The notes beneath the pieces were generated by a model. The model was given only the letters and a program-made list of their open reading frames with translations, had not been told where the DNA came from and did no database searches. A stretch of 64,000 bases of DNA, from positions 220,777 to 284,776 of the IMG/VR virus record IMGVR_UViG_3300020084_000003; one strand, written 5' to 3'. The position numbers were made by a program, and so were the translations under genes. Below are positions 1-64,000 of the stretch, piece after piece. Numbering within the stretch: position 1 is the first letter of the stretch; each line of letters opens with the position of its first letter.

Positions 1-21
1 CATATATCTATGCATCATCAT

Positions 22-29
22 TATTTATA
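22..29 (-). promoter_or_regulatory. T4-type late promoter TATAAATA
   Basis: Exact TATAAATA on minus strand just after the gp59 stop. Confidence 0.6.
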
Positions 30-31
30 CT

Positions 32-631
32 TTAATCAAAGTAGTTTTCTAATGTGAGCATAATTTTATTTTTATCATACTTTAGGAACGGATGGTATTT
101 TTCGGCCATCTTAATCACTTTCGGTGTTAACACCGGATCGGATATGGTATCAAGCCAGTAATGACCCACCTTTGATATATCCAATAATATTGAAAATGTC
201 TCTAGAGATATCTTCTTAGACAAGTATAACGAAAGAACCAGAGGTTTGTTCCCGTTTGTTACGCGGAAATTGCTCTCGAATGAAACATCATTTAAATGTT
301 TAATTTCAGATTGAAAGTTATACTCTATGGCACTGGTGATTTTCACCCATTGACGATAGACGGTCATGCCATCACTTTCGTCAACTATATCACCTATCCA
401 TTTTTGGGGATTTCTAGAAAGATTGGCAATTAAGATACCTTCATAGTCTCTCATCTTGCTCAATTTTACAAAACTAAATTTGTCTCTTCTAGTTTTAAAC
501 GAATCAAACTTCGCTCTTACTTTACCGTTATACCTGAAAAAGTCGTAGTTGTCAAGAGTGAAGTGCTGCTTTAGTGCCACATAAGTTTGATATACTGAAA
601 ACGCCTGTTGATCGAAATCATCATATACCAT
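32..631 (-). CDS. 59: T4-like helicase loader gp59
   Basis: VYQTYVALKQHF..YDFFRYNGK..F..RRDKFSF resembles the gp59 N-terminus; adjacent to gp33 as in T4. Confidence 0.85.
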   Translation of the reverse strand: MVYDDFDQQAFSVYQTYVALKQHFTLDNYDFFRYNGKVRAKFDSFKTRRDKFSFVKLSKMRDYEGILIANLSRNPQKWIGDIVDESDGMTVYRQWVKITSAIEYNFQSEIKHLNDVSFESNFRVTNGNKPLVLSLYLSKKISLETFSILLDISKVGHYWLDTISDPVLTPKVIKMAEKYHPFLKYDKNKIMLTLENYFD

Positions 632-851
632 TAGTCTCGCCTTTAATCATAAGAAGAATTTTAGCTTCTCTCTTAATCTTTTCTTTTAAAATTGGGCTTT
701 TCTTTAGTATCTCACCGACGCTCTCAAGCTCTAAATTATTTTTTTCACAATAATCTACAATTGCATCCAAATAAGAATTTCCACCCTTTATTTGTCTTTC
801 TATTTCTTTAATTATTGTATCCTGATTTAATATTCTTCTCACAGTTTGCAT
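621..851 (-). CDS. 33: T4-like late transcription co-activator gp33
   Basis: 76 aa, YLDAIVDYCEKNNLELESVGEIL..LKEKIKREA; synteny with gp59. Confidence 0.85.
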   Translation of the reverse strand: MQTVRRILNQDTIIKEIERQIKGGNSYLDAIVDYCEKNNLELESVGEILKKSPILKEKIKREAKILLMIKGETNGI

Positions 852-1045
852 TCCTTTATTTTAAACACGTTATATGCCATACTGCTTATGAATACATTAT
901 CATTTGATTTGATCGGAGGTATGGTCAATCTTTCATCAAAAACACCATCAACAAATACATCCATGAATGTGCTTTCCCCGAAATTAAGCACATCTATTTT
1001 AATAATCTTTCCTTTAATTTCAGACATATAAGTGTCTACTAGCAT
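839..1045 (-). CDS. hypothetical protein
   Basis: RBS GGAG upstream, overlaps gp33 start. Confidence 0.6.
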   Translation of the reverse strand: MLVDTYMSEIKGKIIKIDVLNFGESTFMDVFVDGVFDERLTIPPIKSNDNVFISSMAYNVFKIKECKL

Positions 1046-1059
1046 GTTATCTCCTTCGG

Positions 1060-1079
1060 AAAGGGGAGAACCCCCTTTC
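1060..1079 (-). terminator. intrinsic terminator-like hairpin
   Basis: AAAGGGG-AGAA-CCCCCTTT at the end of the 1080 ORF. Confidence 0.5.
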
Positions 1080-1412
1080 TTATCTTTTATTTTTTATAAA
1101 TTCGTATAGCTTGTTAGCAGTATTTATAACATCATCCTCATCATATCCTTGTTTAGACGCAGTTTCCGCAATATTACTTGTAACAGAATTTGAATTTATT
1201 GAAAATGGTGTGGCGTTGTAACCCACAGAAGACGCTGATATAGTTCTATTTGTAGCCAATTTTCCGCCTTCAATAACATTATTCTCTACTATAATATCGG
1301 ACGCCAACTTTGCGGCGTCCAACTTGTTGTCTTCTTTTGATTGAAGAATGGTTTGTGCTAACTTTAGGACTTCCAATCTAATTTGGAATGGTGAACTATC
1401 TGTATTACTCAT
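1080..1412 (-). CDS. hypothetical protein (start re-called at MSNTDSSPF)
   Basis: ATG overlaps the vWA stop, consistent with translational coupling. Confidence 0.65.
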   Translation of the reverse strand: MSNTDSSPFQIRLEVLKLAQTILQSKEDNKLDAAKLASDIIVENNVIEGGKLATNRTISASSVGYNATPFSINSNSVTSNIAETASKQGYDEDDVINTANKLYEFIKNKR

Positions 1413-2235
1413 CTTTTTTACTTCCCATTGCGCTTGCTCTTTCCTCATCAGTAAAAGCAGTTTTAGCATAAGCTTCTGTTAAAGAAGCACTTGAACCGCT
1501 AACCATCTCAGCTTTAAGGCTATTAACCATACGTGTCGCGGCCATGCTGGTAGCAGTAACGCCAGCAGAATCATGCGCGTATTGAATGGTGTTATTTACA
1601 TTAAAACCTAATTGTGATCCAACTGAAAATGCATCAATGTTTGCCCCCATGAACATAAATGCCCAATTGGATTCATTACATTTAGAATACATTTTTTGGA
1701 TATCTGCCATACTAAATGTTTTTGAAGCATTTTCAAGACCATCTGTGATTATTGTTATGATAACACTTGGTCTTTCTTTCTTCTTGGCAGAAGCCAGTTT
1801 TTGATTTACTGTAGCAATAACAGAACCCATACCATCATATAGATTAGTCATACCGATTGGGTTATAATCTTCATTGGTAATTTCTCTTACTTCTTCAACA
1901 TTGACATTATCTCTTATAGCCTTGACGTGATTTCCGTCAAAGGTGTAAACTGATATAAATGTTTTAATGTTATTTGTCTTGGCGTCTTCTCTTTGAGATG
2001 CTATAAACTCGTTTGCAGAAGAAACGGTTGTATCTCTCAATCTTCCCATAGACCCTGATTCGTCTATCAATAGAACTACGTGAGCGCCATTCTTACCAGC
2101 TTTTTTTGCTTTAAAAGCTTCGCCAATTTGACCTAGCGGTTTTTGCACTGGCATGTAAGTTGTAGGAATAGTCAATTTGCCCCACTGGTAATTTGCATTT
2201 AATGGCGGCAATGCGTTTGGATCGTATAATGACAT
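1405..2235 (-). CDS. von Willebrand factor A (vWA) domain protein
   Basis: MIDAS motif LLIDESGSM, T-LYDG and IITDGLEN; AGGAGA RBS supports a start at 2235 (MSLYDP). Confidence 0.85.
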   Translation of the reverse strand: MSLYDPNALPPLNANYQWGKLTIPTTYMPVQKPLGQIGEAFKAKKAGKNGAHVVLLIDESGSMGRLRDTTVSSANEFIASQREDAKTNNIKTFISVYTFDGNHVKAIRDNVNVEEVREITNEDYNPIGMTNLYDGMGSVIATVNQKLASAKKKERPSVIITIITDGLENASKTFSMADIQKMYSKCNESNWAFMFMGANIDAFSVGSQLGFNVNNTIQYAHDSAGVTATSMAATRMVNSLKAEMVSGSSASLTEAYAKTAFTDEERASAMGSKKDE

Positions 2236-2288
2236 GTTATGTCTCCTATGTGTTGTGATGTGTGTGATGCAACGGATGCTGCATTTTT

Positions 2289-2319
2289 TATTTATACCAC
2301 ATAACAACGCATAAGTCAA
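2289..2319 (-). promoter_or_regulatory. composite sigma70-like (TTGACT-17-TATAAA) and late (TATAAATA) promoter
   Basis: TTGACTtatgcgttgttatgtggTATAAATA upstream of the vWA gene. Confidence 0.6.
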
Positions 2320-2329
2320 GCAAAAGTTC

Positions 2330-2337
2330 TATAAATA
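2330..2337 (+). promoter_or_regulatory. late promoter of the GIY-YIG gene
   Basis: Exact TATAAATA 30 nt before the ATG. Confidence 0.65.
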
Positions 2338-2367
2338 AAGTTACACATTAACATCAAGGATTTTAAC

Positions 2368-3093
2368 ATGACAACTTATTACGTATATAGAATTACCAAT
2401 AATAAACCGAATAGCATTCCAAAATACTACTACGGTTTCAGAAAATGCAACACAAGCCCATCATTAGATACAAAATATATGGGAAGTTCTAAATATCTCA
2501 AACAAGACATAAAGAACATTGGCATAGAATATTTCTCAAAGAAAATAATAAAAACATTTAATAATAAAGAATCTGCGATTGACTACGAAATCATGTTGCA
2601 TCTAAAATTTAATGTTGATAAAAACGTCATGTTTTATAACAGATGTAAAGCGAATAAATTTGGGTATAAATGCACAGGAGATGTTCTTAAAGGTAAAAGT
2701 TATACCGACATACACGGCGAAGAAAAAGCCATTAAATTAAAAGAAGAAAGATCAAGAAAAATTAAAGAAATCTCTTCTAACCGTAATTATATAGGCGATA
2801 AAAATCCAAATTATGGCAATAAATGGAGTGAAGCCATGAAAGAAAAAATGTCAGAAATGAAATCGGGTCAAAATAATCCTATATATGGCAAAATCATAAT
2901 AAATAACGGTATAAAAGAAAAAAGAATATCTAAAGATTCAAATATTCCAGAAGATTATGTTATAGGCAGAATCAGAAAAGATGTTTCTGGTATAGTAGAA
3001 GATTTTTTGAATTCTGGTCTTAGTAGAAAAGAATTTTCATTATTAAGAAACATAAACTACAACACTCTAAAGAAATATTTAAAGGGGGTTTAA
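2368..3093 (+). CDS. GIY-YIG homing endonuclease (Seg-like, NUMOD3-type repeats, C-terminal HTH)
   Basis: YYVYRITN..YYYG-R..YMGSS..E..N..FYN; NPNYG/NPIYG repeats; free-standing and opposite in strand to its neighbours. Confidence 0.85.
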   Translation: MTTYYVYRITNNKPNSIPKYYYGFRKCNTSPSLDTKYMGSSKYLKQDIKNIGIEYFSKKIIKTFNNKESAIDYEIMLHLKFNVDKNVMFYNRCKANKFGYKCTGDVLKGKSYTDIHGEEKAIKLKEERSRKIKEISSNRNYIGDKNPNYGNKWSEAMKEKMSEMKSGQNNPIYGKIIINNGIKEKRISKDSNIPEDYVIGRIRKDVSGIVEDFLNSGLSRKEFSLLRNINYNTLKKYLKGV

Positions 3094-3103
3094 ACCCCCT
3101 TTA
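3081..3103. terminator. bidirectional terminator between convergent genes
   Basis: AAAGGGGGTTT/AAACCCCCTTT inverted repeat. Confidence 0.65.
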
Positions 3104-3580
3104 AACGAATTCACTAGATTTATTTGCAACTCTATCCGCACCAAATGATGCAGCAAATGCATCTGGTTTTAATTTAGGAGAAATTCCTGTTACACCCAAA
3201 ATATATCCCGCAGCTTGTGAAGCAACGCAATTTGAACCATTCATAGGGTCTGTAGATATATCACAATGAATCTCTACATCAAATTCATCAATGAACCCTA
3301 CCAATTGTGTATATAGTTCGCAAACTTTTTGGACTTCATTCATAAGTCTAATGCTTGGTCTATTCTTCTTAACATCATAATCAGCTTCTACTGATCTGTT
3401 AGAGAATACTCTACATCCGTGTCTTCCATTAATGTGAACAACACATACGGTCGCATACTTGGCAAACCATCTTCCATCCTTCTTAAAGCGAACAGAATCA
3501 CATCCTAAGTAAATTTTTGTGTCTGGACCCACAGTTAATAGTAAGTCTACTAATTCTTCGATTTGTGATTGGGTGAACAT
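3101..3580 (-). CDS. RNase H-like YkuK family protein
   Basis: KIYLGCDS..YATVCVVH..G..E..EIHCDI..S motif pattern. Confidence 0.75.
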   Translation of the reverse strand: MFTQSQIEELVDLLLTVGPDTKIYLGCDSVRFKKDGRWFAKYATVCVVHINGRHGCRVFSNRSVEADYDVKKNRPSIRLMNEVQKVCELYTQLVGFIDEFDVEIHCDISTDPMNGSNCVASQAAGYILGVTGISPKLKPDAFAASFGADRVANKSSEFV

Positions 3581-3597
3581 GTCATTTTCCTTCTATA

Positions 3598-4296
3598 TCA
3601 TTTTACTATCTTAAACCTTTTCTCTTTGTCAAGTTCTTTTTGAACAAGAGCCTCGATTTCCTTAGCTTGTTTTTCAATACCTTGAATTATTGCATTCCAA
3701 GTCTCTATTCTCGGAGCATCTGGATTTGCAGTGACATAGTAAACCAAATTACCATAAATTCTCAGCAAATTCTGATGGACCTTGAATAGTATGTTTTTGT
3801 CAACTTCAATTTCATAGAGGTTTTCTATTTCATCCATCAAGTTGACAAAATTTTGCTTACGCTTATTGTTGTCAGCAAAACCGTATAGGTCTAATAGAAC
3901 TAATTCTTGTCCTTCATTAGACATTGGTGCATGATTTATAGTTGTTAAAATATAATCTGCAACTTTCTCAGGCTGGATCACACCGAACGGCATGAATACC
4001 TTTTCTGGAATTGCAGAAAGATTGCCGATGACATTTTTAACAACACCATAAAAATCATATGCACTTCTAATTTCTTTATTATCTTCCTTGTCATAAACAA
4101 TGTCATGGAAAAGAATTGCAACATCCAAATTAATATCATAAGGAATTTTCAATTCTTGAGCGTAACTATACAAGTCTACAATGTGCTGCATGTTGTGATA
4201 TGTGCGGCCTGTAGGGTTCATGTATTTCATTGCTGCGTGATTCCATATACCATCTTTATTTAGTTTAGTCCAAGGTATATTGTCAATTATTTTCAT
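3598..4296 (-). CDS. HD-domain metal-dependent phosphohydrolase
   Basis: RTYHNMQHI..AILFHDIVYD..NKEIRSA. Confidence 0.75.
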   Translation of the reverse strand: MKIIDNIPWTKLNKDGIWNHAAMKYMNPTGRTYHNMQHIVDLYSYAQELKIPYDINLDVAILFHDIVYDKEDNKEIRSAYDFYGVVKNVIGNLSAIPEKVFMPFGVIQPEKVADYILTTINHAPMSNEGQELVLLDLYGFADNNKRKQNFVNLMDEIENLYEIEVDKNILFKVHQNLLRIYGNLVYYVTANPDAPRIETWNAIIQGIEKQAKEIEALVQKELDKEKRFKIVK

Positions 4297-4583
4297 TTTT
4301 TACTCTTTTCATAATCAGCTATAAAACTCTTTAGTTTCTCTACATTTTTATCGTTTAGTAATACTTCTGTGTAATCATGTTGGCTGTCACCAATGACAAA
4401 TATGTAACGCAAACCGTTTATAATACGTTTCCAAAAAGGTAGATAGGGATTTTTGGAAACTCCTATTGAAAACATAGGATAGTCTTCATCGTCTTCTTTT
4501 ACCAGAATAATATTATGCTCCATTGAATGACAATCACATATCATAACAACGGAATAGTCATCATACTGCATCTTTTTGCTCAT
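4293..4583 (-). CDS. hypothetical protein
   Basis: Overlapping stop/start in operon; CDCHS motif. Confidence 0.6.
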   Translation of the reverse strand: MSKKMQYDDYSVVMICDCHSMEHNIILVKEDDEDYPMFSIGVSKNPYLPFWKRIINGLRYIFVIGDSQHDYTEVLLNDKNVEKLKSFIADYEKSKK

Positions 4584-4788
4584 TCTTATTCATCCATCTT
4601 TCAATAACTTCATCAAATTGATCGCCTTCCAAATCTTCCAGTAGACGGAAAACATTTGGGTCGTGCTGCTTAGTAAACAACTGAGTTCTAGTAACCCCAT
4701 TTATAGAAGACAAGTCTACATAATTATTATAATCCAAAACATGAGTTCTATAAATGCTCAATGCTATATTTTCTGCATTTTTTTCCAT
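4561..4788 (-). CDS. hypothetical protein
   Basis: Operon packing. Confidence 0.55.
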   Translation of the reverse strand: MEKNAENIALSIYRTHVLDYNNYVDLSSINGVTRTQLFTKQHDPNVFRLLEDLEGDQFDEVIERWMNKNEQKDAV

Positions 4789-4794
4789 ATTAGT

Positions 4795-5076
4795 CTATCC
4801 AAACAATCTATTCTCATTTAATATTCTTGCGTAAACATCGCCATGACACAGCTTTGGTTTGCACCAACATGCCAGTGTCTTATCTTGAAGTTCTGCTAGA
4901 ACACTATCATACAACTCAGGGGTTGTCAAGAGATAGTTTTCGAATTTTTTCAAAACTAATTCTCTGTCATTATTGAAATCTATCAACTTAAATGGATTTC
5001 CCCATTTTGTAGTTCTGTCTATCAAAACAACATTATCATACAAATGTCTATGTTTTACATGTATAACTCTAATCAT
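4795..5076 (-). CDS. DUF4326 family protein
   Basis: IDRTTKWGNPF..LACWCKPKLCHGDV. Confidence 0.85.
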   Translation of the reverse strand: MIRVIHVKHRHLYDNVVLIDRTTKWGNPFKLIDFNNDRELVLKKFENYLLTTPELYDSVLAELQDKTLACWCKPKLCHGDVYARILNENRLFG

Positions 5077-5636
5077 AAGTTGTCATACCATTCTTTCCAA
5101 GTCTTTCTGGAAACAGAAGAATATTTCTCTTCAAATCCTACATCCGCGTCTGTGTTGTCCAAGTCTGTATGTTTGATATGGAAGAATGCGGATGCACCTT
5201 TCTCTATATTGCATAGATTTTCTATGGGATGTAATTCATCTGCGATCTTCATTAGCTCACCAGAACCTTCAAAAAATTCGCCTCTCCAATCAATTCTTAG
5301 ACCAAAACACATTACCGATATGTTCCAATTATCAACCAAAAATGCCAAGTCCCATATTTGTTCTTTGGTAAAGAATTGTGCTTCATCGCAAAGAATATAA
5401 TCGGGTTTCTTCTTCCTAGATTTCAATACTTTATCACTAATCTTTTCATCTGATTTCAGAGAAATGCAATCCACCGATAGCCCAAGTCTAGTTTCTATTT
5501 TGTTTGATCTTGTATCTATCGCAGGCTTCACTGCGACAACATTAAATCCTCTTTCTTTTAACATGTAATGCTTTGTTATCAAAGAAAGAGATTTGCCACT
5601 ATTCATAGAGGCGTAGTAAAAAGATAATTTTGCCAT
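5073..5636 (-). CDS. tk: thymidine kinase
   Basis: YASMNSGKS P-loop, CDEAQF, FGLRIDWRGEFFEGS. Confidence 0.95.
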   Translation of the reverse strand: MAKLSFYYASMNSGKSLSLITKHYMLKERGFNVVAVKPAIDTRSNKIETRLGLSVDCISLKSDEKISDKVLKSRKKKPDYILCDEAQFFTKEQIWDLAFLVDNWNISVMCFGLRIDWRGEFFEGSGELMKIADELHPIENLCNIEKGASAFFHIKHTDLDNTDADVGFEEKYSSVSRKTWKEWYDNL

Positions 5637-5638
5637 TT

Positions 5639-6037
5639 TCAGTCCATAATAAGAGGGATGATGTATTTAAGATTAGAAACACATCTTTCCCAATCTATGT
5701 TTTCCAAATCTACTATGAAAAGTTCTTCTGCGTTCGGATCATCAGAAGTGAAAATTATACTGTCGTAAAAATCTTCATCTACATTAGTAAAGAATATATG
5801 TAGTATTGCATTCGGATATTTTATAACGGCAAACTCATACCACTCAATATCTCTAGAATCACCAGTTTCTTCAAGGTATTCCCTGCACATTGCTCTTTTT
5901 GGTGTCAAGTCTATAGGTTCAATTTTACCACCCAATCCATTGAGCTTGTTTTCTAAGTATTTTCCGCCTCGATTTTTCTTTTGCAGCAGTATTTTGTTCC
6001 CCTTTAAGAAGACAAATCCTAAAACATATTCCTTCAT
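5639..6037 (-). CDS. Nudix hydrolase
   Basis: Nudix box GGKIE..AMCREYLEETG. Confidence 0.9.
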   Translation of the reverse strand: MKEYVLGFVFLKGNKILLQKKNRGGKYLENKLNGLGGKIEPIDLTPKRAMCREYLEETGDSRDIEWYEFAVIKYPNAILHIFFTNVDEDFYDSIIFTSDDPNAEELFIVDLENIDWERCVSNLKYIIPLIMD

Positions 6038-6068
6038 GTTCGAACTCCATAATATTTCATATGATTTG

Positions 6069-6098
6069 GATCATACCATAGCAGATTGCCGTAGTCAA
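6069..6098 (-). promoter_or_regulatory. sigma70-type early promoter
   Basis: TTGACT-17 nt-TATGAT upstream of the Nudix/tk operon. Confidence 0.7.
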
Positions 6099-6118
6099 GC
6101 TTGATGATTTTTAAAATA

Positions 6119-6146
6119 AAAATGGTGGGCATTGCCCACCATTTTC
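6119..6146. terminator. intrinsic terminator
   Basis: AAAATGGTGGGC/GCCCACCATTTT inverted repeat after the 1302-aa ORF. Confidence 0.8.
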
Positions 6147-6149
6147 TTC

Positions 6150-9100
6150 TTATACTGTTGTTCCTAGAGGATACATGCGGTCTGCCCTGAAATTTCTTAT
6201 CCAAGCTGAATTCAATTCAACTCTTGAAGATGCTTTCAAACCAACTCTAGTTCCCATTGGAGCATTTGCCGGAAGTTGATATAGACCATGATCTGACATT
6301 GATGTGTTTTCTATTAAACCAAAGGTATTGGTTCCATTAACTCTCAGAACGTAAGGATCAGGGTTGACACTCACAAGCTTTATTGTTCTGCCATCTAGAT
6401 GTATGTCAATTCTGTTTGTTGTATTTTGGAACATTCCAAGAGTAGTCCAAACACCATTAACTACCATCATTATAAAACTTCCTGTTGGGTTAGGGTGATC
6501 CCTTCTTCCCCATACCATGTAGTTGTTTTCATCAACAATTCTGAATGCAAGACCACCAGCATCACCCCAACCACTTAGATTACAAGAAATAATCATATCA
6601 GGAGAACCAAGATCAACTCTAGAATAAAGCGCCCTTTGTGATGTTCCCACGGCTGAACGAGTGGTGTTTGATGTTACTTGAATAGACCCTGCTGTTCCAC
6701 TTCCAACAATTGACCAGTTTGGATTGCTTTCTAGTGGACCGTCAGCCATTTCAAAATTATCATAAACGCTTGAAACCACGTTTGTTGTAGAACGAACAAT
6801 AACTTGATGCTCTCTGGTTACGGTATTACCCCAACAATCAGTTGCTCTAATGTTAACTGTATATGTTCCAACAGGTCTTGTTCCATTATTTGCGAAACGC
6901 AATATTCTTCCCATTGAAGCAAGTTGGAACATGTCTGAGTTTGCACCCGGAACAATTTCAATGCTAACATTTGGCTCATTAATCAAAATATCATGAGACA
7001 AAGTGCGTCCAGCATTTGCGTTAACCACGGTATGAGACAAAAATTCTAGTTGTTTTACAACTGGTTTCAAAGGCGGCGCATTACCATCAATTAATTCAGG
7101 TTCATCAGCCCATCTTGCCAATGGTGGAGGGCCACCACGATCATAGAATTGCAAGAATTCCAATGCACTACTGCCTGTAGGAGTAGTAATTGTAAAATCA
7201 ATCCATGTGACTGCACGGGCATGTGTAACTCGGTCAGCATTGAACATATGAACGCGAGTTCTCCAAACACCGTTATCCAACCAGCAACCATTACGTCTAA
7301 TGATATCATCACCGTGAACTTTGAACAATGTTCTTTTTGGCGTTCTAGAGTTATAACCATTAGGGAATGTTTCTGGTGAATGGAAGCTTGGGAATAGATA
7401 AGGTCCAGCGCAGTCAATCCAAACACCACTAATTGATATTCCACCACGACTTCCTAATGTAATATTTGTGCTAACATCAGAATCCAGAACAAATACCGGC
7501 GCGGCTCCAACTGCAATAGCACTATGGCCTGCTGGATAACCTGTGCCTAGTGGTTGTCTGTTAGGATCGGTTGGTTGAATTAATAGTGGATAATTCAGTG
7601 GCAATGCAGAAAGAGGTTGCGAATCATATGAACGCAAAATCCATGAATCGGCATTGGTTGGGTGTCTTGTCCACGGTCCCATAATTCCAAATATACCTAA
7701 TTCTCTGGCTCTTGTTTCTGTTATAGTTCTATATGAAGTGCTTTCTCTTGCAGTGACATTTTCAAAAGTGCATTGAACAGTAACGCCTTTCCAGTTAAGT
7801 CCCATACCAGAATCTACAAATGCTCTATAATAGTTTTTCATATGCAAGAAGCTGAATGAGAAACCTTGAGACACAGTTCCCATTGTGACAACACGTGAAG
7901 TGTGCATCATATTCAATGGACCGACATATAGAGATTTTGTAAACATATATTCACTGGAATACTGAGGAACCTCTATCGGATAAGGAACATCAATCATGTG
8001 GCATTTTTCAAATAATCCCGGTGTGGCATCATATTTTCTAACATCGCCGCCACGGTGAATAACAGAAATGCCGTGTGTGCAGGCATGACCTTCTACACCA
8101 AATACAGGCGGAATTTGAGGGCTTGTAACGGTAATATCTTCTTCAACCCAGACAGATTTGTATTCAGAGTTATCTCTGCTCCACCAAGATTGAATATCAG
8201 AAGAAATAAATCCGTCTGCCATTCTGATATCTTGCCAGCGAATCTGCCGAGTATTTCTTATCGGTTTTTGAGAATGCCATAGTGCAACATACTGACAACC
8301 AACACCGACACAATTTTTAAGTAAAATCATTCTTGATTGCAATTCGAATCCTACACCAGCATGTCCATTATGTCCAGTATAAAATTCTGCTCTGTCACCC
8401 CAAGATACACCTTCACCATTTCCTATGCCGCCCATTGCCACACAGTTAATTGCTTGACCAATTTCATTGCCCAATTCCCAAACAAATCCTGCGCCTCTAA
8501 AATGAGAAACAAAACAATCTTCCATTGCGCTTCTGGTTCCGTGAGCAACCAAAGCCCAACCCGGAATCGGAGGCGCACTTAATGGTGCATAAACACGAAC
8601 GCCAACCACATCAACCATTCGTGATGATTTATATGGACCACCTGACCAGTGTAAGTGGAAAGCCCATTTTCCTGTTACGTTTAATGGATCGGTAAGCTCT
8701 GTTCCACCTTGAACATCATATAGTGGATTTACTGTAACTACACCACCAGCTAATTCTACTCTATATGGAAATACTGTGTGTGGTGTATTTAATGTTGGAT
8801 TAGTATCAGAACGACCAAAGTTTTTAAAAGCTGCATAACGAATTGAAACGTCATCGGTTCCCATTGGCATGAAATGCGGTCTTTTTTGCAAGTTAGTCAA
8901 ATCTGCGGTCGGATCAATGGCACCGTCTTCTTCTTGTGAAGCCGCTCTAAATAAAATTGATGCATAATTGTTGCTGACGCAAGGCGCTACGGTTACGACT
9001 TCTGAGTTAGGTAATGTTGAAGTTTCCCCAAAATGGTTTCTTGACAATGGTCGGTTTATTCTAACCATATCATTTGCCATGACTTCGGTTACAGTCACTT

Positions 9101-10058
9101 CTTCATTGTAATTAAGTTGGAATTTATTTAGAACTACAGAACCAATTCTTGCCAAAGAACTCCAATAACGAGATGGGCCGGTATATGTTGGATCATTTGC
9201 AGCTAGTGGTCTATATTCACGTGAACCTATTGTCAAGACATGGCCGACTGCCCCACCACCAGCAGCAAAGCCGGGTATGTGTATTACAGTAGCATTTTGT
9301 GGTGCGCCGGGAAGTGTTTGTGGAGATATAACACCAAGACGATAATTGGCACGAATTTTTGCACCAACAATACGGGTTGGACCCATCGGCATCATTCCCA
9401 ATTTACCTGTATCTAAAGGTAATTCAACCGGATGAACAATAAATTCATGTTTTGGTCTTCCGGCAACTTCGCTTAAACCTTCATCCCATATATTTGTAAT
9501 ACCCATCCACATATATGTGCAAAAACGAATTCTTGTGTGAGTATTTGGATCGACGGTTAAAGTTGCGTCAACTGGACCACCAATCCAGTTCAATATTACA
9601 TCTGATTGTTCATCTAATATTAATCTCATGTTGCTTCCACCCCAAACCGAATCACCAGTTTGTGGTTTTGTTCCAACATCCCATATTGAAGGGTCTGACC
9701 ATCTACCAGATTTAATCTGCCTGTGAGTTATTTGTCCCATTGCAGGCATTGGGTGAGTTTTGGTATTGATAAACTCCGCTCTTCTATTTTTATAATATTC
9801 TTTAGGAGTAAATGTAGTTTTACCATTTCCTGTAATTCTAATTTCAGGAATTCTACCTGTTACCGTAACACTTGGTTTTGTTCTAACCGCTGTCCACGGT
9901 CCTGTGGCAGAAGTCTTTGACCATTCTACTAGAGTATTTGGCGGAAGATTGGCAATTGTTCCCCATTTTCCATTTCGTTTTACTTCTAGCTCAATCTCAG
10001 TGACTGTGCCAGCAGGATTGCCGTTTTGTGCGGCAATTCGCCACCATATCTTAGCCAT
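6150..10058 (-). CDS. large virion-associated protein: G8 + parallel beta-helix (CEMIP/PKHD1-like), cadherin-like and lectin-like C-terminus
   Basis: SGRWSDPSIWDVGTKPQTGDSV (G8 start), RPHFM..YAAFKNFGR, GKWAFHLH; late promoter at 10089-10096. Confidence 0.6.
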   Translation of the reverse strand: MAKIWWRIAAQNGNPAGTVTEIELEVKRNGKWGTIANLPPNTLVEWSKTSATGPWTAVRTKPSVTVTGRIPEIRITGNGKTTFTPKEYYKNRRAEFINTKTHPMPAMGQITHRQIKSGRWSDPSIWDVGTKPQTGDSVWGGSNMRLILDEQSDVILNWIGGPVDATLTVDPNTHTRIRFCTYMWMGITNIWDEGLSEVAGRPKHEFIVHPVELPLDTGKLGMMPMGPTRIVGAKIRANYRLGVISPQTLPGAPQNATVIHIPGFAAGGGAVGHVLTIGSREYRPLAANDPTYTGPSRYWSSLARIGSVVLNKFQLNYNEEVTVTEVMANDMVRINRPLSRNHFGETSTLPNSEVVTVAPCVSNNYASILFRAASQEEDGAIDPTADLTNLQKRPHFMPMGTDDVSIRYAAFKNFGRSDTNPTLNTPHTVFPYRVELAGGVVTVNPLYDVQGGTELTDPLNVTGKWAFHLHWSGGPYKSSRMVDVVGVRVYAPLSAPPIPGWALVAHGTRSAMEDCFVSHFRGAGFVWELGNEIGQAINCVAMGGIGNGEGVSWGDRAEFYTGHNGHAGVGFELQSRMILLKNCVGVGCQYVALWHSQKPIRNTRQIRWQDIRMADGFISSDIQSWWSRDNSEYKSVWVEEDITVTSPQIPPVFGVEGHACTHGISVIHRGGDVRKYDATPGLFEKCHMIDVPYPIEVPQYSSEYMFTKSLYVGPLNMMHTSRVVTMGTVSQGFSFSFLHMKNYYRAFVDSGMGLNWKGVTVQCTFENVTARESTSYRTITETRARELGIFGIMGPWTRHPTNADSWILRSYDSQPLSALPLNYPLLIQPTDPNRQPLGTGYPAGHSAIAVGAAPVFVLDSDVSTNITLGSRGGISISGVWIDCAGPYLFPSFHSPETFPNGYNSRTPKRTLFKVHGDDIIRRNGCWLDNGVWRTRVHMFNADRVTHARAVTWIDFTITTPTGSSALEFLQFYDRGGPPPLARWADEPELIDGNAPPLKPVVKQLEFLSHTVVNANAGRTLSHDILINEPNVSIEIVPGANSDMFQLASMGRILRFANNGTRPVGTYTVNIRATDCWGNTVTREHQVIVRSTTNVVSSVYDNFEMADGPLESNPNWSIVGSGTAGSIQVTSNTTRSAVGTSQRALYSRVDLGSPDMIISCNLSGWGDAGGLAFRIVDENNYMVWGRRDHPNPTGSFIMMVVNGVWTTLGMFQNTTNRIDIHLDGRTIKLVSVNPDPYVLRVNGTNTFGLIENTSMSDHGLYQLPANAPMGTRVGLKASSRVELNSAWIRNFRADRMYPLGTTV

Positions 10059-10117
10059 CTATATACTCCTTTGTTTTTATTTCTTTTATATTTATATAAT
10101 GATGGCGAGTAATTTTA

Positions 10118-11671
10118 TTACCAAACTCTAATGTTATCAAACTCATTGTAGTTGCCTGTTTGATCGGCACCGGCCATTATTACCAAATAATGGGTTGTCT
10201 GTGTGGCAACAAAAGTATTTGTTATTGTTCCTATTGTCATAACATCATTCACACGGAATCTCTCTCCCGAATATGAAGTTCCGCCAGTGTTAAACACCCC
10301 AATCATGGCACCAAATCTGTTTAATGCTGTTTGATCCACGCTGACGTTATAAGTTCTACCAACTGTCAACCCGGAAAGAGTTCTAACAACATAAGGATAA
10401 ACTCTGTTTGCTGATGAAGTCAATCTCATGCGTCCTAACACAAGGCTAAGTCTCGCTGCGTCTACGCTAACTGCCCATCCGTTATTGGTATCTGGTGAAT
10501 ATGCTGTATATCCGTTGGTGTTTGAGTCAAAGGTATCATTTATAACATAAACAATAGGCGCTGTTGTGACGCGGAATGTTGATGCTACACCACCTATTGT
10601 CAAAACACCATTGGTTTCTGTATTTGCTGTAGATGAAGACATTACTCTCATACGAACCAAATCATAAGGCAAAACTGAACCAGCAGTGTTTACAAATGTT
10701 CCTCCATTTATAGAATAACTACCACCGGTCACACTAATAGGTGTTGGTCCATTTATTCCAGTAATTTCAACGTTACTTGAACTTGTATCTGTTGATAATG
10801 ATGCACCAGTTATATTTGTAAATGTAAACGCATTAGGAACAGTATCAACTACAAGGTTTACACCAGAAGCTACGCGAACTGCACTTGCCAAAAGATTGAA
10901 ACCGCGTCTTGTTAAATGCAAACCATCTGTAAAATAAACTGTGTTTAATGGATCAGAAAACTCACTTATAGCTTCAAAATCTACTACAGTATATTCTAGA
11001 TTTGATGCGTTTGATCTTATCCAGTTATTGAAACCAACTCTCAAAGTTTCACGTGCAGTAGTGAAGTTGGCAACTCTAAGTAGAGTTCCAACCAAGACTT
11101 TATATCCTGCGGCTTTTGCTTTGTTTATATATGAAGTCATCGAGTTTCTAAGTGCAGTTTCAGTAATACCAGAAGTATTCATGATATCGTTAATTCCGCC
11201 AAGGATCACTAATGTATTTCTTCCACTTGAGCTATATTGTGTAGGAACGTTTCTAGACGCAAATGTGCTGTCCATTTCTGCTAATGTTCTTCCACTCACG
11301 CCCAGATTTGTCATAGGTAATCCGGTGATAGTAGCAAGCTGCGAAGGATAAGACGGAGTAACGCCATATCCTTCTGTTATGCTATCGCCGTCCAACACAT
11401 AACCAAGAGTAGCAACTAATCCTATTCTTAAACTTCTAGTTATTGTTGCCGGTGTTGCTGATCCGTTTTGTGCGACCCATACTGCACTGTAAAGACCCTC
11501 TGGCGCATTATTATAATTTCCGCCTACAACAGTCCCAGAAACGCTATCTGTTATTGGGGATGAAATTGATGTAAGATTGACAGGTGATCCATTAAAGGAT
11601 AAGGTCAAAGTTAGACTAGGGTCTGGAATCCCTGCTATCTTTGTTGGCGGTGTTATTATAAGATTTGCCAT
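10118..11671 (-). CDS. SGNH/GDSL hydrolase flanked by Ig-like domains
   Basis: Blocks GDSITEG, NLGVSG, GGIND, DGLH. Confidence 0.8.
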   Translation of the reverse strand: MANLIITPPTKIAGIPDPSLTLTLSFNGSPVNLTSISSPITDSVSGTVVGGNYNNAPEGLYSAVWVAQNGSATPATITRSLRIGLVATLGYVLDGDSITEGYGVTPSYPSQLATITGLPMTNLGVSGRTLAEMDSTFASRNVPTQYSSSGRNTLVILGGINDIMNTSGITETALRNSMTSYINKAKAAGYKVLVGTLLRVANFTTARETLRVGFNNWIRSNASNLEYTVVDFEAISEFSDPLNTVYFTDGLHLTRRGFNLLASAVRVASGVNLVVDTVPNAFTFTNITGASLSTDTSSSNVEITGINGPTPISVTGGSYSINGGTFVNTAGSVLPYDLVRMRVMSSSTANTETNGVLTIGGVASTFRVTTAPIVYVINDTFDSNTNGYTAYSPDTNNGWAVSVDAARLSLVLGRMRLTSSANRVYPYVVRTLSGLTVGRTYNVSVDQTALNRFGAMIGVFNTGGTSYSGERFRVNDVMTIGTITNTFVATQTTHYLVIMAGADQTGNYNEFDNIRVW

Positions 11672-11692
11672 AGATCAATCCTCCAAAATCTA

Positions 11693-14263
11693 TTAACTTA
11701 TAGTTGGGTCTGTAGAATGTATAACAATTTCGGATTCGTTGGCAGTTACACTATATTCATCCAAATCATTATTGGTTTCTTCTATTTGTAAACTACCACC
11801 AGAAAGTTCCGGGTCTGTAATAGCTGTATTTATGGTAGCACTTGCTGTCTGAGAAACATTTGTTGCAACAATATTAGATGCTCTTTCAGTCCATACCATC
11901 TGTCCATGTGTTACAGGAACATATGTGAAAGGATCACCGTTATCTCTAGTCACTACAACTTCGCCAGCAACAGATAATGTTCTGGTATATGTTATTGGTG
12001 TAGCACCTGTGAATGTTCCCGGTGTTATAGTAAATGTTTCTCCAACTGTCGCTGTAGATGGAGTTATTTGTGGTTGTGTCGCAGGGGTCGGCGGCTGTAT
12101 GGCTTCACCGTCAGGATTCATTCCAAAAACAGGTATGTTCCACTTAACCGCAATATCTCTCATCGCCTTTGTTATATTGGCTGGTGATTTTGCTGTATTT
12201 TGAACCAACAGTTCATAAAAATCTAAATTGCCTTGCTCACCAAGTTGAGGCTCACTGCCTGTTTGTATACCTCTATCAGAAAATAGGCTAAACATTACGT
12301 TTGATCCTATAACATCTGTTTGTTGTGTAACAAGGTTTGCAACAGGCTCAGAAACATTTGTATCCCATACAGTAACTCGCATACCATCATATCTGACTGC
12401 AACAATTCTAGGGACGTTTACTGAGTTTGCATGGTTCCAGTTAACGTCATTTCCAAAAGTTCTATCAATTGATCTTCTCATGGTCGATTGTGTTGAACCA
12501 TTTACCAAACCGGTTGTGTGAATGCCAGAGTTAATCTGACCACTAAGCGCCCAAACATAACTTGATCTTGTATCAGTTGGCTTATACGCCATGATGATAG
12601 TGTATGGTCTGTTTAATCCTCTAATAATATCTAAAAGGGAAGCTGTAGAATTTTCAAATCTGCTTCTGTCATTAGTGTTTATTCCCGTTGAAGTTATCCT
12701 CAATGCTTGCAAACCATTTTGGGCATTTGTAACCAATGTTCTTCCTGATTCGGCCCCTGCCCCTGTGAAGTTTCCGCCACTAGATGCTCTTTTGTTTATA
12801 ATAGTTGCAACCGCCTCTGGTGTGGTGACGCTCATGGTAATTCTTGTTTGGTCGGACATATCCAGCCAAACAGAAGAATCATTCCATGTTGAATAGTCTG
12901 AAACCTCTTCATGAGCAACGTTTACTGTTGTAGTTATAACTAAAGGTTGCCCCACGCCATTATCTACAGTAACTATAAAATCTAGTGGACCCGCAACTGT
13001 GCTTCTAAATGTTCTATTTCCATAGTTGAATCTATCGGTAACATCAACACCATTTTGAACAATTCTTCTGCTAACTTTAATGGGCGCTGTTCCACCGAAT
13101 TCTCCACTATTAAAAGTAAATGTAGTTCCAACTGCACCAGATGATGGCGTTATAGACGGTTGTGTGGTCACGGTAGGTGCGGTAGGAGTAGAAGGCGCTG
13201 CAATGGTGTTATTTGAACCAATTATCATTGGAGGCATGTTTCTAAACGGATGGTCAATTGGCAATGCTTCTCTTCCGCCGTAAAGCCAAGCTGCATATCC
13301 AGAAAGCAATGTTTTTTCTTCTAGAGTCAATAATCTAGTAAATACTAACACTTGGCATCCATGACCACCCCAAGATGAAATGCTTCCAGCTTTACCCCAC
13401 ATGGATAGACCAAAATCTCTAAAAATGTTGGTTCTCCATTCTATCAATTTTGTTGGAAATAGAATGCCGGGAGAATGATCCCTGTCACTATTACCAGCAT
13501 AATCAAATGCGCTACCTTGGCCTTGCGTATTCCATCCGAATTCATTTGAATACATCGCCAACTGTCTCCAATCGTTGGAAGTATTTGAGACAGAAGCCAA
13601 AATATTTGTAGCTGACGGCAAGCTGTTGTCTTGCGCTCTTGCTATTATAAATGCAGTTGCAGCATTTGGAATGTTAGGAGCCATTAATCTACGTCTACTA
13701 ACACTGTCAACTGGTGAATAAATTGTTCTTTGTCCTTCCAATGTTCCAACTCTAGGAATATCATTTGAGGCTGTTGGAACTGTAGCAACTATATTATTCC
13801 ACCTATCTGTGACGCCTGTTGTTAAAGTTGGATCATTTGCGTCCAAAACAGCATGGCGCATATCGAACCATGCTGCACGTGCAGTTGGATCAATTGCGTT
13901 TGGTGTCCACATTTGAATTGAATTACTATCGCCACATTTAATTTCTGCACCTTCATGCTGCATGGTTAATACAAAAGTATTTCCTGTAGCATTAGGTATA
14001 GCAACACCGTTTGCAGTCCATTGTCCCGCAATTGTTGAAGAGTAAGTAGAGCCTGCATAACCACTACCAGAGGATATTGAAATGACCGGTGCTTCAACAT
14101 TTTCTATATCTAATGTTGTTCTTTCAATATATTCACCGACAGTTCTAATTTGCAAGTTAACGCCAGAAGGATAACTACTTACAGAAAAGTTTGTTGTGCC
14201 GGGATAATAAGTCCATTCACCATCTGGTCCAACTCGGACTAGCACACCTGATATATTAGGCAT
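11693..14263 (-). CDS. structural/fibre protein with Ig-like and LamG-like domains
   Basis: AAWFDM and VWLDMSD LamG-type starts; PTVTTQPSIT Ig repeats. Confidence 0.55.
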   Translation of the reverse strand: MPNISGVLVRVGPDGEWTYYPGTTNFSVSSYPSGVNLQIRTVGEYIERTTLDIENVEAPVISISSGSGYAGSTYSSTIAGQWTANGVAIPNATGNTFVLTMQHEGAEIKCGDSNSIQMWTPNAIDPTARAAWFDMRHAVLDANDPTLTTGVTDRWNNIVATVPTASNDIPRVGTLEGQRTIYSPVDSVSRRRLMAPNIPNAATAFIIARAQDNSLPSATNILASVSNTSNDWRQLAMYSNEFGWNTQGQGSAFDYAGNSDRDHSPGILFPTKLIEWRTNIFRDFGLSMWGKAGSISSWGGHGCQVLVFTRLLTLEEKTLLSGYAAWLYGGREALPIDHPFRNMPPMIIGSNNTIAAPSTPTAPTVTTQPSITPSSGAVGTTFTFNSGEFGGTAPIKVSRRIVQNGVDVTDRFNYGNRTFRSTVAGPLDFIVTVDNGVGQPLVITTTVNVAHEEVSDYSTWNDSSVWLDMSDQTRITMSVTTPEAVATIINKRASSGGNFTGAGAESGRTLVTNAQNGLQALRITSTGINTNDRSRFENSTASLLDIIRGLNRPYTIIMAYKPTDTRSSYVWALSGQINSGIHTTGLVNGSTQSTMRRSIDRTFGNDVNWNHANSVNVPRIVAVRYDGMRVTVWDTNVSEPVANLVTQQTDVIGSNVMFSLFSDRGIQTGSEPQLGEQGNLDFYELLVQNTAKSPANITKAMRDIAVKWNIPVFGMNPDGEAIQPPTPATQPQITPSTATVGETFTITPGTFTGATPITYTRTLSVAGEVVVTRDNGDPFTYVPVTHGQMVWTERASNIVATNVSQTASATINTAITDPELSGGSLQIEETNNDLDEYSVTANESEIVIHSTDPTIS

Positions 14264-14284
14264 TATATGCTCCTTTATTATTCA

Positions 14285-15823
14285 TTATGGTAGAGTTCCT
14301 TCTGGAATATCAGTAAGAGTAAATCCACTTGGATAATACCCAATATCTCTTATAAACATGTCACCGTGGTTTCCACGACCTTCATCTGTGTTATATTGGT
14401 CTGCTGTATATGTAGATGATGATCTAACAGCAACGTTTGCCATTGGAAAATATTGTCTTCTAGTTTGCATGTCTTGGTGACGTGCATAAAGAATTGATTC
14501 ATATATTTCAATATCGTCATAGAAATAAACAACTTTTGATCTACGGGTGTCAACGTCATCCCATATAACAGCACAAGCATAACTATGATAATCTTGGTCC
14601 CATCCTGTGGTTGCGCCAGTTACCAAGTTTGCTTCAATATGTGTCCCATGCGCTCCAACTCTTACGCTTGAACCAAAGTTACCATAATGCTGACCACAAT
14701 GTGTAGTATATCCTGTTATTGTATCATTGTTATATATCTGATTGAATTGCTCCATAATATCAATTTCAGGAGGCCATTGACCCCAAGGTGAAGTCGCACC
14801 CTCAAGTGATCTACCAATTAACCAAAATGCGGGCCATGTGTAACGACGACGAGGGGTTTTGGCAACCATTCTCCACACACCAGCGTTTCCACAAACAGAA
14901 TCAAGTCTTTGTCCATTCATCATCACGGCCTGATGCTTGTATGTTCTTCCGTTATATGAATAAGGAGCATTATCTGGAAAAGCCTCAGTATGTAATCTCA
15001 AAGCCTGTTCAGTTGAACTATAGCTAAATGGGTTCAAATGTCCCGGCATATAATTGTTTAAATAAACTCCGGTTTCGCCGTTACCGTCTTGTGAGTGTCC
15101 ATGAGCAGGACGACCGCGCCATGTTCCAGTAGCAGCGGTTCCGGTTGATGCATTGTTTAAATAACCAGTTTCAGTTGGGTCTATTGTAGCAGGGTTGAAT
15201 GTATTATTTCTTACTGCACCTGTAAGGTTTAGACGTTTCATTGGTCTGTGGAATTGTGTTGGCATTGTTGGATGGGTTGCACCATTTCTAAAAGTAATTG
15301 TGCATGACCCAGAAGCGCCAGTAGAACCTCTAAAAGTAAAGTTTACTCTTACACTGTTTCCGTCAGAATAAGAAGCATTTGGAAATTGAAGTCTAACCCA
15401 ATGAATAAGATCATCGCCTATTGACCAACGATATGTTCTAGGAGTATAATAGTTTAATTGGTTTGCGGAGCTACCTACGTTGATAGTTCCGCCTGTCACG
15501 TTACTCAAACCGCTGATATAAGCTATCATTGAATGTGTATTTGTATGAGTTGCTGTTATTGGAATCCAGACAACGTTTTGTCCAGATGGAACATCCAAAG
15601 TCGATGGAACAGTCAAATTTGATCTAGTTGCGGTTGTCCATATCGCAGGAATATTTTCTGGAACTGGTGTTAAAGTCAATAACTGGTAAATATCAGTTAC
15701 GGTTAAAATTTCCAATTCTGTTAATGGTCCAAGACCGACCACTGCGTATTCTGGTGTTCCCGCGTGAAAAACCCACGGGCCACCAGATTTTGGACGAACA
15801 ACAATACCAATAGCATCTGCCAT
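14285..15823 (-). CDS. glycoside hydrolase family 16 protein
   Basis: WPAFWL..WPPEIDIMEQ (ExDxxE catalytic motif). Confidence 0.85.
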   Translation of the reverse strand: MADAIGIVVRPKSGGPWVFHAGTPEYAVVGLGPLTELEILTVTDIYQLLTLTPVPENIPAIWTTATRSNLTVPSTLDVPSGQNVVWIPITATHTNTHSMIAYISGLSNVTGGTINVGSSANQLNYYTPRTYRWSIGDDLIHWVRLQFPNASYSDGNSVRVNFTFRGSTGASGSCTITFRNGATHPTMPTQFHRPMKRLNLTGAVRNNTFNPATIDPTETGYLNNASTGTAATGTWRGRPAHGHSQDGNGETGVYLNNYMPGHLNPFSYSSTEQALRLHTEAFPDNAPYSYNGRTYKHQAVMMNGQRLDSVCGNAGVWRMVAKTPRRRYTWPAFWLIGRSLEGATSPWGQWPPEIDIMEQFNQIYNNDTITGYTTHCGQHYGNFGSSVRVGAHGTHIEANLVTGATTGWDQDYHSYACAVIWDDVDTRRSKVVYFYDDIEIYESILYARHQDMQTRRQYFPMANVAVRSSSTYTADQYNTDEGRGNHGDMFIRDIGYYPSGFTLTDIPEGTLP

Positions 15824-15836
15824 AATAAACTCCTAA

Positions 15837-18800
15837 TTAATTTGTTGGAAACTGAACTGTGAAACCAGAAACAGTTGGCGTGAATGTAGCATCACCTATA
15901 GGGGATAATGTTACTATATTTATACCGTCAGGAATAGATTCTATTTGACTAGGTTCTGGCGGCGGCAATGCTATTGTGTGTGGGGCTGGCGACCCATCGA
16001 CGCCAACTCCAAATTTAAAGTATGTCGCTGCTGGACGAGATAGCGCAGAGAATACACCGGCATAAATTGTTCCAGTGAAAGGTGCTGGATCGGTATAATC
16101 AATTTGCCATCCTGTAGGTTCAGGTGTTCCAACGTTCCACATTTTTGCGCGAATTCTCCCAGAAGTCCATCTTGCTCTAATAGCAACAGGTTGGTCAACC
16201 ACAACATCTTGGTTCAAAGTGACAGATGCGGCTTCTGGATGAGTGCCGTTAGTAGTTCTACGACGCAAACGGAATATTTCAGTAGCAGGGTTTATATCCA
16301 AACGATACAATCCACCACCGCTAGATACAGTATCAGTAGCAAAAATGAATTCCAATGAAGAACTGTTATTGTTTGAAGTTTGACCTTCTGAATAGAATTC
16401 AATATCTGTTGAACTTGACAATCCGGTATACAATACGCCAGCGTCACCACTAGCAGCACTAGTAACCTGTTGCAGAACTGTTCTACCATTCATTGTGCCA
16501 AATGTGAAGTTTGGCAGGTTGGTTGACAGATGCGCCCAAGGTGCAACTATAGGTCCAGCGGTATTCTCAGAGAAATTGGTGTAATACTGAGTTACTACTG
16601 GCTCTGGTTCTGGTTCTGGATCAGGTTCTACTACTACAGGTGTAAATCTTCTTATAGATAGACCGCTTAGATATGCATAAGTGCTACCAGTTTTTGGTCT
16701 AACAGTTAAAGTAATAACACCAGAAGAGTTTGCAACTACATCCATATTGACTTCAACTGGCGGAACAGTAGATGTGTTTAATTCAACTATCTGTCCAGCC
16801 GGTCCCACATATTCGCTGTATCTTGGCTCTGCAAGCTCACGACTTGCTACAATTCCCAATCTATAATTGGCATTAGGAACTGCGCCAGATATAGTCAATA
16901 TCATGGTAACAGATTGTGAAACATATATATTCTCTCTAACAATTTCAGCAGAAAGAAGCTGACCATTATATGCAGGAAGTGATCCAATTACACCGTTCGC
17001 GTTAGTCATACGACCCGGATTTGTTGCGCCCAATGATGGGTTTCCAGTAAATGATGAAGTCATAGACATGCCAGATGATGCACCATCAATATATCTAATA
17101 TTTGCTACTGTAGGAGTTTGTGTCTCGTTACCATAAGCATTATTATATACGTTAGCAGGCGCAGGAGGATGCTGTGAACCAGTGAAGTTTATTATCGCCA
17201 AAGATGTTGACTCTGGATCGACAACTGGTGGAACATATACTCTTTCTTCCAATTCTACCGGCACTTGATCGTTTAGGACTTCTACGACTTTATCAAGTAT
17301 CCATGTTTTAAATGATGTATATCCAGAAGCAGTCAAGTGGACATTATCAGAACTTAACCATGTGTCATGATCTTGCAAAACTTTACGATAAAAATCAAAC
17401 TTAGGTCTTCCATAAGGCGCTATGGCATGAGGGAAGTTGGTTTGAATCCAAGGTTGGATTATATTTTCGTTATAGGGTTTTGTGCCACGGGATGGGTCTT
17501 GGAATGCCATACCATCATAATTTCTAAAAGTAAGGTTTGCTGGATAGTATCTATCGTCATCCCTTGCTGCGTTTAGAAGGTTTGAAAGGCGAGTATTGAA
17601 TGTTGATTCTCCACCCGGATATGGTCTGTTATTTGTAACATCATTTCCGCCAAAGTGAGAAATAATCAAAGCATTAGGATGCGCTGCTCTTGCTGCGTTA
17701 TAATACGTAGGAGCCGCTTCCAATGTTGCACCACCGACTGCATGACCATAAACAGGAATTGATTGTCCATTATATTCAACTGTTGTGTTTGGAGTTGTCA
17801 AACTATTTCCAAACATTGAATTCATTAAGCTTGCGCCTATGACTACGACTGAATCAATTTCAGCAGGAGTTGGTTCTACTGGTGTAGATGCTTGGCTACC
17901 AACCCAAATTCTGGCAGCTTCTCTTTCTGCATCACTTGGAATGGATGTTGACAAAACGTATCCAGAAACATCAATGATAATATCTTGTGCCCAAGACATT
18001 AAATACATTGAAGTGGAATTGTTCATTGTTCCAGCAGCATTATTTTCAACTTCTAGAACGCCGTTCTTCCACATACGCAAGGTTGTTCCAAATCTTTCAA
18101 CTTCATAGGTATCCCATTGATCGCGAGAACCATTTACAGTATGACTTGGCAAGCTTGAAGTAGTTGCTACGTTTCCGCTTGCTGCAATTTGTATAACTTC
18201 ATATGGAGTAGGTTCAGTATAAATTATGCTTATATGACCGTCAACGCCACCTGTAACTCTTGCTCTCCAACAGACATAGAATCCATCCATTGATATTCCA
18301 CTAACTGAGTTTTGGAAACCAGTAAATCTTAGTGCATTATCAACTATTGTAGGGCTAGGACCATTTTTACTTGGACCATTATAGCCGTTTGCATTCCAGC
18401 TAATTAATGTATTTGCTGGAAGACCATCAACTGGTTCAGTTTCAGCTATAGTTATAGTGTTTGTCACACTGGTTGCATTTGGAGAAATACCATTTGACCA
18501 TGTTACAACTGCACTATATTCACCTTCGCCCATAATTGATTTATCAAGTGTCAAGCCATTTGCACCATCAATGTCTGTTCCATTATAACGCCATTGTTGA
18601 GTTGCAGTTGGTGTTGGAGTTCCACTTGCTGCACCTATATTAAGTGTCAACATTCCGCTAACGGAGGTTGAACCAATAATTGTTGCTTGTGTTGTTACAA
18701 CAGGTGCGGTATCGGCTGGTGGAGTTACAACTTCACCATATGTTGGTAGTAGATCACCAAATTCTTCGAAAGTATATGTTGGAGTAGCATTTTCGGTTCC

Positions 18801-21800
18801 ACCCATACCAATTGATTCTTCTGAATTTGCAATTTCCCATGCAACTCTTTTAAAGTATGCGTCCAATTCCGCAGACATTATAGAAGTTGGCGGTGAATAG
18901 GTTGAATTTCTTTGGTCTGATTGATATAGACATGTGTGAACAAATACTGAAAGCGCATAAGAAGCTAGGTTTCCAGTATGAATATCATCAATGAAAAGTT
19001 GTCTATGATCGGTAATACCGGGAACAAGGCCAGCTTGAATATCGTCATAAACACGTATCATCCACGCATGACCGGGGAATGTCCATACTCTCCAATTTGC
19101 AGGAAGATTTGGATACATTTGTTTCATTTTCCATGTAACATACTCGGCCATGAAGCGGAAACTTCTTCCGTATTCTACGCAACTACCTCTAAATCCGCCA
19201 AATTGGCTCCATTCTGCTTCGTTATTTCCGCCAGCACCAATCCAGCCTTCTACGTTCGGCCAAATTGACCACAAAATAGTAGAAGCGCCGTTTGGACCCT
19301 TACCATTAAGATAAGAGTTTTGTGCATATCTTAGCAAATCTCTGCAAGAATCTGCCATCCAAGGTCCACCGACTCTAGATGGTGGACCACCCTCAGTAAT
19401 CATCAATACATCAAACAATGAAATATCTCTACGAGGATCATATGGTTCCGTTGGATTTTCCCAACGGAACCACATCGGAGAACCGGGTATTGTTGCTTTA
19501 GTGTGGTTTTCTGGTGTCCATTGGTAGGTATCAGGGAATTCGCCAATGTAAACATTTCTCATGTTACCCGGCCAACCATCTATTGAAGAGTTTACATAAG
19601 CATCGGTTAAGCTATGTCCGCTATGAATATGTAAAGTATTCGCAGTAGATGCAGTTCTAAGATTTTCTGAACCACCACCTGTATCGCCGCCGCCAGTGTC
19701 ACCACCACCGGGATTATTTGGAGCAACCCATGTATCACCTTCCATCCAACCAATGAAATCTCTGCCCTCATTTGGACCTTCATTTTGGTTATTATAGTTA
19801 ATAATTGCGGTATAGCGAGGGTTATAATCGCCAGCATAGCGCATGGCACCCCAGAAACCATGACGACCGGGCGCAGCGCATTCAACGAATACGTTAAATA
19901 GTAATCCACCTATATCGTAATATCTGGTGATAATGTTAGTATACAATTCGCCCATTTGTGAGCTATAGTGGAATCTAGCATAAAAATCTAGTAATGTTGG
20001 ATCAGCATCTAGTGCAGGGTGATGAACCACAATATGGCTTCCACCTTCATACATTATCAAATCAAGACCAGCAGCAGTTGCTTCTGTTTTATGATATTGT
20101 ATAGTTGCTATAACGTTATCAATTGAACCGTTAGCGCCTGATGGAATATGGCGACCGTCAAGCATTTGATCGCGCATACGATTGAATGCTTCGGTATCAC
20201 CCAAAGAACGCCATTCTTGAACAATTGGTATATTTTCTTCTCTTCCAAGGCCACCGTCAAAGTATCCTGTTACCGCATATCCGTGGCAGTAATTCTTAGG
20301 TGCCTGACGACCCTCTTGCATACCAACCCAACGTGGAGAATTCAAGCTGCCCCATTCTAGACCCATCCATCCAGTATGAACGGCCATGACGTTATAATGA
20401 CGATTAGTAGTTCCAGCATAAACAGCATTAATAAGCATTGACATTTCTGCCACTCTACCGCCATAAAACTGCATATATCCATCACCGCCAGCACTATCAG
20501 GCCACAATTCAGTAGCTTGTGCCAATGCATAATGAGCTTGTGAAAACTGCCAGTTCCAGACTTCGTTTGAATATTCGTAGTGCGCTTTAAGCTTTGGATT
20601 TAGATTGTTTCTTACATATGTTGCAAAATTTGTTATATATTCGTCAGTTGCCATATGAGGGAAACAGAACCAAGGATCAGAACCAATGGTATTTGCCAAT
20701 CTAACCATAATTTCCAATGGAACGCCACCAGCTTTGCTATAAGTGCAATGTGAAGGTAGAGTGCGCTCTGACCAATTAGAAATAATAGAATTGTTTGTGT
20801 CCATCCAATCCATGAAACGAACAACACGCATATTATTTATTGCATCCAACCAAACCGGTCTGAATATTTCACCGGAATTGAATATGCCCAAATGTTCGGT
20901 TTTAACACAAGTTATATTTTTGATAGGATTTGTTTCAACAATTGAAGTAATGTCAACAGAAACCAAACCTTGACCCGGAACGAAATCAAATTCTATCCAG
21001 TTTGTTCCATTAGTTCTAGATGAAACTCTACCATTTACAGCTATAGTCCCTGCACCTGTCCATGACAAGCGGTATCTACCAGCCATTGTAACATCATCTT
21101 CTTGTAAATCTACCAATATTAATGCGCTAAGTGAACTACAATCACTCGGCATAGCAATAGGCCAGCCATTTTCATCTAGATAACCATTTGCTCTTAGATT
21201 TGAGTTGGTTCTTTGTGTCCATTCGGTTGCAGAACGACCTTCCCAATTTCTGCTAGTTTTCATAACATCCAAAAATGGTTGGTTTGAACCCCAATCTGCT
21301 ATACCATTTAGACCCATAGCCAATGGTGGGTTTGTTCTAGCTGTAATTGTTCCGGTTGAACCTGTTGGTGCAGCAGTAATAGTTACAGAAGTAGGATTGG
21401 TAACACCATTAGATAGTGTTATTACACAAGATGGAACAGCATTTTCGCCTTCCGGTCTTACGAAAGTTGAACTAATTTGTCCTGCTACTGCAACGCCGTC
21501 AATAAACCACTGGTATGAAACCACTGGAATCGGTTTGCCCAAAAATGAACCTTGTGAACAAAATAGAGTATCGCCCGGCAAATTGCCGCCACTAATTGTA
21601 GGTTGAACCAAGAATGAAGGTTGAACATTTCTTGCAATAGTTTTTAAATTAATTCCACCCGCAGTGAATGTTGACACTTGATGCCAATCCGCAGGAATTG
21701 GATCATTTTCATTTATCAAAATCATTGTATTTTCAGGCAAATCGGCTGGACCGCCTTCGCTATTTCCGCTTGGACCTTGTGGGCCTACCGGACCTTGAAT

Positions 21801-22499
21801 ACCCTGTGGACCTACCGGACCAATTGGGCCTGCTGGACCTTGGATACCTTGTGGTCCAGTATTTCCAGTTAAACCAATTGGGCCTTGTGGTCCTTGTGGG
21901 CCAACCGGTCCCTCTGGACCTTGTTCGCCTCTAATGCCCTGTGGGCCTGTGTTTCCAGTTAAACCAATTGGCCCTTGTGGACCCATTGGACCCTCTATAC
22001 CATCTGCCCCTGCTGGACCTTGGATACCTTGTGGACCTGTGTTTCCAGTTAAACCTATTGGGCCTTGTGGTCCTATTGGACCGGCTGGACCTGACGGGCC
22101 TGCGATACTTCCACCACTTACATATTCCTGACCATCATAGAACCACAAATTAGTTCCTACAATGTAAGTGTCGCCTATTTCTGGTTCTGGATCAAGAGGA
22201 AGCTCTGATACACTTTCAAATAAACCAAGTATTGTAGAATTGCTTCTAGTTTTTCTTCTTGAAAATTCATCAAAATTTACTTCTGCTTCTACGCCTTCCT
22301 CATATGTTCTTAAACGAACATCCATGTTCGCAGGAATAACGGTAACGAATCCAGAACGAATTCTAGAATTAGTCTTAACCGATGAGCCACTAGGAGAAAA
22401 TTCTACTAATACAACATCCCCGGAGGATACATTGAATATAGTAGAACCTGTGGTTTTAATTACTTGTGACCACTGATTGTTTACCGTTATTAACGCCAT
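15837..22499 (-). CDS. 2220-aa multi-domain fibre: collagen, Ig, GH-A-like domain, two SGNH-like domains, lectin-like modules
   Basis: G-X-Y repeat; [13 protein letters not shown]; [12 protein letters not shown]; IGASLMN..GGND..DNVH. Confidence 0.7.
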
Positions 22500-22519
22500 A
22501 TCTTGCCTCTTAAATCAAA

Positions 22520-23644
22520 TTATACTTGTGGTCTTCTTAGACCCGCAGCCAACAATGGAAATGCCCCTGAATTTCTAAAAAATTCAGATGGGTATGTTGA
22601 AGGCCATGTTCTTTCTGTCCCTGCCGCACCTGTAATTGCACCAGCTTGTGTCATAAGAACTCCCGGTGGACTTCCAGTATTTAGAGGTTGACCCAAATCA
22701 ACACCAATTTCTGCTGATGCCATATGAGATACGCCTGTGGTTTGCCATTGGAAACCACCTGATGGTATATTCAAAGAAAATCCTAGCCATACTTTATCAC
22801 TGTGTTGATTGTGCAAAATAGGAGTTGCCAAATCTACTGCGCCAGAGTTTGTGTTAACAACTGGTGTTTGAACTTTAACCAAAAGTTGTCCCGGCAATCC
22901 ATTTGAGTTACTATCATAAATTCCCATTTCTATTATGGCACCGGCTGTGATTGATCCTTGAATGCCCATGAATAAGCTGACAATATCATATCCTTCACAA
23001 TACAAAGGTCTTACTTTAACTCTATCTCCATGCCCTTCTGTAGTTGCTGAACCGTTACTCCATGCAGACCAATGGGATTGATGCCTATCAATGCTTGGAT
23101 ATGGTCTTACATATGGTTTGATTTTGTAAGTATCAAACATTTTGTTGCTACTTGTTGGCTGAGAAACTGAAATGTCTCCTGAACCCAAGATTGATTGACC
23201 ATTTATTGTTTTAAATTCAGTCTCGCCGGGTCTACCTTGAATACCTCTGATATTTCCGCCGTTTACATATTCTGTGCCATTATAGAACCAAAGATCACTT
23301 CCTACTATGTATGTATCTCCCAACTGTGGAGTTGGGGTTGTAGGCAAATCATCTGTAGAAACAAAAGAGCCTAGAATTGCAGTGCTGTGTCTGTTCTTTT
23401 CTCTAGTGAACTCATCCATAAATACATCGACTGTATAGCTTGGAGTAGTAGTTCTAAGTTGAAAATACATATTGCCCGGCAAAATGGTAGAAAAACCTGC
23501 CAGAATTCTTGATTCGTTTGAAAATTCATCTGCAACAGTAGAAAATCTTATCGAAATATGCTCACCAGAAGGAACATTAATTAATGTTGAACCTGTGGTT
23601 TTAATAACAGGTGTCCAACTATTACTTACATTTAACAATGGCAT
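22520..23644 (-). CDS. fibre/adaptor protein sharing its N-terminal module with ORFs 15837 and 24489
   Basis: [32 protein letters not shown]; late promoter at 23681-23688. Confidence 0.6.
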   Translation of the reverse strand: MPLLNVSNSWTPVIKTTGSTLINVPSGEHISIRFSTVADEFSNESRILAGFSTILPGNMYFQLRTTTPSYTVDVFMDEFTREKNRHSTAILGSFVSTDDLPTTPTPQLGDTYIVGSDLWFYNGTEYVNGGNIRGIQGRPGETEFKTINGQSILGSGDISVSQPTSSNKMFDTYKIKPYVRPYPSIDRHQSHWSAWSNGSATTEGHGDRVKVRPLYCEGYDIVSLFMGIQGSITAGAIIEMGIYDSNSNGLPGQLLVKVQTPVVNTNSGAVDLATPILHNQHSDKVWLGFSLNIPSGGFQWQTTGVSHMASAEIGVDLGQPLNTGSPPGVLMTQAGAITGAAGTERTWPSTYPSEFFRNSGAFPLLAAGLRRPQV

Positions 23645-23683
23645 CTATTCTGACCTCTTACACTTTGATTGTTATAACGTTAT

Positions 23684-24475
23684 TTATATGTCGTTAAGCC
23701 AGTTATTCACAACTATATTCTCTCCTTCGATATAAGATATAGCAGGTTTAAATGCTGCTCTGTAAACATCGAAGCTTCCGCCAGTTGCAGTAGTTCTTCC
23801 CATTGTAAACGCAGAGGTAGCAATGTTCGCGCCTCTTGTTAGATTGAAGTTGACCCTTTGACCATCAACTTCACAAAAACAGTCTACTGTAACATCTTGA
23901 CCACCAGAAGGGGTGTTGATTATAAGATTTCTAATAAATCCATCGTTAACCGAAACCGCTGGCGTAAAGCTTCCACTGCTACCTTGTTGAACTTCAAATG
24001 AAATAGAACCACTCGCGTTTTGAACATAACCAAATCTTCTATTTCCACCAATTCCGTTGTGTCTCCCCCAAATTTGACCACCAGTTCCAGCAGCATGTCT
24101 TATTTTCATAGCTTTTACTATGCTAGAATATGCTGTAAATGATGCCACACATCTTAAAAATACGTTTGTCTCCATAAACGAAACATATCTTTTTCCGTTA
24201 TTATCTACTCTTAAAGTCGGGACGGGGTGTGCAGGATCGCGAACCAAATCCCAAGCATTAGAACCTTGAGATTTCCAGCAATGAACAGGGCCATTAATTA
24301 CAGCAGGAATAGTGCCTGCGTCATCCGAGAAAACATCAACATTTGCGTCATACCATATGTAATCAGCAGGCAGACGTTTAGGCATGGGCCATACAAAGCC
24401 CATGCCTTTCATTTGTAAAACTTGATTGTTACCATATTTTATTTGAACGGCATTAACTAAATCTAACTTTGGCAT
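23684..24475 (-). CDS. LamG/ConA-like structural protein
   Basis: WYDA..GPVHCWKSQG motif typical of phage LamG-like modules. Confidence 0.5.
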   Translation of the reverse strand: MPKLDLVNAVQIKYGNNQVLQMKGMGFVWPMPKRLPADYIWYDANVDVFSDDAGTIPAVINGPVHCWKSQGSNAWDLVRDPAHPVPTLRVDNNGKRYVSFMETNVFLRCVASFTAYSSIVKAMKIRHAAGTGGQIWGRHNGIGGNRRFGYVQNASGSISFEVQQGSSGSFTPAVSVNDGFIRNLIINTPSGGQDVTVDCFCEVDGQRVNFNLTRGANIATSAFTMGRTTATGGSFDVYRAAFKPAISYIEGENIVVNNWLNDI

Positions 24476-24488
24476 AATAAATCCTAAT

Positions 24489-27400
24489 TTAAGCTATTCT
24501 TACTACTAATTCGAATGGACCCGGATTAGAAGCATCAAATGCGGCTTGAGTATTAACTGTGGTTATTATTATAGATTGCCCCGCTGGACCGGTGTTTCCA
24601 ACTGGACCTTGCGGGCCAGTGTTACCTACCGGACCTTGAATACCTTGTGGTCCAGTATTTCCTTGCGGCCCTTGTGGACCTTGGATGCCCTGTGGGCCGG
24701 TGTTGCCAACTCGACCTTGAGGGCCTATCGGACCACGTTCGCCTACTGGTGAAAACGCAAGAATATCCCAATTAGTTGAAATATTTTCAAATGGTGAAGA
24801 ATTTCCATCTGTTTGTGAAATCCAAACAAAAGATGCAACTGATCCGTTAAGAGGATCGCCATCACCATCTAGTATTTGGTAAACACCATCTCCTTCTGTA
24901 TAAACAGAATTTGGATTCCACAATCCTCTCCAATTTAAACCGGTTCCTACATCACCTTTTGGACCAACTGGACCTTGTGAGCCTTGCGGACCTATCGGGC
25001 CTTGTGGACCCTCTGGGCCTGTTGGGCCTACTGGACCAATATCACCTTGTGGACCTTGTTCGCCCACTGGTGAAAATACAAGAATGTCCCAATCAATACC
25101 CATGTTTTCAAAAGGATTGCTATTGCCGGGTTCTTCTGGTAGCCAGATATAAGATATAACTGAACCATTCAACGGTGAACCAGAACTTATATTTATTGTT
25201 TGATATACAACATCGTTTTTATTATATATCTCACTAGATAGCCATTCACCCTTCCATTCAATTCCAACTTCACCTTGTGGGCCTACTGGACCTTGCGGGC
25301 CAATCGGGCCTTGTGGTCCCGCAACACCTTGCGGTCCAGTATTTCCTTGTGGACCCTGAACACCTTGTGGTCCTGTTGGACCTGTCGGGCCAACATCACC
25401 AACATCACCTTTTTCGCCTCTTTGGCCTTGGACACCTTGGATACCTTGTGGGCCTTGTGGTCCAGCAGGGCCAACCGGACCTGTATCGCCAATGTCACCC
25501 TTTTCGCCTCTTGGGCCTTGTGGTCCAGTTTCTCCAACTAAACCTTGTGGTCCGGTTTCACCTTGTGGTCCAGTAAGTCCAATTGGACCTTGAGGGCCGG
25601 TTTCGCCTTGTGGACCTTGGATACCTTGTGGACCTGTGTTACCGACCGGACCTTGAGGGCCAACCGGACCCTCTGGACCTTGGACGCCTTGTGGACCTGT
25701 GTTACCTGTCGGACCTACTGGACCTTGAATACCTTGTGGTCCAGTATTTCCAGTTAAACCTATTGGACCTTGGATACCTTGTGGACCTGTGTTACCAACT
25801 GGACCTTGAATACCCTGAATACCTTGTGGTCCGGTATTTCCGACCGGGCCTTGTGGACCTTGGATACCTTGTGGACCAGTGTTGCCAACCGGACCTTGCG
25901 GGCCAGCTATACCTTGTGGACCAGTGTTACCGACCGGACCTTGAGGACCAGTTGGGCCTTGTGGCCCCTGTGGACCTTGGATACCTTGGATACCATTTTC
26001 TCCCTGAATACCTTGCGGCCCTTGTGGGCCAACTGGACCTTGCGGACCTACTGGACCCGCTGGACCTTGTTCACCCACTGGTGAAAATACAAGAATATCC
26101 CAATTTACGGAAATATTTTCAGATGGTATGGAGTTTCCAGATGTATTTGCAGTCCAAACAAAAGATGCAACAGAACCATTTAGAGCATTATTGCTTGAGC
26201 TTAATATTTGATAAACAGCGTCATCTTTTTCATATACAGAATTAGAACTCCACAATCCTCTCCAATTTATACCTTTAGGACCAACTGGACCAATAGGGCC
26301 AACTAAACCACGCGGGCCAACTGGACCTTGCGGACCTTGAATGTTTCCAACGTTATTCCATGAATCATCATTAATTGAGTAAACCCACAAGTTTCCGTCA
26401 ATTATGTATGAATCTCCATTTTCAGATGTTAATGGCAGATCATCTTCTGATTCGAGCGCACCAATAATATTTACGCCGGTTCCATCGTCACCTTTTTCGC
26501 CAATATCACCTTTTGGACCAACCGGACCTTGCGGACCTACTGGACCTTGAATACCTTGTGGACCTGTGTTACCTGTCGGGCCAACTGGACCTTGAATGCC
26601 TTGTGGTCCGGTGTTGCCTTGTGGCCCTTGTGGTCCTATCGGGCCACGCTCACCTGTTGGACCTTGCGGCCCTTCCGGTCCCTGAATACCTTGTGGGCCA
26701 GTATTTCCAACCGGTCCTTGAGGGCCAGTTTCACCTTGTGGTCCGGTGTTGCCTTGTGGCCCTTGTGGACCGGTATTACCAACTGGACCTTGCGGACCTT
26801 GAATACCCTGAATACCTTGTGGACCGGTGTTACCGGTTGGACCTGTAGCGCCTCTATTTGCCAAAATAGACCATGTAGAGGTAGTAGTTGGAACAACGTT
26901 AATTGCAGTATTTACTATTAAGATATAAGAAGTATTTGAAGAGTAAACAACATCATTTCTTGAATATGTTGCAGCAGCGTTATAGTTTCCTCTCCAAGTT
27001 ATACCAACTGGACCGGTATTACCAACTGGACCTTGCGGACCTGTGTCACCGACCGGGCCTTGTGGTCCGGTTTCACCCTGAATACCTTGCGGTCCAGTAT
27101 TTCCAGTTAAACCTTGAATACCCTGCGGGCCTTGAATACCTTGTGGGCCTGTGTTACCAATATCGCCTTTTGGACCAACCGGACCTTGCGGACCTACTGG
27201 ACCTTGAATACCTTGCGGTCCAGTATTTCCAGTTAAACCTTGTGGGCCTTGTGGTCCGGTTTCGCCTCTCTCGCCTCTTTGACCTTGCGGACCTGTTGGA
27301 CCTACCGGGCCTTGTGGACCTTGGATACCTTGTGGACCTTCATCACCCACATCACCTTTTGGTCCAACTGGACCAATTGGACCTTGAATACCTTGTGGGC

Positions 27401-28520
27401 CAGTATTTCCAGTTAAACCTTGGATACCTTGTGGGCCTTGTGGACCGGTATTGCCAACTGGACCCTGCGGACCAACTGGACCTTGTTCGCCTTGCGAACC
27501 TCTGTTTGCAAGAATTGACCATGTAGATGTAGTTGTTGGATTTATATTGACAGCATTGTTTGATATTAAAATATATGATGTATTTGAATAATAAACAACA
27601 TCATTTCTAACATATGTAGCTGACGTGTTATAGCTTCCCCTCCAAGTTATACCTTGTGGGCCTACTATACCTTGAATACCTTGTGGCCCTTGTGGACCGG
27701 TATTACCAACTGGACCTTGCGGACCTGTGGCACCCTGCGGTCCAACTGGACCTTGCGGACCTATTGGACCAACTGGACCTTGAATGCCTTGTGGACCGGT
27801 GTTTCCAGTTAAACCTATTGGGCCTTGTGGTCCTATTGGACCTACCGGGCCACGCTCACCTGTTGGTCCTAATGGGCCTTGTGGTCCTATTGGACCCTCT
27901 GGGCCTATTGGACCTTGCGGACCAACATCACCAGTATCACCTTTAATTTTACCAATATTTTCCCAATTGCCTGAACCTTGGCTAAACCACAAATCTCCAT
28001 TAATAATATAACAGTCGCCTCTAGGAGCGTTTACTGGCAATAATGTTGGATTGTCTACAGTTCCTCTAATGTTAACACCGGTTCCTCTTGGACCTTGCGG
28101 ACCTGCTGGACCACGATCACCTTTCAGAGAACCACCATCAACAAATTCCAAACCATTATAATACCATAGATGCTCATCTATGATATACGCATCGCCTATC
28201 TCGGCAACTTCTGGCAAATTTATTACGCTTCCAAGATTACCTTTTATTAAGGTTCCTCTTGAAGTAATGTCGTTATTAAATTCTTTTATGAATATACGTG
28301 CGGTTTTATTTGCTGTTGCTACGGCTCTAAAGCGGACTGTAGTATTAGCTGGTATTGTTCCAATAAAACCCGGTCTAAGCAAAGCACCATTATTGTATGT
28401 TTCTGGTGCTTCAACCCCAAAACTCATTAAAACCGGTGCGCCTGTCTTTATGCTGACAAGCGACAAACCGGTTGTTACTATTGGTTCTGACCATGTGTTT
28501 CTAACTACCAAATCTGTCAT
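24489..28520 (-). CDS. collagen-like fibre protein
   Basis: Hundreds of G-P-Q/G-N-T/G-I-Q triplets interrupted by five W(R/K)G..Y...D.V.Y domains; late promoter at 28551-28558. Confidence 0.85.
24580..27940. repeat. collagen-coding tandem repeats
   Basis: Recurrent ggaccttg/tggtcc/gggcc units. Confidence 0.9.
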
Positions 28521-28585
28521 AACAGCCCTCTTATAAAATAAACATAGTGTTATTTATAAGAGAAAACCGTTATGACAGATATGTT

Positions 28586-28834
28586 TTATTCAGTTAGTAG
28601 AGATAATTGTCCTTCATGCTCTTCAATTATCTTAAATATAATATCGTCTTCCGAATACACATGAATTTCTTCATCGTTTTCATTAAACTTTGCATACACA
28701 GTTCCTTTTACAACGTGAACCGTATCGCCAACTTTAACATTAGAATTTGTGTATTTAGATGCGATGCTTTTTACAACTAGTTTGTCGGAGTCTACTTTTA
28801 AAAAAGCATATCCTGTAGTTGGCTTATGTATCAT
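28586..28834 (-). CDS. GroES-like small protein
   Basis: KPTTGYAFLK..VKVGDTV..EDDIIFKI. Confidence 0.45.
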   Translation of the reverse strand: MIHKPTTGYAFLKVDSDKLVVKSIASKYTNSNVKVGDTVHVVKGTVYAKFNENDEEIHVYSEDDIIFKIIEEHEGQLSLLTE

Positions 28835-29033
28835 TTTTCCTAGCCTTTTTCTTTTTCATTTTCATAATGTTTTCATGCTTTTTAAGAAGTTCTATTTCTT
28901 CTTTGACTTCTTTTCTTGCTTTCAGGGACTTTATATATCGCATCTCTTTTCGATGTTTTCTTGCCGCGTCAGAGCGCATCATTCTATCATCTTTATGTGA
29001 AACAACTGTTACTTCGATATTTTCATCAAACAT
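28824..29033 (-). CDS. basic hypothetical protein
   Basis: RBS GGAG, operon context. Confidence 0.55.
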   Translation of the reverse strand: MFDENIEVTVVSHKDDRMMRSDAARKHRKEMRYIKSLKARKEVKEEIELLKKHENIMKMKKKKARKNDT

Positions 29034-29055
29034 ATTAGTCTCCTTATATTATAAA

Positions 29056-29535
29056 TCACTCGTTCAATAGGTCTTGTTTAATCCTTTCAACACCTATGTT
29101 TTTAGTAAAATCACCATATCTGTCCGAATTTATTACTATGCCGACATAATGATCTACCGCACGATCCAAGCTAACATCGTGCTTCTTTGCATACGCCCTT
29201 GCGGACGCTGCATACCCACGTATATCTCTGTGATATACCCCAACATCTGTCCCATATAGAACAAATATTGCAAAGAAATAAATAGCCGCCATTAGCAACA
29301 TTAGGTATATGTTGATAAAGTAAGCCAACCCTATGACCAAAGCAGTCACAAGTGTCATTATGTAATTCATCTTTATAATTACTTTTTCATGTTCTATTTG
29401 AACTGTATCATTTATATCCTGAACAAAAGATACACATAGGAATCTGTTACAAGTTCTTTTTTCGCTGTTTATGTATTCTTTTTGCACTAAGATTACGGGC
29501 AGTATGCCCCACACAAATTCCCATTTCATTTTCAT
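29056..29535 (-). CDS. hypothetical membrane protein
   Basis: Two hydrophobic segments. Confidence 0.5.
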   Translation of the reverse strand: MKMKWEFVWGILPVILVQKEYINSEKRTCNRFLCVSFVQDINDTVQIEHEKVIIKMNYIMTLVTALVIGLAYFINIYLMLLMAAIYFFAIFVLYGTDVGVYHRDIRGYAASARAYAKKHDVSLDRAVDHYVGIVINSDRYGDFTKNIGVERIKQDLLNE

Positions 29536-29545
29536 CTCCGCGAGA

Positions 29546-29731
29546 TTATGCCGCCATTTTTTCGGCTGTTTCTTTTAACACCACTTCGGCACCGATTGAT
29601 TTTGCTATCTCATTCGCCTTTTTTTCATCACTAAAAACTAATTCTTGAATTGATTCTTCGAAAGACCATCTGCCGTTAGGTATTAACACAACCTGTTTAA
29701 GAGTGGTTCCGTTCCTTATTAAATTATACAT
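29546..29731 (-). CDS. hypothetical protein
   Basis: RBS AGGA upstream. Confidence 0.55.
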   Translation of the reverse strand: MYNLIRNGTTLKQVVLIPNGRWSFEESIQELVFSDEKKANEIAKSIGAEVVLKETAEKMAA

Positions 29732-29768
29732 ATTTGTGATCCTTTATTTAAAAGTTAATAGAGCAAAA

Positions 29769-30233
29769 TCACTCTAAAGATAAGTCATTCTCGGTTGGCA
29801 ATGTGCTTGGGTCATATGCCCAAGTGACCTCTCCTAGACTAGAATCATCTGTAATCATGCCATATTCTCGATGAATTGTCAAGCCCATTTTTTCGCAAAC
29901 GCTTTTAAAATGTCTCTTTCCCCACAGTATATCGCCATCCTTTGTCAAAACGTTTGGAGATATATCAATTAATATATTTTCTAAAAGAAGGTTTATATTT
30001 GGTATATTTCTAACTTGTATCGGCAATTCATCTCTCCCAAGAAACCAACCCCCAAATTTTTCATCATACTCTGATCTTAGTCCGAAAAAATGAATATTGA
30101 CGCCATCCATAGTTAGAGGAACGGTAAATGAACCGTCACCCCAACCCATAACTACTCCCAATTGATTGCACAATTCAATGAAAGGTGCTGGTATTATTAT
30201 GACTATAGAACCATTGTTGTTAGTAGTTTGCAT
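29769..30233 (-). CDS. hypothetical protein
   Basis: Follows the 832-aa ORF in operon. Confidence 0.6.
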   Translation of the reverse strand: MQTTNNNGSIVIIIPAPFIELCNQLGVVMGWGDGSFTVPLTMDGVNIHFFGLRSEYDEKFGGWFLGRDELPIQVRNIPNINLLLENILIDISPNVLTKDGDILWGKRHFKSVCEKMGLTIHREYGMITDDSSLGEVTWAYDPSTLPTENDLSLE

Positions 30234-30237
30234 GGAA

Positions 30238-32736
30238 TTAAACCTTAATATTAGTATTCAATTGATTTTCGACATTTTCAACAACAGTGATTGGAACAGA
30301 AGCAGTCCCTTTAGTTAGAACTAACGAAGAAACATCACCCTTGAAATAGCCAGCCATATGCGGACCAGCACTTCCAACATAAACTTTATCTGTTGTCATT
30401 CCGCCAGCAGTAAATGAAAGCGATCTTGTTGCTCTCTCTGTTCTATTAACTCTAAGATTCATAGTTCTAGTGGTCATATCAACAGAAGAAGTCAATATGT
30501 ATTTATTTGGACTAGCATATGCTGCACTGGTTGAATCTGATCGGTTTGCAGTGTTTGATTTTGTGGTTCTAACGCTATACATGGAATCGTTATCACTAGG
30601 TGCCAACATGGCAAAGTGGTTTGTGGTATTACCAATGAATACCAAGTTGCCGGGTAAAGAGTTTCCGATTGTTTTAATTCCACTTGTCGATACAGTAAAT
30701 CTAGTATCAGTTGAGAAATTGAAAGACTGTGTGGATACCATGAAGTCATTCACACCATCAAATCTGGCAAACCAAACACTCTCTTTATCTTTTTCTATAA
30801 CTTCATACTCACTTATTACATATTGATATTTAGTAGAAGCAGAACCAACTTCAAGCTGAACATTAGTCATATAAAACTCTGCAAAGTGAGATGTATTTGG
30901 GTCGGCTCTAATTATCAACAAATCTACAGAAGTGTTGGCCGTTTTGGTAAATGTCAAATTAAATTTCTGCCAGTAATCTCTCATCTGAATATAAGAAGGT
31001 GCGGGGTCATCTACTGTTCTTCTTAATACCAGATTTGGTTGTGTTTCTTGATAAGCACTCTTACCCATAAAACTTAAAGTATAGGTAACTCCATCAGTAA
31101 GAGTAGCAGTGTTTAATCTCACTCCGCTATAACTTGTCATTCTGTTTATATTCTGGTTTCTTCTAAAAGACATGTAAAAAACGTCATATTCGTTGTCATA
31201 CTTTATATTATTTTTATTAATATTAGGTCTATCGGAAGATGTTTCACTAATGATAGTGAAATGAGATAACACATCTTGACCCACCAACATGTTTCTTCTA
31301 GTAGAACCTACAGGCAACTTGACTGCTCTAGGCGCATAATTTTGGTCAGTCTGTGTTAAAGTCATGTTTCCATTTGAACTTTTCCAAGCTCTTATATGCT
31401 CTCCCGCCTGATAAATGTGAGTTGTAGCGGCAGTGTCAGAATACCAATAATGAGGATGGCCCCAAAAAACTGTGCTTTGAGTGTTTGCAACTGGCGCTAG
31501 TAGAGTATTTACATTTTGAACAATCATGTATTTGTAATCAGTTGATCCGCCTCTTTTCTTGTAATAAGAAAATAGCTTATCTGCCTCGGCCTTGCTTACA
31601 ATTTTATTTACAAATCCCCAACCAACTACACCACCAGTTTCAGTCACTACATCTTTAGGGCCATTTGTAAAACTGTCTGAACCCATGTTAAAGGTTGCAG
31701 TTTTAATTTCATAAGGCAAAATGAAAGACTTTTCCACGCCTGCTATAAAGAGGGTGCCAGACTGTCCAATTAGATTTGATGTGTCTGTAGTTAAAGTGTC
31801 GTCTATAGAATCAAATTTTATATATTCGTAAACAGGCATTTTAGAATCGTTTACATATATGTTATTTCTAACATCTTGATATCTTGTGGCTTCTCTTCCC
31901 ATTTCGATTTGTGGGGATGAAACATCCAATCTAGAAGCACCATCTATCACTACCATATCGCTAATGGCCCCAAATTGGATCATGGGAATTTCTATGTCAT
32001 ATAGGCAAAGGAAAGTTATGGAAACTCTAGCCCATTCTTCATCAACATAAAATATCGTAGTAGACGCATTGCTTATGCCATATTCATATATGTAATTTAC
32101 TGCCATAGTATCTAAATTTACGTTAACAATAATATCAACTTGCTCAGAACCCATTCTCATTGAGAAATATTCTTTGAATTTTCCAAATGAATTTTTTCTG
32201 TTTACATATATGGAAAAAGTAACGTATTTATTTTTTGCTGGAATAGTATGGAAACCCAAGTTTTGTGCTAGAACTACAAAGTCTGACGGATCATCATCCA
32301 CTTCTTTAGACAATATAAAAATCGGATTCCCATTCAAAGTAGAATCAGATGATTGATAAATTGTTGTTCTAGGATCGCCCCATCCAGAATTTATAAACCA
32401 AGGAAAAGCGTTTAACTTGTTTGAGTAAGGAATAATATTTCTAACACCAGTTATAGGTCTTGAACCCATAACTGGCATTCGGGATAAAGTAGATTGATAT
32501 GCATTTCTAGGATTTGTTAGAGAAATCTTACCTGTATGGCTATCCAGTATAGCACCAACAGGCTCACCATACTCACTTTTTATTGAAAAATTTGATTGAG
32601 CATATGTGTTATTCTTATCTACAGTGTAAAGAAACCCACGTTGTGCTGGATAGAAAATATCTTCTGGTGAAAATGAACCAAGGGTGTCTATCCCTTCCAA
32701 AAGATCAGCACTAAAATTATTCTCTACTTTTGGCAT
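30238..32736 (-). CDS. structural protein with carbohydrate-binding and ConA-like domains
   Basis: Repeated PQIE.G.EAT.YQ / VQLEVGSASTKYQ and FDGVNDFM motifs. Confidence 0.6.
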   Translation of the reverse strand: MPKVENNFSADLLEGIDTLGSFSPEDIFYPAQRGFLYTVDKNNTYAQSNFSIKSEYGEPVGAILDSHTGKISLTNPRNAYQSTLSRMPVMGSRPITGVRNIIPYSNKLNAFPWFINSGWGDPRTTIYQSSDSTLNGNPIFILSKEVDDDPSDFVVLAQNLGFHTIPAKNKYVTFSIYVNRKNSFGKFKEYFSMRMGSEQVDIIVNVNLDTMAVNYIYEYGISNASTTIFYVDEEWARVSITFLCLYDIEIPMIQFGAISDMVVIDGASRLDVSSPQIEMGREATRYQDVRNNIYVNDSKMPVYEYIKFDSIDDTLTTDTSNLIGQSGTLFIAGVEKSFILPYEIKTATFNMGSDSFTNGPKDVVTETGGVVGWGFVNKIVSKAEADKLFSYYKKRGGSTDYKYMIVQNVNTLLAPVANTQSTVFWGHPHYWYSDTAATTHIYQAGEHIRAWKSSNGNMTLTQTDQNYAPRAVKLPVGSTRRNMLVGQDVLSHFTIISETSSDRPNINKNNIKYDNEYDVFYMSFRRNQNINRMTSYSGVRLNTATLTDGVTYTLSFMGKSAYQETQPNLVLRRTVDDPAPSYIQMRDYWQKFNLTFTKTANTSVDLLIIRADPNTSHFAEFYMTNVQLEVGSASTKYQYVISEYEVIEKDKESVWFARFDGVNDFMVSTQSFNFSTDTRFTVSTSGIKTIGNSLPGNLVFIGNTTNHFAMLAPSDNDSMYSVRTTKSNTANRSDSTSAAYASPNKYILTSSVDMTTRTMNLRVNRTERATRSLSFTAGGMTTDKVYVGSAGPHMAGYFKGDVSSLVLTKGTASVPITVVENVENQLNTNIKV

Positions 32737-32745
32737 ATTAATTCC

Positions 32746-33015
32746 TTAAACTACTTGACCGTCTTCTGACGAAACCTCGAATGAACAAGATGTAATAAAT
32801 TTGTGACCTGCATACATCTCTCTAAAAATAGTCTTGGCATTTTCAACTTGTGCTGCTGATAGGCCATTGAACGTTAAAACTCTTTTATTTGGCGGCGCAA
32901 AAGCATTCCAAAACTCGTGTCTGTAATTGATCTTCATTAAAAATGAGTTGAGTTTTTCGTCATACTCATCATTAATACTTGGAACAGTAACCTTCAATTG
33001 GTATTTATCATACAT
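32746..33015 (-). CDS. hypothetical protein
   Basis: RBS AGGGA. Confidence 0.55.
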   Translation of the reverse strand: MYDKYQLKVTVPSINDEYDEKLNSFLMKINYRHEFWNAFAPPNKRVLTFNGLSAAQVENAKTIFREMYAGHKFITSCSFEVSSEDGQVV

Positions 33016-33041
33016 TTTTGTATTCCCTTATGAAAAAAGCC

Positions 33042-33066
33042 CACTGATAATTAATCAGTGGGCTTT
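33042..33066 (-). terminator. terminator after the tRNA-Arg/Ala pair
   Basis: AAAGCCCACTGAT/ATCAGTGGGCTTT inverted repeat followed by a T run on minus. Confidence 0.7.
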
Positions 33067-33075
33067 GTGAAAAAT

Positions 33076-33151
33076 TGGTGGAGTATGTCGGTTTCGAACC
33101 GACTACCTCCTGCTTGCAAAGCAGGCGCTCTACCCATTGAGCTAATACCCC
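33076..33151 (-). tRNA. tRNA-Ala(TGC)
   Basis: Cloverleaf, CCTGC-TTTGCAA-GCAGG, G3:U70, CCA. Confidence 0.95.
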
Positions 33152-33161
33152 AATTAAAATA

Positions 33162-33237
33162 TGGACCACTTAGAGGGAGTCGAACCCCCAACTCGACGTT
33201 CGTAGCATCGTGTTATCTCCGGTTTCACTATAAGTGG
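33162..33237 (-). tRNA. tRNA-Arg(ACG)
   Basis: CGATG-CTACGAA-CGTCG, T arm, CCA. Confidence 0.9.
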
Positions 33238-33248
33238 ATATGTATTAT

Positions 33249-33479
33249 TTATGCAAATTCTCTTTGATAAATCTCATATCTTTTCTTTTTACCAAGAATT
33301 CTATGATAATTTCTAGTTGCATATACTAAATGGTTGTATGAAAAAGACCCGTAATATGCACTCTCTCTTCTTGACAATACATAGTTTCTGGCGTTTTCAA
33401 ATTCGTTTTTTGCTAGTTCAACGTCTAGCTCTGATACAGGCTTGGGCGGAAAATATTTCCAGATAAAGTTTCTTAACAT
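33249..33479 (-). CDS. hypothetical protein
   Basis: RBS AGGAGA. Confidence 0.55.
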   Translation of the reverse strand: MLRNFIWKYFPPKPVSELDVELAKNEFENARNYVLSRRESAYYGSFSYNHLVYATRNYHRILGKKKRYEIYQREFA

Positions 33480-33576
33480 AAGTGTCTCCTTTTCTTTTAC
33501 ACGTGTGCATTATAACACACTACAAAAGAAATGAGTAGACCCTTTATCGGTAAAGCCGATATGCACTCAGTGCAAC

Positions 33577-34014
33577 TTACTTTAGAACCTTACCATTTCT
33601 GATAGAAAATTCTGTTACAGATTTCCATGTAAAGTGACAGTCATGATAAACCTTAACATCAACGTTTTGCAATTCTTCAATATTTGCGTTTATTGACCAA
33701 GGTCCAGCAAAATGAATTCCAGCATATCGTGTGGTTTCTCTTCCTCTATAGACACTTCTGATTTTAGGTTTCTGGATGGTATCTAGATTTTCCTCTACCA
33801 TGTAGAATTCTATATCATAAAATGAACAAGAGCTTCTTTTTTTATCAAAGGACAAAAACATATCTGTCTCATAATCTTCATTGTCAGATTCCTTTAGCAC
33901 ATACTCAAAGTTTGTGACTATAGGAAACAATTTAGTTTCTATTTTGCCGGGAAGCTCACTAATCAATAGTAGAAACATCCATATAACAAATATTAATTTT
34001 AGATTTTGCGACAT
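33577..34014 (-). CDS. single-TM periplasmic protein, late regulated (paralogue of 38562)
   Basis: N-terminal hydrophobic helix, conserved C..GPW..H.CH pattern. Confidence 0.6.
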   Translation of the reverse strand: MSQNLKLIFVIWMFLLLISELPGKIETKLFPIVTNFEYVLKESDNEDYETDMFLSFDKKRSSCSFYDIEFYMVEENLDTIQKPKIRSVYRGRETTRYAGIHFAGPWSINANIEELQNVDVKVYHDCHFTWKSVTEFSIRNGKVLK

Positions 34015-34019
34015 TAGTT

Positions 34020-34072
34020 TCTCCTAAACGCATAAAGTTCCATTATATTTATAATTACTTGCGTTTAGGAGA
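34020..34072 (-). promoter_or_regulatory. RBS-sequestering hairpin enclosing a late promoter
   Basis: 13-bp TCTCCTAAACGCA/TGCGTTTAGGAGA stem with TATAAATA (34046-34053) in the loop. Confidence 0.8.
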
Positions 34073-34135
34073 TTAATTTTTCGTTACTTATTCAATAGAT
34101 AGACAAATTTATTTACCTATCTTTTTGTATAGGTT

Positions 34136-34489
34136 TTATCGAACCGATGTTGCTCTAGTTGCTGAAACTAGTGTCCATAGCATAGCTAGAACAGAACCGG
34201 CACCACCAATGATTAGCATGATTGTGCTGTTGTCAGCATAACCAAAAGCTAGAAGAATGGTTGAAAGAGCAGCTAGTGCCATTTTAATCCATTCATTTTG
34301 AGCTTCGCTCATGGTGTTGGTTGTGTATGCATCATATAGTTTCCAGAATGCTACGCCAAATGACATAGCGGCACCGATAACAAGTTGTGCTGTAGCAGCA
34401 GTTAGCCAACCTAGAGTTACTAGGAAACCAGCTATAGCGGTAAGCAAAACCTTAGCAAATGGTGCATACGGTCTTAAAGCTTCTTTCAT
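34136..34489 (-). CDS. putative holin (tandem two-TM repeat)
   Basis: Four hydrophobic helices in two similar halves. Confidence 0.5.
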   Translation of the reverse strand: MKEALRPYAPFAKVLLTAIAGFLVTLGWLTAATAQLVIGAAMSFGVAFWKLYDAYTTNTMSEAQNEWIKMALAALSTILLAFGYADNSTIMLIIGGAGSVLAMLWTLVSATRATSVR

Positions 34490-34503
34490 TTATATATCCT
34501 CAT

Positions 34504-35043
34504 TTAATATCTGTTTAATGTTCTACCTTTAAAATATCCATCTGGTATCTCATCACATTCTTTAATTTTAATGTTATCTACACCATTGGTATACCAAGAA
34601 GAACCATATTGTGAATTTTTAGTTCCCTTATAAGAAGGGTGTTTTAGATTTTCTTTTTTAGCTTCATTAAGAGAAGCATTTTCTTTTCTTCTATCGACAT
34701 AATCAGACCACTTTTTTGATCTTAGCAATCCTAATTTTTTACTTTCAGGTGTAGCCTTTTTGATGTTTTCAACAGATGCCTTTATCATCATCTCAGATGT
34801 TTTTCTTTCTGCGATATTTTCTTCCATAGATATAAATCTACAATTACCATAGATATAATCTCCGGTATCATTATATCTAGCTAAATGATATCCATCGTTA
34901 GACCAATGCGAAGATTTAATCCCCGCATCTTCCAAAAGTTTTATAATATCATCAAAAGAAAGTTCAAATCTTATATTTTCTTTTGATGCATTTACTTTTT
35001 TGTTTTTAAACTTTTGTTTTAGTTTTCTATCGTCATCTATCAT
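34504..35043 (-). CDS. HNH-like homing endonuclease (start re-called at MIDDDRK)
   Basis: YHLARYNDTGDYIYGNCRFISMEENI; C-terminal WYTNG..IPDGYFKGR module; starts 17 nt after tRNA-Ser. Confidence 0.65.
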   Translation of the reverse strand: MIDDDRKLKQKFKNKKVNASKENIRFELSFDDIIKLLEDAGIKSSHWSNDGYHLARYNDTGDYIYGNCRFISMEENIAERKTSEMMIKASVENIKKATPESKKLGLLRSKKWSDYVDRRKENASLNEAKKENLKHPSYKGTKNSQYGSSWYTNGVDNIKIKECDEIPDGYFKGRTLNRY

Positions 35044-35059
35044 GCCAATTTCCGAATAA

Positions 35060-35149
35060 TGGCGGATGGTGTGAGATTCGAACTCACGGGACGCTTTTAC
35101 ACGTCCATAGATTAGCAATCTACTGCAATAACCGCTCTGCCAACCATCC
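35060..35149 (-). tRNA. tRNA-Ser(GCT)
   Basis: Class II cloverleaf, GTAGA-TTGCTAA-TCTAT, G73, CCA. Confidence 0.95.
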
Positions 35150-35155
35150 AATTCT

Positions 35156-35467
35156 TTAATACTTATATGCTTTCATAATAACAGGTTCTTCATAGCTAAA
35201 GTTGATAAATTTAACAATGTTATCTCTTTCATCATCTTCAATCTTAACCTCGGCAGCAACCAAATGTCTAATGACAAGATCATAGTCAATATGACCTCCC
35301 ACACTAAAAGCATTAATTACTACATTTTCAAGCATGTCTTCAAACTTTATTTTCGAATTGACTACACAACATTTACCTACACCCTTTAAAGTATACAAAA
35401 TAATAGTATTACCTCTATCAATATACATGTAAATGTCTCCTATCAATTCATTCTTGCAATGTAACAC
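35156..35467 (-). CDS. hypothetical protein
   Basis: Minus-strand ORF; start may be the downstream ATG after AGGAGA. Confidence 0.5.
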   Translation of the reverse strand: MLHCKNELIGDIYMYIDRGNTIILYTLKGVGKCCVVNSKIKFEDMLENVVINAFSVGGHIDYDLVIRHLVAAEVKIEDDERDNIVKFINFSYEEPVIMKAYKY

Positions 35468-35482
35468 AATTCTTTTACTATG

Positions 35483-35773
35483 TCAAGCAAAAATTAGTGT
35501 ATAAACCTCAGAATCTTCAACTTCTGCATCAGCGGCTAGGGCTTTTAGTTCTGACCCGGTTCTGGTAAAATGGAAAGTAAAATACTTACCTGCGATACCT
35601 TTGACGGCCAAATCCATTTCTTCTGTTCTGTCTTCAACATCGTCACCATTTTCAAAAATGGCAAATCCTATTAGTGCCTCATCTCTACCTGCTAGATTAT
35701 TGGCAAGTTGCACAACCCATTCTTCGGTATTTTTTAATTTGCCTACTAACATTTTATTCCTTTTTACTTTCAA
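35483..35773 (-). CDS. hypothetical protein
   Basis: Operon packing. Confidence 0.55.
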   Translation of the reverse strand: MKVKRNKMLVGKLKNTEEWVVQLANNLAGRDEALIGFAIFENGDDVEDRTEEMDLAVKGIAGKYFTFHFTRTGSELKALAADAEVEDSEVYTLIFA

Positions 35774-35960
35774 TATGTTCTATTCTATCTTCCAAAATAT
35801 AAAGATATTTAATCATAACCAACTCTTGCTCTCGCAACAAATCTCTACTAATTTCATCCAGATTAGCGAACGTTTCAGTATCAAAAAAGTCTTTCAGCTT
35901 TTCTATTTTGTCTTTAAGATCGTTTTTCTCGGCTATAAGCCTTGTCATAAAATTTGGCAT
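35754..35960 (-). CDS. small coiled-coil phage protein (crAss001_48-like)
   Basis: RLIAEKNDLKDKIEKL..LLREQ..M..Y..ILEDRI. Confidence 0.6.
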   Translation of the reverse strand: MPNFMTRLIAEKNDLKDKIEKLKDFFDTETFANLDEISRDLLREQELVMIKYLYILEDRIEHIESKKE

Positions 35961-35962
35961 TT

Positions 35963-36316
35963 TTAAACCTTATATGATATGTAAATTTCAGCTACTATTT
36001 CTTCATTTGCATCTGGGTCATAATCACTTCTAGTAGAAACAGTGTATCCAAGAATTTCGAAAAATTTCTTTATGATACTTATTCTTTTTTCTTCTACCAT
36101 ACCATAACTAAGCTTATCAAAGTCAGATACTTCTGATTTCTCTTCTAGAGAAATAGACTCTTCGAGTGAAAATGCCCAAGGCATCCTATAAAAAGTTGGT
36201 ATAATTGTCTCAACCCTTTCATACAAAAAGTCTATCATTTTTTTGGTTTCTTCGTCGGCGCGATTGTAAATGACCATCGCACTTTCTTTTCTCATCTCAT
36301 CCGCTGTCTTAAACAT
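35963..36316 (-). CDS. hypothetical protein
   Basis: Operon packing. Confidence 0.55.
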   Translation of the reverse strand: MFKTADEMRKESAMVIYNRADEETKKMIDFLYERVETIIPTFYRMPWAFSLEESISLEEKSEVSDFDKLSYGMVEEKRISIIKKFFEILGYTVSTRSDYDPDANEEIVAEIYISYKV

Positions 36317-36325
36317 ATGTAATCC

Positions 36326-36655
36326 TTATTCAATCACTTTTTGTTCTTCTCGGTCCCAAACACAGTAGTCTTTATAAAATCTGCCTCCATAGATCATAAA
36401 ACCTTCATTGGACTTATAAAGCACTTCTCTAGAACCTTCCAACCAATCGTTAATCTTAAAATTAAAATCGTAAACATCTGCTTTAAAATCTATAACATTG
36501 TTTCCATCTTCATCTAAACTTTTTGCGACAGGAGTTTTAACAATGCTCATGCACATCATGCCCATATCGGTTTCATAGAATTTATCGCCAACACGCATTT
36601 CAGAAAGGTCTTTGAAGCTCATGCTCTCATCAACCATAACCAAATATCTACCCAT
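36326..36655 (-). CDS. hypothetical protein
   Basis: Operon packing. Confidence 0.55.
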   Translation of the reverse strand: MGRYLVMVDESMSFKDLSEMRVGDKFYETDMGMMCMSIVKTPVAKSLDEDGNNVIDFKADVYDFNFKINDWLEGSREVLYKSNEGFMIYGGRFYKDYCVWDREEQKVIE

Positions 36656-36672
36656 AATATAAACCTTTTTAT

Positions 36673-36746
36673 TGGAGTCCTGTAAGGGAGTCGAACCCCT
36701 CTATCGTGAGTTGCAGTCACGCGCCTAACCGCTCGGCCAACAGGAC
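36673..36746 (-). tRNA. tRNA-Cys(GCA)
   Basis: CGTGA-CTGCAAC-TCACG, U73, CCA. Confidence 0.92.
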
Positions 36747-36747
36747 A

Positions 36748-37167
36748 TTATTTCGTCAATAGAGATACTATCTTCATTTCTCTGTTTATAATGGAATATA
36801 TAATTCCGCTTTCTTGCATCTTTCTCCAAAACTTATCAACAGATACTTCATCAAGATATACAAAATCAAATGTATTCCGACGACCTCTGAACCTATCAAA
36901 ATTGGCCTCTATAGAATAAGCTCTTCCGTCGAAATTATAATGCGCCATCTTTTCATTGGCAACGAATACTGTGGCGTTTCTTTCTTCCATGAAAGTTCTA
37001 ATATATTCTGTCTTACCACAAAATCTTGGTAAGGAAATTTCTAAAGTATTAAATTCTTTTATATGGCTCAAGACCTCAAAATTATTTTTATGTTGATTTA
37101 GTGCTTCTTTTGAATGATTAAGAAATGCTCTCTCCATATAGAAGATTTCATTTGTCATTTTTACCAT
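36748..37167 (-). CDS. small P-loop-like protein
   Basis: PRFCGKT and FVYLDE resemble Walker A/B. Confidence 0.45.
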   Translation of the reverse strand: MVKMTNEIFYMERAFLNHSKEALNQHKNNFEVLSHIKEFNTLEISLPRFCGKTEYIRTFMEERNATVFVANEKMAHYNFDGRAYSIEANFDRFRGRRNTFDFVYLDEVSVDKFWRKMQESGIIYSIINREMKIVSLLTK

Positions 37168-37436
37168 TGCAGCCCTACATTAACATCATCTGAATGTTTA
37201 AAACCTGCACGAATAGTATCTTTGTAATATAGATTATTGTAGATAAAGGGAAACACAATCCAAGATAGACCGCCAGTTAACGATGCCAAAATGAATTGAA
37301 TTAGCGCCCATTTATAATCACCACGAATAAGTGCAGGGAAGCACCCAAAAAACAGTGTAGTCCAAGAAAATCCAATTGGCACATCTCGCCTCTCATCCGT
37401 TCTGGGATGCGTCATATACTCAATTTTGTGTGCCAT
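37161..37436 (-). CDS. membrane protein (HrgC/DUF2628-like)
   Basis: VPIGFSWTTLFFGCFPALIRGD..YN..Y. Confidence 0.65.
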   Translation of the reverse strand: MAHKIEYMTHPRTDERRDVPIGFSWTTLFFGCFPALIRGDYKWALIQFILASLTGGLSWIVFPFIYNNLYYKDTIRAGFKHSDDVNVGLQW

Positions 37437-37472
37437 AACATTTCTCCATAATCTAATAACAACTACACTCTA

Positions 37473-37691
37473 TCACATTGTAGTTGACATGTCAAGATAA
37501 TAATCTATCTCAACATCTCTTGGCATTATATACATTTTAATATTTTCATAAACATAATAGTAATTCCAAAACACTATGGTCTTGTCATACATTTTGGTTG
37601 GTAGATATGCAAATTTTCTTTTTACATTTCGACAAAATTCTTCTCTTCTGAATATTTTATCTTTATTCTTCTTGCAGTTTTTGCTCGACAT
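37473..37691 (-). CDS. hypothetical protein
   Basis: Overlaps the upstream ORF stop. Confidence 0.45.
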   Translation of the reverse strand: MSSKNCKKNKDKIFRREEFCRNVKRKFAYLPTKMYDKTIVFWNYYYVYENIKMYIMPRDVEIDYYLDMSTTM

Positions 37692-37971
37692 TTGTATAAT
37701 TCCTGATCCATTTAGAATACTTCTTGTGCATAACTTGCTCCAAGACTTCCATATTTATATCAGGATCGTGCATTGCTATGATATCTAACATGCACAAAAT
37801 AACGTCAACTGCTTCACCTACAACACCATCGTCGCCTTCACCAAAACCTTCTTCAAGGTTGAAGATTTCTTCGTCCAGTTCATCCATTTCAAAATTAGCA
37901 TGTTGGAAAATGTCTTTAATTTTACGTTTGTTCTCAACTTGCCGACACAGGGCAATCCAATCAGTGTTCAT
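37663..37971 (-). CDS. MazG-like pyrophosphatase
   Basis: E..E..GEAVDVILCMLD. Confidence 0.55.
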   Translation of the reverse strand: MNTDWIALCRQVENKRKIKDIFQHANFEMDELDEEIFNLEEGFGEGDDGVVGEAVDVILCMLDIIAMHDPDINMEVLEQVMHKKYSKWIRNYTNVEQKLQEE

Positions 37972-37990
37972 AATATACCTCTAAAATTAA

Positions 37991-38064
37991 TGGCAGGGGC
38001 GGCAGGAATCAAACCCGCGCTAAATGGTTTGGAATCACTTGTGCTATCATTACACCACACCCCC
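37991..38064 (-). tRNA. tRNA-Trp(CCA)
   Basis: AGTGA-TTCCAAA-CCATT, G73, CCA; T loop TTTGATT. Confidence 0.85.
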
Positions 38065-38070
38065 AAATTT

Positions 38071-38310
38071 TTACTGTAAACTGCGTATTGCCTTAGCTAC
38101 ATCTGCCGGTGTAACTCTTATGACATACGCATCATGGTTTTCACCATATAATGCGCTGTATGCTTCACCGCAACATTCACATGTCATTTCATGTTCGCTA
38201 CCAATTTTTTCATTTTCAAAAACTTTTTTATAGCCATGAATTTTAGTATGAGTCTTACCCACAACATATTTATACTTAACACCGTCTACTGTAATATTTC
38301 TATATCCCAC
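38071..38310 (-). CDS. hypothetical protein with CECC motif
   Basis: RBS AGGAGA (GTG start). Confidence 0.55.
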   Translation of the reverse strand: MGYRNITVDGVKYKYVVGKTHTKIHGYKKVFENEKIGSEHEMTCECCGEAYSALYGENHDAYVIRVTPADVAKAIRSLQ

Positions 38311-38353
38311 AACAATCTCCTATATCTAGGGTTAACGGCCAAAATGGCCTAAA

Positions 38354-38440
38354 ATTATACCTTGGCAGGATTCGAACCTGCGCTAGACCCACCCTTTCGG
38401 GACTCGATACCAACTTCTCATTACGGCAACAAGGTATAAT
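38354..38440 (-). ncRNA. anticodon-less tRNA-like RNA
   Basis: 11-bp terminal stem, GCAGG-TTCGAAT-CCTGC T arm, CCC-GAAA-GGG instead of an anticodon arm, no CCA; own promoter at 38444-38472. Confidence 0.6.
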
Positions 38441-38482
38441 GCCTTATAACACTCGAATCTATGTGTGTCAAGTGTAAAATAA

Positions 38483-38557
38483 TGGTAGAGGATACAGGAA
38501 TCGAACCTGTTCTTCGAAGGGTGTAAACCTCCTGCCTTCCCATCTGGCTCATCCTCC
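38483..38557 (-). tRNA. tRNA-Val(TAC)
   Basis: GGAGG-TTTACAC-CCTTC, CCA. Confidence 0.9.
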
Positions 38558-38561
38558 AAAC

Positions 38562-39020
38562 TTAACTTTCGTAAGCACTTATGCGTCTTATGACGCCATC
38601 TCTGATTCTTACTCTGGTTATAGTTTCGTAATAAATATGGCATTTATGTCTCAAAACAATTGACATGTTTGCCAAATCTTCTTTAGATGCTCTGACATAC
38701 CACGGCCCAACCCCGTCATATCTTCCAGCAAATCTAACTTGCTCATAGCCCATGAATCTTGCGTCCATCAAGGCAAACTGAGAATATTCTTCTTCGTTTA
38801 CATCATAGAGATAAAATCTTGTGGTTCTCAGCGCACAGCTATCTCTTTCCTTATTAAAGTTAAGGAATATATTAGTTGTATTTGGATCGCCGTCACCATC
38901 TTCTTCCAATGTAACTGATATATCGGTTAAAACCGGAAAGTATTGACCTTCTAATCTACCCGGAACTTGGGCAAATGCGAATAATAAAACCCATAAAATC
39001 AATATATACCTGAAATCCAT
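38562..39020 (-). CDS. single-TM periplasmic protein (paralogue of 33577)
   Basis: W..L....PG.LE...FP..T; F.KER.SC; GPW; H.CH shared with 33577. Confidence 0.6.
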   Translation of the reverse strand: MDFRYILILWVLLFAFAQVPGRLEGQYFPVLTDISVTLEEDGDGDPNTTNIFLNFNKERDSCALRTTRFYLYDVNEEEYSQFALMDARFMGYEQVRFAGRYDGVGPWYVRASKEDLANMSIVLRHKCHIYYETITRVRIRDGVIRRISAYES

Positions 39021-39098
39021 TTTATTAGCCTCTTATTATGTTGTCTCTATATTTATCTTCATAAGATATACAAAAGTTAATAAGAAGCCGATATCCGC

Positions 39099-39656
39099 TC
39101 ATAATAAATCCAAGAAACGATCTACATCCACCGTTTTGTCTTTATAATTAAACCAATCTGGTTTTTCTCTTTTGGTCCATCGCATTTTAAACCGGTCTTG
39201 CTTTGTCTGATAAAATCTTCTATAAGTCTCAACCATGTCGTCTGCAACAATCTCATCTGGTTCAAGATGCATACCTAGCTTAAATGGCGTCAATCCAATG
39301 TCTGGAATATTAGCTGGCCTGTTTTTAAGTGCATCTCTCAGCTTTGTGTCAGTAAGATGTTTTTTACCATAACGATACGTATATTCATCACAAAGAGCAA
39401 CGAAATGATTGTAGTGCCAATCATAGTTGTCGCCACTTTCCATCGTCCATTTTGCAGAAGGATGGTTGGCATGTGTCGCACGATATAGGACAGGATGCAA
39501 GGGATGAAACTCATCAATATTATCTACTATTCTATGCGTCACAGAAAGAAGCTGCCCGCTCTCTACAACCATTTTCGTTATATGCTTATCACATTGAAAT
39601 TGTGCAGCTTTTACAGGATCGTTGTCTAAGAAAAATAAGTTAATTTTATCCTCCAT
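39099..39656 (-). CDS. pyrimidine-dimer DNA glycosylase-like protein
   Basis: NLFFLDNDP..AA...CDKH..KM..E..QLLS; H.NHPSAKW. Confidence 0.55.
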   Translation of the reverse strand: MEDKINLFFLDNDPVKAAQFQCDKHITKMVVESGQLLSVTHRIVDNIDEFHPLHPVLYRATHANHPSAKWTMESGDNYDWHYNHFVALCDEYTYRYGKKHLTDTKLRDALKNRPANIPDIGLTPFKLGMHLEPDEIVADDMVETYRRFYQTKQDRFKMRWTKREKPDWFNYKDKTVDVDRFLDLL

Positions 39657-39707
39657 GAATATCTTTCGATGTATAAATAATATTGATTAATCATACATGA
39701 GGTTGAC

Positions 39708-40325
39708 ATGAGCAATATACATTCAGAACGTTACAAAAAATTAATAAATTATTATAAAAATACTATAGTTGAAGGATATGTTGAAAAGCATCATATAATG
39801 CCTAAATGCTTAGGCGGTTCTAATGACATATCGAACTTGGTGGCATTGCCGCCACGCGCACACTATATAGCACATTATTTACTATGGAAAATGTATCCTG
39901 AAAATAAGAAGATAGCACAAGCGTTTGGTATGATGGCAGTAAACAATCCGTATCAACATAGAGTTATAAATTCTAGATTTTATGAATTGGGTAAAATTGC
40001 CAGATCAAAAGCACTTAAAGGTGAAAAGTTCAGCGAGGAAAGAAAGCAAAAGATGCGTGTTCCTAAAAAATCTACCGATGCATACAAAAAAATGAAAAAT
40101 GGTGCAGGAAATAAAGGCAAAAAATATAGACCACGAGAAAAAGAACATATAGATAATCTTAGATCAGCAGCGTCATGGTATTACGAAAAAAGAAAGAATG
40201 ATACTAAAGAAAAAATGAAGATATATAGAGAAGAATTTATAAACTCTGGGATGACTAGGAAAGAATTTGCTGAATTAAAAGATGTAAACTACGTAACTAT
40301 GAAAAGATATCTGAAAGGTTTGTAG
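39708..40325 (+). CDS. HNH homing endonuclease (Mob-like)
   Basis: EKHHIMPKCLGGSNDISNLVALPPRAHYIAH; late promoter at 39672-39679. Confidence 0.85.
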   Translation: MSNIHSERYKKLINYYKNTIVEGYVEKHHIMPKCLGGSNDISNLVALPPRAHYIAHYLLWKMYPENKKIAQAFGMMAVNNPYQHRVINSRFYELGKIARSKALKGEKFSEERKQKMRVPKKSTDAYKKMKNGAGNKGKKYRPREKEHIDNLRSAASWYYEKRKNDTKEKMKIYREEFINSGMTRKEFAELKDVNYVTMKRYLKGL

Positions 40326-40327
40326 TT

Positions 40328-40402
40328 TGGTAGCCCCTAGTGGAATCGAACCACTTCTTGCCGCCATGCCAAGGCGGTGCCGTCCCATCTGGCTCAGGGG
40401 CC
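40328..40402 (-). tRNA. tRNA-Ala(GGC)
   Basis: CCGCC-TTGGCAT-GGCGG, CCA; note C3:G70 rather than G3:U70. Confidence 0.8.
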
Positions 40403-40528
40403 ATCATACCAAGGCATCACTCTTGGATGACGACAATAGGGAATTCGTATTTGCACATAAAGTTTAAACCGGCCTCACTAGATGCATGGACCTTCAATAT
40501 GTGATTTATCAAATGCGACCTATTGTCT

Positions 40529-40729
40529 CTATTCTTTATACGGCAAAATATCCTGAATATAATCATCATAGAAATAATGAGGTTCATCTTTCCACGATGC
40601 CAAGGTAACTTCTGCTATCTTTTCCTTTATATCAGAGATTTGTTCCTCTGTCAAGTCGGAAACGCTGTATCCGGCACGGTTCATAACCATGTATAAAAAG
40701 CTATCGGGAATTTCAATTTCAACTTTCAT
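40529..40729 (-). CDS. hypothetical protein
   Basis: Operon packing. Confidence 0.5.
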   Translation of the reverse strand: MKVEIEIPDSFLYMVMNRAGYSVSDLTEEQISDIKEKIAEVTLASWKDEPHYFYDDYIQDILPYKE

Positions 40730-40730
40730 A

Positions 40731-41009
40731 CTATGACACTTTTAAAGAAAAATCTGGCTCTTCACCTTTAGGTGTATTTCTCAAAACTTGAGAACGGTGT
40801 TGAAATTCTAGATGTGCATGATTTCCAGCCAATATCATTGGCTCCACACGATTGCAATCCTCATGCGCCAGACCACGCATTACTCGGCAAAATTCATTGC
40901 GCGATACGCTATTTCTAACATTTCGCAAGGTTTCCAATGCTTCCCTTGCAGCTACAATATAATCAATATCGTCAGACATATCATACTCGTCATTCCAATC
41001 AATGTTCAT
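40731..41009 (-). CDS. hypothetical protein (start re-called at MNIDWND)
   Basis: Longer ORF overlaps tRNA-His; AGGA RBS precedes 41009. Confidence 0.55.
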   Translation of the reverse strand: MNIDWNDEYDMSDDIDYIVAAREALETLRNVRNSVSRNEFCRVMRGLAHEDCNRVEPMILAGNHAHLEFQHRSQVLRNTPKGEEPDFSLKVS

Positions 41010-41047
41010 AATAAAATCCTTTGACAAATCAAAATAAAAATTATATT

Positions 41048-41123
41048 TGGTCCCTGCGGGTTGAATCGAACAACCCCTACGTGGTCCACAGCCACGTGTG
41101 CTAACCGCTATCACTACACAGGG
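41048..41123 (-). tRNA. tRNA-His(GTG), A73 and no G-1
   Basis: CGTGG-CTGTGGA-CCACG; acceptor CCCTGTG/CGCAGGG-A-CCA, preceded by T. Confidence 0.9.
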
Positions 41124-41129
41124 AAAACT

Positions 41130-41423
41130 TTATTCTTTTACAAAATGATAATGCATTCTTGAATAATCTCTGATAGAAACGTGCCAAAACTCATAGGAAA
41201 GATCATCGTCAAGTTTAGTATTGCCCCAAACACTCAATCCATTTTCATTCAATTCATAAAAATTTGACTTATACTTAACATGCTCTCCAATCGGGAATTT
41301 AAATTTTCTATAGTGTTCGTTTCCGCTAATCATATAATATACAGTCATACAAAAATATTCAATTTTTTCTTCCGGTTCAATTTCTATAATATTTGCGTAA
41401 TCATCAAATTCAACTGCACTCAT
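41130..41423 (-). CDS. hypothetical protein
   Basis: RBS GGGGA. Confidence 0.5.
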   Translation of the reverse strand: MSAVEFDDYANIIEIEPEEKIEYFCMTVYYMISGNEHYRKFKFPIGEHVKYKSNFYELNENGLSVWGNTKLDDDLSYEFWHVSIRDYSRMHYHFVKE

Positions 41424-41442
41424 GATTTAATATCCCCACTAC

Positions 41443-41679
41443 CTAGTCTTCATCCTCAATTCCAAGCTCATCTTTCAAATCTTCAATGCTTGCATCTGTA
41501 AGAGGAACCCAACCAATAATCTTACCGGTTTCATTATCAATATCCAATTCGATATAGTCATCTCCACCAATAGATTTTATTGAAGGCATATAACCATGAT
41601 GGTCTATAACAGGAACGCCATCTTTTGTGACATTGAACCATGCCATGTCAGAACATTTTCCACCGACTGTAATTTTCAT
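41443..41679 (-). CDS. hypothetical protein
   Basis: RBS GAGG; GYMP..GGDDYIEL.ID..TGKI.GW. Confidence 0.6.
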   Translation of the reverse strand: MKITVGGKCSDMAWFNVTKDGVPVIDHHGYMPSIKSIGGDDYIELDIDNETGKIIGWVPLTDASIEDLKDELGIEDED

Positions 41680-41697
41680 TATATATACCTCGTCAAA

Positions 41698-42111
41698 TTA
41701 TAAATGCTTTCTGAGTGTTTTGATATTTTCAGCAACCCATTTCTTAGCTTCTCTAGAACGCTTTTTCATTTCACTTTCGATTTGCTCGACTGTAAGGTGA
41801 TCGAATAGACCTTTATATCCTCTTTGCAACATCTCTGCTTCCATACGGCGATATGATCTTTCATCTTCTCCATACAATTCTACAGCGGCAGCAACTTCAA
41901 CTTCATGGCCCATATATTCCATCTCTCGACGTTTATTTTTGCTAGATAAAACTTTCACAAGATTTACCGGATTTGTTTTATGACGGGATTCCCAAATCTC
42001 TTGGGCAGCAATTGCCGCAGGAAACTCAAGCTCTTTATTGAGAACAACTAGAAACGGCCAATTTGTAGCATTTTTACCAGTCAATCTTTTCGTAATTACT
42101 ATTGGAAACAT
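41698..42111 (-). CDS. hypothetical protein
   Basis: Operon packing. Confidence 0.55.
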   Translation of the reverse strand: MFPIVITKRLTGKNATNWPFLVVLNKELEFPAAIAAQEIWESRHKTNPVNLVKVLSSKNKRREMEYMGHEVEVAAAVELYGEDERSYRRMEAEMLQRGYKGLFDHLTVEQIESEMKKRSREAKKWVAENIKTLRKHL

Positions 42112-42112
42112 G

Positions 42113-42394
42113 TTAAATTCCTTTCATGAATAATTTATCTTGTAATTCGTAGGCTTCTTCGCATCCACAAACAGAACCATCTGCTAACACTCCGGTTCCA
42201 CCATTACAACAATTATTTCCGCATATGGCGCATCTTATATGTGCGCCACACAATTCACAAAGCTCAACTGTCGGCCTAGTTTCCATATCTTCTATCAATG
42301 ATTTTAGAAGATCATCGTCCATAATTCCGTTATGCTTTCCAAGTAAAGATTTACCTTTGACAGCTTTTAATCCTTTAATTCCTTTATGACTCAT
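42113..42394 (-). CDS. Cys-rich (possible Zn-binding) hypothetical protein
   Basis: CELC..C.IC.NNCC..C.C. Confidence 0.55.
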   Translation of the reverse strand: MSHKGIKGLKAVKGKSLLGKHNGIMDDDLLKSLIEDMETRPTVELCELCGAHIRCAICGNNCCNGGTGVLADGSVCGCEEAYELQDKLFMKGI

Positions 42395-42512
42395 TTAAGT
42401 CTCAGTGATTTACAATAGAAAATGCCGTCTACTATTCGGTCATAGTAAATCCAGCGATCATCTTCACTAGTTTTAATTAACTCGACTTTCATTTTGAAAC
42501 CTTTCTATTTAA

Positions 42513-42604
42513 TGGCGGATGGTGTGGGATTCGAACCCACGGGGCGCTTTGACACGCCCACGGCATTTCCAGTGCCGCGCCTTAGACCACTCGGCCAACC
42601 ATCC
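42513..42604 (-). tRNA. tRNA-Ser(GGA)
   Basis: Class II, CGGCA-CTGGAAA-TGCCG, G73, CCA. Confidence 0.95.
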
Positions 42605-42609
42605 GTATT

Positions 42610-42966
42610 TCATTTAAAGAGTGCTATTGCACCTTTAATCAATTTTAACGTTGCTTTTGGCGTTTCTTTAGCAACATAAATTGAGTGAAAAAATAGTTTT
42701 CTTCTATTGAAGAACTTTTTACCACTATCACTCAATCCTATACCAGCAGGCTTAGAAATAATATGACCTTTATTCATACCATAATCTAAAAAAGTGTTAA
42801 ATAAATAATGGCTATTTGATTTCACTTCTTTACCGTTTATAATTTCATCTGCCAATGGATTTTTGAAATTGTATGAAAGACACAAACAATTCCTGTGATG
42901 TTTATATATGCATTGTAATATCTTCATGTAATCATAAAATTTATAAAAATCTTGTTTACTAGACAT
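42610..42966 (-). CDS. hypothetical protein
   Basis: RBS GGGAG. Confidence 0.5.
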   Translation of the reverse strand: MSSKQDFYKFYDYMKILQCIYKHHRNCLCLSYNFKNPLADEIINGKEVKSNSHYLFNTFLDYGMNKGHIISKPAGIGLSDSGKKFFNRRKLFFHSIYVAKETPKATLKLIKGAIALFK

Positions 42967-42986
42967 TTTTTCTCCCTAAATCACTC

Positions 42987-43030
42987 TCTCCTAGCTGTTA
43001 GGACTATAAATAATCCTAGTAGATAGGAGA
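42987..43030 (+). promoter_or_regulatory. late promoter inside an RBS-sequestering hairpin
   Basis: TCTCCTA..TATAAATA(43005-43012)..TAGGAGA upstream of the GIY-YIG ATG. Confidence 0.7.
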
Positions 43031-43036
43031 CTCATC

Positions 43037-43723
43037 ATGAAATACATAGTATACCAGATAACAAACAATGTCAACCACAAAATATATATCGGAGTTCACA
43101 AAACTCACAATGAGCATGACACTTACTATGGTAGTGGAAATGCAATCAAAAAAGCAATCACAAAATATGGAAAGCACAATTTCACTAAGGATATTTTATT
43201 CACTTTTGATAATCCTAAAGAGGCTTTCGAAAAAGAAGCTGAATTGGTGACTAAAGAATTTGTCAAGTCAAATAAAAACTATAATCTAAAAATAGGTGGG
43301 TGGCATCCAAACGACATTGAAAATTCATACAAAATGATATCCGAAACCAAATCAGGAGTTGCTACGACCAAACATACTGAGGATAGCAAAGAAAAGATAC
43401 GAAAATATAGAAAATCTGTTGTCACCATAAATGATGGTAATGTTGAAAAACGCCATCCTAAAGATTTAGATATACCTAAAGGTTGGAAATTAGGTAGACT
43501 TGATAAAAATAAACAACAAAGAACCCCAAGAACTTATCTTTACATTTCAGAAGAAGGTGAAACACAAAGAATAACCAACTTAAAGAAATGGTGTGACGAA
43601 AATAATCTTAATTATTATAATATAAATGACTGCATTGACAAAGGTATTATTAGACCATCTACTAATAAACAGTCACCTACCAGAATTTTCATGATAGGCA
43701 AAGAAATTAAACGTATTGATTAA
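43037..43723 (+). CDS. GIY-YIG homing endonuclease
   Basis: YIVYQITN..KIYIGVH..YYGSG..E..YN. Confidence 0.88.
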   Translation: MKYIVYQITNNVNHKIYIGVHKTHNEHDTYYGSGNAIKKAITKYGKHNFTKDILFTFDNPKEAFEKEAELVTKEFVKSNKNYNLKIGGWHPNDIENSYKMISETKSGVATTKHTEDSKEKIRKYRKSVVTINDGNVEKRHPKDLDIPKGWKLGRLDKNKQQRTPRTYLYISEEGETQRITNLKKWCDENNLNYYNINDCIDKGIIRPSTNKQSPTRIFMIGKEIKRID

Positions 43724-43724
43724 A

Positions 43725-43863
43725 CAGGAACAACTTTTTGCTTTAACGGCGTTCTAACTTCTAAACTAACCCCCATCAATTTTATTTTTGGTTGGGGGTG
43801 TAGGATTTGCACCTACGTTTCCGGCTCCGAATGCATAGCTGATTGTTTGCTGAAATGTTCCTT
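43725..43863 (-). ncRNA. CAGCAA-handle RNA copy A with a circularly permuted tRNA
   Basis: GGAACA-TTTCAGCAA..3' tRNA half with CCA..13 nt..5' tRNA half..TGTTCC-TG. Confidence 0.75.
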
Positions 43864-44001
43864 AGAAGCCATACTAATCGGTCAGCGATTTAATATGACC
43901 TCTGAGAAACACTATAGTAGTGCCAATGCCCGAAGGCATTGGCTAGTTATGTCTCTAACGCCTTACCGTGATATACAGACCATTTCTGGTGCGCCATACG
44001 T

Positions 44002-44030
44002 ATCATACAACACGCTTGCAAGCTTGTCAA
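44002..44030 (-). promoter_or_regulatory. sigma70-type promoter
   Basis: TTGACA-17 nt-TATGAT. Confidence 0.8.
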
Positions 44031-44102
44031 TAGACAACCGAGACTGTCTTGCATTATATTTACAAGCTATGGTATTATTCATACCACAGCCTGTTCCTTA
44101 TG

Positions 44103-44501
44103 TCAAGCTTCAATCCATTCTTGAAGCCCTTCTTTGGTAAGATTTCCATGTTGGGAACCACCATACTTCTGAATCATCTTCAAAACGCGAGGAAGAATAT
44201 AGTAATAAAACTCATGTTCTCTCTCTGGTTTTCTTTTAGATTCAACTTTCTTGTAAGACTTACCTTCGATGAAGGCTCTTGCAATATAGGTTGCTCTGTT
44301 TTCATTTCTAACATCTTCTCTTCTATGAGATTTGAGATTCATGAAACTATTGTGTTTTTGGGCATACTCCGTATGGCCTTGATCCATTCCATTATCTTTT
44401 AGCCAATCTAGTTGTCTACGAAGCTTGTTCTCTTCAAAACGAATGATACGAGCTTCTTCTGAAAGATGTTTATTTTTGATTTTTAGTTCTAATGATTTCA
44501 T
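44103..44501 (-). CDS. hypothetical protein
   Basis: RBS AGGA, coherent ORF. Confidence 0.6.
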   Translation of the reverse strand: MKSLELKIKNKHLSEEARIIRFEENKLRRQLDWLKDNGMDQGHTEYAQKHNSFMNLKSHRREDVRNENRATYIARAFIEGKSYKKVESKRKPEREHEFYYYILPRVLKMIQKYGGSQHGNLTKEGLQEWIEA

Positions 44502-44650
44502 TGTTATAATCCTTTTATAATGTTACAGTTAAGCTTGTTAAAAGTAACAAAGGACTACGGTGGTTTTAAGATATCAATCTACATGTTAATTCTCCATTTT
44601 AAGATGCCAGTTTCAACGGGATTTCTGGTTTCCCTTCCCTTTCGGGATTA

Positions 44651-44726
44651 TGGAGCCTCGTGCGGGAATTGAACCCGCTTACATCCAGATTAGGGGCCGG
44701 GTGCATTACCATAATGCTAACGAAGC
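44651..44726 (-). tRNA. tRNA-Arg(CCT)-like, atypical anticodon arm
   Basis: Good acceptor, D and T arms and CCA; anticodon arm CCCGG-CCCCTAA-TCTGG is imperfect and lacks U33. Confidence 0.55.
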
Positions 44727-44732
44727 AATTAG

Positions 44733-44828
44733 TTCAGGAATATATTTGTGCCCACCATCGGGCGATTCGCAAAATGCTGCAAATATAGGAGTCGAACCTA
44801 TAAGTTTTGTTTGCTGTAATATTCCTTT
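44733..44828 (-). ncRNA. CAGCAA-handle RNA copy B (T-arm cargo)
   Basis: GGAATAT-TACAGCAA..ATAGG-TTCGACT-CCTAT..ATATTCC-TGAA. Confidence 0.7.
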
Positions 44829-44888
44829 ATAACAACACATCAGCGCGAACGAGGTTTGTGCTTGGCCGAAAGGAAGCCGATGTGTTGA

Positions 44889-45138
44889 TATAAAGAAACA
44901 AGTTCTTTAATTTATTCAGTAATACGCGCTTTAGACATTTGCGTTTACCATTCCGCCATTTCAGGATTTCTCCTAAAAGTGGGATTCGAACCCACAATCC
45001 GATGTTTTTGCTGTATATTGCTGTAGTATTCCTTTATAATAACATACCAGTTCTTATGTATAATGGGATTTCTCCCTTGATCTAATATATTTTTTCAGGT
45101 ATGTTATTATAAAGAAACAAGTTCTTTAATTTATTCAG
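44889..45138. repeat. 31-bp perfect direct repeat (44889-44919 and 45108-45138)
   Basis: tataaagaaacaagttctttaatttattcag occurs twice, 219 bp apart. Confidence 0.9.
44915..45035 (-). ncRNA. CAGCAA-handle RNA copy C (permuted T-acceptor-D cargo)
   Basis: T arm GTGGG-TTCGAAT-CCCAC, acceptor TTTTAGGA-GAAA-TCCTGAAA, D arm GCG-GAATGGTAAA-CGC. Confidence 0.75.
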
Positions 45139-45255
45139 GATTGATTTGCATACATGTTACCATTACACCACAAGTAGTTTTACCTACCAGCAGGGATTCG
45201 AACCCTGATCTTCCTTGTCGAAAAAGATTTGCTAAAAATTGCTGAAACAATCCTT
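45134..45255 (-). ncRNA. CAGCAA-handle RNA copy D (permuted T-acceptor-D cargo)
   Basis: CAGGG-TTCGAAT-CCCTG, CTGGTAG..CTACTTG, GTG-TAATGGTAA-CAT; handle GGATTG/CAATCC. Confidence 0.75.
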
Positions 45256-45313
45256 GTAAGATAACCATGCCACAGAAAGGATAAAAGACTTGGTTATCTC
45301 AGAAAAATTGTTA

Positions 45314-45389
<76 letters not shown>

Positions 45390-45400
45390 ATTATTTTATA

Positions 45401-45462
45401 TTCAGGGTTACATGCTTGATTCTGAGTTAGAGAATTTTTGCTTGTTTGCTGGAATAACCCTT
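45401..45462 (-). ncRNA. CAGCAA-handle RNA copy E (anticodon-arm-like hairpin)
   Basis: GGGTTA-TTCCAGCAA..ATTCT-CTAACTC-AGAAT..TAACCC-TGAA. Confidence 0.7.
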
Positions 45463-45561
45463 ATAAGGTAAGACGATAGGTTCAATATGAGGAACCAAAT
45501 ATCTCACGCACTCCCGCAGGATTACTATCTTGACATTATCATCTTACCTTAAAAAAGTTAT

Positions 45562-45638
45562 TGGTAGTCCGAGTAGGGATCGAACCTACAACCGTTCCGT
45601 TATGAGCGGAAAGCTCTAACCAATTGAGCTATCGGACC
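45562..45638 (-). tRNA. tRNA(CAT), Ile2- or elongator-Met-like
   Basis: TTCCG-CTCATAA-CGGAA, CCA. Confidence 0.85.
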
Positions 45639-45749
45639 ATTCTTTCTTTCTATCCGTCTATCTTAACACAGCCTTGCAGCAGTGTCAAGAAGTTTTTTAC
45701 AATGCCTAACCCTTATAGGTGATTCTCTAGCGACTGTCAAGAAAGATTT

Positions 45750-45835
45750 TGGCGGTTCAGGCAGGACTTGAACCTGCACCCTTTTCGGACACCGGGCTTT
45801 TTACCCGGCGATGGCTACCATTTCATCACCGAACC
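45750..45835 (-). tRNA. class II tRNA-like gene with a non-canonical loop (UAAAAAG)
   Basis: Leu-like D arm, variable arm, T arm, G73-CCA; CCGGG-TAAAAAG-CCCGG. Confidence 0.55.
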
Positions 45836-45881
45836 GTTATTATCATAAATAGTATTATTAACTTATAACAGGAAATAACAG

Positions 45882-46238
45882 ATGAAACTTTATACATACA
45901 AAATATCAGTAGAACGTGTTGTCGATGGTGACACTATCGTTGCCATGATTGATCTAGGATTTCACACTTTTATTAAAGAACATGTGAGATTGTATGATGT
46001 TGACACACCAGAAGTATTCGGCAGATATGCAGAACCAAGAGGAAAACTTGCTACTGAATTCACCGACACATGGCTTCGCGGGGATGACCCGGACGCACCA
46101 TTTTTAAAAGGTCTTATCATGGACTCTAGAAAATATGATGCCCGTGAGAAATACGGTCGTAGTCTTGGAGAAATTTTCCGTCCAAACGATCCTATCAGTC
46201 TAAATCAAGCTCTTAAAAATGCAGGACACGAAAAATAA
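45882..46238 (+). CDS. staphylococcal-nuclease (thermonuclease) family protein
   Basis: RVVDGDT..VRLYDVDTPE..KYGRSLG. Confidence 0.85.
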   Translation: MKLYTYKISVERVVDGDTIVAMIDLGFHTFIKEHVRLYDVDTPEVFGRYAEPRGKLATEFTDTWLRGDDPDAPFLKGLIMDSRKYDAREKYGRSLGEIFRPNDPISLNQALKNAGHEK

Positions 46239-46241
46239 TAT

Positions 46242-46484
46242 TTAACAAATAATATTATTTACTTCCATGCCGTATTCTTTAAAATCTTCGAACGTTGTAG
46301 CTTCACTTTGGATGTTCATTATAAACATTTTCTCGCCAATAGTTCTACCGTGATTGTCTTTCATTACAATATATATGGTAGGACAATGGCTGTCATCTAA
46401 TGAATTATTCAAGGCTAAATCTGTAGCCCATGTTTCTAAATCAAAAACTAGCTTGTCGGCTTTAATATTCATATTCATATTCAA
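46242..46484 (-). CDS. hypothetical protein
   Basis: Overlaps the upstream stop. Confidence 0.45.
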   Translation of the reverse strand: MNMNMNIKADKLVFDLETWATDLALNNSLDDSHCPTIYIVMKDNHGRTIGEKMFIMNIQSEATTFEDFKEYGMEVNNIIC

Positions 46485-46885
46485 CCCTCTTTTACCTCTT
46501 CCAGCATATCATCTGGGAAATATTCATCCTGTCTTACATCATCTTTATCAAACCACGTGCATCGCATTGTCGTTCCATATGACGCTGTTATGCCTTCTGC
46601 ACCAGTTCTAGGATATACCATCATTACAGGACCACCAGATTTTAAACGGGCTTTAATCGGTTCTTTAATATCTTTGATACGCATTTCAACACTCTTAGAC
46701 TCTAATTTTTTAGGTTGTAACATAGATTTCATTTCACTTCCAATAAATTCCAAAGCATGTTCTATAGTTGGCCTTTCACCGTCAGGAAATTGAAAGTAAA
46801 AGCTATAGTCGTTTATTTTTAAAAATGCGTCAGAATCAAGATAGTCTACATCAACTATTTCATAGTAAAGTATCGTATTGCTCAT
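46481..46885 (-). CDS. protein with a C-terminal DUF2158/YodC-like domain
   Basis: LKSGGPVMMV..CTWFD....F....L. Confidence 0.65.
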   Translation of the reverse strand: MSNTILYYEIVDVDYLDSDAFLKINDYSFYFQFPDGERPTIEHALEFIGSEMKSMLQPKKLESKSVEMRIKDIKEPIKARLKSGGPVMMVYPRTGAEGITASYGTTMRCTWFDKDDVRQDEYFPDDMLEEVKEG

Positions 46886-46951
46886 TTGATTTCCTTCACT
46901 GTTAAATCAGGCTTTTCATTTCAGTCATCATGTTTTTGTCTACACCAAATC

Positions 46952-47173
46952 TCATGGTTTGTTATCTAAAAGATATTTTTTACCAGCTTCACTTACAATA
47001 ATCTCTTTTTCAGAGTTTATCTCCATGAGTCCGCGTTCTACTAAACCTGCAATTCTTGGACCTCGGATATCACCATTATTTTTCAAAGTGAAACCTTTTG
47101 GTCCAAATAATTCTTCGTATCTCAGAACTCCACTCAAAAACCAATATTCTTTAAGTTCTTTCTTACTCAGCAT
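46952..47173 (-). CDS. hypothetical protein
   Basis: Operon packing. Confidence 0.5.
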   Translation of the reverse strand: MLSKKELKEYWFLSGVLRYEELFGPKGFTLKNNGDIRGPRIAGLVERGLMEINSEKEIIVSEAGKKYLLDNKP

Positions 47174-47564
47174 CAGTCTCGCCTAATTCTTTTTTCAATT
47201 TCTCAAGCTGCTTTAGCTTCTTTTCTCTAGCCTTTGCCTCACGGGCTTCTTTTGCTTTTCTGGCTGCATTTTCACGCTCTTGTTTGGCTTTTTCTTCTTT
47301 TTCTAGATACTTCTCATAGTCGTCAAATATTTCTTTTACTTCTTCATCTTCGACTTCTCTGATTATTACTATCTGAGTTTCACCATATTTTTTCTTTTCA
47401 TTGTAAATTCTAACCGCAGTTTGAAGTCTATTTAACTCTTCCCAATTCAATTCCATAGTTTTAAAATCAGATAGCAAGGCTACGAAAACACTGGAATAGT
47501 CGTCGTAGTAATCTCCGTTAAATTTTTGAGATAGAGATACTAATTTTATCTTAAATTTTTCCAT
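47163..47564 (-). CDS. hypothetical protein with coiled-coil C-terminus
   Basis: RBS GGGAG. Confidence 0.6.
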   Translation of the reverse strand: MEKFKIKLVSLSQKFNGDYYDDYSSVFVALLSDFKTMELNWEELNRLQTAVRIYNEKKKYGETQIVIIREVEDEEVKEIFDDYEKYLEKEEKAKQERENAARKAKEAREAKAREKKLKQLEKLKKELGETDAE

Positions 47565-47817
47565 AATTAATCTCCCACTGTATTTCAGATAAGAACTATC
47601 TGTTATACCACATCATCCCTTTCCATCATAATCCACAAGAAAAGGTTTTAATCTTTCAGCCAACTCTCGCAGAGGAATTTCTACCTTGGAAATGTCAGCA
47701 TAAATCTGCCCTTCTTCTTGAACAGACAAACAAATTTGAAGTGCAGGCTCTTTGGACCATTCAGAAATTACAAAGTTATAGTTCAGGTCTTGCCAACTCA
47801 TATTTCTACCTTTCTTA

Positions 47818-48189
47818 TCACAACACCCTCTCAAATTGAGATGTTCCCATTCTAATATAGTATTCACCATTAATCTCAGAAATATAATAAAGAGCGTCAT
47901 ATTGTGGCTTTATAATCAGATCATCATCTAATTTCTTTCTGTAACAAAGAAACACTTCTCTATCCATTTTCTTTTTTTCTTTATCCAAGAAGAAAGAAAG
48001 TCCAGTAGGACTAGTAGCAAAAAACTTAAATTTTTCAATTACAGGGTGATCCATCACCAATTTTTCCTCTCCACTATTGATATATTCAGAATTTTTCTCT
48101 ATCATATATCTCCAAGAATCATATGTATTGATATGTGTTCTAATATCTTGTATCGCTTCAAGACTAATATCAAAATTTTGATGAAACAC
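47818..48189 (-). CDS. hypothetical protein
   Basis: RBS AGGAG (GTG start). Confidence 0.5.
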   Translation of the reverse strand: MFHQNFDISLEAIQDIRTHINTYDSWRYMIEKNSEYINSGEEKLVMDHPVIEKFKFFATSPTGLSFFLDKEKKKMDREVFLCYRKKLDDDLIIKPQYDALYYISEINGEYYIRMGTSQFERVL

Positions 48190-48208
48190 TAGAAATCTCC
48201 TTAAATAT

Positions 48209-48298
48209 TGGCGGATACAGAGGGAGTCGAACCCCCACGAGTCGTTAGCTCCTAACGCATTTCAAGTGCGCGGCCACCGCCAGTTGGCTTGTGTATCC
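48209..48298 (-). tRNA. tRNA-Ser(TGA)
   Basis: Class II, GCGCA-CTTGAAA-TGCGT, G73, CCA. Confidence 0.93.
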
Positions 48299-48304
48299 GT
48301 AAAA

Positions 48305-48450
48305 TCTTCGACTGATACCACGCTTCTATCTTGACTGCCCGCCGCAGGCATCTCCCCATCCGAGGTCCGGTGCGTTTTTCTGTGTAAATAACCACACTTC
48401 AATCGTCGGGGCGCAACCCACTGACTAGCGGCTTATCATTTCCGCGCGTT
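48305..48450 (-). ncRNA. GC-rich structured RNA of unknown family
   Basis: ORF-free, follows TTGACA-17-TATAAG (48456-48484), several hairpins. Confidence 0.45.
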
Positions 48451-48495
48451 CTTATCTTATAGCACTGATTCGTGCCTGTGTCAATAAGTAAATAA

Positions 48496-48570
48496 TGGAG
48501 CGGGTAGTGAGAAATCGAACCCACTTCTTATGATTGGCAATCATATGTAATACCTATATACGATACCCGC
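48496..48570 (-). tRNA. tRNA-Gly(GCC)
   Basis: TATGA-TTGCCAA-TCATA, U73, CCA, 8-nt T loop. Confidence 0.9.
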
Positions 48571-48576
48571 AAAAAA

Positions 48577-49080
48577 TTATTCATTATAGCTAAATTTTCT
48601 AGCTGCTTTAGAAATGTTAGTATGATGGACATTGAACATTTCTCCTAATTCTCTTGAAGAATATTTTCCACCATTTTTCTTTGCATTTTTAATTATAAAC
48701 TCAACTTGTTCTTCTGTTAGCTTAGAACCAGAATTTTTTATTCGTTTTTTAGCTTTATTTAACCCCATCTTAAAAGCGTGTTGAACATTTTCTTTCCCTG
48801 TAACCCATTCTAGATTAGAAACAATATTATTATTCTTATTCCCATCTTTATGATTTACCTCTGGTAAGTCATTTAAATTATCAATGAACGCCATTGCAAC
48901 TAAACGATGTATTCTAAAACATTTACATACTCCCTCTACTCTAGTAGATAATACAGAATATCCAGACTTAACCTTACCTTGTTTTAAAATCTTATTCGTT
49001 CTTTTAGAAAATACTCGCCCCATATTGGAAATTATGAATATGGTTTCATAACCAACAACATCTTTCCAAATTTCTTTCAT
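48577..49080 (-). CDS. NUMOD4-HNH homing endonuclease
   Basis: EIWKDVVGYE..ISNMGRV; IHRLVAMAF..EVNHKDGNKNNN..NLEW. Confidence 0.9.
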   Translation of the reverse strand: MKEIWKDVVGYETIFIISNMGRVFSKRTNKILKQGKVKSGYSVLSTRVEGVCKCFRIHRLVAMAFIDNLNDLPEVNHKDGNKNNNIVSNLEWVTGKENVQHAFKMGLNKAKKRIKNSGSKLTEEQVEFIIKNAKKNGGKYSSRELGEMFNVHHTNISKAARKFSYNE

Positions 49081-49098
49081 TTCATCTTCCTTTTTATT

Positions 49099-49188
49099 TT
49101 CAGGATGTTATAATTTACGGAATCGAACCGTTTCGTTTTGATTTGAAGTCAAAATTTTATCCAAAGATAAATTGCTGCAAACATCCTA
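49099..49188 (-). ncRNA. CAGCAA-handle RNA copy F (D-like hairpin + UCA anticodon arm + T arm)
   Basis: GGATGTT-TGCAGCAA..TTTGA-CTTCAAA-TCAAA..ACGG-TTCGATT-CCGT..AACATCC-TGAA. Confidence 0.75.
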
Positions 49189-49190
49189 TT

Positions 49191-49412
49191 TTATTCTACG
49201 ATAACAACTTCTTTTACACCGCCAAGAATATCATCTCTTTTATTGAAATCTTGGATTACACTTTCATAATTTTCAACCCTTAAAATCTTGCTTTTCTGGA
49301 TATAATGTTTACCATCAACAATTTTTCCACCCGGTGAGTAGTATTCAAGAGCATTATAAAGTTGTCCAAAGTAAGTTTTCTCCGGTTTAGGATAATCAGT
49401 TTCATACCCCAT
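49191..49412 (-). CDS. hypothetical protein
   Basis: Minus-strand ORF. Confidence 0.5.
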   Translation of the reverse strand: MGYETDYPKPEKTYFGQLYNALEYYSPGGKIVDGKHYIQKSKILRVENYESVIQDFNKRDDILGGVKEVVIVE

Positions 49413-49670
49413 AGTTATTCACCGTAAAGCTCTTTTTCATATGCTTCCCAATCAAACTTTCCTTCTTCATAATAAATCTCCTTGTAAGAAAACATAAGCT
49501 TTATACACCAAACTGCTTTCAATACAGCTTCGGACAACCAACCGATCCTCTAGCTTCTCAGGCTAGTGTGCGTTTATGCTATTAGGGTAGCATGGTCCAT
49601 ATTCGCTTGTCAAGTGTCATTTTGAACCCTAACTCAAAACGAACTCTATATGTTTTCTTATAAAGAGATT

Positions 49671-49865
49671 TCACTCTTCATAGTCTAATCTATACATTTT
49701 TATACTTTCATCTGTATTTCTAATGAAATTTACAGTAGGTCCAAGGTTTCTCTTCCTATCCATATTGTTTTCTTCATTGTGATTATACAAATCTTGTTCT
49801 ATAGATTTTGCTATTTTTCTAATTTCTCTTAGCTTTCTATCTACTTGCTTTGGAACATTAGGCAT
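49671..49865 (-). CDS. hypothetical protein
   Basis: Operon packing. Confidence 0.5.
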   Translation of the reverse strand: MPNVPKQVDRKLREIRKIAKSIEQDLYNHNEENNMDRKRNLGPTVNFIRNTDESIKMYRLDYEE

Positions 49866-49867
49866 AT

Positions 49868-50074
49868 CTATTCTCTATTTTTAATACTCTTTTCAATTTC
49901 CAAAAATATTTCTTTTCGTATTTCTTCGTGTAAAGTTTGCATAAGAAGATCATTATTATAAGCTTGTATCATGGCATCATATTCTTCATGAGTATAATCT
50001 TTATAAAACCTTCCAGTATGATCCTCATAAACTCTTATCATACCATTTTCTAATTCTTCCATGATAAACCTCAT
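49868..50074 (-). CDS. hypothetical protein
   Basis: Operon packing. Confidence 0.5.
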   Translation of the reverse strand: MRFIMEELENGMIRVYEDHTGRFYKDYTHEEYDAMIQAYNNDLLMQTLHEEIRKEIFLEIEKSIKNRE

Positions 50075-50111
50075 AATATATAGCTAACGATAAAAAATTG
50101 TTTAAAATCAA

Positions 50112-50189
50112 TGGTCTGGGCGGCTGGATTCGAACCAGCGTTTTCTTGTTTCCAAAACAAGCGGATTAACCAGACTTTCCCACGCCCAG
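50112..50189 (-). tRNA. tRNA-Pro(TGG)
   Basis: CTTGT-TTTGGAA-ACAAG, C1:G72, A73, CCA. Confidence 0.92.
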
Positions 50190-50308
50190 ATTAATAGTCT
50201 ATGTGCAGAATAAATCCGTCATTTCTATCGGTTTCCAAATGGACTATATTCATTTGGCCTATCCTTTTCTGTGAAAACTCGCTACCCACGTAAGGATGTG
50301 GACGATAT

Positions 50309-50383
50309 TGGAGCGGGTAGCGGGAAATCGAACCCGCACATTCTGATTGGAAATCAGACAGGCTACCACTACATCATACCCGC
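50309..50383 (-). tRNA. tRNA-Gly(TCC)
   Basis: TCTGA-TTTCCAA-TCAGA, U73, CCA, 8-nt T loop. Confidence 0.9.
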
Positions 50384-50397
50384 ATATGAGCAATTAT

Positions 50398-50628
50398 TTA
50401 CTCAATTTTATTATCAATGGCTTCTATAATATCTTCATTGGAAGGTTTATAGTCCCATTCAACCCTGTAACTTGTTACAGTATTTGCATTTCTTTCTTCC
50501 CATTCCAAAATGTATGGTCCAAAGAACACATATTTGCGTCTAACGCTTTTCTTCAAATAGTCTAACGCCATATCTTTAGGGTCAGGAAGTTCATTATATG
50601 TGATAAACTTTTTCATATCAGACCTCAA
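50398..50628 (-). CDS. hypothetical protein
   Basis: Operon packing. Confidence 0.5.
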   Translation of the reverse strand: MRSDMKKFITYNELPDPKDMALDYLKKSVRRKYVFFGPYILEWEERNANTVTSYRVEWDYKPSNEDIIEAIDNKIE

Positions 50629-51026
50629 ACTATTGGTTGTGGAATTGGATCGCCTTTGTTGATTATTGCGAAACTTTTCTTTTCACCCTTAAAGTTATAG
50701 TAATAACATTTATATTTGTTTTCACCATCGTCTTCGACATAAACAAGAATTTTTCTTGGCGAACCAAGATCAAATTCACTGTGATATTCAAATTCTACCG
50801 GAAGTGGCTTATTCTCGACTTTTCTAATAGCTTCTTCTATTTCATGAATATACATTTTGAATATAGCCTGATATATACTATCATCAGTTATCATTTCCAG
50901 TTTAACTGGATCAATGATATCAACTTCACATTCAATAGACTTGTCTTCTGGTCCAGATATTTTTAATTTGTGACTTTCCTTATCCAGAACCATTTCATAA
51001 TTTTTACGCATTAATCTATATATCAT
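50625..51026 (-). CDS. hypothetical protein
   Basis: RBS GAGG. Confidence 0.55.
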   Translation of the reverse strand: MIYRLMRKNYEMVLDKESHKLKISGPEDKSIECEVDIIDPVKLEMITDDSIYQAIFKMYIHEIEEAIRKVENKPLPVEFEYHSEFDLGSPRKILVYVEDDGENKYKCYYYNFKGEKKSFAIINKGDPIPQPIV

Positions 51027-51044
51027 ATATAAAACCTCATTTAA

Positions 51045-51173
51045 TGGTGTCTAGGGTTGGACTTGAACCAACATCTACTCTAAAAGCCTTGCTGCTTTAT
51101 AATGGAGCGATACAACCATATTGTTTCAATGGTAGGGCTTACCTTTCGCCCAATTTTACGTATACACCCAGAC
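51045..51173 (-). ncRNA. 129-nt tRNA-like RNA with an expanded core
   Basis: Acceptor GTCTGGG/CCTAGAC-A-CCA and T arm GTTGG-TTCAAGT-CCAAC flank an oversized interior. Confidence 0.6.
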
Positions 51174-51203
51174 TTATTTAATGCACCCACTATACTGCAT
51201 GTC

Positions 51204-51737
51204 TCATAGGTTGTCAAGAAGTTTTTCAGGCTCTTTTTCAAGATCATCAAATTTATGATAAACTCCTTTTACATACATACCATCACATGAGCTAACTTTA
51301 TAAGACACAGATTTGACTTCTTTTCTAGTCATGTATTTAGGTTTACCGTAGACTTCGTAAACAAAATCATAAATCTCTTCGTCAGATGGTTTGTGGTCCC
51401 ATTCTCTTTTGTGATTGTGTGTCACTCTGAAAATTTCTCCAAAAATCTCCCAACCGCCACGACCGTCAAGAGGATTGAAGCCTTTCACATTAACGTCTAT
51501 AGCATATTTTACTTTTCTAAAAATACCACCACTCTTTTTGACACTAGATTTAAAGTCTTTAAAATAAACTTCATACCGACCACGTTCTATTTCATCCACT
51601 TTATCATTACTGGCTTTCATCCTGTCTGCCATGTCTTGGCAAACCTGTTTAAGCTCTTCTCTTTTTTTATCGTTTTTTGATTGTCTTTTATTTAATTTAG
51701 AATTTAGTCTTTGTAGTCTTTCTTCACTTAAACTCAT
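51204..51737 (-). CDS. hypothetical protein
   Basis: RBS GGAG. Confidence 0.6.
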   Translation of the reverse strand: MSLSEERLQRLNSKLNKRQSKNDKKREELKQVCQDMADRMKASNDKVDEIERGRYEVYFKDFKSSVKKSGGIFRKVKYAIDVNVKGFNPLDGRGGWEIFGEIFRVTHNHKREWDHKPSDEEIYDFVYEVYGKPKYMTRKEVKSVSYKVSSCDGMYVKGVYHKFDDLEKEPEKLLDNL

Positions 51738-51757
51738 GACATATCTCCAATATTATT

Positions 51758-51818
51758 TACAGGGTTATCTTGATTTTCAAATCCAAATTGAAATTGTTTA
51801 GTTGCGGAACTAACCCTT
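51758..51818 (-). ncRNA. CAGCAA-handle RNA copy G (CCGCAA variant)
   Basis: GGGTTA-GTTCCGCAA..TTGGA-TTTGAAA-ATCAA..TAACCC-TG. Confidence 0.65.
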
Positions 51819-51898
51819 ATTTTTGAACCCAACCAGTGCGCCGTAGCTGACTATAATGTTGGGGCGTCCCGCTATTAAGCTAGGACTTTTTTAATTAA

Positions 51899-51974
51899 TG
51901 GTGGGTAGGGAGAGAATCGAACTCTCATTTGTGGGACTTCAATCCACCGTGGGCACCAGCATCACCACCTACCC
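51899..51974 (-). tRNA. tRNA-Phe(GAA)
   Basis: GTGGA-TTGAAGT-CCCAC, A73, CCA. Confidence 0.85.
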
Positions 51975-52029
51975 ATTTAAAAAGAGGCTATAAAAGCCCC
52001 TTTCCAAATTTCTAAAATTTATTCTAGTA

Positions 52030-52698
52030 TTAGTTTCTAACTACAGCATTCAACTCTAGTTTTCCACAACTTCCCAAATCAACTGTCACTGGAACATGTT
52101 GACCATTTTCCAATTCACCACTGGCTTCGACTACAAAAATGTCAGTCAAATCAGTATCAATGATATGCTCTTGACCGGCAGCTAGAACATACTCTTGTTC
52201 TACCTCAGTATGGTCATTAACACCATGTGTAGTAGTTACAGTTGTGTCATTTGTAGCAACTTGTGCATTTGTTGCTTCTGTTTCATTATTACCATTTCCA
52301 AATATGTTTGCAAAGAAACCGCCTTCATCATCAGATGATGACTCACTTGAAACCCTTTTTATTCTACATTCTTCGTCACCATTATTTCTGATAATCAAGA
52401 CAGGTTCATTTTCATCCACAGCTTCATCAGTAATAACTGTAGGCTCTGTCACGGCAGTTCCAACTGTTCCTGTTGTATCAACAGGTCCACCACCCAATGT
52501 GGTAGTTGCATTTGCGTCTGCATTAGTATCAGTATTCATATTATCGGCAGAATTTACTTCATTTGTAGTATCAACATCTGTCGTTTCCATTTGTTGTTCT
52601 ACTGTATAATCGGGATTATTTGTAGTTGATGCATCTTGCGCTATAGCACTTGTGGTTAGCAGCAATGATGCTCCCATAGCTATCATAATCTTATTCAT
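52030..52698 (-). CDS. secreted/periplasmic acidic low-complexity protein
   Basis: Signal peptide MNKIMIAMGASLLLTTSAIA-QD; two Cys. Confidence 0.7.
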   Translation of the reverse strand: MNKIMIAMGASLLLTTSAIAQDASTTNNPDYTVEQQMETTDVDTTNEVNSADNMNTDTNADANATTTLGGGPVDTTGTVGTAVTEPTVITDEAVDENEPVLIIRNNGDEECRIKRVSSESSSDDEGGFFANIFGNGNNETEATNAQVATNDTTVTTTHGVNDHTEVEQEYVLAAGQEHIIDTDLTDIFVVEASGELENGQHVPVTVDLGSCGKLELNAVVRN

Positions 52699-52885
52699 CT
52701 AATTCTCCATTACTTTCTATATATCATCTTTTCTATGTTAGTCTTCATCGACTATAAGATAACACATACAAAGCAACAAAGTTCCTTATGTATTCAATTA
52801 TTTGGCCCTCGACTTCTTTTTAGAAACCGAGGGCCAGTGAAAACTAATCCTTGCGTCTTATAGCGCAGAGGGACTAGCCATATCC

Positions 52886-53488
52886 TTAGAATTTGTAGAT
52901 AGCGCGAACACCAACAGTTTCTACGTCAGCAGTAAAGCCTTCGGCACCTTCAAACACGTTCTGATTAAAACCAGAATTGCCTAGATCGGTGCGGCTGTAT
53001 TTACCACCAACAACTAGATTGTCGGTAACTGCATAGTCAATACCTACGCCATATGTTGAAGAATCTTCTCCGTCAACTTTGGCATATCCTGCGGAAATGT
53101 ATGGCAGGACGCGATTGAATGCGTAACCGGCTTGTGCTTCTGCGGTATAAGTCTCAGCACCACCACTTTCAAATAGGCTTTCAGTTTTTTGATAACCTAG
53201 CTCACCACCCAGAACAAAGTTGTTCTCGAATTGATGACGATAACCAGCTACAACACCATAGGTAGTTGCGGTATCATCGCGGCTCTCAAACTCAAAATCT
53301 TCTGCAAAATCTAGATCAACAGCGGTGCGGGCGACTGTGCCACCAACATATGCACCTGACCATGAAAATTGTGGTGCGGTCACAACGGCAACTGGTTCAA
53401 CTTCAACCACCGAAGAAGTGTATCCACCAGCGACAGCGCCGGTAGCTAGAAAAGCTGAAAGACCAGCAGCAATAACAAATTTGTTCAT
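52886..53488 (-). CDS. outer-membrane beta-barrel protein (Omp25/Omp31/RopB-like)
   Basis: Signal peptide, WSGAYVGG, GYRHQF..FVLGGE, PYISAGYA, C-terminal YKF. Confidence 0.85.
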   Translation of the reverse strand: MNKFVIAAGLSAFLATGAVAGGYTSSVVEVEPVAVVTAPQFSWSGAYVGGTVARTAVDLDFAEDFEFESRDDTATTYGVVAGYRHQFENNFVLGGELGYQKTESLFESGGAETYTAEAQAGYAFNRVLPYISAGYAKVDGEDSSTYGVGIDYAVTDNLVVGGKYSRTDLGNSGFNQNVFEGAEGFTADVETVGVRAIYKF

Positions 53489-53709
53489 ATTATAACCTCT
53501 TTATTGTTTACAAAAAAGATGACGAAACACGCCCCATTCGCTTCACGTCACCATTTATCATATGGGGAAATATAACTTGGCAGTCACACATGCATTCTTT
53601 TCATCTACCCGCCCTATGTCCTTTTATTTGACGCTGATAGATACCAAGTTTAGAAAGTCTCAATCATGTCTTACGGTTTCATCAACCCGCACGATCACTT
53701 AGTAAAACT

Positions 53710-53738
53710 CTTGTAGCATGGACAAGGTTCCCTGTCAA
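53710..53738 (-). promoter_or_regulatory. sigma70-type promoter of the OMP gene (about 210-nt leader)
   Basis: TTGACA-17 nt-TACAAG. Confidence 0.55.
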
Positions 53739-53749
53739 CAGCTAAATTT

Positions 53750-53824
53750 TGGTAGTGCTAGTAGGATTTGAACCTACGACATATCGGATATGAGCCGATT
53801 TTTCTACCCCTGAAATATAGCACC
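53750..53824 (-). tRNA. tRNA-Met(CAT)
   Basis: ATCGG-CTCATAT-CCGAT, CCA. Confidence 0.85.
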
Positions 53825-54367
53825 CTACTTATTCCTATTTTTATTTTTTAAAGTTTCTGAAATCTTTCTTTTGGTTTCTTCTGAAAGAATTCTTTTTGGT
53901 CTTTTCTTTGCCGAATCAGATAATTTTTGTCTATATTCATCTGATATGATCCCCCTTTTCCCTTTATTCCAAGGTTCAATTTCACCATTAGCAATTCTTC
54001 TTTTTAAGGTCTGATTTCTTCGCATCTTTGCGTTTTCATCATTCCTAATAAGTTCTTTAGTTTTCTCTGAATGTGTTTTACCTTTAAAATGTGGGCCACC
54101 CTCACCACCAACACCCAGATTGTATGTATCTTCTCTCAAACAGAAATCCTCTGTTATGAGTTTTTTCTCCATTAAGTTCATTTCTTCTTCATTATCAAAA
54201 ACAAATAAAACTTCTTTGGTGAAATTATTTTTACCATACTTCTTTATAGCATTAACAATCAATCTGCCTGAACCCATGTAAGAGTCATCGGGCTTCATGG
54301 TTTGATGTTTCCCAATATAAATTTTACCGTTAACATTGTTAGTTATTTTGTATATAGTATAGAACAA
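53825..54367 (-). CDS. GIY-YIG homing endonuclease (SegB-like; TTG/GTG start re-called)
   Basis: YTIYKITN..KIYIGKH..YMGSG; NUMOD3 motifs; the longer track ORF overlaps the upstream gene. Confidence 0.85.
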   Translation of the reverse strand: MFYTIYKITNNVNGKIYIGKHQTMKPDDSYMGSGRLIVNAIKKYGKNNFTKEVLFVFDNEEEMNLMEKKLITEDFCLREDTYNLGVGGEGGPHFKGKTHSEKTKELIRNDENAKMRRNQTLKRRIANGEIEPWNKGKRGIISDEYRQKLSDSAKKRPKRILSEETKRKISETLKNKNRNK

Positions 54368-54434
54368 TTGCACCTTCCTCTTATAGATAATATCTCTATT
54401 ATTTATAATCAGAGGAAGGTGCGTTAGACTACTT

Positions 54435-55025
54435 TCACCAATAGTCCCAGATTCGGGCTTTACCGTTTTTGTTATCTTGCCACACCATATCATCTGCGGC
54501 ATCAATGTCAAGCATGATCTTTTGGATGTTCTTTTTGTCAGAATTTCTACGGTCACGCTTGGCCGCGTTTTTAAAACCAGTGCTGCGACCTGTTTCAGAC
54601 ATTTTACCATCACGGCTCATGCTATCAAAGTAATCAGAATGTTCTTTGTAGTTTTCTTTAAAGAAGCGATCATAATCACCGTGAAATGGGACTTTACGAA
54701 TTTTACCCGGAAAATAACCGTATGGTTTTATTGGGTGGGCATAATAAAAATGAAACAGCCTGTCATTACCGTAGCTTGCCATCCATGTAGCACGATTCAT
54801 TTGATAATCGAAAAGCTGCTTATTATACTCTTTCATTTTAGCATCGTATTCGGCTTTTCTGGCTTTATATATTGCCTCATATTCGGCTTTAGGAATTTTT
54901 TCCCACACAAAACCATATTTTATGGCACGAGTAAAATCTCTATCAATCATTTTCTTGATATATTTTTCTTTGATGCCATTTTCGAACCAGTAAAGGCTCT
55001 TTTTGTTTCTATAGGTTTTACCCAA
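54435..55025 (-). CDS. hypothetical protein
   Basis: RBS AGGAGA. Confidence 0.6.
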   Translation of the reverse strand: MGKTYRNKKSLYWFENGIKEKYIKKMIDRDFTRAIKYGFVWEKIPKAEYEAIYKARKAEYDAKMKEYNKQLFDYQMNRATWMASYGNDRLFHFYYAHPIKPYGYFPGKIRKVPFHGDYDRFFKENYKEHSDYFDSMSRDGKMSETGRSTGFKNAAKRDRRNSDKKNIQKIMLDIDAADDMVWQDNKNGKARIWDYW

Positions 55026-55141
55026 TTTATTTCTCCTTCTAAGTTAATACCTTAGAAGTCGTCGTAAAATTTCCTTGTTCTAGTCAAGTTTAGTCTCCTT
55101 TAATGATGGGAGTGACGAAAAAACTCAATCTGTTGTCTTTC

Positions 55142-55228
55142 TTCTGGGTTACACCACATCATGCGGTTTAACGCCACTTTACCCCATTCCCTGATAATCG
55201 TTATATATTAGTTGCTGAACTAACCCTC
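55142..55228 (-). ncRNA. CAGCAA-handle RNA copy H
   Basis: GGGTTA-GTTCAGCAA..TGTGGTG-TAACCC-AGAA. Confidence 0.65.
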
Positions 55229-55340
55229 AATCCATATTCACAAGGTGTATCGTTATGGATGACGACCAATGATAGGAATTATCATTGTTAAAATTATGGC
55301 GTGAGGCGAAGACATTTGAATGTAAAAACTGCTGTTTTTT

Positions 55341-55432
55341 ATCTGGGTTACACCACAGAATTTACAATTCAAAGCTCCCTCACTATCGCTGGAAGTATCT
55401 TTCGATACGGCTTGGTTGCTGAATTAACCCTA
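55341..55432 (-). ncRNA. CAGCAA-handle RNA copy I
   Basis: GGGTTA-ATTCAGCAA..GTATC-GAAA-GATAC..GAA-TTGTAAA-TTC-TGTGGTG-TAACCC-AG. Confidence 0.65.
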
Positions 55433-55549
55433 ATCTTGTTCACAGAACAAGCACTGTATGACATAAATTATCATAAAAAAGCAACTTAATCCATTTGGCG
55501 ATCAACCCAAACTTCATGTTTCTATTAGGGGATCAATCCTATGAAGAAA

Positions 55550-55617
55550 CTGCCCTTGCGACTTGAACGCTATCTCGGCACGGTAGGCCGCGTCTTATCC
55601 GATTAGACCAGTATGCT
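55550..55617 (-). pseudogene. degenerate tRNA (loop CTACCGT)
   Basis: D arm GTCT..AGAC, CGGC/GCCG stem and TTCAAGT loop, but acceptor unpaired and no CCA. Confidence 0.4.
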
Positions 55618-55645
55618 ATAGTTGCTTGTTTATAACAATTGTTAA

Positions 55646-55721
55646 TGGCGGGAATGACGAGATTCGAACTCGCGTTGCACGGATCGACAATCCGGCGTAA
55701 TCACCACTATACCACATCCCC
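55646..55721 (-). tRNA. tRNA-Asp(GTC)
   Basis: CCGGA-TTGTCGA-TCCGT, G73, CCA. Confidence 0.92.
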
Positions 55722-55724
55722 ACA

Positions 55725-56270
55725 ATGAGTGTCAATACCGCGTCGTATTTATTTCATACGCCCGACTCCAATCGTCACCAAAAGGCTAGGTCGGAAGATA
55801 CACTCATTCAATAAAATGCCCATTACACGGTGATGAACCGTCATATGTCTGGTGATGGATAGTAAGCTTGCGGCGTTACTATTTGTTCCCATCAAGCCTC
55901 CCAGAAAGGTCAAACGTCAAGCATTTTATATTCGAATTTCTACGGTTTGTCGCAGACACCGAAAAACTGCTTCCGAATACCTAGACCCACAGCACAACCT
56001 GTGTAGTGTCATTTCACCGCATCAGCCATCGCGTATTCTTCTAAAAATGCGCCCCGTTCGCGTATCACTACCAACGAGTCTCAAGACTTACGGTCATAGA
56101 GCAACTTCTAGCATCAAGATAATCAATCTAATTATGGACATGCCCTTGCCCAGAGTAGGTTTTTATGGAACTCAACCTTTCACTTAAACCACCCGTATCT
56201 CACAACGGGAGGGCGGACAGTTTTAACTTCACTGACAAGTAAGTGAATAAAAGATTGATTAATTCCTCTA
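55725..56270 (-). ncRNA. candidate large structured ncRNA (about 540 nt)
   Basis: No credible ORF, many hairpins, lies between a promoter and tRNA-Asp. Confidence 0.5.
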
Positions 56271-56277
56271 TTCAAAT

Positions 56278-56335
56278 TGGTCGCATGGAATTGTCGGTAA
56301 TGAGCCGACACCTATAGGTTTTCTGCGCTCCATGC
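56278..56335 (-). ncRNA. T-armless tRNA-like RNA with CAU loop and CCA end
   Basis: GCATGGA/TCCATGC stem, GTCGG-CTCATTA-CCGAC, ends GACCA; promoter at 56344-56372. Confidence 0.6.
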
Positions 56336-56426
56336 TAAGGCCACTTATACACTTCCTAATATGACATGTCAAGTTAAAAGTTGTCTAGGAATTAAATTGT
56401 GTAAAAGCTTTGCCTATTCTTAAAAT

Positions 56427-56531
56427 TGGTATTTGGGGTAGGACTTGAACCTACTTCGCCGCAATGCGGTTTACCGAGTATGTTGCAACTCTGCATTTCC
56501 TGATACTAGCCTGAATAGCATCAGCCCAAAT
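56427..56531 (-). ncRNA. 105-nt atypical class-II tRNA-like RNA
   Basis: ATTTGGG/CCCAAAT-A-CCA, 7-bp D stem, GAGT-TGCAACAT-ACTC, variable arm, T arm. Confidence 0.6.
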
Positions 56532-56533
56532 TC

Positions 56534-56610
56534 TGGTTGCGGTGGGTTGGATTTGCACCAACGACCTCTGGCATATGAAACCAGCAAGCTAACTACTGCT
56601 CTACCCCGCA
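56534..56610 (-). tRNA. tRNA-fMet-like (CAT)
   Basis: TGCGGGG-TAGAGCAG 5' end, CTGGT-TTCATAT-GCCAG, T loop TGCAAAT, bulged acceptor; lacks the three G-C initiator pairs. Confidence 0.75.
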
Positions 56611-56616
56611 AAATCT

Positions 56617-56829
56617 TTATTGATAAAAATTTGAAGATTGCATAATGAATATGATATCTTTGTTCTTGAAGGCACTACCTGTCATTAACAATTCTATCGC
56701 ATTTTCATCTGTCAACCCAAACAATGTCTTCAATTTTTCTTTGTTTGGAAGTTCTTCAAACACGCCCCTAATGGCAAAGTATTCTCTGTTGTTAACGGCA
56801 GTTTCGTATAAAACCCAAACAAATCTCAT
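56617..56829 (-). CDS. hypothetical protein
   Basis: RBS AGGAG. Confidence 0.55.
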   Translation of the reverse strand: MRFVWVLYETAVNNREYFAIRGVFEELPNKEKLKTLFGLTDENAIELLMTGSAFKNKDIIFIMQSSNFYQ

Positions 56830-56849
56830 GATATGCTCCTTTAAAATTA

Positions 56850-57079
56850 ATATGATGGTGTGCTGCTACGCCAAAGATTCTAAGGGTCTATTATGACATT
56901 GCTACCTATCATGTCCAAACTTTCGGTAGGTTAAATCTGAGGCTTCGCCCTCAAATCGTATCATAATAACTGCACTTATCCTTCCCCTACACGCCTAATG
57001 TGAAAATAGGACTTTTCACACGTATCATGTTCATCACTCATTATAAGATGGCTGCTCTTAGGCCGACTTCCCAACATAT
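56850..57079 (-). ncRNA. 23S rRNA L11-binding/GTPase-centre mimic with a 175-nt insertion
   Basis: GGAAGTCGGCCTAAGAGCAGCCATC ... GCGTAGCAGCACAC, closed by ATATGTTGG/CCATCATAT. Confidence 0.75.
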
Positions 57080-57083
57080 ATTC

Positions 57084-57239
57084 TTACTTTGATATAAAAC
57101 GATAAGGTGGAATTAAACCAAAGAGTTTCCACGTTCAGATTACCGCATCAGTCGGGTCCGAACCTCTTCTTTACCCATTCACAACGCTGGAAATTCTGTG
57201 TGAGTTGCATACAATCAGCATCGTTTTATATCAAAGTAA
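57084..57239. repeat. 156-bp element with perfect 20-bp terminal inverted repeats
   Basis: TTACTTTGATATAAAACGAT (57084-57103) / ATCGTTTTATATCAAAGTAA (57220-57239). Confidence 0.8.
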
Positions 57240-57380
57240 ATTACCTTTTAACAATCTTCTCGATTGAAGTGGTTAACTGCACCGCAATCTATGATTCGCT
57301 TATACCATTTATATAATAATATTGATCCGTCGAACAATATTGACACAAACCGTCGAATGTGCTAGGTATTGATAATCATA

Positions 57381-57451
57381 TGCTCAATTGGATTCGAACC
57401 AATGTCTCCTACTTCTCACGTAGGCGCATTCTTCCAGTATGCGATCTTGCA
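57381..57451 (-). pseudogene. degenerate class I tRNA with GAG anticodon
   Basis: CCTAC-GTGAGAA-GTAGG, D and T arms present, acceptor mismatched, no CCA. Confidence 0.5.
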
Positions 57452-57471
57452 GAAGATTGATAAAAAGTAAT

Positions 57472-57557
57472 TGGAAGTCCCGGTCGGACTTGAACCGACA
57501 AACCGTTAGGCGCTGTCTTATGAGGACAGAGTGTTTAACCAATTCCACCACGGGACC
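57472..57557 (-). tRNA. class II (Leu-like body) tRNA with CAT anticodon, U73
   Basis: GTG-GAATTGGTTAAA-CAC, CTGTC-CTCATAA-GACAG, variable arm GCC-TAAC-GGT, CCA. Confidence 0.8.
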
Positions 57558-57563
57558 AAAGTA

Positions 57564-57629
57564 TTCAGGGTTAACTTTTTGCTAGTTTTTCCAAATAAAA
57601 ATGCATGATTTTTTGCTGAAATAACCCTT
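57564..57629 (-). ncRNA. CAGCAA-handle RNA copy J
   Basis: GGGTTA-TTTCAGCAA..ATGCAT..AGCAAAAAGT-TAACCC-TGAA. Confidence 0.7.
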
Positions 57630-57771
57630 TTAAGACATATCCAAGGAATTCCATTAATGCTGGCTCACATGCAAGATATGTCGTAAAAAGATTATATTGG
57701 TAGTTGACTTCTTCGTAAAGGTATGCTATAAATTGTGTATACGCATGTCAACCTAAAAATGAGGATACCAA

Positions 57772-58194
57772 ATGAAATACACTAGATGGACCAAAGAAAT
57801 GTTAGAACCAATTGTTGCATCTTCAATGTCTTATGCAGAATGTTTGCGTAAGATGGATAGAAAACCCGTAGGATCAAACTACAAAAACTTACAAAAGAAC
57901 ATCAAAAAGTTTGGACTAGATACATCACACATGCTTCACCAAGCTTGGAACTCTGGGAGAGAATTTAAAGCACTAGATGAATTGATAGGAACCACACAAA
58001 TAAAGAAAAGAATTGTTAAAGAGATGGGACATAAATGCTCTAGTTGTAATCTAACAGAATGGAAGGGAAAGCCCATACCTTTAGAATTAGAACACATAGA
58101 TGGCGATAACCAAAATAACTCTAGAGAAAATCTAACCTTATTATGTTGTAACTGTCATGCATTAACTCCAACTTGGCGCAGAAGGAATAAGTAA
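57772..58194 (+). CDS. HNH endonuclease
   Basis: CSSC..LELEHIDGDNQNNSRENLTLLCCNCH. Confidence 0.85.
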   Translation: MKYTRWTKEMLEPIVASSMSYAECLRKMDRKPVGSNYKNLQKNIKKFGLDTSHMLHQAWNSGREFKALDELIGTTQIKKRIVKEMGHKCSSCNLTEWKGKPIPLELEHIDGDNQNNSRENLTLLCCNCHALTPTWRRRNK

Positions 58195-58200
58195 TTAATT

Positions 58201-58276
58201 TGGTAGCCCCTGTCGGATTCGAACCGACACTGAAAGGTGTTTAAGACCTCTTCCTCTGCCTTTGGGATAAGGGGCC
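58201..58276 (-). tRNA. tRNA-Leu(TAA) with a class I body
   Basis: GAGGT-CTTAAAC-ACCTT, short variable loop, A73, CCA. Confidence 0.8.
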
Positions 58277-58336
58277 ATTCTGTAGTTCATATTCAAACAC
58301 TACACTATCGTAATGCCGTAGTCAAGCGAAAAGTTA

Positions 58337-58421
58337 TGGTGGGCATGGTCGGACTTGAACCGACAAGGATTTCTCCACTGGTTTCTAAGACCAGCGCGTT
58401 TACCAATTTCACCACACGCCC
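58337..58421 (-). tRNA. tRNA-Leu(TAG)
   Basis: Class II, CTGGT-CTTAGAA-ACCAG, CCA. Confidence 0.95.
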
Positions 58422-58602
58422 ATGTGGAGACAGAAATTCATGCAGGATCAATTGACTGTGCATGACACCGATTTCCCTTGCGGGCAGGAACTCTCTTTAT
58501 CCTCTTTTTTGCCTAAATCGCTTGCGTAACGCATTGGGGATTTTCGGCTCATTATGCAGGATTTCCACCTAACTGTCAACCATCATTTAAGGTTGTCAAA
58601 AC

Positions 58603-58673
58603 TGGCTGCTGTGGTAGGAATTAAACCTACATTAAACAATATTACCGACAACGTTGACTCGGCAAACACAGCA
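58603..58673 (-). ncRNA. anticodon-less tRNA-like RNA with CCA
   Basis: TGCTGTG/CACAGCA-G-CCA, long D-like arm TGCCGA/TCGGTA, T arm GTAGG-TTTAATT-CCTAC. Confidence 0.65.
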
Positions 58674-58680
58674 AAATATA

Positions 58681-58887
58681 TTACCATAAATCAGTATCAG
58701 TAATATCAATTTGAAAAACTCTAGTTGGTTTTTTGAACCCTGAAATAACTTCTCTGTAAAAATGTGCAAAGGTATCCGGTCCAATACCAGAACCGTTGGG
58801 TTCATCTTTAACGATAACTAGATTTGCTTCTGGATTTTCTTGAAAGGCTTTAGACAGCTTTTCAACTTGTTTTCTTGTTAAAAACAT
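58681..58887 (-). CDS. hypothetical protein
   Basis: Contains SGIG motif; coherent ORF. Confidence 0.55.
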   Translation of the reverse strand: MFLTRKQVEKLSKAFQENPEANLVIVKDEPNGSGIGPDTFAHFYREVISGFKKPTRVFQIDITDTDLW

Positions 58888-59016
58888 CTCATCACCCTTT
58901 CATAATAAAATTAAATCTTGTGTGTTGTAACGCTCACCAGCGGGTAATGGCTACCACCCCGTAAGCCTGCGCCATCGTTATCCCCATGATAACTAGTTAC
59001 CAGACTCCATACCTCT

Positions 59017-59379
59017 TTAAACACAATTACTGTATTTATTTTTCTCCCACTGTCTGAACCCAGAAATGGAATACTTATCGCCACCATCTTCTAGATATTC
59101 AGCCATTCGTTTTCTATGTTCTATAACAGAAGGAATCTTACCTAAGAATTTTTCTCTTTTTATTTCTCTGAAACGTTCTCTGCCCTTAAACCACATTTTA
59201 AGATATGCGTTTGTAAACTCAAACACTTCATCTTCTGTCAAAACAATATCCATTTCAGACTCAAAGATCATTGATTTAAAGTCACTAGTTATATTTTCAT
59301 TATAACCCAATCTAGCGTATCTTTTGCCATCCACATTCTCAATAATTACATCTTCTGGATAGATATATGTAGTTCTCAT
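59017..59379 (-). CDS. hypothetical protein (start re-called at MRTTYIY)
   Basis: RBS AGGA; the longer ORF overlaps an ncRNA. Confidence 0.55.
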   Translation of the reverse strand: MRTTYIYPEDVIIENVDGKRYARLGYNENITSDFKSMIFESEMDIVLTEDEVFEFTNAYLKMWFKGRERFREIKREKFLGKIPSVIEHRKRMAEYLEDGGDKYSISGFRQWEKNKYSNCV

Positions 59380-59395
59380 AATATGTTCCTTATAT

Positions 59396-59577
59396 CGGTA
59401 TCGCGGCAGGATTCGAACCTGCATCTAAAGGCATAAGACGCCAATTGCGTTTGAATTATCATCTACTCCACTATAATGACGTTTCGAACCATCACACAAT
59501 CTTCAATGAAATTAAGTTATAACACAAAATGTTCTCAACACACCTGTTTATAACAGCCAAATTTACACCACGCGAAT
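59396..59577 (-). ncRNA. 182-nt RNA with tRNA-like ends
   Basis: TTCGCG-TGGTGTAAATTTGG 5' end; GCAGG-TTCGAAT-CCTGC-CGCGATACCG 3' end. Confidence 0.5.
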
Positions 59578-59602
59578 TCTTAGGATCATATTGATCCTTT
59601 AA

Positions 59603-59679
59603 TGGCGATCCCTGTAGGATTCGAACCTACGACCTAGTGCTTAGAAGGCACTTGCTCTAATCCACTGAGCTAAGGAACC
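59603..59679 (-). tRNA. tRNA-Arg(TCT)
   Basis: AGTGC-CTTCTAA-GCACT, CCA. Confidence 0.95.
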
Positions 59680-59762
59680 AAAACTTTCCGATTTATGGGT
59701 GATATCGGGAACCACTTCTACTGTCTACACTACTATGAAAGCCGTGTCAACAGGTTATTTTC

Positions 59763-59836
59763 TGGATGCCCCTCGTGGATTCGAACCACGGTTTACATAC
59801 TCAAAATATGTCGTCCTGCCGCTAGACGAAGGGGCA
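59763..59836 (-). tRNA. tRNA-Gln(TTG)
   Basis: ACATA-TTTTGAG-TATGT, CCA. Confidence 0.9.
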
Positions 59837-59841
59837 ATATT

Positions 59842-60360
59842 TCATTTAGGTTTAGACCAATATCCTCTCGGTGGTTTAACTATACCCAATGAAACACATC
59901 TTTTAGAGATAGCTTTATCAGAAACATTGTATCTTTTTGCGATTTCAGTTGTAGGAATTTCCCACACTAATTTCTCAAGTTCTTCTTTACTTATCTCAAA
60001 CTTTCTTTTCTTCATAGCACTACAAGCTACCGAACAGCATTTTCTAGGGCTACTTTTTCTATACTCGAAATTTGTTCCACACAATTCACAAGTATATGTA
60101 ACAATCATTCCACCACGATCTTCAAGCATATGAAGTCTAGCATGTTCAGATTTAGTCATAACTTGCAAATTATCAATCTTGTTATTTGCTTTGTCTCTAT
60201 CTTTATGGTGAACTACCTCATCTTCATTAAGAAGTCTACCAGTTTCTTCATACACTACATAATGGTGTTCATTCACTTTACCGTATTTATCCGCGCAAGG
60301 ATGGTCAGGTATTATAGCATACATATATCCTCGGGACTTATCTAAAGTAAATTCTACCAT
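59842..60360 (-). CDS. HNH homing endonuclease with Zn ribbon (start re-called at MVEFTL)
   Basis: EHHYV..EVVHHKDRDKANNKIDNLQVMTKSEHARLH; CELC..CCS..C. Confidence 0.85.
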   Translation of the reverse strand: MVEFTLDKSRGYMYAIIPDHPCADKYGKVNEHHYVVYEETGRLLNEDEVVHHKDRDKANNKIDNLQVMTKSEHARLHMLEDRGGMIVTYTCELCGTNFEYRKSSPRKCCSVACSAMKKRKFEISKEELEKLVWEIPTTEIAKRYNVSDKAISKRCVSLGIVKPPRGYWSKPK

Positions 60361-60384
60361 ATCATTTCTCTCATTATATAAAAT

Positions 60385-60465
60385 TGGCACTCCCGACAGG
60401 ATTCGAACCTGCATCTGCCATCCAGTTACGCTATATAGTTTAGAAGACTACCACGATACGGGAGC
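60385..60465 (-). tRNA. D-armless tRNA-Arg(TCT)-like RNA
   Basis: GCTCCCG/CGGGAGT-G-CCA; anticodon arm GTAGT-CTTCTAA-ACTAT only 7 nt after the acceptor; D-loop-like AACTGGAT in the variable region. Confidence 0.65.
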
Positions 60466-60476
60466 AAAGTAATTAA

Positions 60477-60760
60477 TTCCGATTTATAGATAATCGGGAA
60501 CTGCGCGAATAATCGGGCACCAGAGGACAATTTGTTTTATGCATTTGCTACTATCAGCTTGTCACGACTGACAATGCACATTAACCACATGGGCGGATAA
60601 CTGTCAAGTTCCAATGAGTTCCGATTTAAGGATAATCGGGAACCGACCGTGAGGTTTAATACTCACCGACCACCAGAGGACAATTTGTTTTAAGTGTTTG
60701 TTACTACTGAACTGCCAAATCCAGCAACACTCATTAACCATATAGGTAGATAATTGTCAA
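60477..60760 (-). repeat. tandem duplicated promoter + structured RNA unit (60477-60607, 60619-60760)
   Basis: Shared TTGACA..TGGTTAATG, TAGTA, AAAACAAATTGTCCTCTGGTG, TTCCCGATTATC..AAATCGGAA. Confidence 0.8.
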
Positions 60761-61087
60761 TTTCTAAAACGTCGCACCTGACACAATTTTAAGGATGTAA
60801 AGCCATCCACCATCTAGATATGATTAAATCGCTTTGCATTGCGATAAACTCTTGGCTCATATACTAGTGGCCTCTTCCTTCCTTGTCAAGTAGGATTTTG
60901 CGGTCTTTTGCTTTATACGACGAATTCTAATAATTGTTGTGACTTTCTAGAGGGTATGTTGACTTTCCTCTAACGCTTTTCTCCCATTCACAAACGATCC
61001 GGCTGGCCCAACAAGAAACTTATGTCTCCAATGAGACTGCTTGAAAAGCCCTAAGTCAACGGCCCGGATTCTTTAAAAAGTATTTTG

Positions 61088-61205
61088 CTCGGGCGGCAGG
61101 GTTCGAACCTGCGACCACCTGATTACTTTTGAAGCTTCCCGAATCGAACGGGTATTTACCTTTAGCTTCCACAGTCAGGCGCTCTACCAACTGAGCTACA
61201 CCCGA
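61088..61205 (-). tRNA. tRNA-Asn(GTT) interrupted by a 45-nt insert in the anticodon
   Basis: CCTGA-CTGT|45 nt|TAA-TCAGG; 118 nt = 73 + 45; G73; CCA not encoded. Confidence 0.8.
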
Positions 61206-61228
61206 GCAAAATACTCTTATTTAATTTT

Positions 61229-61313
61229 TGGTAGGCATGGTCGGACTCGAACCGACACGGATTTCTCCACAGCATTTTGAGTGCTGCGCGGCTACCAATT
61301 TCACCACACGCCC
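61229..61313 (-). tRNA. tRNA-Leu(CAA)
   Basis: Class II, CAGCA-CTCAAAA-TGCTG, CCA; paralogue of Leu(TAG). Confidence 0.95.
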
Positions 61314-61379
61314 ACGATAGATGAACTATATCATCTTTCAAAAGCCTTGTCAACAACAAAGTTTTTGAAAGATGATCTT

Positions 61380-61655
61380 TGGTCGGCCAGTGTTATCTTT
61401 GCTTTCGCGTTGACAACTTCGGCGTATCCAAGGATCATCTATACGATATCTGCCCGACGATTTCTAGTTCATACGACCTATCTTGGGTTATTTCTAAGCC
61501 AAGATACTAACCGTATGAACATCTGTGCGCCTTTCCATCATGACAAACGTAGTTTATCATGCGGTCCAGACTCTCTGGCAGATACTTTGCAGGGTCATCG
61601 GACTAACCTATCCTGCGTTACTAAATTTTCAAAAAGCTGGTTTCGTCTTACGTTG
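61380..61655 (-). ncRNA. candidate structured ncRNA (about 275 nt) ending in ACCA
   Basis: Follows TTGACA-17-TATAAA (61661-61689); long hairpin GTTCATACG..CGTATGAAC. Confidence 0.45.
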
Positions 61656-61809
61656 AAACCTTTATAACACTGTTCGCTTTCGCTGTCAAGTGCTATTTCA
61701 TCTTGGGAAGTGTTTCTTTCCAGTGTCGCGTCTGCAACCGTTGGTTTCTTGCTTCTTCCGTTCGATGAGGACGTTATAGCCGATTCGCATCTGGAAGTCA
61801 ACTACTAAA

Positions 61810-61884
61810 TGGTGCTGATAGTGAGGATTGAACTCACGACCTCTTCCTTACCAAGAAAGCGCACTACCACTGTGCTATATCAGC
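61810..61884 (-). tRNA. tRNA-Thr(GGT)
   Basis: CTTTC-TTGGTAA-GGAAG, CCA; late promoter TATAAATA at 61909-61916. Confidence 0.92.
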
Positions 61885-61974
61885 GTAAATTGTCATTGGG
61901 ATAACTATTATTTATATGCAAAGTTGCACAAATTTTACATCTGTGCAACTTTTTTGTTTGAATTTTAATCTAAA

Positions 61975-64000
61975 TCAGGTTGTTTTTGTTACCCAATTTC
62001 TGATATTGGTTCTTTCTGCGTTGGTTGGAACTCTCTTCATTACAACCAACCCCCTTACATTTAGTTCCATGTTAGGTGCAACTCCGCTGAACATTACAGC
62101 TTTAGACGGTTTTCTAATTCTGAAATGTTGTGCCGGAATGGTTCTTTGGTTTACAACTTCACCATTGATTGCATGATATATAACATCATTTCTAATCCAA
62201 CTTTCTACTGTAACCCATACACGATTGTTAGTTGTGCCACCAGTTACATCCAAGCGATCCAACCAGTTACTTGTTGGGTTGTAGCTAATCAAAGGAGAAC
62301 TTACATGACCATTTACACCACACAATACCAAGTTGTCCCAAGAGTTGTTTCCATAGTTTAGACCAAATACAGTTGGAATAGAATTTTCTGTTCCATTTCT
62401 TATTAGCTGGACTTGATATGCAACATAGATATCGCTCTCATCTGTATAGTTGAAAGATGGTGGATTTTGATCCATTGCAGATGTTGCTCTCAAATATCCA
62501 TTTACAACTGTAGGATTATTACCTGTTTTTGTTGGACCTTGATAACCAGTGGAATCCCAACGAATGAAAGTGTCATTTGGCAAAGTTGTATCTGTTCCGC
62601 CAGATGGTGGTGTTTCAGGTGTTGGGGTCGGTGTAGGAGTTGGTGTTGGTGGTGGAGTTACAGGGTTAGAATTTCCGCTAGGTCTAACACCGTCTGTATG
62701 TCTACCATTATTCCAAGCTGAAACTGTATTCAGTGTTGGGAACCAATCACCATCTTCCGGTTTCCAGTAAACTTCATTACCTTGTGAACCGCCCATACCT
62801 GCTGGACCATATTCATTCATAATTTCCCATGAAATTCTACGGAAATAATCGGCTTGTGCCTCAGTTACGTAGTCAGGGCGATGCGGTCTACTAAGTGTTC
62901 TTTGATCTACCTGATATAGCATTGTTGTTATGAATATGGTTGTTCCGAAACATATAACATCATTTGGATGTATTTTGTCCGAACCTGTTCCATCGCCAAA
63001 TAGTGTAGTCAAAGGCATTCTAAATGGTGATGTTCCATTTATAGTATCTTGCCATACACGAAGCATGAAACGATGACCCGGTGCTATCCATACGCGCCAA
63101 TCATCCGGCAAATCTGGGAACAATTGATGCATTTTCCAAGTAATGTAGTCTGCTCTATATTTAAATCTACGCTCATAATCCATAAGCAATGGAAGTGGAT
63201 TGTTATTATTCATATCCAAAGCAGGCCATATACTCCATAGAATGTATTCAGTAGGTCTAAGGTCTTTTTTGCCATCTCTCCATGCTGCTATGGCGAATTT
63301 CATTTCGTAGAACAAGTCTTCAAAAAATACGTCATGATCCGGTGGAGCAACGCCAACATCATTTAGTCCACGCTCAGTAATAACAAGACCATCATATTGA
63401 TTCATATTATCACGTGCGTTCACATCTGCACTGTTATAGTGAAGCCAACGCCACATTGTAGCTGAACCGGGCATTGTTGACTTATAATGCGTAGCCTGTG
63501 GTTCAAATGCAGCACGTGTTCCTCCAACAGCATTAGGATGTATGCTTGTAGTCACACGCATCATACCGCCCGGCCATTCACCGCCACGATGGAAATAACT
63601 ATCCATCAAACTATGGCCTGAGTGAATATAACGCTGTCTGTCGGAAGATGCAACCCTTAACTGTCCAGTTGACGGATTTGTAGGTGGAGTTTCTGGCTCT
63701 TCTGGTTGTTCAGGTTCTTCCGGTAGTTCTGGCTCTTCTGGCAACTCTGGTTCTTCTGGTTCTTCGACTTCTTCAACCTCTGATACCACAATCGGTCCTG
63801 CAAGGCAAGAGAAAACTCTGTATGCAACTCCATTTTGTAGTCCGCTAAGGGTTGAACCGGGTTCCATATTAGTGTAGAAGGAAGCTCCATTCAAGCTATT
63901 TCCACTATTCATACTTGGGACGGCCAAGTATGAAAGTGTTTCGGATTGTGTAAAATCAACAATTACTGGTCTAGCATTTGCTGATGGTGTTATAGTTGGA
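61975..64000 (-). CDS. SGNH-like/lectin-like fibre protein, paralogue of part of ORF 15837 (5' end lies outside the window)
   Basis: Frame stays open to 64000; YIHSGHSLMDSY..PGSA.MWRW..DKIH and WDSTGYQGPTKTG match the 2220-aa protein. Confidence 0.75.
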   Translation of the reverse strand, partial: PTITPSANARPVIVDFTQSETLSYLAVPSMNSGNSLNGASFYTNMEPGSTLSGLQNGVAYRVFSCLAGPIVVSEVEEVEEPEEPELPEEPELPEEPEQPEEPETPPTNPSTGQLRVASSDRQRYIHSGHSLMDSYFHRGGEWPGGMMRVTTSIHPNAVGGTRAAFEPQATHYKSTMPGSATMWRWLHYNSADVNARDNMNQYDGLVITERGLNDVGVAPPDHDVFFEDLFYEMKFAIAAWRDGKKDLRPTEYILWSIWPALDMNNNNPLPLLMDYERRFKYRADYITWKMHQLFPDLPDDWRVWIAPGHRFMLRVWQDTINGTSPFRMPLTTLFGDGTGSDKIHPNDVICFGTTIFITTMLYQVDQRTLSRPHRPDYVTEAQADYFRRISWEIMNEYGPAGMGGSQGNEVYWKPEDGDWFPTLNTVSAWNNGRHTDGVRPSGNSNPVTPPPTPTPTPTPTPETPPSGGTDTTLPNDTFIRWDSTGYQGPTKTGNNPTVVNGYLRATSAMDQNPPSFNYTDESDIYVAYQVQLIRNGTENSIPTVFGLNYGNNSWDNLVLCGVNGHVSSPLISYNPTSNWLDRLDVTGGTTNNRVWVTVESWIRNDVIYHAINGEVVNQRTIPAQHFRIRKPSKAVMFSGVAPNMELNVRGLVVMKRVPTNAERTNIRNWVTKTT

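Follow-up and report, generated by a model that had tools for sequence, protein, structure and literature searches.

Phage-encoded RNAs resembling the GTPase-associated centre of 23S ribosomal RNA, found among phage tRNA genes

An RNA gene within a phage tRNA array

The window analysed here, the whole 64,000-nucleotide stretch of DNA, belongs to a large lake-water phage and carries 28 tRNA genes (ARAGORN, Rfam), all on the minus strand. Among them, and on the same strand, lies a gene for an RNA of about 233 nt that resembles the GTPase-associated centre (GAC) of 23S rRNA, where L11 and the translation GTPases dock. A covariance model and nhmmer profiles place the whole gene at 56848..57080. 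The covariance model (R1), built from eight other family members with the window sequence excluded, matches the window once, over the full length of the model (56852-57078, minus strand, 63.4 bits, E=5.5e-19), and nhmmer profiles made from 100 other members match the 5' half at E=1.7e-9 and the 3' half at E=4.8e-7. The element is present as a single copy in the 284,776-bp genome and is best regarded as a stable non-coding RNA gene. Five or more lake-water metagenome runs contain at least 0.91 of the words sampled from the locus, which makes an assembly chimera unlikely, with the proviso that one data set may be filed twice among them; none of the runs listed that carry the window sequence is an RNA sequencing run.

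A first-pass annotation of this DNA had read the locus as a phage mimic of the L11/thiostrepton domain, by comparison with an E. coli 23S sequence. The sequence used there is correct, being equal to positions 1051-1108 of the reference taken from NC_000913 rrlB. The reported 20/25 match to a 25-mer of helix 43 is found on the minus strand at 57071-57047 and is the single best in the 64-kb window, where 200 shuffles gave mostly 16-17 matches, and 19 once. The reported 11/14 match to a 14-mer of helix 44 is also present (56871-56858) but is not significant alone, as 4.35 such matches are expected per shuffled window; it derives its meaning from its position and from the family rather than from its score.

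Rfam searches of the whole window at gathering thresholds returned only tRNAs, in agreement with the earlier statement that no other rRNA is present, and searches of 56600-57400 at E-values up to 10 returned nothing relevant, with neither an LSU nor a ribosomal protein leader match; the element is thus not embedded in a full 23S rRNA gene. The local LSU-model match anticipated by the first-pass annotation is accordingly missing from the window copy, which is among the more diverged members of its family, but it does occur in the homologue from phage XacN1 (model positions 1095-1146, E=5e-4). The unconstrained minimum free energy fold of the element is no better than those of shuffled sequences (z=-1.0), and thermodynamics alone would have missed it.

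The nearest upstream tRNA gene is Leu-GAG (57380..57451, minus strand; ARAGORN, Rfam) and the nearest downstream is Met-CAU (56534..56610, minus strand; ARAGORN). Between the latter and the element lies a 70-aa ORF with a Shine-Dalgarno site (56617-56829), starting 18 nt downstream of the element; this ORF matches nothing in Pfam or PHROG and is not conserved beside other family members. A Shine-Dalgarno site and ATG this close behind the RNA would be consistent with a cis-acting leader controlling the ORF, as rRNA-mimicking leaders do in ribosomal protein operons; this explanation is highly improbable, as the genomic context of the relatives contradicts it. No domain is recognised in the ORF, and no protein family is conserved beside the element, the largest ORF cluster accounting for only 5 of the 128 listed loci. 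The next gene in most relatives is a tRNA, while the XacN1 element, which has its own promoter-like site, is followed by a terminator-like hairpin and U-run. Nor is there an Rfam match to any ribosomal protein leader. Assignment to a known leader class (L10_leader and the like) was rejected for want of such a match, with a domainless downstream ORF and a genome lacking uL10, uL11 and bL12. The phage genome also contains no detectable translational GTPase (EF-Tu-type) or RelA/SpoT homologue, so that a partner of the RNA would probably be host-encoded.

Association with tRNA genes extends to the family: a tRNA lies within 500 nt of the element in 72 of the 128 relatives listed, and all 452 tRNAs located no more than 2 kb from a listed element are on its strand, with none on the other. 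In the window a further structured RNA of 156 nt adjoins the element (57085-57240) and has one 11-mer match to 16S rRNA (E=0.13). Searches of the phage collection, the retrieved loci and the at least 120 viral-contig pattern matches listed gave no homologue of this RNA, and with that 11-mer as its only rRNA match it was not accepted as a second rRNA mimic.

Architecture of the RNA and covariation of its core

All parts of the window RNA described here are on the minus strand and are numbered by E. coli 23S positions. The RNA is enclosed by a stem whose 5' strand, equivalent to roughly the top of helix 42 (57071..57080, positions about 1046-1055), is complementary to the 3' strand at 56848..56858 (positions about 1104-1114) with one U.U mismatch; its pairing is supported by family covariation, and the non-rRNA closing stem of the first-pass annotation is thereby upheld. 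Within it lies a helix-43-like hairpin that includes the 1067 loop (57045..57069, positions 1057-1081), identified by E. coli identity and by retention of its pairs: A-U, A-U and G-C at 1057-1059/1079-1081 and GGC/GCC at 1062-1064/1074-1076. Anchor-based numbering shows that the rRNA linker 1082-1090 is retained (57036..57044), with an A1082-U1086 mini-hairpin, in which the U-A pair of rRNA is swapped, followed by G1087, A1088, G1089 and U1090. The helix-44-like hairpin and its 3' strand (56859..56871, positions 1091-1103), assigned by E. coli identity and the 3' profile, contain the G1091-C1100 and C1092-G1099 pairs, a GUAGCA loop and A1101, which is specific to the family.

A structured insert of 164 nt (56872..57035) separates positions 1090 and 1091, so that the 1087-1102 segment, uninterrupted in the compact 58-nt domain, is divided in the window. 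The earlier description of a 175-nt insertion replacing an 11-nt linker must therefore be revised, as the linker is kept and the insert falls inside the 5' strand of helix 44. The insert is delimited by its class in relatives, by RNAalifold and by a constrained fold, and opens with a basal helix (57033-57035 with 56876-56878). Inward from this helix are a hairpin domain (56989-57030), an AGGG/CCCU helix (56985-56988 with 56883-56886), a conserved purine-rich joiner (56971-56984), a long stem (56961-56970 with 56888-56896) and two further hairpins (56938-56953 and 56902-56929), and a UUUG linker (56872-56875) ends the insert.

At least 128 distinct relatives were collected in three pattern scans of viral contigs. 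These members were extracted by search patterns and a linker filter, which themselves fix several apparently invariant positions and so deprive these of independent weight: the linker filter demanded A1088 and a search pattern A1095, while U1060 and G1059 were fixed by no scan pattern or extraction filter. Cultured phages bearing the element include XacN1, GAP32, CBB, BF, pf16, RSP15 and ME3, among others, and in the GenBank records of at least 15 cultured phages it is left blank or overlaid by a "hypothetical protein". Full-length alignments at 81-100% identity join 14 records of the GAP32/CBB/BF group, which the Yersinia fHe-Yen9 phages match only in part, at 76%. Members occur in phages whose hosts span Proteobacteria, Firmicutes and many other phyla. 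A search of 185,579 species genomes gave about 20 copies, versus at least 118 loci in each of two viral-contig scans; the family is enriched in phages. Rfam 15 has no model for it, our literature searches found no description of a phage mimic of the GAC or of any rRNA domain, and a 2026 review of jumbo-phage biology nowhere mentions rRNA. As far as the literature searched extends, these RNAs would thus appear to be a widespread and previously undescribed phage RNA family.

Anchor-based counts provide the primary covariation evidence; the covariance-model alignment (A4) is secondary because it mishandles members with long inserts, giving split or short matches. Across the variable rRNA pairs and the closing stem, 90.2% of cells are paired, compared with 68.1% in shuffles (reached in 0 of 500) and 30-47% when the partner is slid. 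The closing stem (1048-1053/1106-1111) is 76-89% canonical across the family and uses all four Watson-Crick types, with a canonical fraction of 0.85 in register, a shuffled mean of about 0.40 and 0.32-0.40 with the partner slid by 1-2. Pairs 1057-1081, 1058-1080 (UA46/GC45/AU23/CG8) and 1082-1086 (UA60/CG40/AU19; 93% canonical versus 54% shuffled) covary. In the sample anchored on the 3' side only, G1059, U1060 and C1072 never vary, and the 5'-anchored sample shows the helix-44 motif GCGUA-NN-AGCACAC, in which A1101, a U in rRNA, is nearly universal. The loops are held less tightly than in rRNA: A1067 is A in 84-92% of members and otherwise G, the loop tips at 1067-1070 differ in 8-21% of the family, and 1096/1097 are free to change. 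The window carries U1060 and A1088, the compensatory A-U at 1082-1086, G1071/C1072, and, in the two loops, A1067 with A1095, bases at which thiostrepton and factors make contact, as well as the full family signature of the U1090-A1101 pair, an insert at 1090/1091 that opens with a helix and ends in UUUG, and a variable closing stem.

The comparative evidence shows membership of a large phage family whose core has the secondary structure and fold-determining bases of the GAC (helices 43 and 44), with a closing stem of its own and a single fixed site at which a variable structured domain is inserted. The first-pass identification of a mimic of the L11/thiostrepton domain is thus strongly supported by the number of relatives, the three covarying rRNA pairs, the invariant U1060 and the R1 match. 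The divergence of the window copy and the lack of an LSU-model match to it might otherwise have suggested a functionless relic or artefact, whether a degenerating remnant of 23S rDNA captured from a host or a chimeric assembly. The covariation data already refute this, and we give it next to no credence: compensatory changes maintain all of the stems, derived features (U1090-A1101, the insert site, UUUG) are common to all members, the 14 records of the GAP32/CBB/BF group align along their full length, and the locus recurs in several metagenome runs.

The variable insert and candidate functions

Every member of the family possesses an insert, which is highly variable (45-534 nt) and divides into several classes, each marked by conserved motifs of its own. 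That of the window belongs to a class found in about 12 lineages, including XacN1, CBB, GAP32 and BF, and RNAalifold applied to alignment A2 returned 40 pairs, 23 of them with compensatory changes. At the junction, insert position 1 pairs with position -5 and position 2 with -6 across the family, the base counts of the partners agreeing, and the insert ends in UUUG in over 90% of members. About 14% of members carry a second hairpin inserted at 1076-1079. Group I or II introns and rRNA intervening sequences were rejected as the source of the insert, given the lack of an Rfam intron match, insert lengths down to 45 nt and the lack of a flanking rRNA gene.

An insert that is always there, with its own motifs in each class and a conserved junction (helix and UUUG), could be the working part of the RNA, with a function dependent on its class and with the GAC module serving as a handle or scaffold that stabilises the RNA or recruits an abundant protein. 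We consider this unlikely. A handle would not need near-identity to rRNA in exposed loops across phages of Proteobacteria, Firmicutes and many other phyla, and the sole identifiable insert module is itself another element of the rRNA factor site. The inserts of eight relatives contain, inside a covarying stem, a sarcin-ricin core of 12-13 nt that matches E. coli 2653-2665 exactly or almost exactly; four matches of at least 11/12 were seen, and none in shuffles. RNAs of this subclass thus imitate the factor-binding site in both of its rRNA halves. The insert of the window has no match of 9/12 or better to the core AGUACGA(G/A)AGGA and has a different small hairpin at the homologous position. 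When all inserts were compared with E. coli 16S, 23S and 5S rRNA by BLAST, the sole recurrent match beyond the sarcin-ricin core was a short GGUAAGG motif, which we do not regard as rRNA mimicry.

The GAC and the sarcin-ricin loop (SRL) are the two rRNA contacts of the translation factors (PMC2330231), and the RNA might accordingly bind a translational GTPase (EF-G, EF-Tu, IF2 or RF3) or RelA and so modulate it or shield it from host attack; members with both elements exist. Isolated oligonucleotides of the SRL and the thiostrepton domain bind EF-G and IF2 (PMC3496166 and references 31-32 therein). The affinities reported for such isolated pieces are weak, however, and sequestration of an elongation factor would harm phage translation, an odd outcome alongside tRNA co-expression. 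The SRL is also absent from most members, including that of the window, and factor binding as the main role seems quite unlikely.

Another candidate is a sponge that would bind free or exchangeable uL11, possibly together with uL10-bL12. Ribosomes poor in L11 would then fail to activate RelA, giving a "relaxed" cell in which phage products continue to be made despite uncharged tRNAs. As the selected function of the RNA, we regard this as possible but doubtful. The isolated 58-nt domain of helices 43 and 44 folds autonomously and binds L11 (PMC4409310), and the L11 stalk participates in RelA activation (PMC4974054, PMC5829649). U1060 and G1059 are kept even though the search patterns left them free, the rRNA pairs covary, and L11 depends more on the fold than on the loop tips for recognition, in keeping with the mild variation at 1067-1070; the phage itself lacks an L11 gene. 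On the other hand, a sponge would have to compete against tens of thousands of ribosomes, stripping of L11 would also slow the elongation that the phage needs, and the uL10 determinants of helix 42 are not conserved, as the closing stem is variable in sequence. It would also leave unexplained the universal insert and, in some members, the SRL, which L11 does not bind. The relatives with a sarcin-ricin core speak for mimicry of the entire factor-binding site rather than for an L11 sponge alone, and uL11 binding is likely to be an accompanying property of the RNA.

We tentatively prefer a trans-acting decoy of the ribosomal factor-binding site that would compete for a host protein, a reading to which we give somewhat less than an even chance. 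As gene order implies, the RNA would be transcribed together with the phage tRNAs, and it would probably be cut from the precursor by tRNA-processing enzymes, since tRNAs adjoin the closing stem at 4-31 nt in many relatives. Conservation and the autonomy of the 58-nt rRNA domain point to a GAC tertiary fold off the ribosome, in which form the RNA would compete with host ribosomes for a host protein recognising the factor-binding site, and translation would thereby be kept running for the phage. The lead candidate partners would be toxins from defence or competition systems that inactivate ribosomes by attacking helix 44 or the SRL. We know of no anti-phage system that targets the GAC. Among interbacterial toxins, Tre23 ADP-ribosylates helix 44 at 1095-1098 (PMC8661411) and SRLase1 cleaves the SRL (bioRxiv 10.64898/2026.09.18.752725), and the specificity of sarcin and ricin is retained on SRL oligonucleotides (PMC3496166 and references 31-32 therein). 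Weighing against the decoy, a stoichiometric competitor would do little about a catalytic toxin unless it bound as an inhibitor; moreover, the window copy has no sarcin-ricin core and the loop tips are looser than in rRNA. The possibilities named in the first-pass annotation, namely that the RNA may titrate L11/L10 or RelA or may lure toxins that target rRNA, are the right candidates.

More generally, and with a likelihood not far short of even, the family may represent a portable "ribosome in pieces", in which replicas of the factor site co-expressed with tRNAs would divert ribosome-directed toxins, sensors or factors. Its carriers would, equally tentatively, be phages and some tRNA-array-bearing elements in bacterial genomes, and the replica might comprise the GAC alone in most members and the GAC and SRL on one molecule in the subclass. 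If so, rRNA mimicry would define a new class of viral counter-defence. To our knowledge, a GAC-mimic RNA would be the first natural virus copy of a functional rRNA domain as a free RNA. Should the comparative evidence stand, these phage non-coding RNAs would be a large family of wide phylogenetic reach that has escaped annotation, with a bearing on what phages supply besides tRNAs to keep or bend host translation, and on the ribosomal factor-binding site as a phage-host battleground, as tRNA anticodon loops are. It also bears on the in vivo response of L11, RelA, elongation factors and ribotoxins to a free-standing GAC (and GAC plus SRL) RNA. The matter is directly testable, as cultured phages with laboratory hosts carry the element. 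Natural variation in the inserts, at the second insertion site and in the loops provides a ready mutational data set for the GAC fold.

Comparison with known systems

A comparison of the phage RNAs with the GAC of 23S rRNA (helices 42-44, E. coli 1051-1108) shows extensive agreement. Both possess the helix-43 and helix-44 hairpins, the 1082-1086 pair, U1060/A1088, G1071/C1072, A1067/A1095 and a G.A or A.A juxtaposition at 1056/1103, and some relatives are identical to E. coli 1055-1088 at 34/34 positions. In contrast to the rRNA domain, the family lies outside rRNA genes, has its own variable closing stem and looser loop tips, and contains a U1090-A1101 pair where rRNA reads GCUCAC. It also always has the 45-534-nt domain and UUUG at 1090/1091, with the second hairpin at 1076-1079 in about 14% of members. 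Leaders of ribosomal protein operons, such as the L10 leader (RF00557), likewise imitate an rRNA protein-binding site and bind the protein off the ribosome. These leaders are cis-acting mRNA of cellular operons and resemble the rRNA site loosely, whereas the phage element is free-standing, located in tRNA arrays with no ribosomal protein gene near, and nearly identical to rRNA.

The closest laboratory counterparts are the synthetic "ribosome-in-pieces" oligonucleotides (Munishkin & Wool 1997, in PMC3496166), which copy the same two rRNA elements and bind EF-G, IF2, L11, thiostrepton and ribotoxins in vitro. Unlike these constructs, the phage copies are natural, under selection and, in the subclass, joined on one RNA. 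Like the tRNA arrays that phages deploy against tRNA-targeting defences, the element would be a stable phage RNA standing in for a host RNA, and it shares the location and strand of the tRNAs; like the ToxI mimic of PhiTE (PMC3475682), it would be a phage RNA imitating an RNA component in a conflict over translation. It differs from both in that the imitated molecule is an rRNA domain, and its counter-defence role is one that we hypothesise here. The ROOL and GOLLD phage RNAs (PMC12286853) are also structured non-coding RNAs of unknown function that often lie near tRNAs. They have no sequence or Rfam model match to the element in searches at gathering thresholds or by E-value, and they are larger, RNA-only cages without rRNA mimicry.

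The window element and its relatives

The element lies on the minus strand at 56848-57080, within a 28-gene minus-strand tRNA array of a virus whose record, originating from lake-water metagenomes, comprises 284,776 bp with 38% G+C and 32 tRNAs; tail-fibre genes elsewhere in the window indicate a tailed phage. The E. coli helix 43/44 sequence given in the first-pass annotation is identical to rrlB 1051-1108. Of the two segments it aligned to the GTPase-associated centre (GAC) of 23S rRNA, the H43-like 25-mer (57071-57047, 20/25 positions shared with E. coli) is the top match in the window, where 200 shuffles reached at most 19. The H44-like 14-mer (56871-56858) does agree at 11/14 positions, a match that taken alone is at chance level (4.35 expected). 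As had also been stated, no further rRNA was detected in the window by Rfam search, while the LSU matches anticipated for the element itself were absent even at E up to 10. Plain minimum free energy folding of the element is unremarkable against shuffles (z=-1.0). The window sequence by itself would have left the case for a GAC mimic open; it is the relatives that settle the question.

Covariance model R1, built from eight short-insert members (alignment A3), has one match in the window at 56852-57078 (minus strand), at full model length with 63.4 bits and E=5.5e-19, and profiles from 100 members of other insert classes match the two halves with E=1.7e-9 and 4.8e-7. The window copy is a member of the family, and no second copy was found in the phage genome. 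It differs from E. coli at C1061, C1065, A1068, G1069 and by a swap at A1082-U1086, all of which fall inside family variation. The reading of the element as a GAC mimic has good support. The proposal that 175 nt replace the rRNA linker needs revision: the linker is kept at 57036-57044, and the insert is 164 nt long (56872-57035).

Covariation, the inserted domain and the sarcin-ricin loop

All members were numbered on E. coli 23S rRNA via three sequence anchors; positions fixed by the search patterns, which depending on the scan include much of 1062-1064, 1071-1076, 1083-1085, 1087-1095 and 1099-1102, do not represent independent conservation. The closing stem (1048-1055/1104-1111) is 76-98% canonical, with all four Watson-Crick types in its outer six pairs; pairing is 85% in register, about 40% with partners shuffled, and 32-40% when slid by 1-2 positions. 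The H43 pairs covary like those of real rRNAs, with pair 1057-1081 occurring as AU (106) or CG (16) and pair 1058-1080 as UA (46), GC (45), AU (23) or CG (8). The mini-pair 1082-1086 also covaries (UA 60, CG 40, AU 19), the juxtaposition 1056/1103 is kept as G.A or A.A, and U1060, G1059 and C1072 are invariant, including in the sample anchored solely on the 3' motif. The R1 alignment of 112 model matches counts as secondary evidence, having been fitted to the model and dealing poorly with long inserts; in it 90.2% of cells are paired versus 68.1% when shuffled (0/500 shuffles reach the observed value), falling to 30-47% with partners slid, and both partners vary in 18 of 20 pairs.

The family departs from 23S rRNA in having a constant A1101 facing U1090, where rRNA has U at 1101, and in always carrying an inserted domain of 45-534 nt between U1090 and G1091. 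This domain starts with a helix in which insert positions 1 and 2 pair with -5 and -6, respectively, their base counts agreeing, and ends in UUUG in more than 90% of members; about 14% have a second hairpin inserted at 1076-1079. The insert class of the window copy, also found in phages XacN1, CBB, GAP32 and BF and in several uncultured huge phages, has the conserved segments GGGGAAG(G/A)A and GACCCUUAGAG. Its helices are supported by RNAalifold, which finds 23 of 40 pairs with compensatory changes, and a constrained fold of the window copy is consistent with them. In another large class (27 members, e.g., at loci L022, L040, L049 and L063), GCACCCCG and GGUAAGG(C) recur as shared motifs close to the insert 3' end, neither with a convincing match to rRNA.

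Screening all inserts against E. coli rRNA and the 12-nt core of the sarcin-ricin loop (SRL) picked out long-insert members at loci L017, L044, L082, L103 and L167 (identical to L188), and a dedicated SRL scan added L259, L260 (identical to L262) and L261. Each of them contains AGUACGA(G/A)AGGA or a sequence close to it, with up to 13/13 identity to E. coli 2653-2665. Core matches of at least 11/12 occur four times among 127 inserts and never in shuffles. The SRL (helix 95) core always lies within a hairpin and is flanked there by a covarying stem; the surrounding scaffold shares homology with the window-type insert, and in the alignment the SRL hairpin takes the place of a small, different hairpin of the window class. 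The insert of the window copy lacks the core. Two SRL-bearing loci also encode phage tmRNAs beside tRNAs (L103, 1997-2348, plus strand, Rfam 140 bits; L167, 8163-8535, minus strand, 100 bits). In these relatives the GAC and SRL thus occur on one RNA. Together they make up the rRNA portion of the factor-binding centre (PMC2330231), so the family seems to be built around imitating that centre.

Distribution and genomic context

Sensitive BLAST of the window element against GenBank phages returned one partial homologue, in Xanthomonas jumbo phage XacN1. Its 5' part shares 30/31 positions with E. coli 1059-1089 and is followed by an insert of about 170 nt, an H44-like hairpin and the closing stem; this 5' part also gives an Rfam match to bacterial LSU (model positions 1095-1146, E=5e-4). 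On the upstream side a promoter-like site ends 11-15 nt short of the element, which is immediately followed by a G+C-rich hairpin with a U-run. IMG/VR pattern scans with three queries (3' motif, window-type insert motif and 5' motif) together yielded at least 128 distinct elements. BLAST of family members against GenBank phages located cultured carriers: Aeromonas phage 4_4572; Pseudomonas phages pf16, Milchi, Astolliot and UNO-G1W1; Cronobacter GAP32, Pectobacterium CBB and Serratia BF; Erwinia pEa_SNUABM_12 and relatives, and Kaldavass; Yersinia fHe-Yen9; Xanthomonas XacN1, XbC2 and XaC1; Vibrio 2.275.O, Ralstonia RSP15, Acinetobacter ME3 and Paenibacillus Pd_22F. In every one of these records the element region is unannotated or overlaid by a "hypothetical protein". 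Such coding sequences in Kaldavass (PQ464595.1, 96403-96653) and Milchi (PQ464597.1, 79151-79192) are probably mis-annotations.

A scan of prokaryotes (one genome per species, 185,579 species) gave only 24 matches, of which four are genuine 23S genes and about 20 are phage-type elements, mostly on tRNA-rich MAG contigs from many phyla. One member (L244) lies in the complete chromosome of Acidithiobacillus sp. M4-SHS-6 (NZ_CP175559.1) within an 8-kb stretch holding 38 tRNA genes, so the element also travels with the tRNA arrays of integrated elements, beyond free phage genomes.

A tRNA lies within 500 nt of 72 of the 128 elements and within 2 kb of 83, and all 452 tRNAs within 2 kb share the element's strand. 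At about 30 elements the closing stem is preceded by a tRNA that ends 4-31 nt away, and at about 30 it is followed by one that starts 6-27 nt after it. No neighbouring protein family recurs, the largest cluster covering five loci. This context opposes a cis-regulatory leader and favours a stable RNA that acts in trans and is freed by the enzymes of tRNA processing. In the window, tRNA-Leu lies 300 nt upstream and a 70-aa ORF, in which no known domain was found, begins 18 nt downstream; since no convincing promoter or terminator flanks the element, it is probably part of the tRNA transcript.

Directly upstream is a second RNA-like element of 156 nt (57085-57240, minus strand), with a perfect closing stem of about 20 bp and a fold that outscores shuffles by a wide margin (z=-5.07). 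No Rfam match was obtained, and no homologues were found in GenBank phages, the family loci or the 120 viral-contig pattern matches listed. Neither an 11-mer equal to E. coli 16S 952-962 (E=0.13) nor an 8-mer equal to the 530-loop is significant; its predicted long duplex resembles a processing stem of the RNase III type. Between it and tRNA-Leu, the direct repeat TTCGACGG (57327-57334 and 57350-57357, minus strand, 23 nt apart), present three times in the window versus 0.56 expected, may be a phage regulatory or promoter motif. The array also contains an HNH homing-endonuclease ORF on the opposite strand (57772-58194, plus; PHROG 10822, E=7e-40). Elsewhere, a tRNA gene at 61088-61205 (minus; Rfam 59 bits, no ARAGORN call) carries about 45 extra nt in its anticodon loop, fewer than a group I intron would need. 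The ARAGORN calls include an 86-nt tRNA-Phe whose anticodon, AAA, is unusual (45750-45835, minus) and four tRNA-Met(CAT) genes, some of which may be Ile (lysidine) or initiator species.

Candidate targets and known systems

The family represents an RNA gene that is conserved, structured and enriched in phages, has the secondary structure and core bases of the GAC, and shares its orientation with tRNAs. Its RNA would act as an off-ribosome decoy of the factor-binding site. The phage genome has no detectable homologues of uL11, uL10, bL12, EF-type GTPases or RelA/SpoT, which makes a host-encoded partner probable. On its own, the 58-nt H43/H44 domain is able to fold and to bind L11, with A1067/A1095 as the thiopeptide site (PMC4409310); capture of uL11, leading to relaxed control, ranks second of four readings, and we consider it rather unlikely. 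EF-G and IF2 are bound by isolated oligonucleotides of the SRL and of the thiostrepton domain, and those of the SRL are still specific substrates for sarcin and ricin (PMC3496166 and references 31-32 in it); RelA activation involves the L11 stalk (PMC4974054, PMC5829649). Translational GTPases or RelA themselves rank fourth as targets, the least probable choice, just behind another role with the insert as the working part, a doubtful third.

Ranked first, as a tentative preference, are ribosome-directed toxins or effectors. Among bacterial conflict toxins, Tre23 attacks helix 44 at 1095-1098 (PMC8661411) and SRLase1 attacks the SRL, using EF-Tu (bioRxiv 10.64898/2026.09.18.752725). A toxin target fits both the SRL-bearing relatives and the co-location with tRNAs. 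Phage tRNAs are thought to offset attacks on the translation apparatus. Three points weaken the toxin reading: decoys protect poorly against enzymes, the SRL is missing from the window copy, and we know of no anti-phage system that targets the GAC.

Rfam 15 holds no model recognising the element apart from partial LSU matches. No account of it was found in the openly accessible full-text literature, and the text of a 2026 jumbo-phage review does not mention rRNA. As a concept, rRNA mimicry has precedents in r-protein operon leaders and synthetic "ribosome-in-pieces" oligonucleotides. To our knowledge, no virus has been described that carries a trans-acting and nearly exact copy of a functional domain of rRNA.

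Follow-up and report, generated by a model that had tools for sequence, protein, structure and literature searches.

Does the arginine tRNA-like sequence on the minus strand at positions 60385-60465 of the analyzed DNA represent a decayed tRNA copy, a tRNA that has lost its D-arm, or a working tRNA of unusual construction? The window, i.e., the whole 64,000-nt stretch that was analyzed, is the last 64 kb of the 284,776-bp IMG/VR virus record IMGVR_UViG_3300020084_000003, which is rated 100% complete. The virus is a T4-like jumbo myovirus from lake water, encoding terminase, portal, sheath, and baseplate proteins, with 38% GC and 32 tRNAs detected by ARAGORN (28 of them within the window), almost all with an encoded CCA. 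A sequence-only reading of the locus had described a tRNA-Arg(UCU)-like RNA with intact acceptor stem, T arm, CCA, and anticodon arm, only 7 nt between the acceptor and anticodon stems, and a D-loop-like motif moved behind the anticodon arm. All of these elements are present, and this observation is confirmed (Table 1).

Table 1. Positions of the candidate tRNA gene, its elements, and neighboring features in the window
Feature	Position	Strand	Sequence or remark
Whole non-canonical tRNA-Arg(UCU) gene	60385-60465	-	81 nt including the encoded CCA
Match to the Rfam tRNA model	60388-60465	-	36.8 bits
Acceptor stem, 5' strand	60459-60465	-	GCUCCCG; pairs with 60389-60395, 7 bp including G1-U72
Connector, entire	60452-60458	-	UAUCGUG, 7 nt
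U8, A9, and one connector nucleotide	60456-60458	-	
D-stem-like helix H3, 5' strand	60453-60455	-	CGU; pairs with 60429-60431
Single nucleotide between H3 and the anticodon stem	60452	-	Position-26-like (equivalence inferred)
Anticodon arm	60435-60451	-	5-bp stem, 7-nt loop CUUCUAA
Anticodon	60442-60444	-	UCU
Connector from the anticodon stem to the H3 3' strand	60432-60434	-	AUA
D-stem-like helix H3, 3' strand	60429-60431	-	GCG
D-loop-like motif	60421-60428	-	UAACUGGA; U, A14-like, R15-like, G18 G19-like, A20-like
Linker	60413-60420	-	UGGCAGAU; ends in the position-48-like U
T arm	60396-60412	-	GGUUCGAAUCC; 5-bp stem, loop UUCGAAU
Acceptor stem, 3' strand	60389-60395	-	CGGGAGU
Discriminator and encoded CCA	60385-60388	-	G73
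Upstream hairpin	60477-60500	-	TTCCCGAT...ATCGGAA; 12 nt before the gene
Second copy of the hairpin	60619-60642		
Third copy of the hairpin	59686-59711		Just upstream of the canonical tRNA-Arg(UCU)
HNH_3 homing-endonuclease gene	59842-60360	-	Starts about 25 nt downstream of the candidate; likely start at the in-frame ATG behind the tRNA
Canonical tRNA-Arg(UCU)	59603-59679		
Orphan T-arm fragment	about 59395-59430		3' acceptor-like strand CGCGAUA

The Rfam tRNA model (RF00005) scores the locus above its gathering threshold of 29 bits, but only by deleting the D-arm positions (15 model positions are aligned to 4 nt) and inserting 19 nt in the variable region, and ARAGORN does not call it. Contigs from four other lake-water samples cover the locus with no differences; the arrangement is thus not an assembly artefact, although these contigs carry no information on constraint. 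The minimum-energy fold of the single sequence is no more stable than shuffled sequences (z = -0.22), so stability alone would not have identified the RNA; the fold does, however, pair CGU of the connector with GCG behind the anticodon arm. The hairpin upstream of the gene, which is context and not shown to be functional, occurs in only three copies in the 285-kb genome.

If the locus were a decaying copy, relatives would be expected to show broken stems without compensatory change. No close relative of the phage was found by megablast and blastn against 50,697 phage records, its portal protein is 50% identical or less to that of any cultured phage, and viral-contig hits at 100% identity are fragments from the same metagenome that do not reach the locus, which made a synteny-based comparison impossible. 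The architecture itself was therefore searched for in viral contigs. A first pattern fixing both the anticodon loop and the exact D-loop-like motif found nothing, whereas the pattern CTTCTAA-N24-36-GGTTCGAATCC returned more than 118 viral loci. In 57 distinct sequences from these loci, a 7-nt complement of the 3' acceptor strand lies 12-13 nt before the anticodon loop, as in the candidate, while this distance is 24 nt in a normal tRNA. In total, pattern scans and a covariance model recovered about 120 distinct relatives with the same layout.

A structure-blind MAFFT alignment of the 57 sequences and the candidate (A1, 58 sequences) revealed strong conservation of pairing. For the acceptor stem, H3, anticodon stem, and T stem together, 95.5% of cells are paired, against 62.3% in shuffles and 37-47% in slid controls, with 400 double-sided changes against 107 in shuffles (none of 500 shuffles reached this value). 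The acceptor helix and the T stem are each 99% paired in the family, and all seven acceptor pairs show double-sided changes; the four inner anticodon-stem pairs are 96-99% paired and the outermost pair 71-80%, and all five covary. H3, formed by connector positions 4-6 and the three nucleotides before UAA, shows four pair types at each of its pairs and is paired at its first position in 58 of 58 sequences (CG 46, UA 6, GC 4, AU 2), and at its second by GC in 32, CG in 9, AU in 8, and UA in 7; the third pair is weaker, being mismatched in 16 of 58 sequences here and in 29 of 66 in the second sample described below. In the subfamily with an 8-nt connector, two more connector bases pair with the two bases after GGA (GC 14 and AU 6 with no mismatch at one pair; CG 11, UA 6, GC 1, and 4 other at the second). 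RNAalifold, given only the alignment, predicts the same helices.

A second sample (A5, 67 sequences) was collected without fixing the anticodon and aligned to R1, a covariance model built from A1, so that its pair counts lean towards that structure. In this sample 96.0% of cells are paired, with 451 double-sided changes (again 0 of 500 shuffles as high) and a covariation score of 0.908 against 0.223 in shuffles. The model R1 separates members of the family (54-88 bits) from ordinary tRNAs (at most 47 bits). The candidate scores 79.3 bits (E = 2.7e-18), and the 32 ordinary tRNAs of its genome at most 37.8 bits. Homologues thus show conserved, covarying pairing and not the random decay that the sequence-only reading had named as its refutation.

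The possibility that the locus is a tRNA pseudogene or a rearrangement scar left by homing-endonuclease activity in the tRNA array is hence very unlikely. It draws on the HNH gene directly downstream (Pfam HNH_3, E = 8.5e-12), on a 20-nt direct repeat linking the T arm of the candidate to the orphan T-arm fragment about 990 nt away, and on the ARAGORN rejection. However, the stems are intact, CCA is encoded, and the layout recurs in phages of Proteobacteria, Actinobacteria, and Bacteroidota. The connector is also complementary to the 3' acceptor-like strand of the orphan fragment, which suggested a split or nested tRNA; as UAUCG-type connectors are a conserved feature of the family, this complementarity is best explained by chance, and the orphan scores only 22 bits with the family model. 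HNH genes adjoin the member in PAK_P2, Mildred21, and SOVA965 as well, and the tRNA array of the present phage is interspersed with HNH and GIY-YIG homing endonucleases. Nevertheless, only about 15 of 135 ORFs flanking members are homing endonucleases (HNH_3 7, HNH_2 4, HNH 3, GIY-YIG 3), and no other protein family recurs among them; the association is a general trait of phage tRNA arrays (PMC5966550).

Has the D-arm been lost, as the sequence-only reading proposed? In A1, U8 and A9 are invariant, as are the U and the first A following the second H3 strand, while GG is nearly invariant and the GGA at least 90% conserved. The second A of the motif is A in 105 and G in 11 of 117 members. Across these 117 distinct members, the third base of the motif (position-15-like) and the base just before the T stem (position-48-like) are A/U in 105, G/C in 10, and other in 2, which is the pattern of the Levitt pair of canonical tRNAs. 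Together with U8, the A14-like A, and GG, it argues that the relocated motif does the job of a D-loop, although positional equivalence is inferred. Exactly one column separates H3 from the anticodon stem in all 58 rows of A1, and the connector behind the anticodon stem has 3-4 nt in nearly all members. The linker varies from 4 to about 12 nt and ends in AU or AC; near-identical linkers (UGGAAGAU) occur in the Rhizobium phage RHph_I1_18 member and in several contigs. CCA is encoded in 74 of 117 members, and the discriminator is G, U, or A, never C. The interpretation offered by the sequence-only reading is thus supported only in part: the RNA is tRNA-Arg(UCU)-like, no D hairpin lies between the acceptor and anticodon arms, and a real D-loop motif sits behind the latter, but the D-arm is rearranged rather than missing.

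Compared with a canonical tRNA, in which U8-A9 is followed by the D-stem 5' strand, D-loop, D-stem 3' strand, N26, anticodon arm, variable loop, and T arm, the strand order here is U8-A9, (N), one strand of the short helix, one nucleotide, anticodon arm, 3-4 nt, the complementary strand, the D-loop motif (U-A-R-..-G-G-A), a linker ending in a position-48-like pyrimidine, and T arm. In this reading, the block containing the D-stem 3' strand, N26, and the anticodon arm now precedes the block containing the D-stem 5' strand and D-loop, i.e., the D/anticodon domain is circularly permuted. Such an arrangement keeps the same helices and could keep the same coaxial stack and elbow contact, while changing three backbone connections, all located in the tRNA core. 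A partial tandem duplication followed by two deletions could produce it.

The anticodons point to arginine. In the anticodon-free sample they are ACG (20), UCU (19), UCG (9), CCU (5), and GCG (1), all Arg, besides UAU and GAU (3 together, Ile) and aberrant loops (2). C35 and U36 or G36, which are identity elements for bacterial ArgRS along with A20 and A/G73 (PMC9976931), are present in the candidate and in the Arg anticodons of the family. An A follows GG in the candidate and in nearly all Arg-type members, its correspondence to the A20 site in three dimensions being inferred. The constancy of this A in the second sample is partly by construction, as the search pattern required GGA; A1 had no such requirement. 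A scan requiring a non-A base found only 6 members in 100 loci, with anticodons UAU (2), GAU (2), CAU, and UGU; five of them have GGU, and the sixth (locus L470, positions 8533-8615) reads AGCG there and has no GG. The base after GG therefore tracks amino-acid identity, as A20 does for bacterial ArgRS. As the exact patterns fix the T loop and either the anticodon loop or GTAA..GG, the frequencies and the Arg bias do not constitute a census.

The sequence-only reading also regarded this copy as probably specialized because a normal tRNA-Arg lies 700 bp away; this is not shown. The canonical tRNA-Arg(UCU) makes the copy formally redundant in this phage, and a non-canonical UCU coexists with a canonical UCU in one other contig (L258). 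In other phages, however, the same type often supplies Arg anticodons that have no canonical gene in the fetched stretch, behaving as a regular member of the tRNA set: non-canonical UCG and UCU occur beside canonical GCG and CCU, non-canonical ACG and UCG beside canonical CCU, and one 10-kb stretch holds non-canonical CCU, UCU, ACG, and UCG and no canonical Arg tRNA. Of 117 members, 92 lie within 1 kb of another tRNA. In the present phage, AGA makes up 57% of Arg codons (26.5 per 1000 codons).

The family is widespread in phages and nearly confined to viral sequences. Among 96 viral sources (91 new pattern loci plus 5 cultured-phage loci), 60 matches at 54 bits or more were obtained, some loci holding several copies, whereas the same anticodon-free pattern in 185,579 prokaryotic genomes gave 120 loci, of which only 3 hold true members, all inside dense tRNA arrays of MAG contigs. 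Nine cultured phages carry a member scoring 64-84 bits: Limnohabitans DC31, Microbacterium Pumpernickel, Pseudomonas PAK_P2, Agrobacterium Atu_ph04, Stenotrophomonas SOVA965, Streptomyces Mildred21, Rhizobium RHph_I1_18, Caulobacter CcrColossus, and Maribacter Panino; related hits occur in P. putida and P. syringae phages. None is annotated as tRNA-Arg: most are blank, that of Mildred21 is labeled tRNA-Phe(gaa), and two are overlapped by CDS calls. ARAGORN misses 115 of 117 members. Full-text searches found no earlier description of such tRNAs, though these covered open-access papers and bioRxiv only, so that an earlier report cannot be excluded.

The locus most likely encodes a functional elongator tRNA-Arg(UCU) of a phage-borne family with a permuted D/anticodon domain; this is held with fairly good confidence, while the existence of the conserved, structured family is close to certain. 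The analysis itself establishes the helices and their covariation, the conserved D-loop motif, the 15/48-type covariation, the restriction of anticodons to Arg with rare Ile/CAU/Thr relatives that change the base after GG, and the residence in phage tRNA arrays. By contrast, it is inferred, from connectivity and sequence alone, that the short helix stacks under the anticodon stem as the D stem does, that the relocated D-loop reaches the T loop to form an L-shape of normal dimensions, that host ArgRS charges the RNA through the A20-like base and C35, and that EF-Tu and the ribosome use it to read AGA, the main Arg codon of the phage. Expression, processing, aminoacylation, and use in translation are likewise inferred, the last two with indirect support from the anticodon spectrum and array complementarity. 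None of the listed sequencing runs holding this locus is on record as RNA; among published expression data, the abundant PAK_P3 small RNAs sRNA1 and sRNA2 (PMC4933390) are different sequences, and the PAK_P4 paper gave nothing usable. Acceptance by the translation machinery is plausible, since E. coli HisRS, EF-Tu, and the ribosome accept an engineered tRNA lacking the whole D-arm without adaptation, with PNPase as the limiting factor (Edelmann et al., PMC11551756).

Alternatively, the RNA could be a tRNA-shaped decoy soaking up a host factor, such as a tRNA-Arg-directed nuclease, ArgRS, or a sensor, or could carry arginine for a non-ribosomal reaction. The unusual core combined with a retained acceptor/T minihelix, anticodon loop, and A20-like base, as well as the coexistence with a canonical tRNA of the same anticodon in this phage and in L258, would fit such a role. 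It appears unlikely, however, as members carry five Arg anticodons with A34 only as ACG, as in bacterial decoders, fill isoacceptor slots left empty by canonical genes, and retain the anticodon stem length, the 7-nt loop, and U33; moreover, a subgroup switched to Ile/Thr anticodons together with the base after GG, and no conserved partner protein gene lies beside members.

As to why phages would keep this wiring, the favored guess is that the altered core escapes some factor recognizing canonical tRNA cores, such as a host tRNA-targeting nuclease or a decay pathway. In a special case of the working-tRNA explanation, the core would have been selected because it evades a host tRNA-targeting immune nuclease or modifier, or the host-shutoff enzyme of the phage itself, that recognizes canonical tRNA-Arg; these non-cloverleaf tRNAs would then be a structural form of tRNA-based counter-defence. 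This remains a tentative possibility. The near-confinement to viral sequences and the contig with a full non-canonical Arg set are in line with it, and phage tRNAs that evade anticodon nucleases are an established theme (PMC10264068). On the other hand, no tRNA-Arg-specific defence was identified and no linked defence or anti-defence gene was found among the flanking ORFs, the anticodon loops, which are the usual nuclease target, are ordinary, and canonical and non-canonical Arg tRNAs are mixed within the same arrays. Neutral persistence of a working variant spread by horizontal transfer is equally possible and fits these mixed arrays equally well.

Textbooks and recent literature hold that cytosolic and bacterial tRNAs vary only in arm lengths (for cytosolic tRNAs, PMC11551756). 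A conserved, widespread phage family with a different strand order in the core would be the first natural exception acting in bacterial cells. It would show that the L-shape can be built with another topology, give a natural test case for studies of ArgRS, EF-Tu, RNase P, and the ribosome, offer new orthogonal scaffolds for genetic-code engineering, and raise the question of what selective pressure in phage-host conflict favors it. Because standard annotation misses these genes, phage tRNA complements and codon-usage analyses are systematically incomplete for arginine.

With canonical bacterial and phage tRNA-Arg, such as the neighboring tRNA-Arg(UCU), the RNA shares the 7-bp acceptor stem, U8, the 5-bp anticodon stem with a 7-nt loop and U33, Arg anticodons, the GGUUCGAAUCC T arm, the discriminator plus CCA, a D-loop-type motif with GG and an A20-like base, and 15/48-type covariation; it differs in that the D-stem-like helix encloses the anticodon arm and the D-loop motif follows that arm in place of a variable loop. 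Mitochondrial D-armless tRNAs (metazoan mt-tRNA-Ser(AGY)) and the engineered E. coli 'mini HisT' (PMC11551756) also have a short connector replacing a D hairpin, and both show that translation machinery can use non-cloverleaf tRNAs. Those RNAs, however, have lost the D-loop and the D/T-loop contact and adopt a Y- or boomerang-like shape, whereas this family keeps a conserved D-loop motif (UAAnnGGA), a D-stem-like helix, and a fully canonical T loop, and would act in bacterial cytoplasm rather than in organelles. The circularly permuted tRNA genes of Cyanidioschyzon merolae and other algae likewise encode tRNA segments in a non-standard order, but there the whole gene is permuted, with the 3' half upstream of the 5' half, and processing through a circular intermediate restores a canonical mature tRNA. 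Here the acceptor strands lie at the two ends of the gene in normal order, only the internal D/anticodon domain is permuted, and nothing suggests re-ligation, so that the mature RNA itself would be non-canonical. Type II tRNAs (Leu, Ser, Tyr, Sec; allo-tRNAs) also carry extra nucleotides between the anticodon and T arms, which is how Rfam aligns this RNA, but they have a normal D-arm and a self-contained variable hairpin, whereas the extra segment here pairs with the 5' connector and carries the D-loop motif.

The surroundings of the candidate, the non-canonical tRNA-Arg(UCU) gene, contain further features. An orphan T arm plus 3' acceptor-like fragment shares with the candidate an exact 20-nt repeat, AGATGCAGGTTCGAATCCTG. 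As it scores only 22 bits with the family covariance model R1, it is probably a decayed second copy; the next ORF also begins inside it. A hairpin, TTCCCGAT..ATCGGAA, occurs only three times in the 285-kb genome. All three copies lie upstream of the two Arg(UCU) genes, and its 5' arm resembles their 5' acceptor strands. Two 153-nt tandem units upstream of the candidate each carry a TTGACA-17-TTAATG promoter-like site.

Among the family members found in other viral sequences (L numbers), two (L235 and L242) have aberrant anticodon loops: in one the loop has 8 nt, UGUUCUAA, and the RNA may be a frameshift-type decoder, whereas in the other it contains a duplicated or inserted UUCGAA segment. Non-Arg members of the same architecture carry the anticodons UAU, GAU, CAU and UGU and have GGU instead of GGA in the relocated D-loop, except for L470:8533-8615, which has no GG there; they sometimes occur as adjacent pairs. 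The family is also the cause of GenBank annotation errors. The Mildred21 member, with the anticodon loop CUUCGAA (Arg UCG), is labelled tRNA-Phe(gaa), while in Maribacter phage Panino (L388) and Rhizobium phage RHph_I1_18 (L165) a CDS is drawn over the RNA gene.

Coordinates of additional features in the window, in the phage's own genome (G000:C1) and in other viral sequences (L numbers)
Sequence	Position	Strand	Feature
Window	24489-28520	-	ORF with collagen repeats
Window	37994-38064	-	tRNA-like match
G000:C1	26635-26717	+	tRNA-like match
G000:C1	259130-259212	-	tRNA-like match
G000:C1	265956-266035	-	tRNA-like match
Window	45750-45835; 57472-57557	-	Long-variable-arm tRNAs
G000:C1	26834-26921	+	Long-variable-arm tRNA
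Window	52886-53488	-	ORF with outer-membrane beta-barrel domain
Window	59017-59424		ORF beginning inside the orphan fragment
Window	~59395-59475	-	Orphan T arm plus 3' acceptor-like fragment
Window	59407-59426; 60397-60416		20-nt repeat (orphan fragment; candidate)
Window	59686-59711, 60477-60500, 60619-60642 (-); 60518-60614 and 60671-60767		Hairpin copies and tandem units
Window	61076-61218	-	tRNA-Lys-like gene
Window	61088-61205		Rfam tRNA match in the tRNA-Lys-like gene
L235	5533-5617	+	Member with aberrant anticodon loop
L242	2260-2349	+	Member with aberrant anticodon loop
L440	3837-3919	-	Non-Arg member
L450	4100-4270	+	Non-Arg member(s)
L470	8097-8615	+	Non-Arg member(s)
L405	877-955	-	Non-Arg member
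L191	5506-5585		Non-Arg member
L258	5764-5856; 7511-7594		Non-Arg members
L166 (Streptomyces phage Mildred21)	91367-91442		Member labelled tRNA-Phe(gaa)

Two ORFs of the window were also identified by Pfam. One encodes 1343 aa and is made largely of collagen triple-helix repeats (Collagen, E 2.8e-111, 12 stretches); it is presumably a fibre protein. The other contains an outer-membrane beta-barrel domain (OMP_b-brl, E 4.4e-15), which suggests a Gram-negative host.

This phage may encode more unusual tRNAs. Further tRNA-like matches are not called by ARAGORN: the one at window 37994-38064 is recognized by the Rfam tRNA model at 51 bits, while the three given in G000:C1 coordinates are weak hits of model R1 at 21-30 bits. 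Three tRNAs of 86-88 nt have a long variable arm and are type II-like, yet they bear AAA (nominally 'Phe'), CAU ('Met') and CUU ('Lys'), anticodons that normally belong to type I tRNAs. Finally, a tRNA-Lys-like gene (Rfam tRNA, 59 bits), likewise not called by ARAGORN, carries a 48-nt structured insertion in the anticodon loop. It has no CCA, its acceptor stem is extended to about 18-20 bp by complementary leader and trailer, and its fold energy is -62.2 kcal/mol with z = -7.0. The insertion is not a bulge-helix-bulge motif and is too short for a group I intron.

Follow-up and report, generated by a model that had tools for sequence, protein, structure and literature searches.

A miniature-tRNA-shaped, intron-like insert in the anticodon of a phage tRNA-Asn gene

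Introns that interrupt tRNA genes in the anticodon loop are known from several settings. Bacteria are not known to have a protein-based tRNA splicing machinery, and the only described introns in bacterial tRNA genes are self-splicing group I introns, as in cyanobacterial tRNA-Leu(UAA), which are about 200 nt or longer and fold around a P1-P9 catalytic core. In archaea and eukaryotes short introns are instead excised by proteins, the EndA/Sen endonuclease cutting at a bulge-helix-bulge motif and RtcB or Trl1 joining the exons. Phage T4 can reseal a broken anticodon loop, with cleavage by PrrC followed by healing by Pnkp and sealing by Rnl1, but this pathway repairs damage and does not remove encoded sequence. 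The closest precedent for the element described here is the set of "enigmatic" tRNA-like introns found in the anticodon loops of Lak megaphage tRNAs (Devoto et al. 2019, Nat Microbiol, PMC6784885), which have remained unexplained because Lak phages are uncultured. They are 79-114 nt long, occur in Tyr, Phe, Thr and Gly tRNAs, and each contains an acceptor-like stem plus a T arm; the Lak Thr intron even scores as a tRNA.

The element analysed here lies in a 64,000-nt stretch (the window) of IMG/VR virus record IMGVR_UViG_3300020084_000003, positions 220,777-284,776, from a jumbo phage. Like the Lak introns, it is an anticodon-loop insert too small for a group I or II intron, has no Rfam match as a whole, contains an acceptor-like stem plus a T arm, and occurs in a T4-related jumbo phage of the same broad group (2.2 in PMC7824862); for neither is a mechanism known. 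The Lak introns begin with a small hairpin and an AUUAAA linker, end 1-3 nt after the acceptor-like stem and, by our reading, sit at 36|37, whereas the element described here is 45-47 nt long, lacks the 5' hairpin and linker, sits at 35|36, starts one base after the splice site and has a 5-nt AAWAG tail. There is no detectable sequence homology between the two: a covariance model of the present insert gave E of about 1 on the Lak-A1 tRNA region. An exact Lak pattern is absent from IMG/VR. The phenomenon is seen here in a minimal, 45-nt, strongly covarying form, which points to an undescribed way of splicing tRNA in bacteria; and because it is also present, overlooked, in two cultured phages, one of which infects the genetically tractable Agrobacterium tumefaciens C58, the question of who cuts and who joins becomes directly testable.

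The split tRNA-Asn gene

The preliminary description of this locus, a tRNA-Asn gene split in its anticodon by a 45-nt insert resembling a tRNA elbow, proved correct in every sequence element that it named. The Rfam tRNA model (RF00005) matches window positions 61088-61205 on the minus strand end to end (59 bits against a threshold of 29, E 3e-10, model positions 1-71), with about 48 unaligned bases in the anticodon loop. The gene has a full cloverleaf but lacks a contiguous 7-nt anticodon loop, and ARAGORN in default mode misses it. The 118-nt precursor runs from nucleotide 1 (61205) to the discriminator G73 (61088). The 5' exon (61171-61205, minus strand) comprises tRNA nucleotides 1-35 and ends C32-U33-G34-U35; the 3' exon (61088-61125, minus strand) comprises nucleotides 36-73 and begins U36-A37-A38. 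Removal of the intervening 45 nt (61126-61170, minus strand) restores CCUGA-CUGUUAA-UCAGG and gives a 73-nt tRNA-Asn(GUU) with U1-A72 and G73, up to 92% identical to 79 unique intronless viral tRNA-Asn genes, all of which are 73 nt long with G73. No other tRNA-Asn is present in the window. With introns allowed, ARAGORN calls the gene tRNA-His(gtg) with a 25-nt intron, but this was rejected because of G73, because there is no G-1/C73, and because the same register gives Tyr in a homologue from Agrobacterium phage Atu_ph07.

The insert, which is unique in the window (0 matches expected by chance), reads as a single G, a stem P1, a bulge J, a T-like hairpin, the 3' strand of P1 and the tail AAAAG, the stem, bulge and hairpin also appearing in the predicted fold. 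An always-unpaired purine at 61170 precedes the 5' strand of P1, GAAGCU (61164-61169, insert nucleotides 2-7), which pairs with AGCUUC (61131-61136, insert nucleotides 35-40). Between them lie the J bulge AAAGGUAAAUA (61153-61163), a D-loop mimic containing GGUAAA, and the T-arm mimic CCCG-UUCGAUU-CGGG (61138-61152), all on the minus strand. At the sequence level the requirements of a T-loop/tRNA elbow motif are fulfilled, namely a 7-nt UUCRANY loop closed by a G-C pair, with a GG partner loop. Docking of the GG onto the T-loop is inferred by analogy with G18-G19 and psi55-C56 in tRNA; neither formation of the three-dimensional elbow nor its recognition by RNase P was measured here. The tail (61126-61130, minus strand) is complementary to C32-U33-(G34)-U35-U36, and its AG pairs with C32-U33 in the predicted folds.

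Where the preliminary description had the acceptor stem extended to 12 bp, the 5' leader (61206-61218, minus strand) in fact pairs over 13 consecutive base pairs with G73 plus the trailer, GCAAAAUACUUUU (61076-61088, minus strand), extending the acceptor helix to 20 bp. As had been stated, CCA is not encoded: the trailer after G73 is CAA, whereas all 25 other tRNAs in the window encode NCCA.

The insert does not belong to any known class of self-splicing or self-cleaving RNA that was examined. With 45 nt and 11 base pairs it lacks the size and the catalytic core of a group I or II intron, although in the Asn- and Lys-type inserts, as in group I introns, the 5' exon ends in U and the insert in G; and covariance-model searches against Rfam of the region, and of the insert alone at E up to 10, returned nothing relevant, including no hammerhead, twister, pistol, hatchet or hairpin ribozyme. 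Nor is there a bulge-helix-bulge motif, which has two 3-nt bulges on opposite strands separated by a 4-bp helix, with the splice sites inside the bulges. The predicted folds of the Asn precursors from the window, from Atu_ph07 and from an uncultured contig, L008, and of the L008 tRNA-Lys precursor, show the anticodon stem, a UAA bulge, 2 bp (C32:G, U33:A), a 3x3 internal loop and then P1; the minimum-free-energy fold of the homologue from Salicola phage SCTP-2 differs. Anticodon-intron pairing next to a 3-nt bulge at the 3' splice site is thus shared with archaeal and eukaryal introns, but only 2 Watson-Crick pairs (4 counting G.A and U-A) lie between the sites, the inferred cuts fall at the helix ends rather than 2 nt into 3-nt bulges, the position is 35|36 and not 37|38, and the hosts are bacteria.

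Homologous inserts in other phages

The preliminary description had named a search of phage tRNAs for homologous inserts as a check on its reading, and this search was positive. The same split gene occurs in five phage lineages, in phages of different hosts: the window's contig, two other uncultured contigs (L008 and L196), Atu_ph07 and SCTP-2. The four homologues score 46-57 bits against the Rfam tRNA model. The presence of the split gene with compensatory changes in four further phage genomes places the feature far beyond chance. Across the five, 99.4% of cells are paired, 20 of 32 pairs change on both sides, and 0 of 500 shuffles reach the observed values; covariation is seen at 6/6 pairs of P1, 3/5 of the T-like stem, 6/7 of the acceptor stem and 4/5 of the anticodon stem. 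The loop half CUGU is invariant, as are the GGU of the J bulge (the following residue is A in four of the five), and the closing G-C pair and UUCRA of the T-loop, which reads UUCGAUU, UUCGAAU or UUCAACU; the AAWAG tail is conserved. The T-like stem is 5 bp long in the other four phages. The nucleotide at -1 is U in all five and that at +1 is G in four of five, and the insert amounts to 1 + 6 + 5 = 12 layers in all five. A covariance model built from four inserts scores 64.7 bits on the window's own copy, 59.8-62.1 bits on the other three and 42.2 bits on the fifth, which was not used to build it. The leader-trailer pairing is shared by the Atu_ph07 and L008 copies but not by the SCTP-2 or L196 copies, while the copies in L008, L196 and SCTP-2 do encode CCA.

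Only the 35|36 register gives one identity, Asn with G73, in all five. The canonical 37|38 register would give His in four and Tyr in Atu_ph07, and alternative registers (His/Tyr or Thr) conflict with G73 and are not consistent across homologues. The published account of Atu_ph07 lists Asn and Thr as the only amino acids without a phage tRNA (PMC6102473). Both tRNAs are present, each split at 35|36, so that published tRNA inventories need correction and standard tRNA finders under-count phage tRNAs. Similar 35|36 inserts sit in two phage tRNA-Lys(UUU) genes, one contig carrying an intronless and an intron-bearing tRNA-Lys side by side. The Lys and Thr inserts look like plain long hairpins, with 3 unpaired bases before the helix in locus L294, but all three types share the site 35|36 in tRNAs with U36-A37-A38.

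Strict and relaxed insert patterns found only the known contigs plus chance hits in IMG/VR and in a scan of a single metagenome, and a scan of 185,579 species genomes gave no true cellular copy. The covariance model found no second copy of this insert type in the window, in 50 kb of Atu_ph07 or in 50 kb of SCTP-2. Two similar-looking loci, L218 and L271, are eukaryote-type tRNA-Tyr genes with 37|38 introns and A73, and two others, L194 and L195, are not recognisable tRNAs.

Candidate enzymes in the same genome

The genome encodes, outside the window, an Rnl2-type RNA ligase (contig Ga0194110_10000009, positions 192,560-193,576) next to a Thg1-like gene. The ligase contains a PF09414 domain (44.9 bits against a cut-off of 27), weakly matches T4 Rnl2 in the PDB (2HVQ and 1S68, E 1e-3) and is 40% identical to genes annotated 'RNA ligase 2' in roseophages; its activity on this substrate was not assayed. 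A metallophosphoesterase, a cREC domain protein and a Macro domain protein are encoded nearby. The preliminary description had also named a search for Rnl1, Pnk or RtcB elsewhere in the genome as a check, and none of these was seen in the roughly 120 kb inspected (about 42% of the 285-kb contig: the window together with positions 164,415-231,407). No tRNA-splicing endonuclease (EndA/Sen) domain appears among the called genes of positions 164,415-231,407, and ten ORFs in the window's tRNA region were scanned against Pfam; as the remaining roughly 164 kb of the contig and the host genome were not examined, this leaves undecided whether such an enzyme is available. A search for related loci recovered the ligase only in the window's own contig, and tblastn of the ligase against 80 kb of Atu_ph07, 50 kb of SCTP-2 and part of a Lak genome found nothing. 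Atu_ph07 does have a Thg1 gene, but the 397-aa gene two small ORFs upstream of it is not a recognisable ligase.

A proposed splicing route and its alternatives

The interpretation in the preliminary description, a phage tRNA intron excised by tRNA-processing or anticodon nucleases and religated in the manner of T4, possibly as a defence-triggered tRNA supply, is partly supported. A structured insert in the anticodon is confirmed, conservation and covariation across five phages argue for a functional intron rather than a wreck, and an RNA ligase is encoded in the same genome; but the ligase is Rnl2-type and sits next to a Thg1-like gene, and no Rnl1, polynucleotide kinase or RtcB was seen in the roughly 120 kb inspected, so the PrrC/Pnk/Rnl1 route is not favoured, although it is not excluded, and nothing examined bears on a defence-triggered supply, although one contig does carry an intronless and an intron-bearing tRNA-Lys side by side. 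The Lak precedent had not been recognised. What the analysis establishes is the split gene, its conservation and covariation, its 35|36 position, its Asn identity and the ligase gene; that splicing occurs at all, which nucleases act, and any role of the tail as a ligation splint are inferred, there being no RNA data.

The favoured explanation, held with no more than even confidence, is that this is a genuine tRNA intron that does not splice itself, the tRNA-Asn gene, the only one in the window, being transcribed as a 118-nt precursor whose anticodon loop is completed only when the insert is cut out and the exons are joined. In this view the insert folds as an armless mini-tRNA, with one unpaired purine, a 6-bp acceptor-like stem, a GG-containing D-loop mimic and a 5-bp T stem, making the 12 stacked layers of a tRNA acceptor/T-arm minihelix. 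Such minihelices are RNase P substrates, and armless mitochondrial tRNAs likewise have a loop in place of the D arm; the insert differs in being embedded in another tRNA's anticodon loop and in ending in AAAG instead of NCCA. An enzyme that reads the tRNA elbow, most simply host RNase P, would cut at the 5' end of the mini-tRNA, which is exactly the U35|purine splice site and has the preferred U at -1; a second endonucleolytic cut would follow after the AAWAG tail; and the 3'-OH/5'-phosphate ends would be sealed by the Rnl2-family ligase, possibly with the A-rich tail, complementary to CUGU|U, holding the exon ends together, while the long leader-trailer helix would keep the tRNA halves associated. 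Several points tell against this. The RNase P ruler fits only the Asn-type insert, and in Lak introns the tRNA-like module is far from the 5' splice site. No known enzyme is predicted to cut after AAWAG: RNase Z would cut three bases too early, and the 2-nt 3' overhang of RNase III fits only the Atu_ph07 Thr insert, the Asn and Lys inserts requiring a 4-nt overhang. Rnl2 enzymes prefer nicked duplexes to loops, and the proposed splint is only 4-5 bp long with a mismatch opposite G34. The ligase was not found in the 80 kb of Atu_ph07 or the 50 kb of SCTP-2 examined, and only about 42% of the window's genome was inspected. The missing CCA could instead mark a non-canonical RNA.

If this route were real in its fullest form, which is doubtful on present evidence though not excluded by it, phages would possess a third, so far undescribed route of tRNA splicing, in which a mini-tRNA-shaped intron recruits host RNase P or another elbow-reading nuclease to cut inside the anticodon and an Rnl2-type ligase reseals the loop with the intron's tail as an internal guide. 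The tRNAs affected, all carrying U36-A37 (Asn, Lys, Thr), would be kept masked until the phage's own enzymes mature them, for example to evade host anticodon nucleases.

A less likely alternative is that the intron is genuine but is cut by a metal-independent, anticodon-nuclease-like or otherwise dedicated phage endonuclease leaving 2',3'-cyclic phosphate and 5'-OH ends, which are then healed and sealed by Pnk-phosphatase plus a ligase, or by RtcB; this is the T4-like scheme, with the mini-tRNA as a handle for that enzyme rather than for RNase P. Both it and T4 repair involve phage-encoded RNA ligation acting on a broken anticodon loop, and tRNA-Lys(UUU) is among the tRNAs with a 35|36 insert. 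All three insert types lie at fixed distances from the anticodon stem whatever their shape, which fits an enzyme that measures from the tRNA body; the metallophosphoesterase, cREC and Macro domain proteins are candidate end-healing activities (PMC7824862); and jumbo phages of this group often carry RNA repair sets. Against it, no polynucleotide kinase, RtcB, Rnl1 or tRNA-splicing endonuclease domain was seen in the 120 kb inspected, and no candidate nuclease has been identified.

It is unlikely, though possible, that the gene is not spliced, and that the 118-nt RNA or fragments released from it by RNase P are the functional product, either as a two-elbow tRNA mimic that titrates a tRNA-binding defence nuclease or processing enzyme, or as a source of tRNA halves. 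The lack of an encoded CCA and the 20-bp closed acceptor helix, unlike the 25 neighbouring tRNAs, would accord with this, as would other free-standing mini-tRNA-like hairpins in the same tRNA array, for example at 44779-44814. However, the loop halves CUGU and UAA, G73 and the whole cloverleaf are kept with compensatory changes in five lineages, three of the copies encode CCA, and in Atu_ph07 the two split genes are exactly the two specificities otherwise missing from a near-complete set. Least likely is a pseudogene inactivated by a small selfish or tRNA-derived element for, although the tRNA array is full of homing endonuclease genes and degenerate tRNA-like pieces, no intact Asn copy accompanies the split gene in the window or in Atu_ph07, the insert itself is under structural selection, and exons only about 70-90% identical remain perfectly foldable.

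The split tRNA-Asn gene and its homologues

On the minus strand, positions 61088-61205 of the window match the Rfam tRNA model over its whole length (59 bits, against a threshold of 29), with about 48 unaligned bases inside the anticodon loop, although ARAGORN in default mode does not see the gene. The RNA reads UCGGGUG-UA-GCUC-AGUUGGUA-GAGC-G-CCUGA-CUGU, then a 45-nt insert, then UAA-UCAGG-UGGUC-GCAGG-UUCGAAC-CCUGC-CGCCCGA-G. The insert (61126-61170, minus strand) occurs once in the window, with none expected by chance. It consists of one unpaired G, a 6-bp stem P1 (GAAGCU/AGCUUC), an 11-nt bulge J (AAAGGUAAAUA), a hairpin CCCG-UUCGAUU-CGGG and a 5-nt tail AAAAG, and the predicted fold keeps both the cloverleaf and this architecture. 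The preliminary description of a tRNA-Asn split in its anticodon by an insert resembling a tRNA elbow is confirmed in every factual element, except that the leader-trailer pairing, which it took to extend the acceptor stem to 12 bp, is in fact longer: there are 13 consecutive pairs between 61206-61218 and 61076-61088 (minus strand), which close the acceptor stem into a 20-bp helix. The gene is also the only one of 26 tRNAs in the window without an encoded CCA, the other 25 all encoding NCCA, and it alone has such a leader-trailer duplex.

The window is the last 64 kb of the 284,776-bp metagenomic phage contig Ga0194110_10000009 (IMGVR_UViG_3300020084_000003; contig coordinate = window coordinate + 220,776). 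The flanking genes are T4-like, and include gp59, gp32, UvsX, a DnaB-type helicase, rIIB, and the td, frd and nrdAB genes. Window positions 33-62 kb hold a tRNA array on one strand, interspersed with HNH and GIY-YIG homing endonuclease genes.

Homologous inserts in other phage tRNAs, which the preliminary description had proposed should be sought, were found. The same split gene is present in four other phage genomes: Agrobacterium phage Atu_ph07 (MF403008, positions 323,905-324,023); Salicola phage SCTP-2 (MF360958, positions 298,729-298,847); a 208-kb uncultured contig, L008 (positions 3560-3679); and a 162-kb uncultured contig, L196 (positions 1817-1935), the last of which was found through its exon sequence only. 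The Atu_ph07 copy resembles that of the window in having no CCA and seven or more leader-trailer pairs; the L008 copy has CCA and pairs at 9 of 10 positions; and the SCTP-2 and L196 copies have CCA and no duplex. The P1 stem reads GAAGCU/AGCUUC, GAUACU/AGUAUC, GAGCAU/AUGCUC, AGAGGC/GCCUCU and GGCCUU/AAGGCC in the five genomes, while the T-like stem reads CCCG/CGGG, UUCAG/CUGAA (twice), UGUGG/CCACA and UCAGG/CCUGA. On the five-sequence alignment 99.4% of cells form standard pairs and 20 of 32 pairs change on both sides, including all 6 pairs of P1, 3 of 5 in the T-like stem, 6 of 7 in the acceptor stem and 4 of 5 in the anticodon stem. None of 500 shuffles and none of the slid registers comes close. 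The invariant or nearly invariant features are the unpaired purine at insert position 1; GGU in the J bulge, followed by A in four of the five; the G-C pair closing a UUCRANY loop; the AAWAG tail; and the exon loop halves CUGU and UAA. A covariance model (R1) built from four inserts scores the fifth, unseen insert at 42 bits (E 2e-7). Pattern scans of the metagenome collection, and of one genome for each of 185,579 prokaryotic species, returned no further true copy, so that, as far as these patterns can see, the element is confined to a few jumbo phages.

Only removal between U35 and U36 gives the same anticodon in all five genes, namely GUU, for Asn. The canonical 37|38 register would give His(GUG) in four genes and Tyr(GUA) in Atu_ph07, and the -1 register would give Thr(GGU). 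All five genes have the G73 discriminator and U1-A72. The spliced 73-mer is up to 92% identical to intronless tRNA-Asn genes in viral contigs, and all 79 unique examples recovered are 73 nt long with G73, 50 of them having U1-A72. ARAGORN in its intron mode calls the gene tRNA-His with a 25-nt intron, which is taken to be an artefact. There is no other tRNA-Asn in the window. The published description of Atu_ph07 lists Asn and Thr as the only amino acids without a phage tRNA (PMC6102473), but its tRNA-Asn is present as the split gene.

Comparison of Rfam hits with ARAGORN calls showed that the phenomenon is wider than tRNA-Asn. In Atu_ph07 (segment L188, positions 40109-40214, minus strand, equal to MF403008 about 335,108-335,213) there is an unannotated tRNA-Thr(UGU) with G1-C72, C2-G71 and A73. 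It carries a 33-nt insert, UUUG|...|UAA, comprising a 9-bp hairpin AAAAUUUUC/GAAAGUUUU, the loop GGUAGGUUUCGAG and the tail CA, so that the second tRNA reported as missing from Atu_ph07 is also present. Excision of this insert would leave a hairpin with a 2-nt 3' overhang, as RNase III products have. Contig L008 has, at 3279-3401 (plus strand) and directly upstream of its split Asn gene, a tRNA-Lys(UUU) with a 49-nt insert, CUUU|...AACAG|UAA. A further contig, L294, has at 523-636 (plus strand) a tRNA-Lys(UUU) with a 41-nt insert ending in CAG before UAA, which sits right after an intronless Lys(UUU) paralogue (443-518, plus strand). All of these inserts lie at 35|36, and the 3' exon always starts U36-A37-A38. 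The Lys and Thr inserts fold as long hairpins without a clear T-loop, and there were no homologues with which to test them by covariation.

Comparison with known introns and the enzymes available

At 45 nt and 11 base pairs the insert cannot be a group I or group II intron, and neither the region nor the insert alone matches any Rfam family other than the host tRNA. Nor is it a bulge-helix-bulge intron. In the predicted folds of the window, L008 and Atu_ph07 Asn precursors and of the L008 Lys precursor, the layout is the anticodon stem, a 3-nt UAA bulge, two pairs (C32:G and U33:A), a 3x3 internal loop containing the 5' splice site, and then P1; the SCTP-2 minimum-free-energy fold differs. The splice sites fall at the ends of a short helix, not two bases into 3-nt bulges, and the position is not 37|38.

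Devoto et al. in 2019 reported "enigmatic", highly conserved introns in Lak megaphage tRNAs and noted that the Thr intron may itself encode a tRNA (PMC6784885). Their Table S6, together with folds of the Lak-A1 locus computed here, shows that each Lak intron is 79-114 nt long, with a 5' hairpin, an AUUAAA linker and a tRNA-like module (an acceptor-like stem plus a GGUUCGAAU-type T arm) that ends 1-3 nt before the 3' exon; on the present reading they lie at 36|37. Lak, Atu_ph07 and SCTP-2 fall in the same broad jumbo-phage group (PMC7824862). No later paper that explains these introns was found, and there is no detectable sequence homology between them and the present element. Poorly understood introns in phage tRNAs were therefore already known; what is new here is the minimal, strongly covarying mini-tRNA shape, the unusual 35|36 position, and the presence of the element in cultured phages, which makes the mechanism experimentally accessible.

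Exact-protein look-ups along the contig revealed a 338-aa RNA ligase about 27 kb upstream of the window, at contig positions 192,560-193,576. It matches PF09414 at 44.9 bits, its only PDB matches, both weak, are T4 Rnl2 (E 1e-3), and it is 40% identical to phage genes annotated "RNA ligase 2". Two genes downstream lies a Thg1-like 3'-5' nucleotidyltransferase (97 bits). The Rnl2-family ligase, a 62-aa ORF and the Thg1-like gene form a small module (segment L318, 10001-12045, equal to contig about 191,532-193,576) beside NAD-salvage genes (NAMPT and a NUDIX/cytidylyltransferase-like protein), and a calcineurin-like phosphoesterase, a cREC domain protein and a Macro domain protein are nearby. 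Rnl1, polynucleotide kinase and RtcB had been named in advance as the enzymes to look for elsewhere in the genome, but none of these, and no tRNA-splicing endonuclease domain, was seen in the roughly 120 kb examined. Atu_ph07 also encodes Thg1, in a similar NAD-salvage neighbourhood (segment L323, 19846-20634) but with no recognisable ligase next to it, and no ligase was located in the parts of Atu_ph07 or SCTP-2 examined. A paper on a relative states that RNA ligase ORFs related to Atu_ph07 exist (PMC11242549), which is indirect evidence only. In a collection of phage genomes, all 15 Lak megaphage records gave Thg1 hits, but so did many Rak2-like and other jumbo phages in which split tRNAs have not been looked for, so any correlation between the two is untested.

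A proposed route of excision, and alternatives

The split gene, its covariation and its position are read from the sequences, whereas everything about how it works is inference. In this view, selection has maintained three things in five lineages: a perfect tRNA-Asn in two pieces, the two loop halves, and a precise insert architecture; and the simplest reading is that the insert is removed to make the phage's tRNA-Asn. The insert would be an armless mini-tRNA, in which one mismatched purine, 6 bp of P1 and a 5-bp T stem give 12 stacked layers, the length of a tRNA acceptor/T-arm minihelix, capped by a T-loop and with a GG-containing D-loop mimic available to form the elbow. This is the determinant that bacterial RNase P uses to measure its cleavage site, although cleavage was not assayed here. 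The measured site is exactly the U35|purine junction, with the favoured U at -1, and G at +1 in four of the five genes. RNase P leaves 3'-OH and 5'-phosphate ends, which are the ends an Rnl2-type ligase needs. The conserved AAWAG tail is complementary to C32-U33-(G34)-U35-U36, and after the second cut it could hold both exon ends as a nicked mini-duplex, the substrate form that Rnl2 prefers, while the 13-bp leader-trailer helix would keep the halves together. Against this, no known enzyme is predicted to cut after the tail; the 12-layer ruler does not fit the Lys, Thr or Lak inserts; the proposed splint is short and mismatched; and nothing shows that splicing happens at all. That the insert is a true intron that is spliced is considered likely, whereas the RNase P step is only a tentative suggestion, and the combined statement is held with no more than middling confidence.

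The interpretation in the preliminary description is partly supported: the intron reading is well supported, but the specific T4-style Pnk/Rnl1 mechanism, and the idea of a defence-triggered tRNA supply, are not supported by anything tested here. Of the alternatives, the strongest, though still unlikely, is that a dedicated or anticodon-nuclease-like endonuclease makes the cuts and the ends are healed before ligation, which is favoured by the fixed 35|36 position regardless of insert shape. Less likely again is that the RNA is an unspliced tRNA mimic, or a source of tRNA halves; the missing CCA and the closed acceptor helix of this copy favour such a role, but it is contradicted by the CCA-bearing copies and by conservation of the loop halves. 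A pseudogene is very improbable, being contradicted by the covariation in both the exons and the insert.

Other features of the tRNA arrays

A free-standing mini-tRNA-like hairpin lies at window 44779-44814 (minus strand), about 50 nt upstream of tRNA-Arg(CCU), with a GCAAA/UUUGC stem, a 7-nt bulge and then UAUAGG-UUCGACU-CCUAUA. It has the same architecture as the insert but lacks the GG bulge, and is a weak hit of model R1 (16 bits, E 0.85). An orphan T arm (CAGGG-UUCGAAU-CCCUG) lies at 45190-45215 (minus strand), downstream of tRNA-Thr(UGU). Separately, at 51047-51172 (minus strand), a T arm plus acceptor 3' strand ending in ACCA has its complementary 5' strand (GUCUGGG) about 120 nt upstream, although the fold of that stretch is not significant (z = -0.5). 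These may be degenerate or heavily interrupted tRNAs.

At 60388-60465 (minus strand) a tRNA-like gene with a UCU anticodon has almost no D arm and 19 extra bases before the T arm (Rfam 36.8 bits), and is overlapped by the HNH ORF at 59842-60414. A second tRNA, at 37994-38064 (minus strand), is found by Rfam only, while the tRNA-Phe(aaa) called by ARAGORN at 45750-45835 (minus strand) is not confirmed by Rfam. Between the odd tRNA-like gene and the split Asn gene, at 60426-60741 (minus strand), two small ORFs translate to similar peptides (...FPIIYKSELI... and ...FPIILKSELI...), which suggests a repeated DNA segment. Five homing-endonuclease-type genes (HNH, NUMOD4 and SegE-like GIY-YIG/NUMOD3) are scattered among the tRNA genes, at 39708-40325 (plus strand), 43037-43723 (plus strand), 48577-49080 (minus strand), 53825-54613 (minus strand) and 59842-60414 (minus strand), and an outer-membrane beta-barrel-like ORF lies at 52886-53488. 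In contig L008 a degenerate class-II-like tRNA (3453-3541, plus strand), which both tRNA finders miss and whose anticodon arm is poorly paired, lies between the split Lys and split Asn genes; it has a Leu-type variable arm (GUGGAGAAAUCCAUG), a T arm, the acceptor pair CGGAAGA/UCUUCCG and a CCA end.
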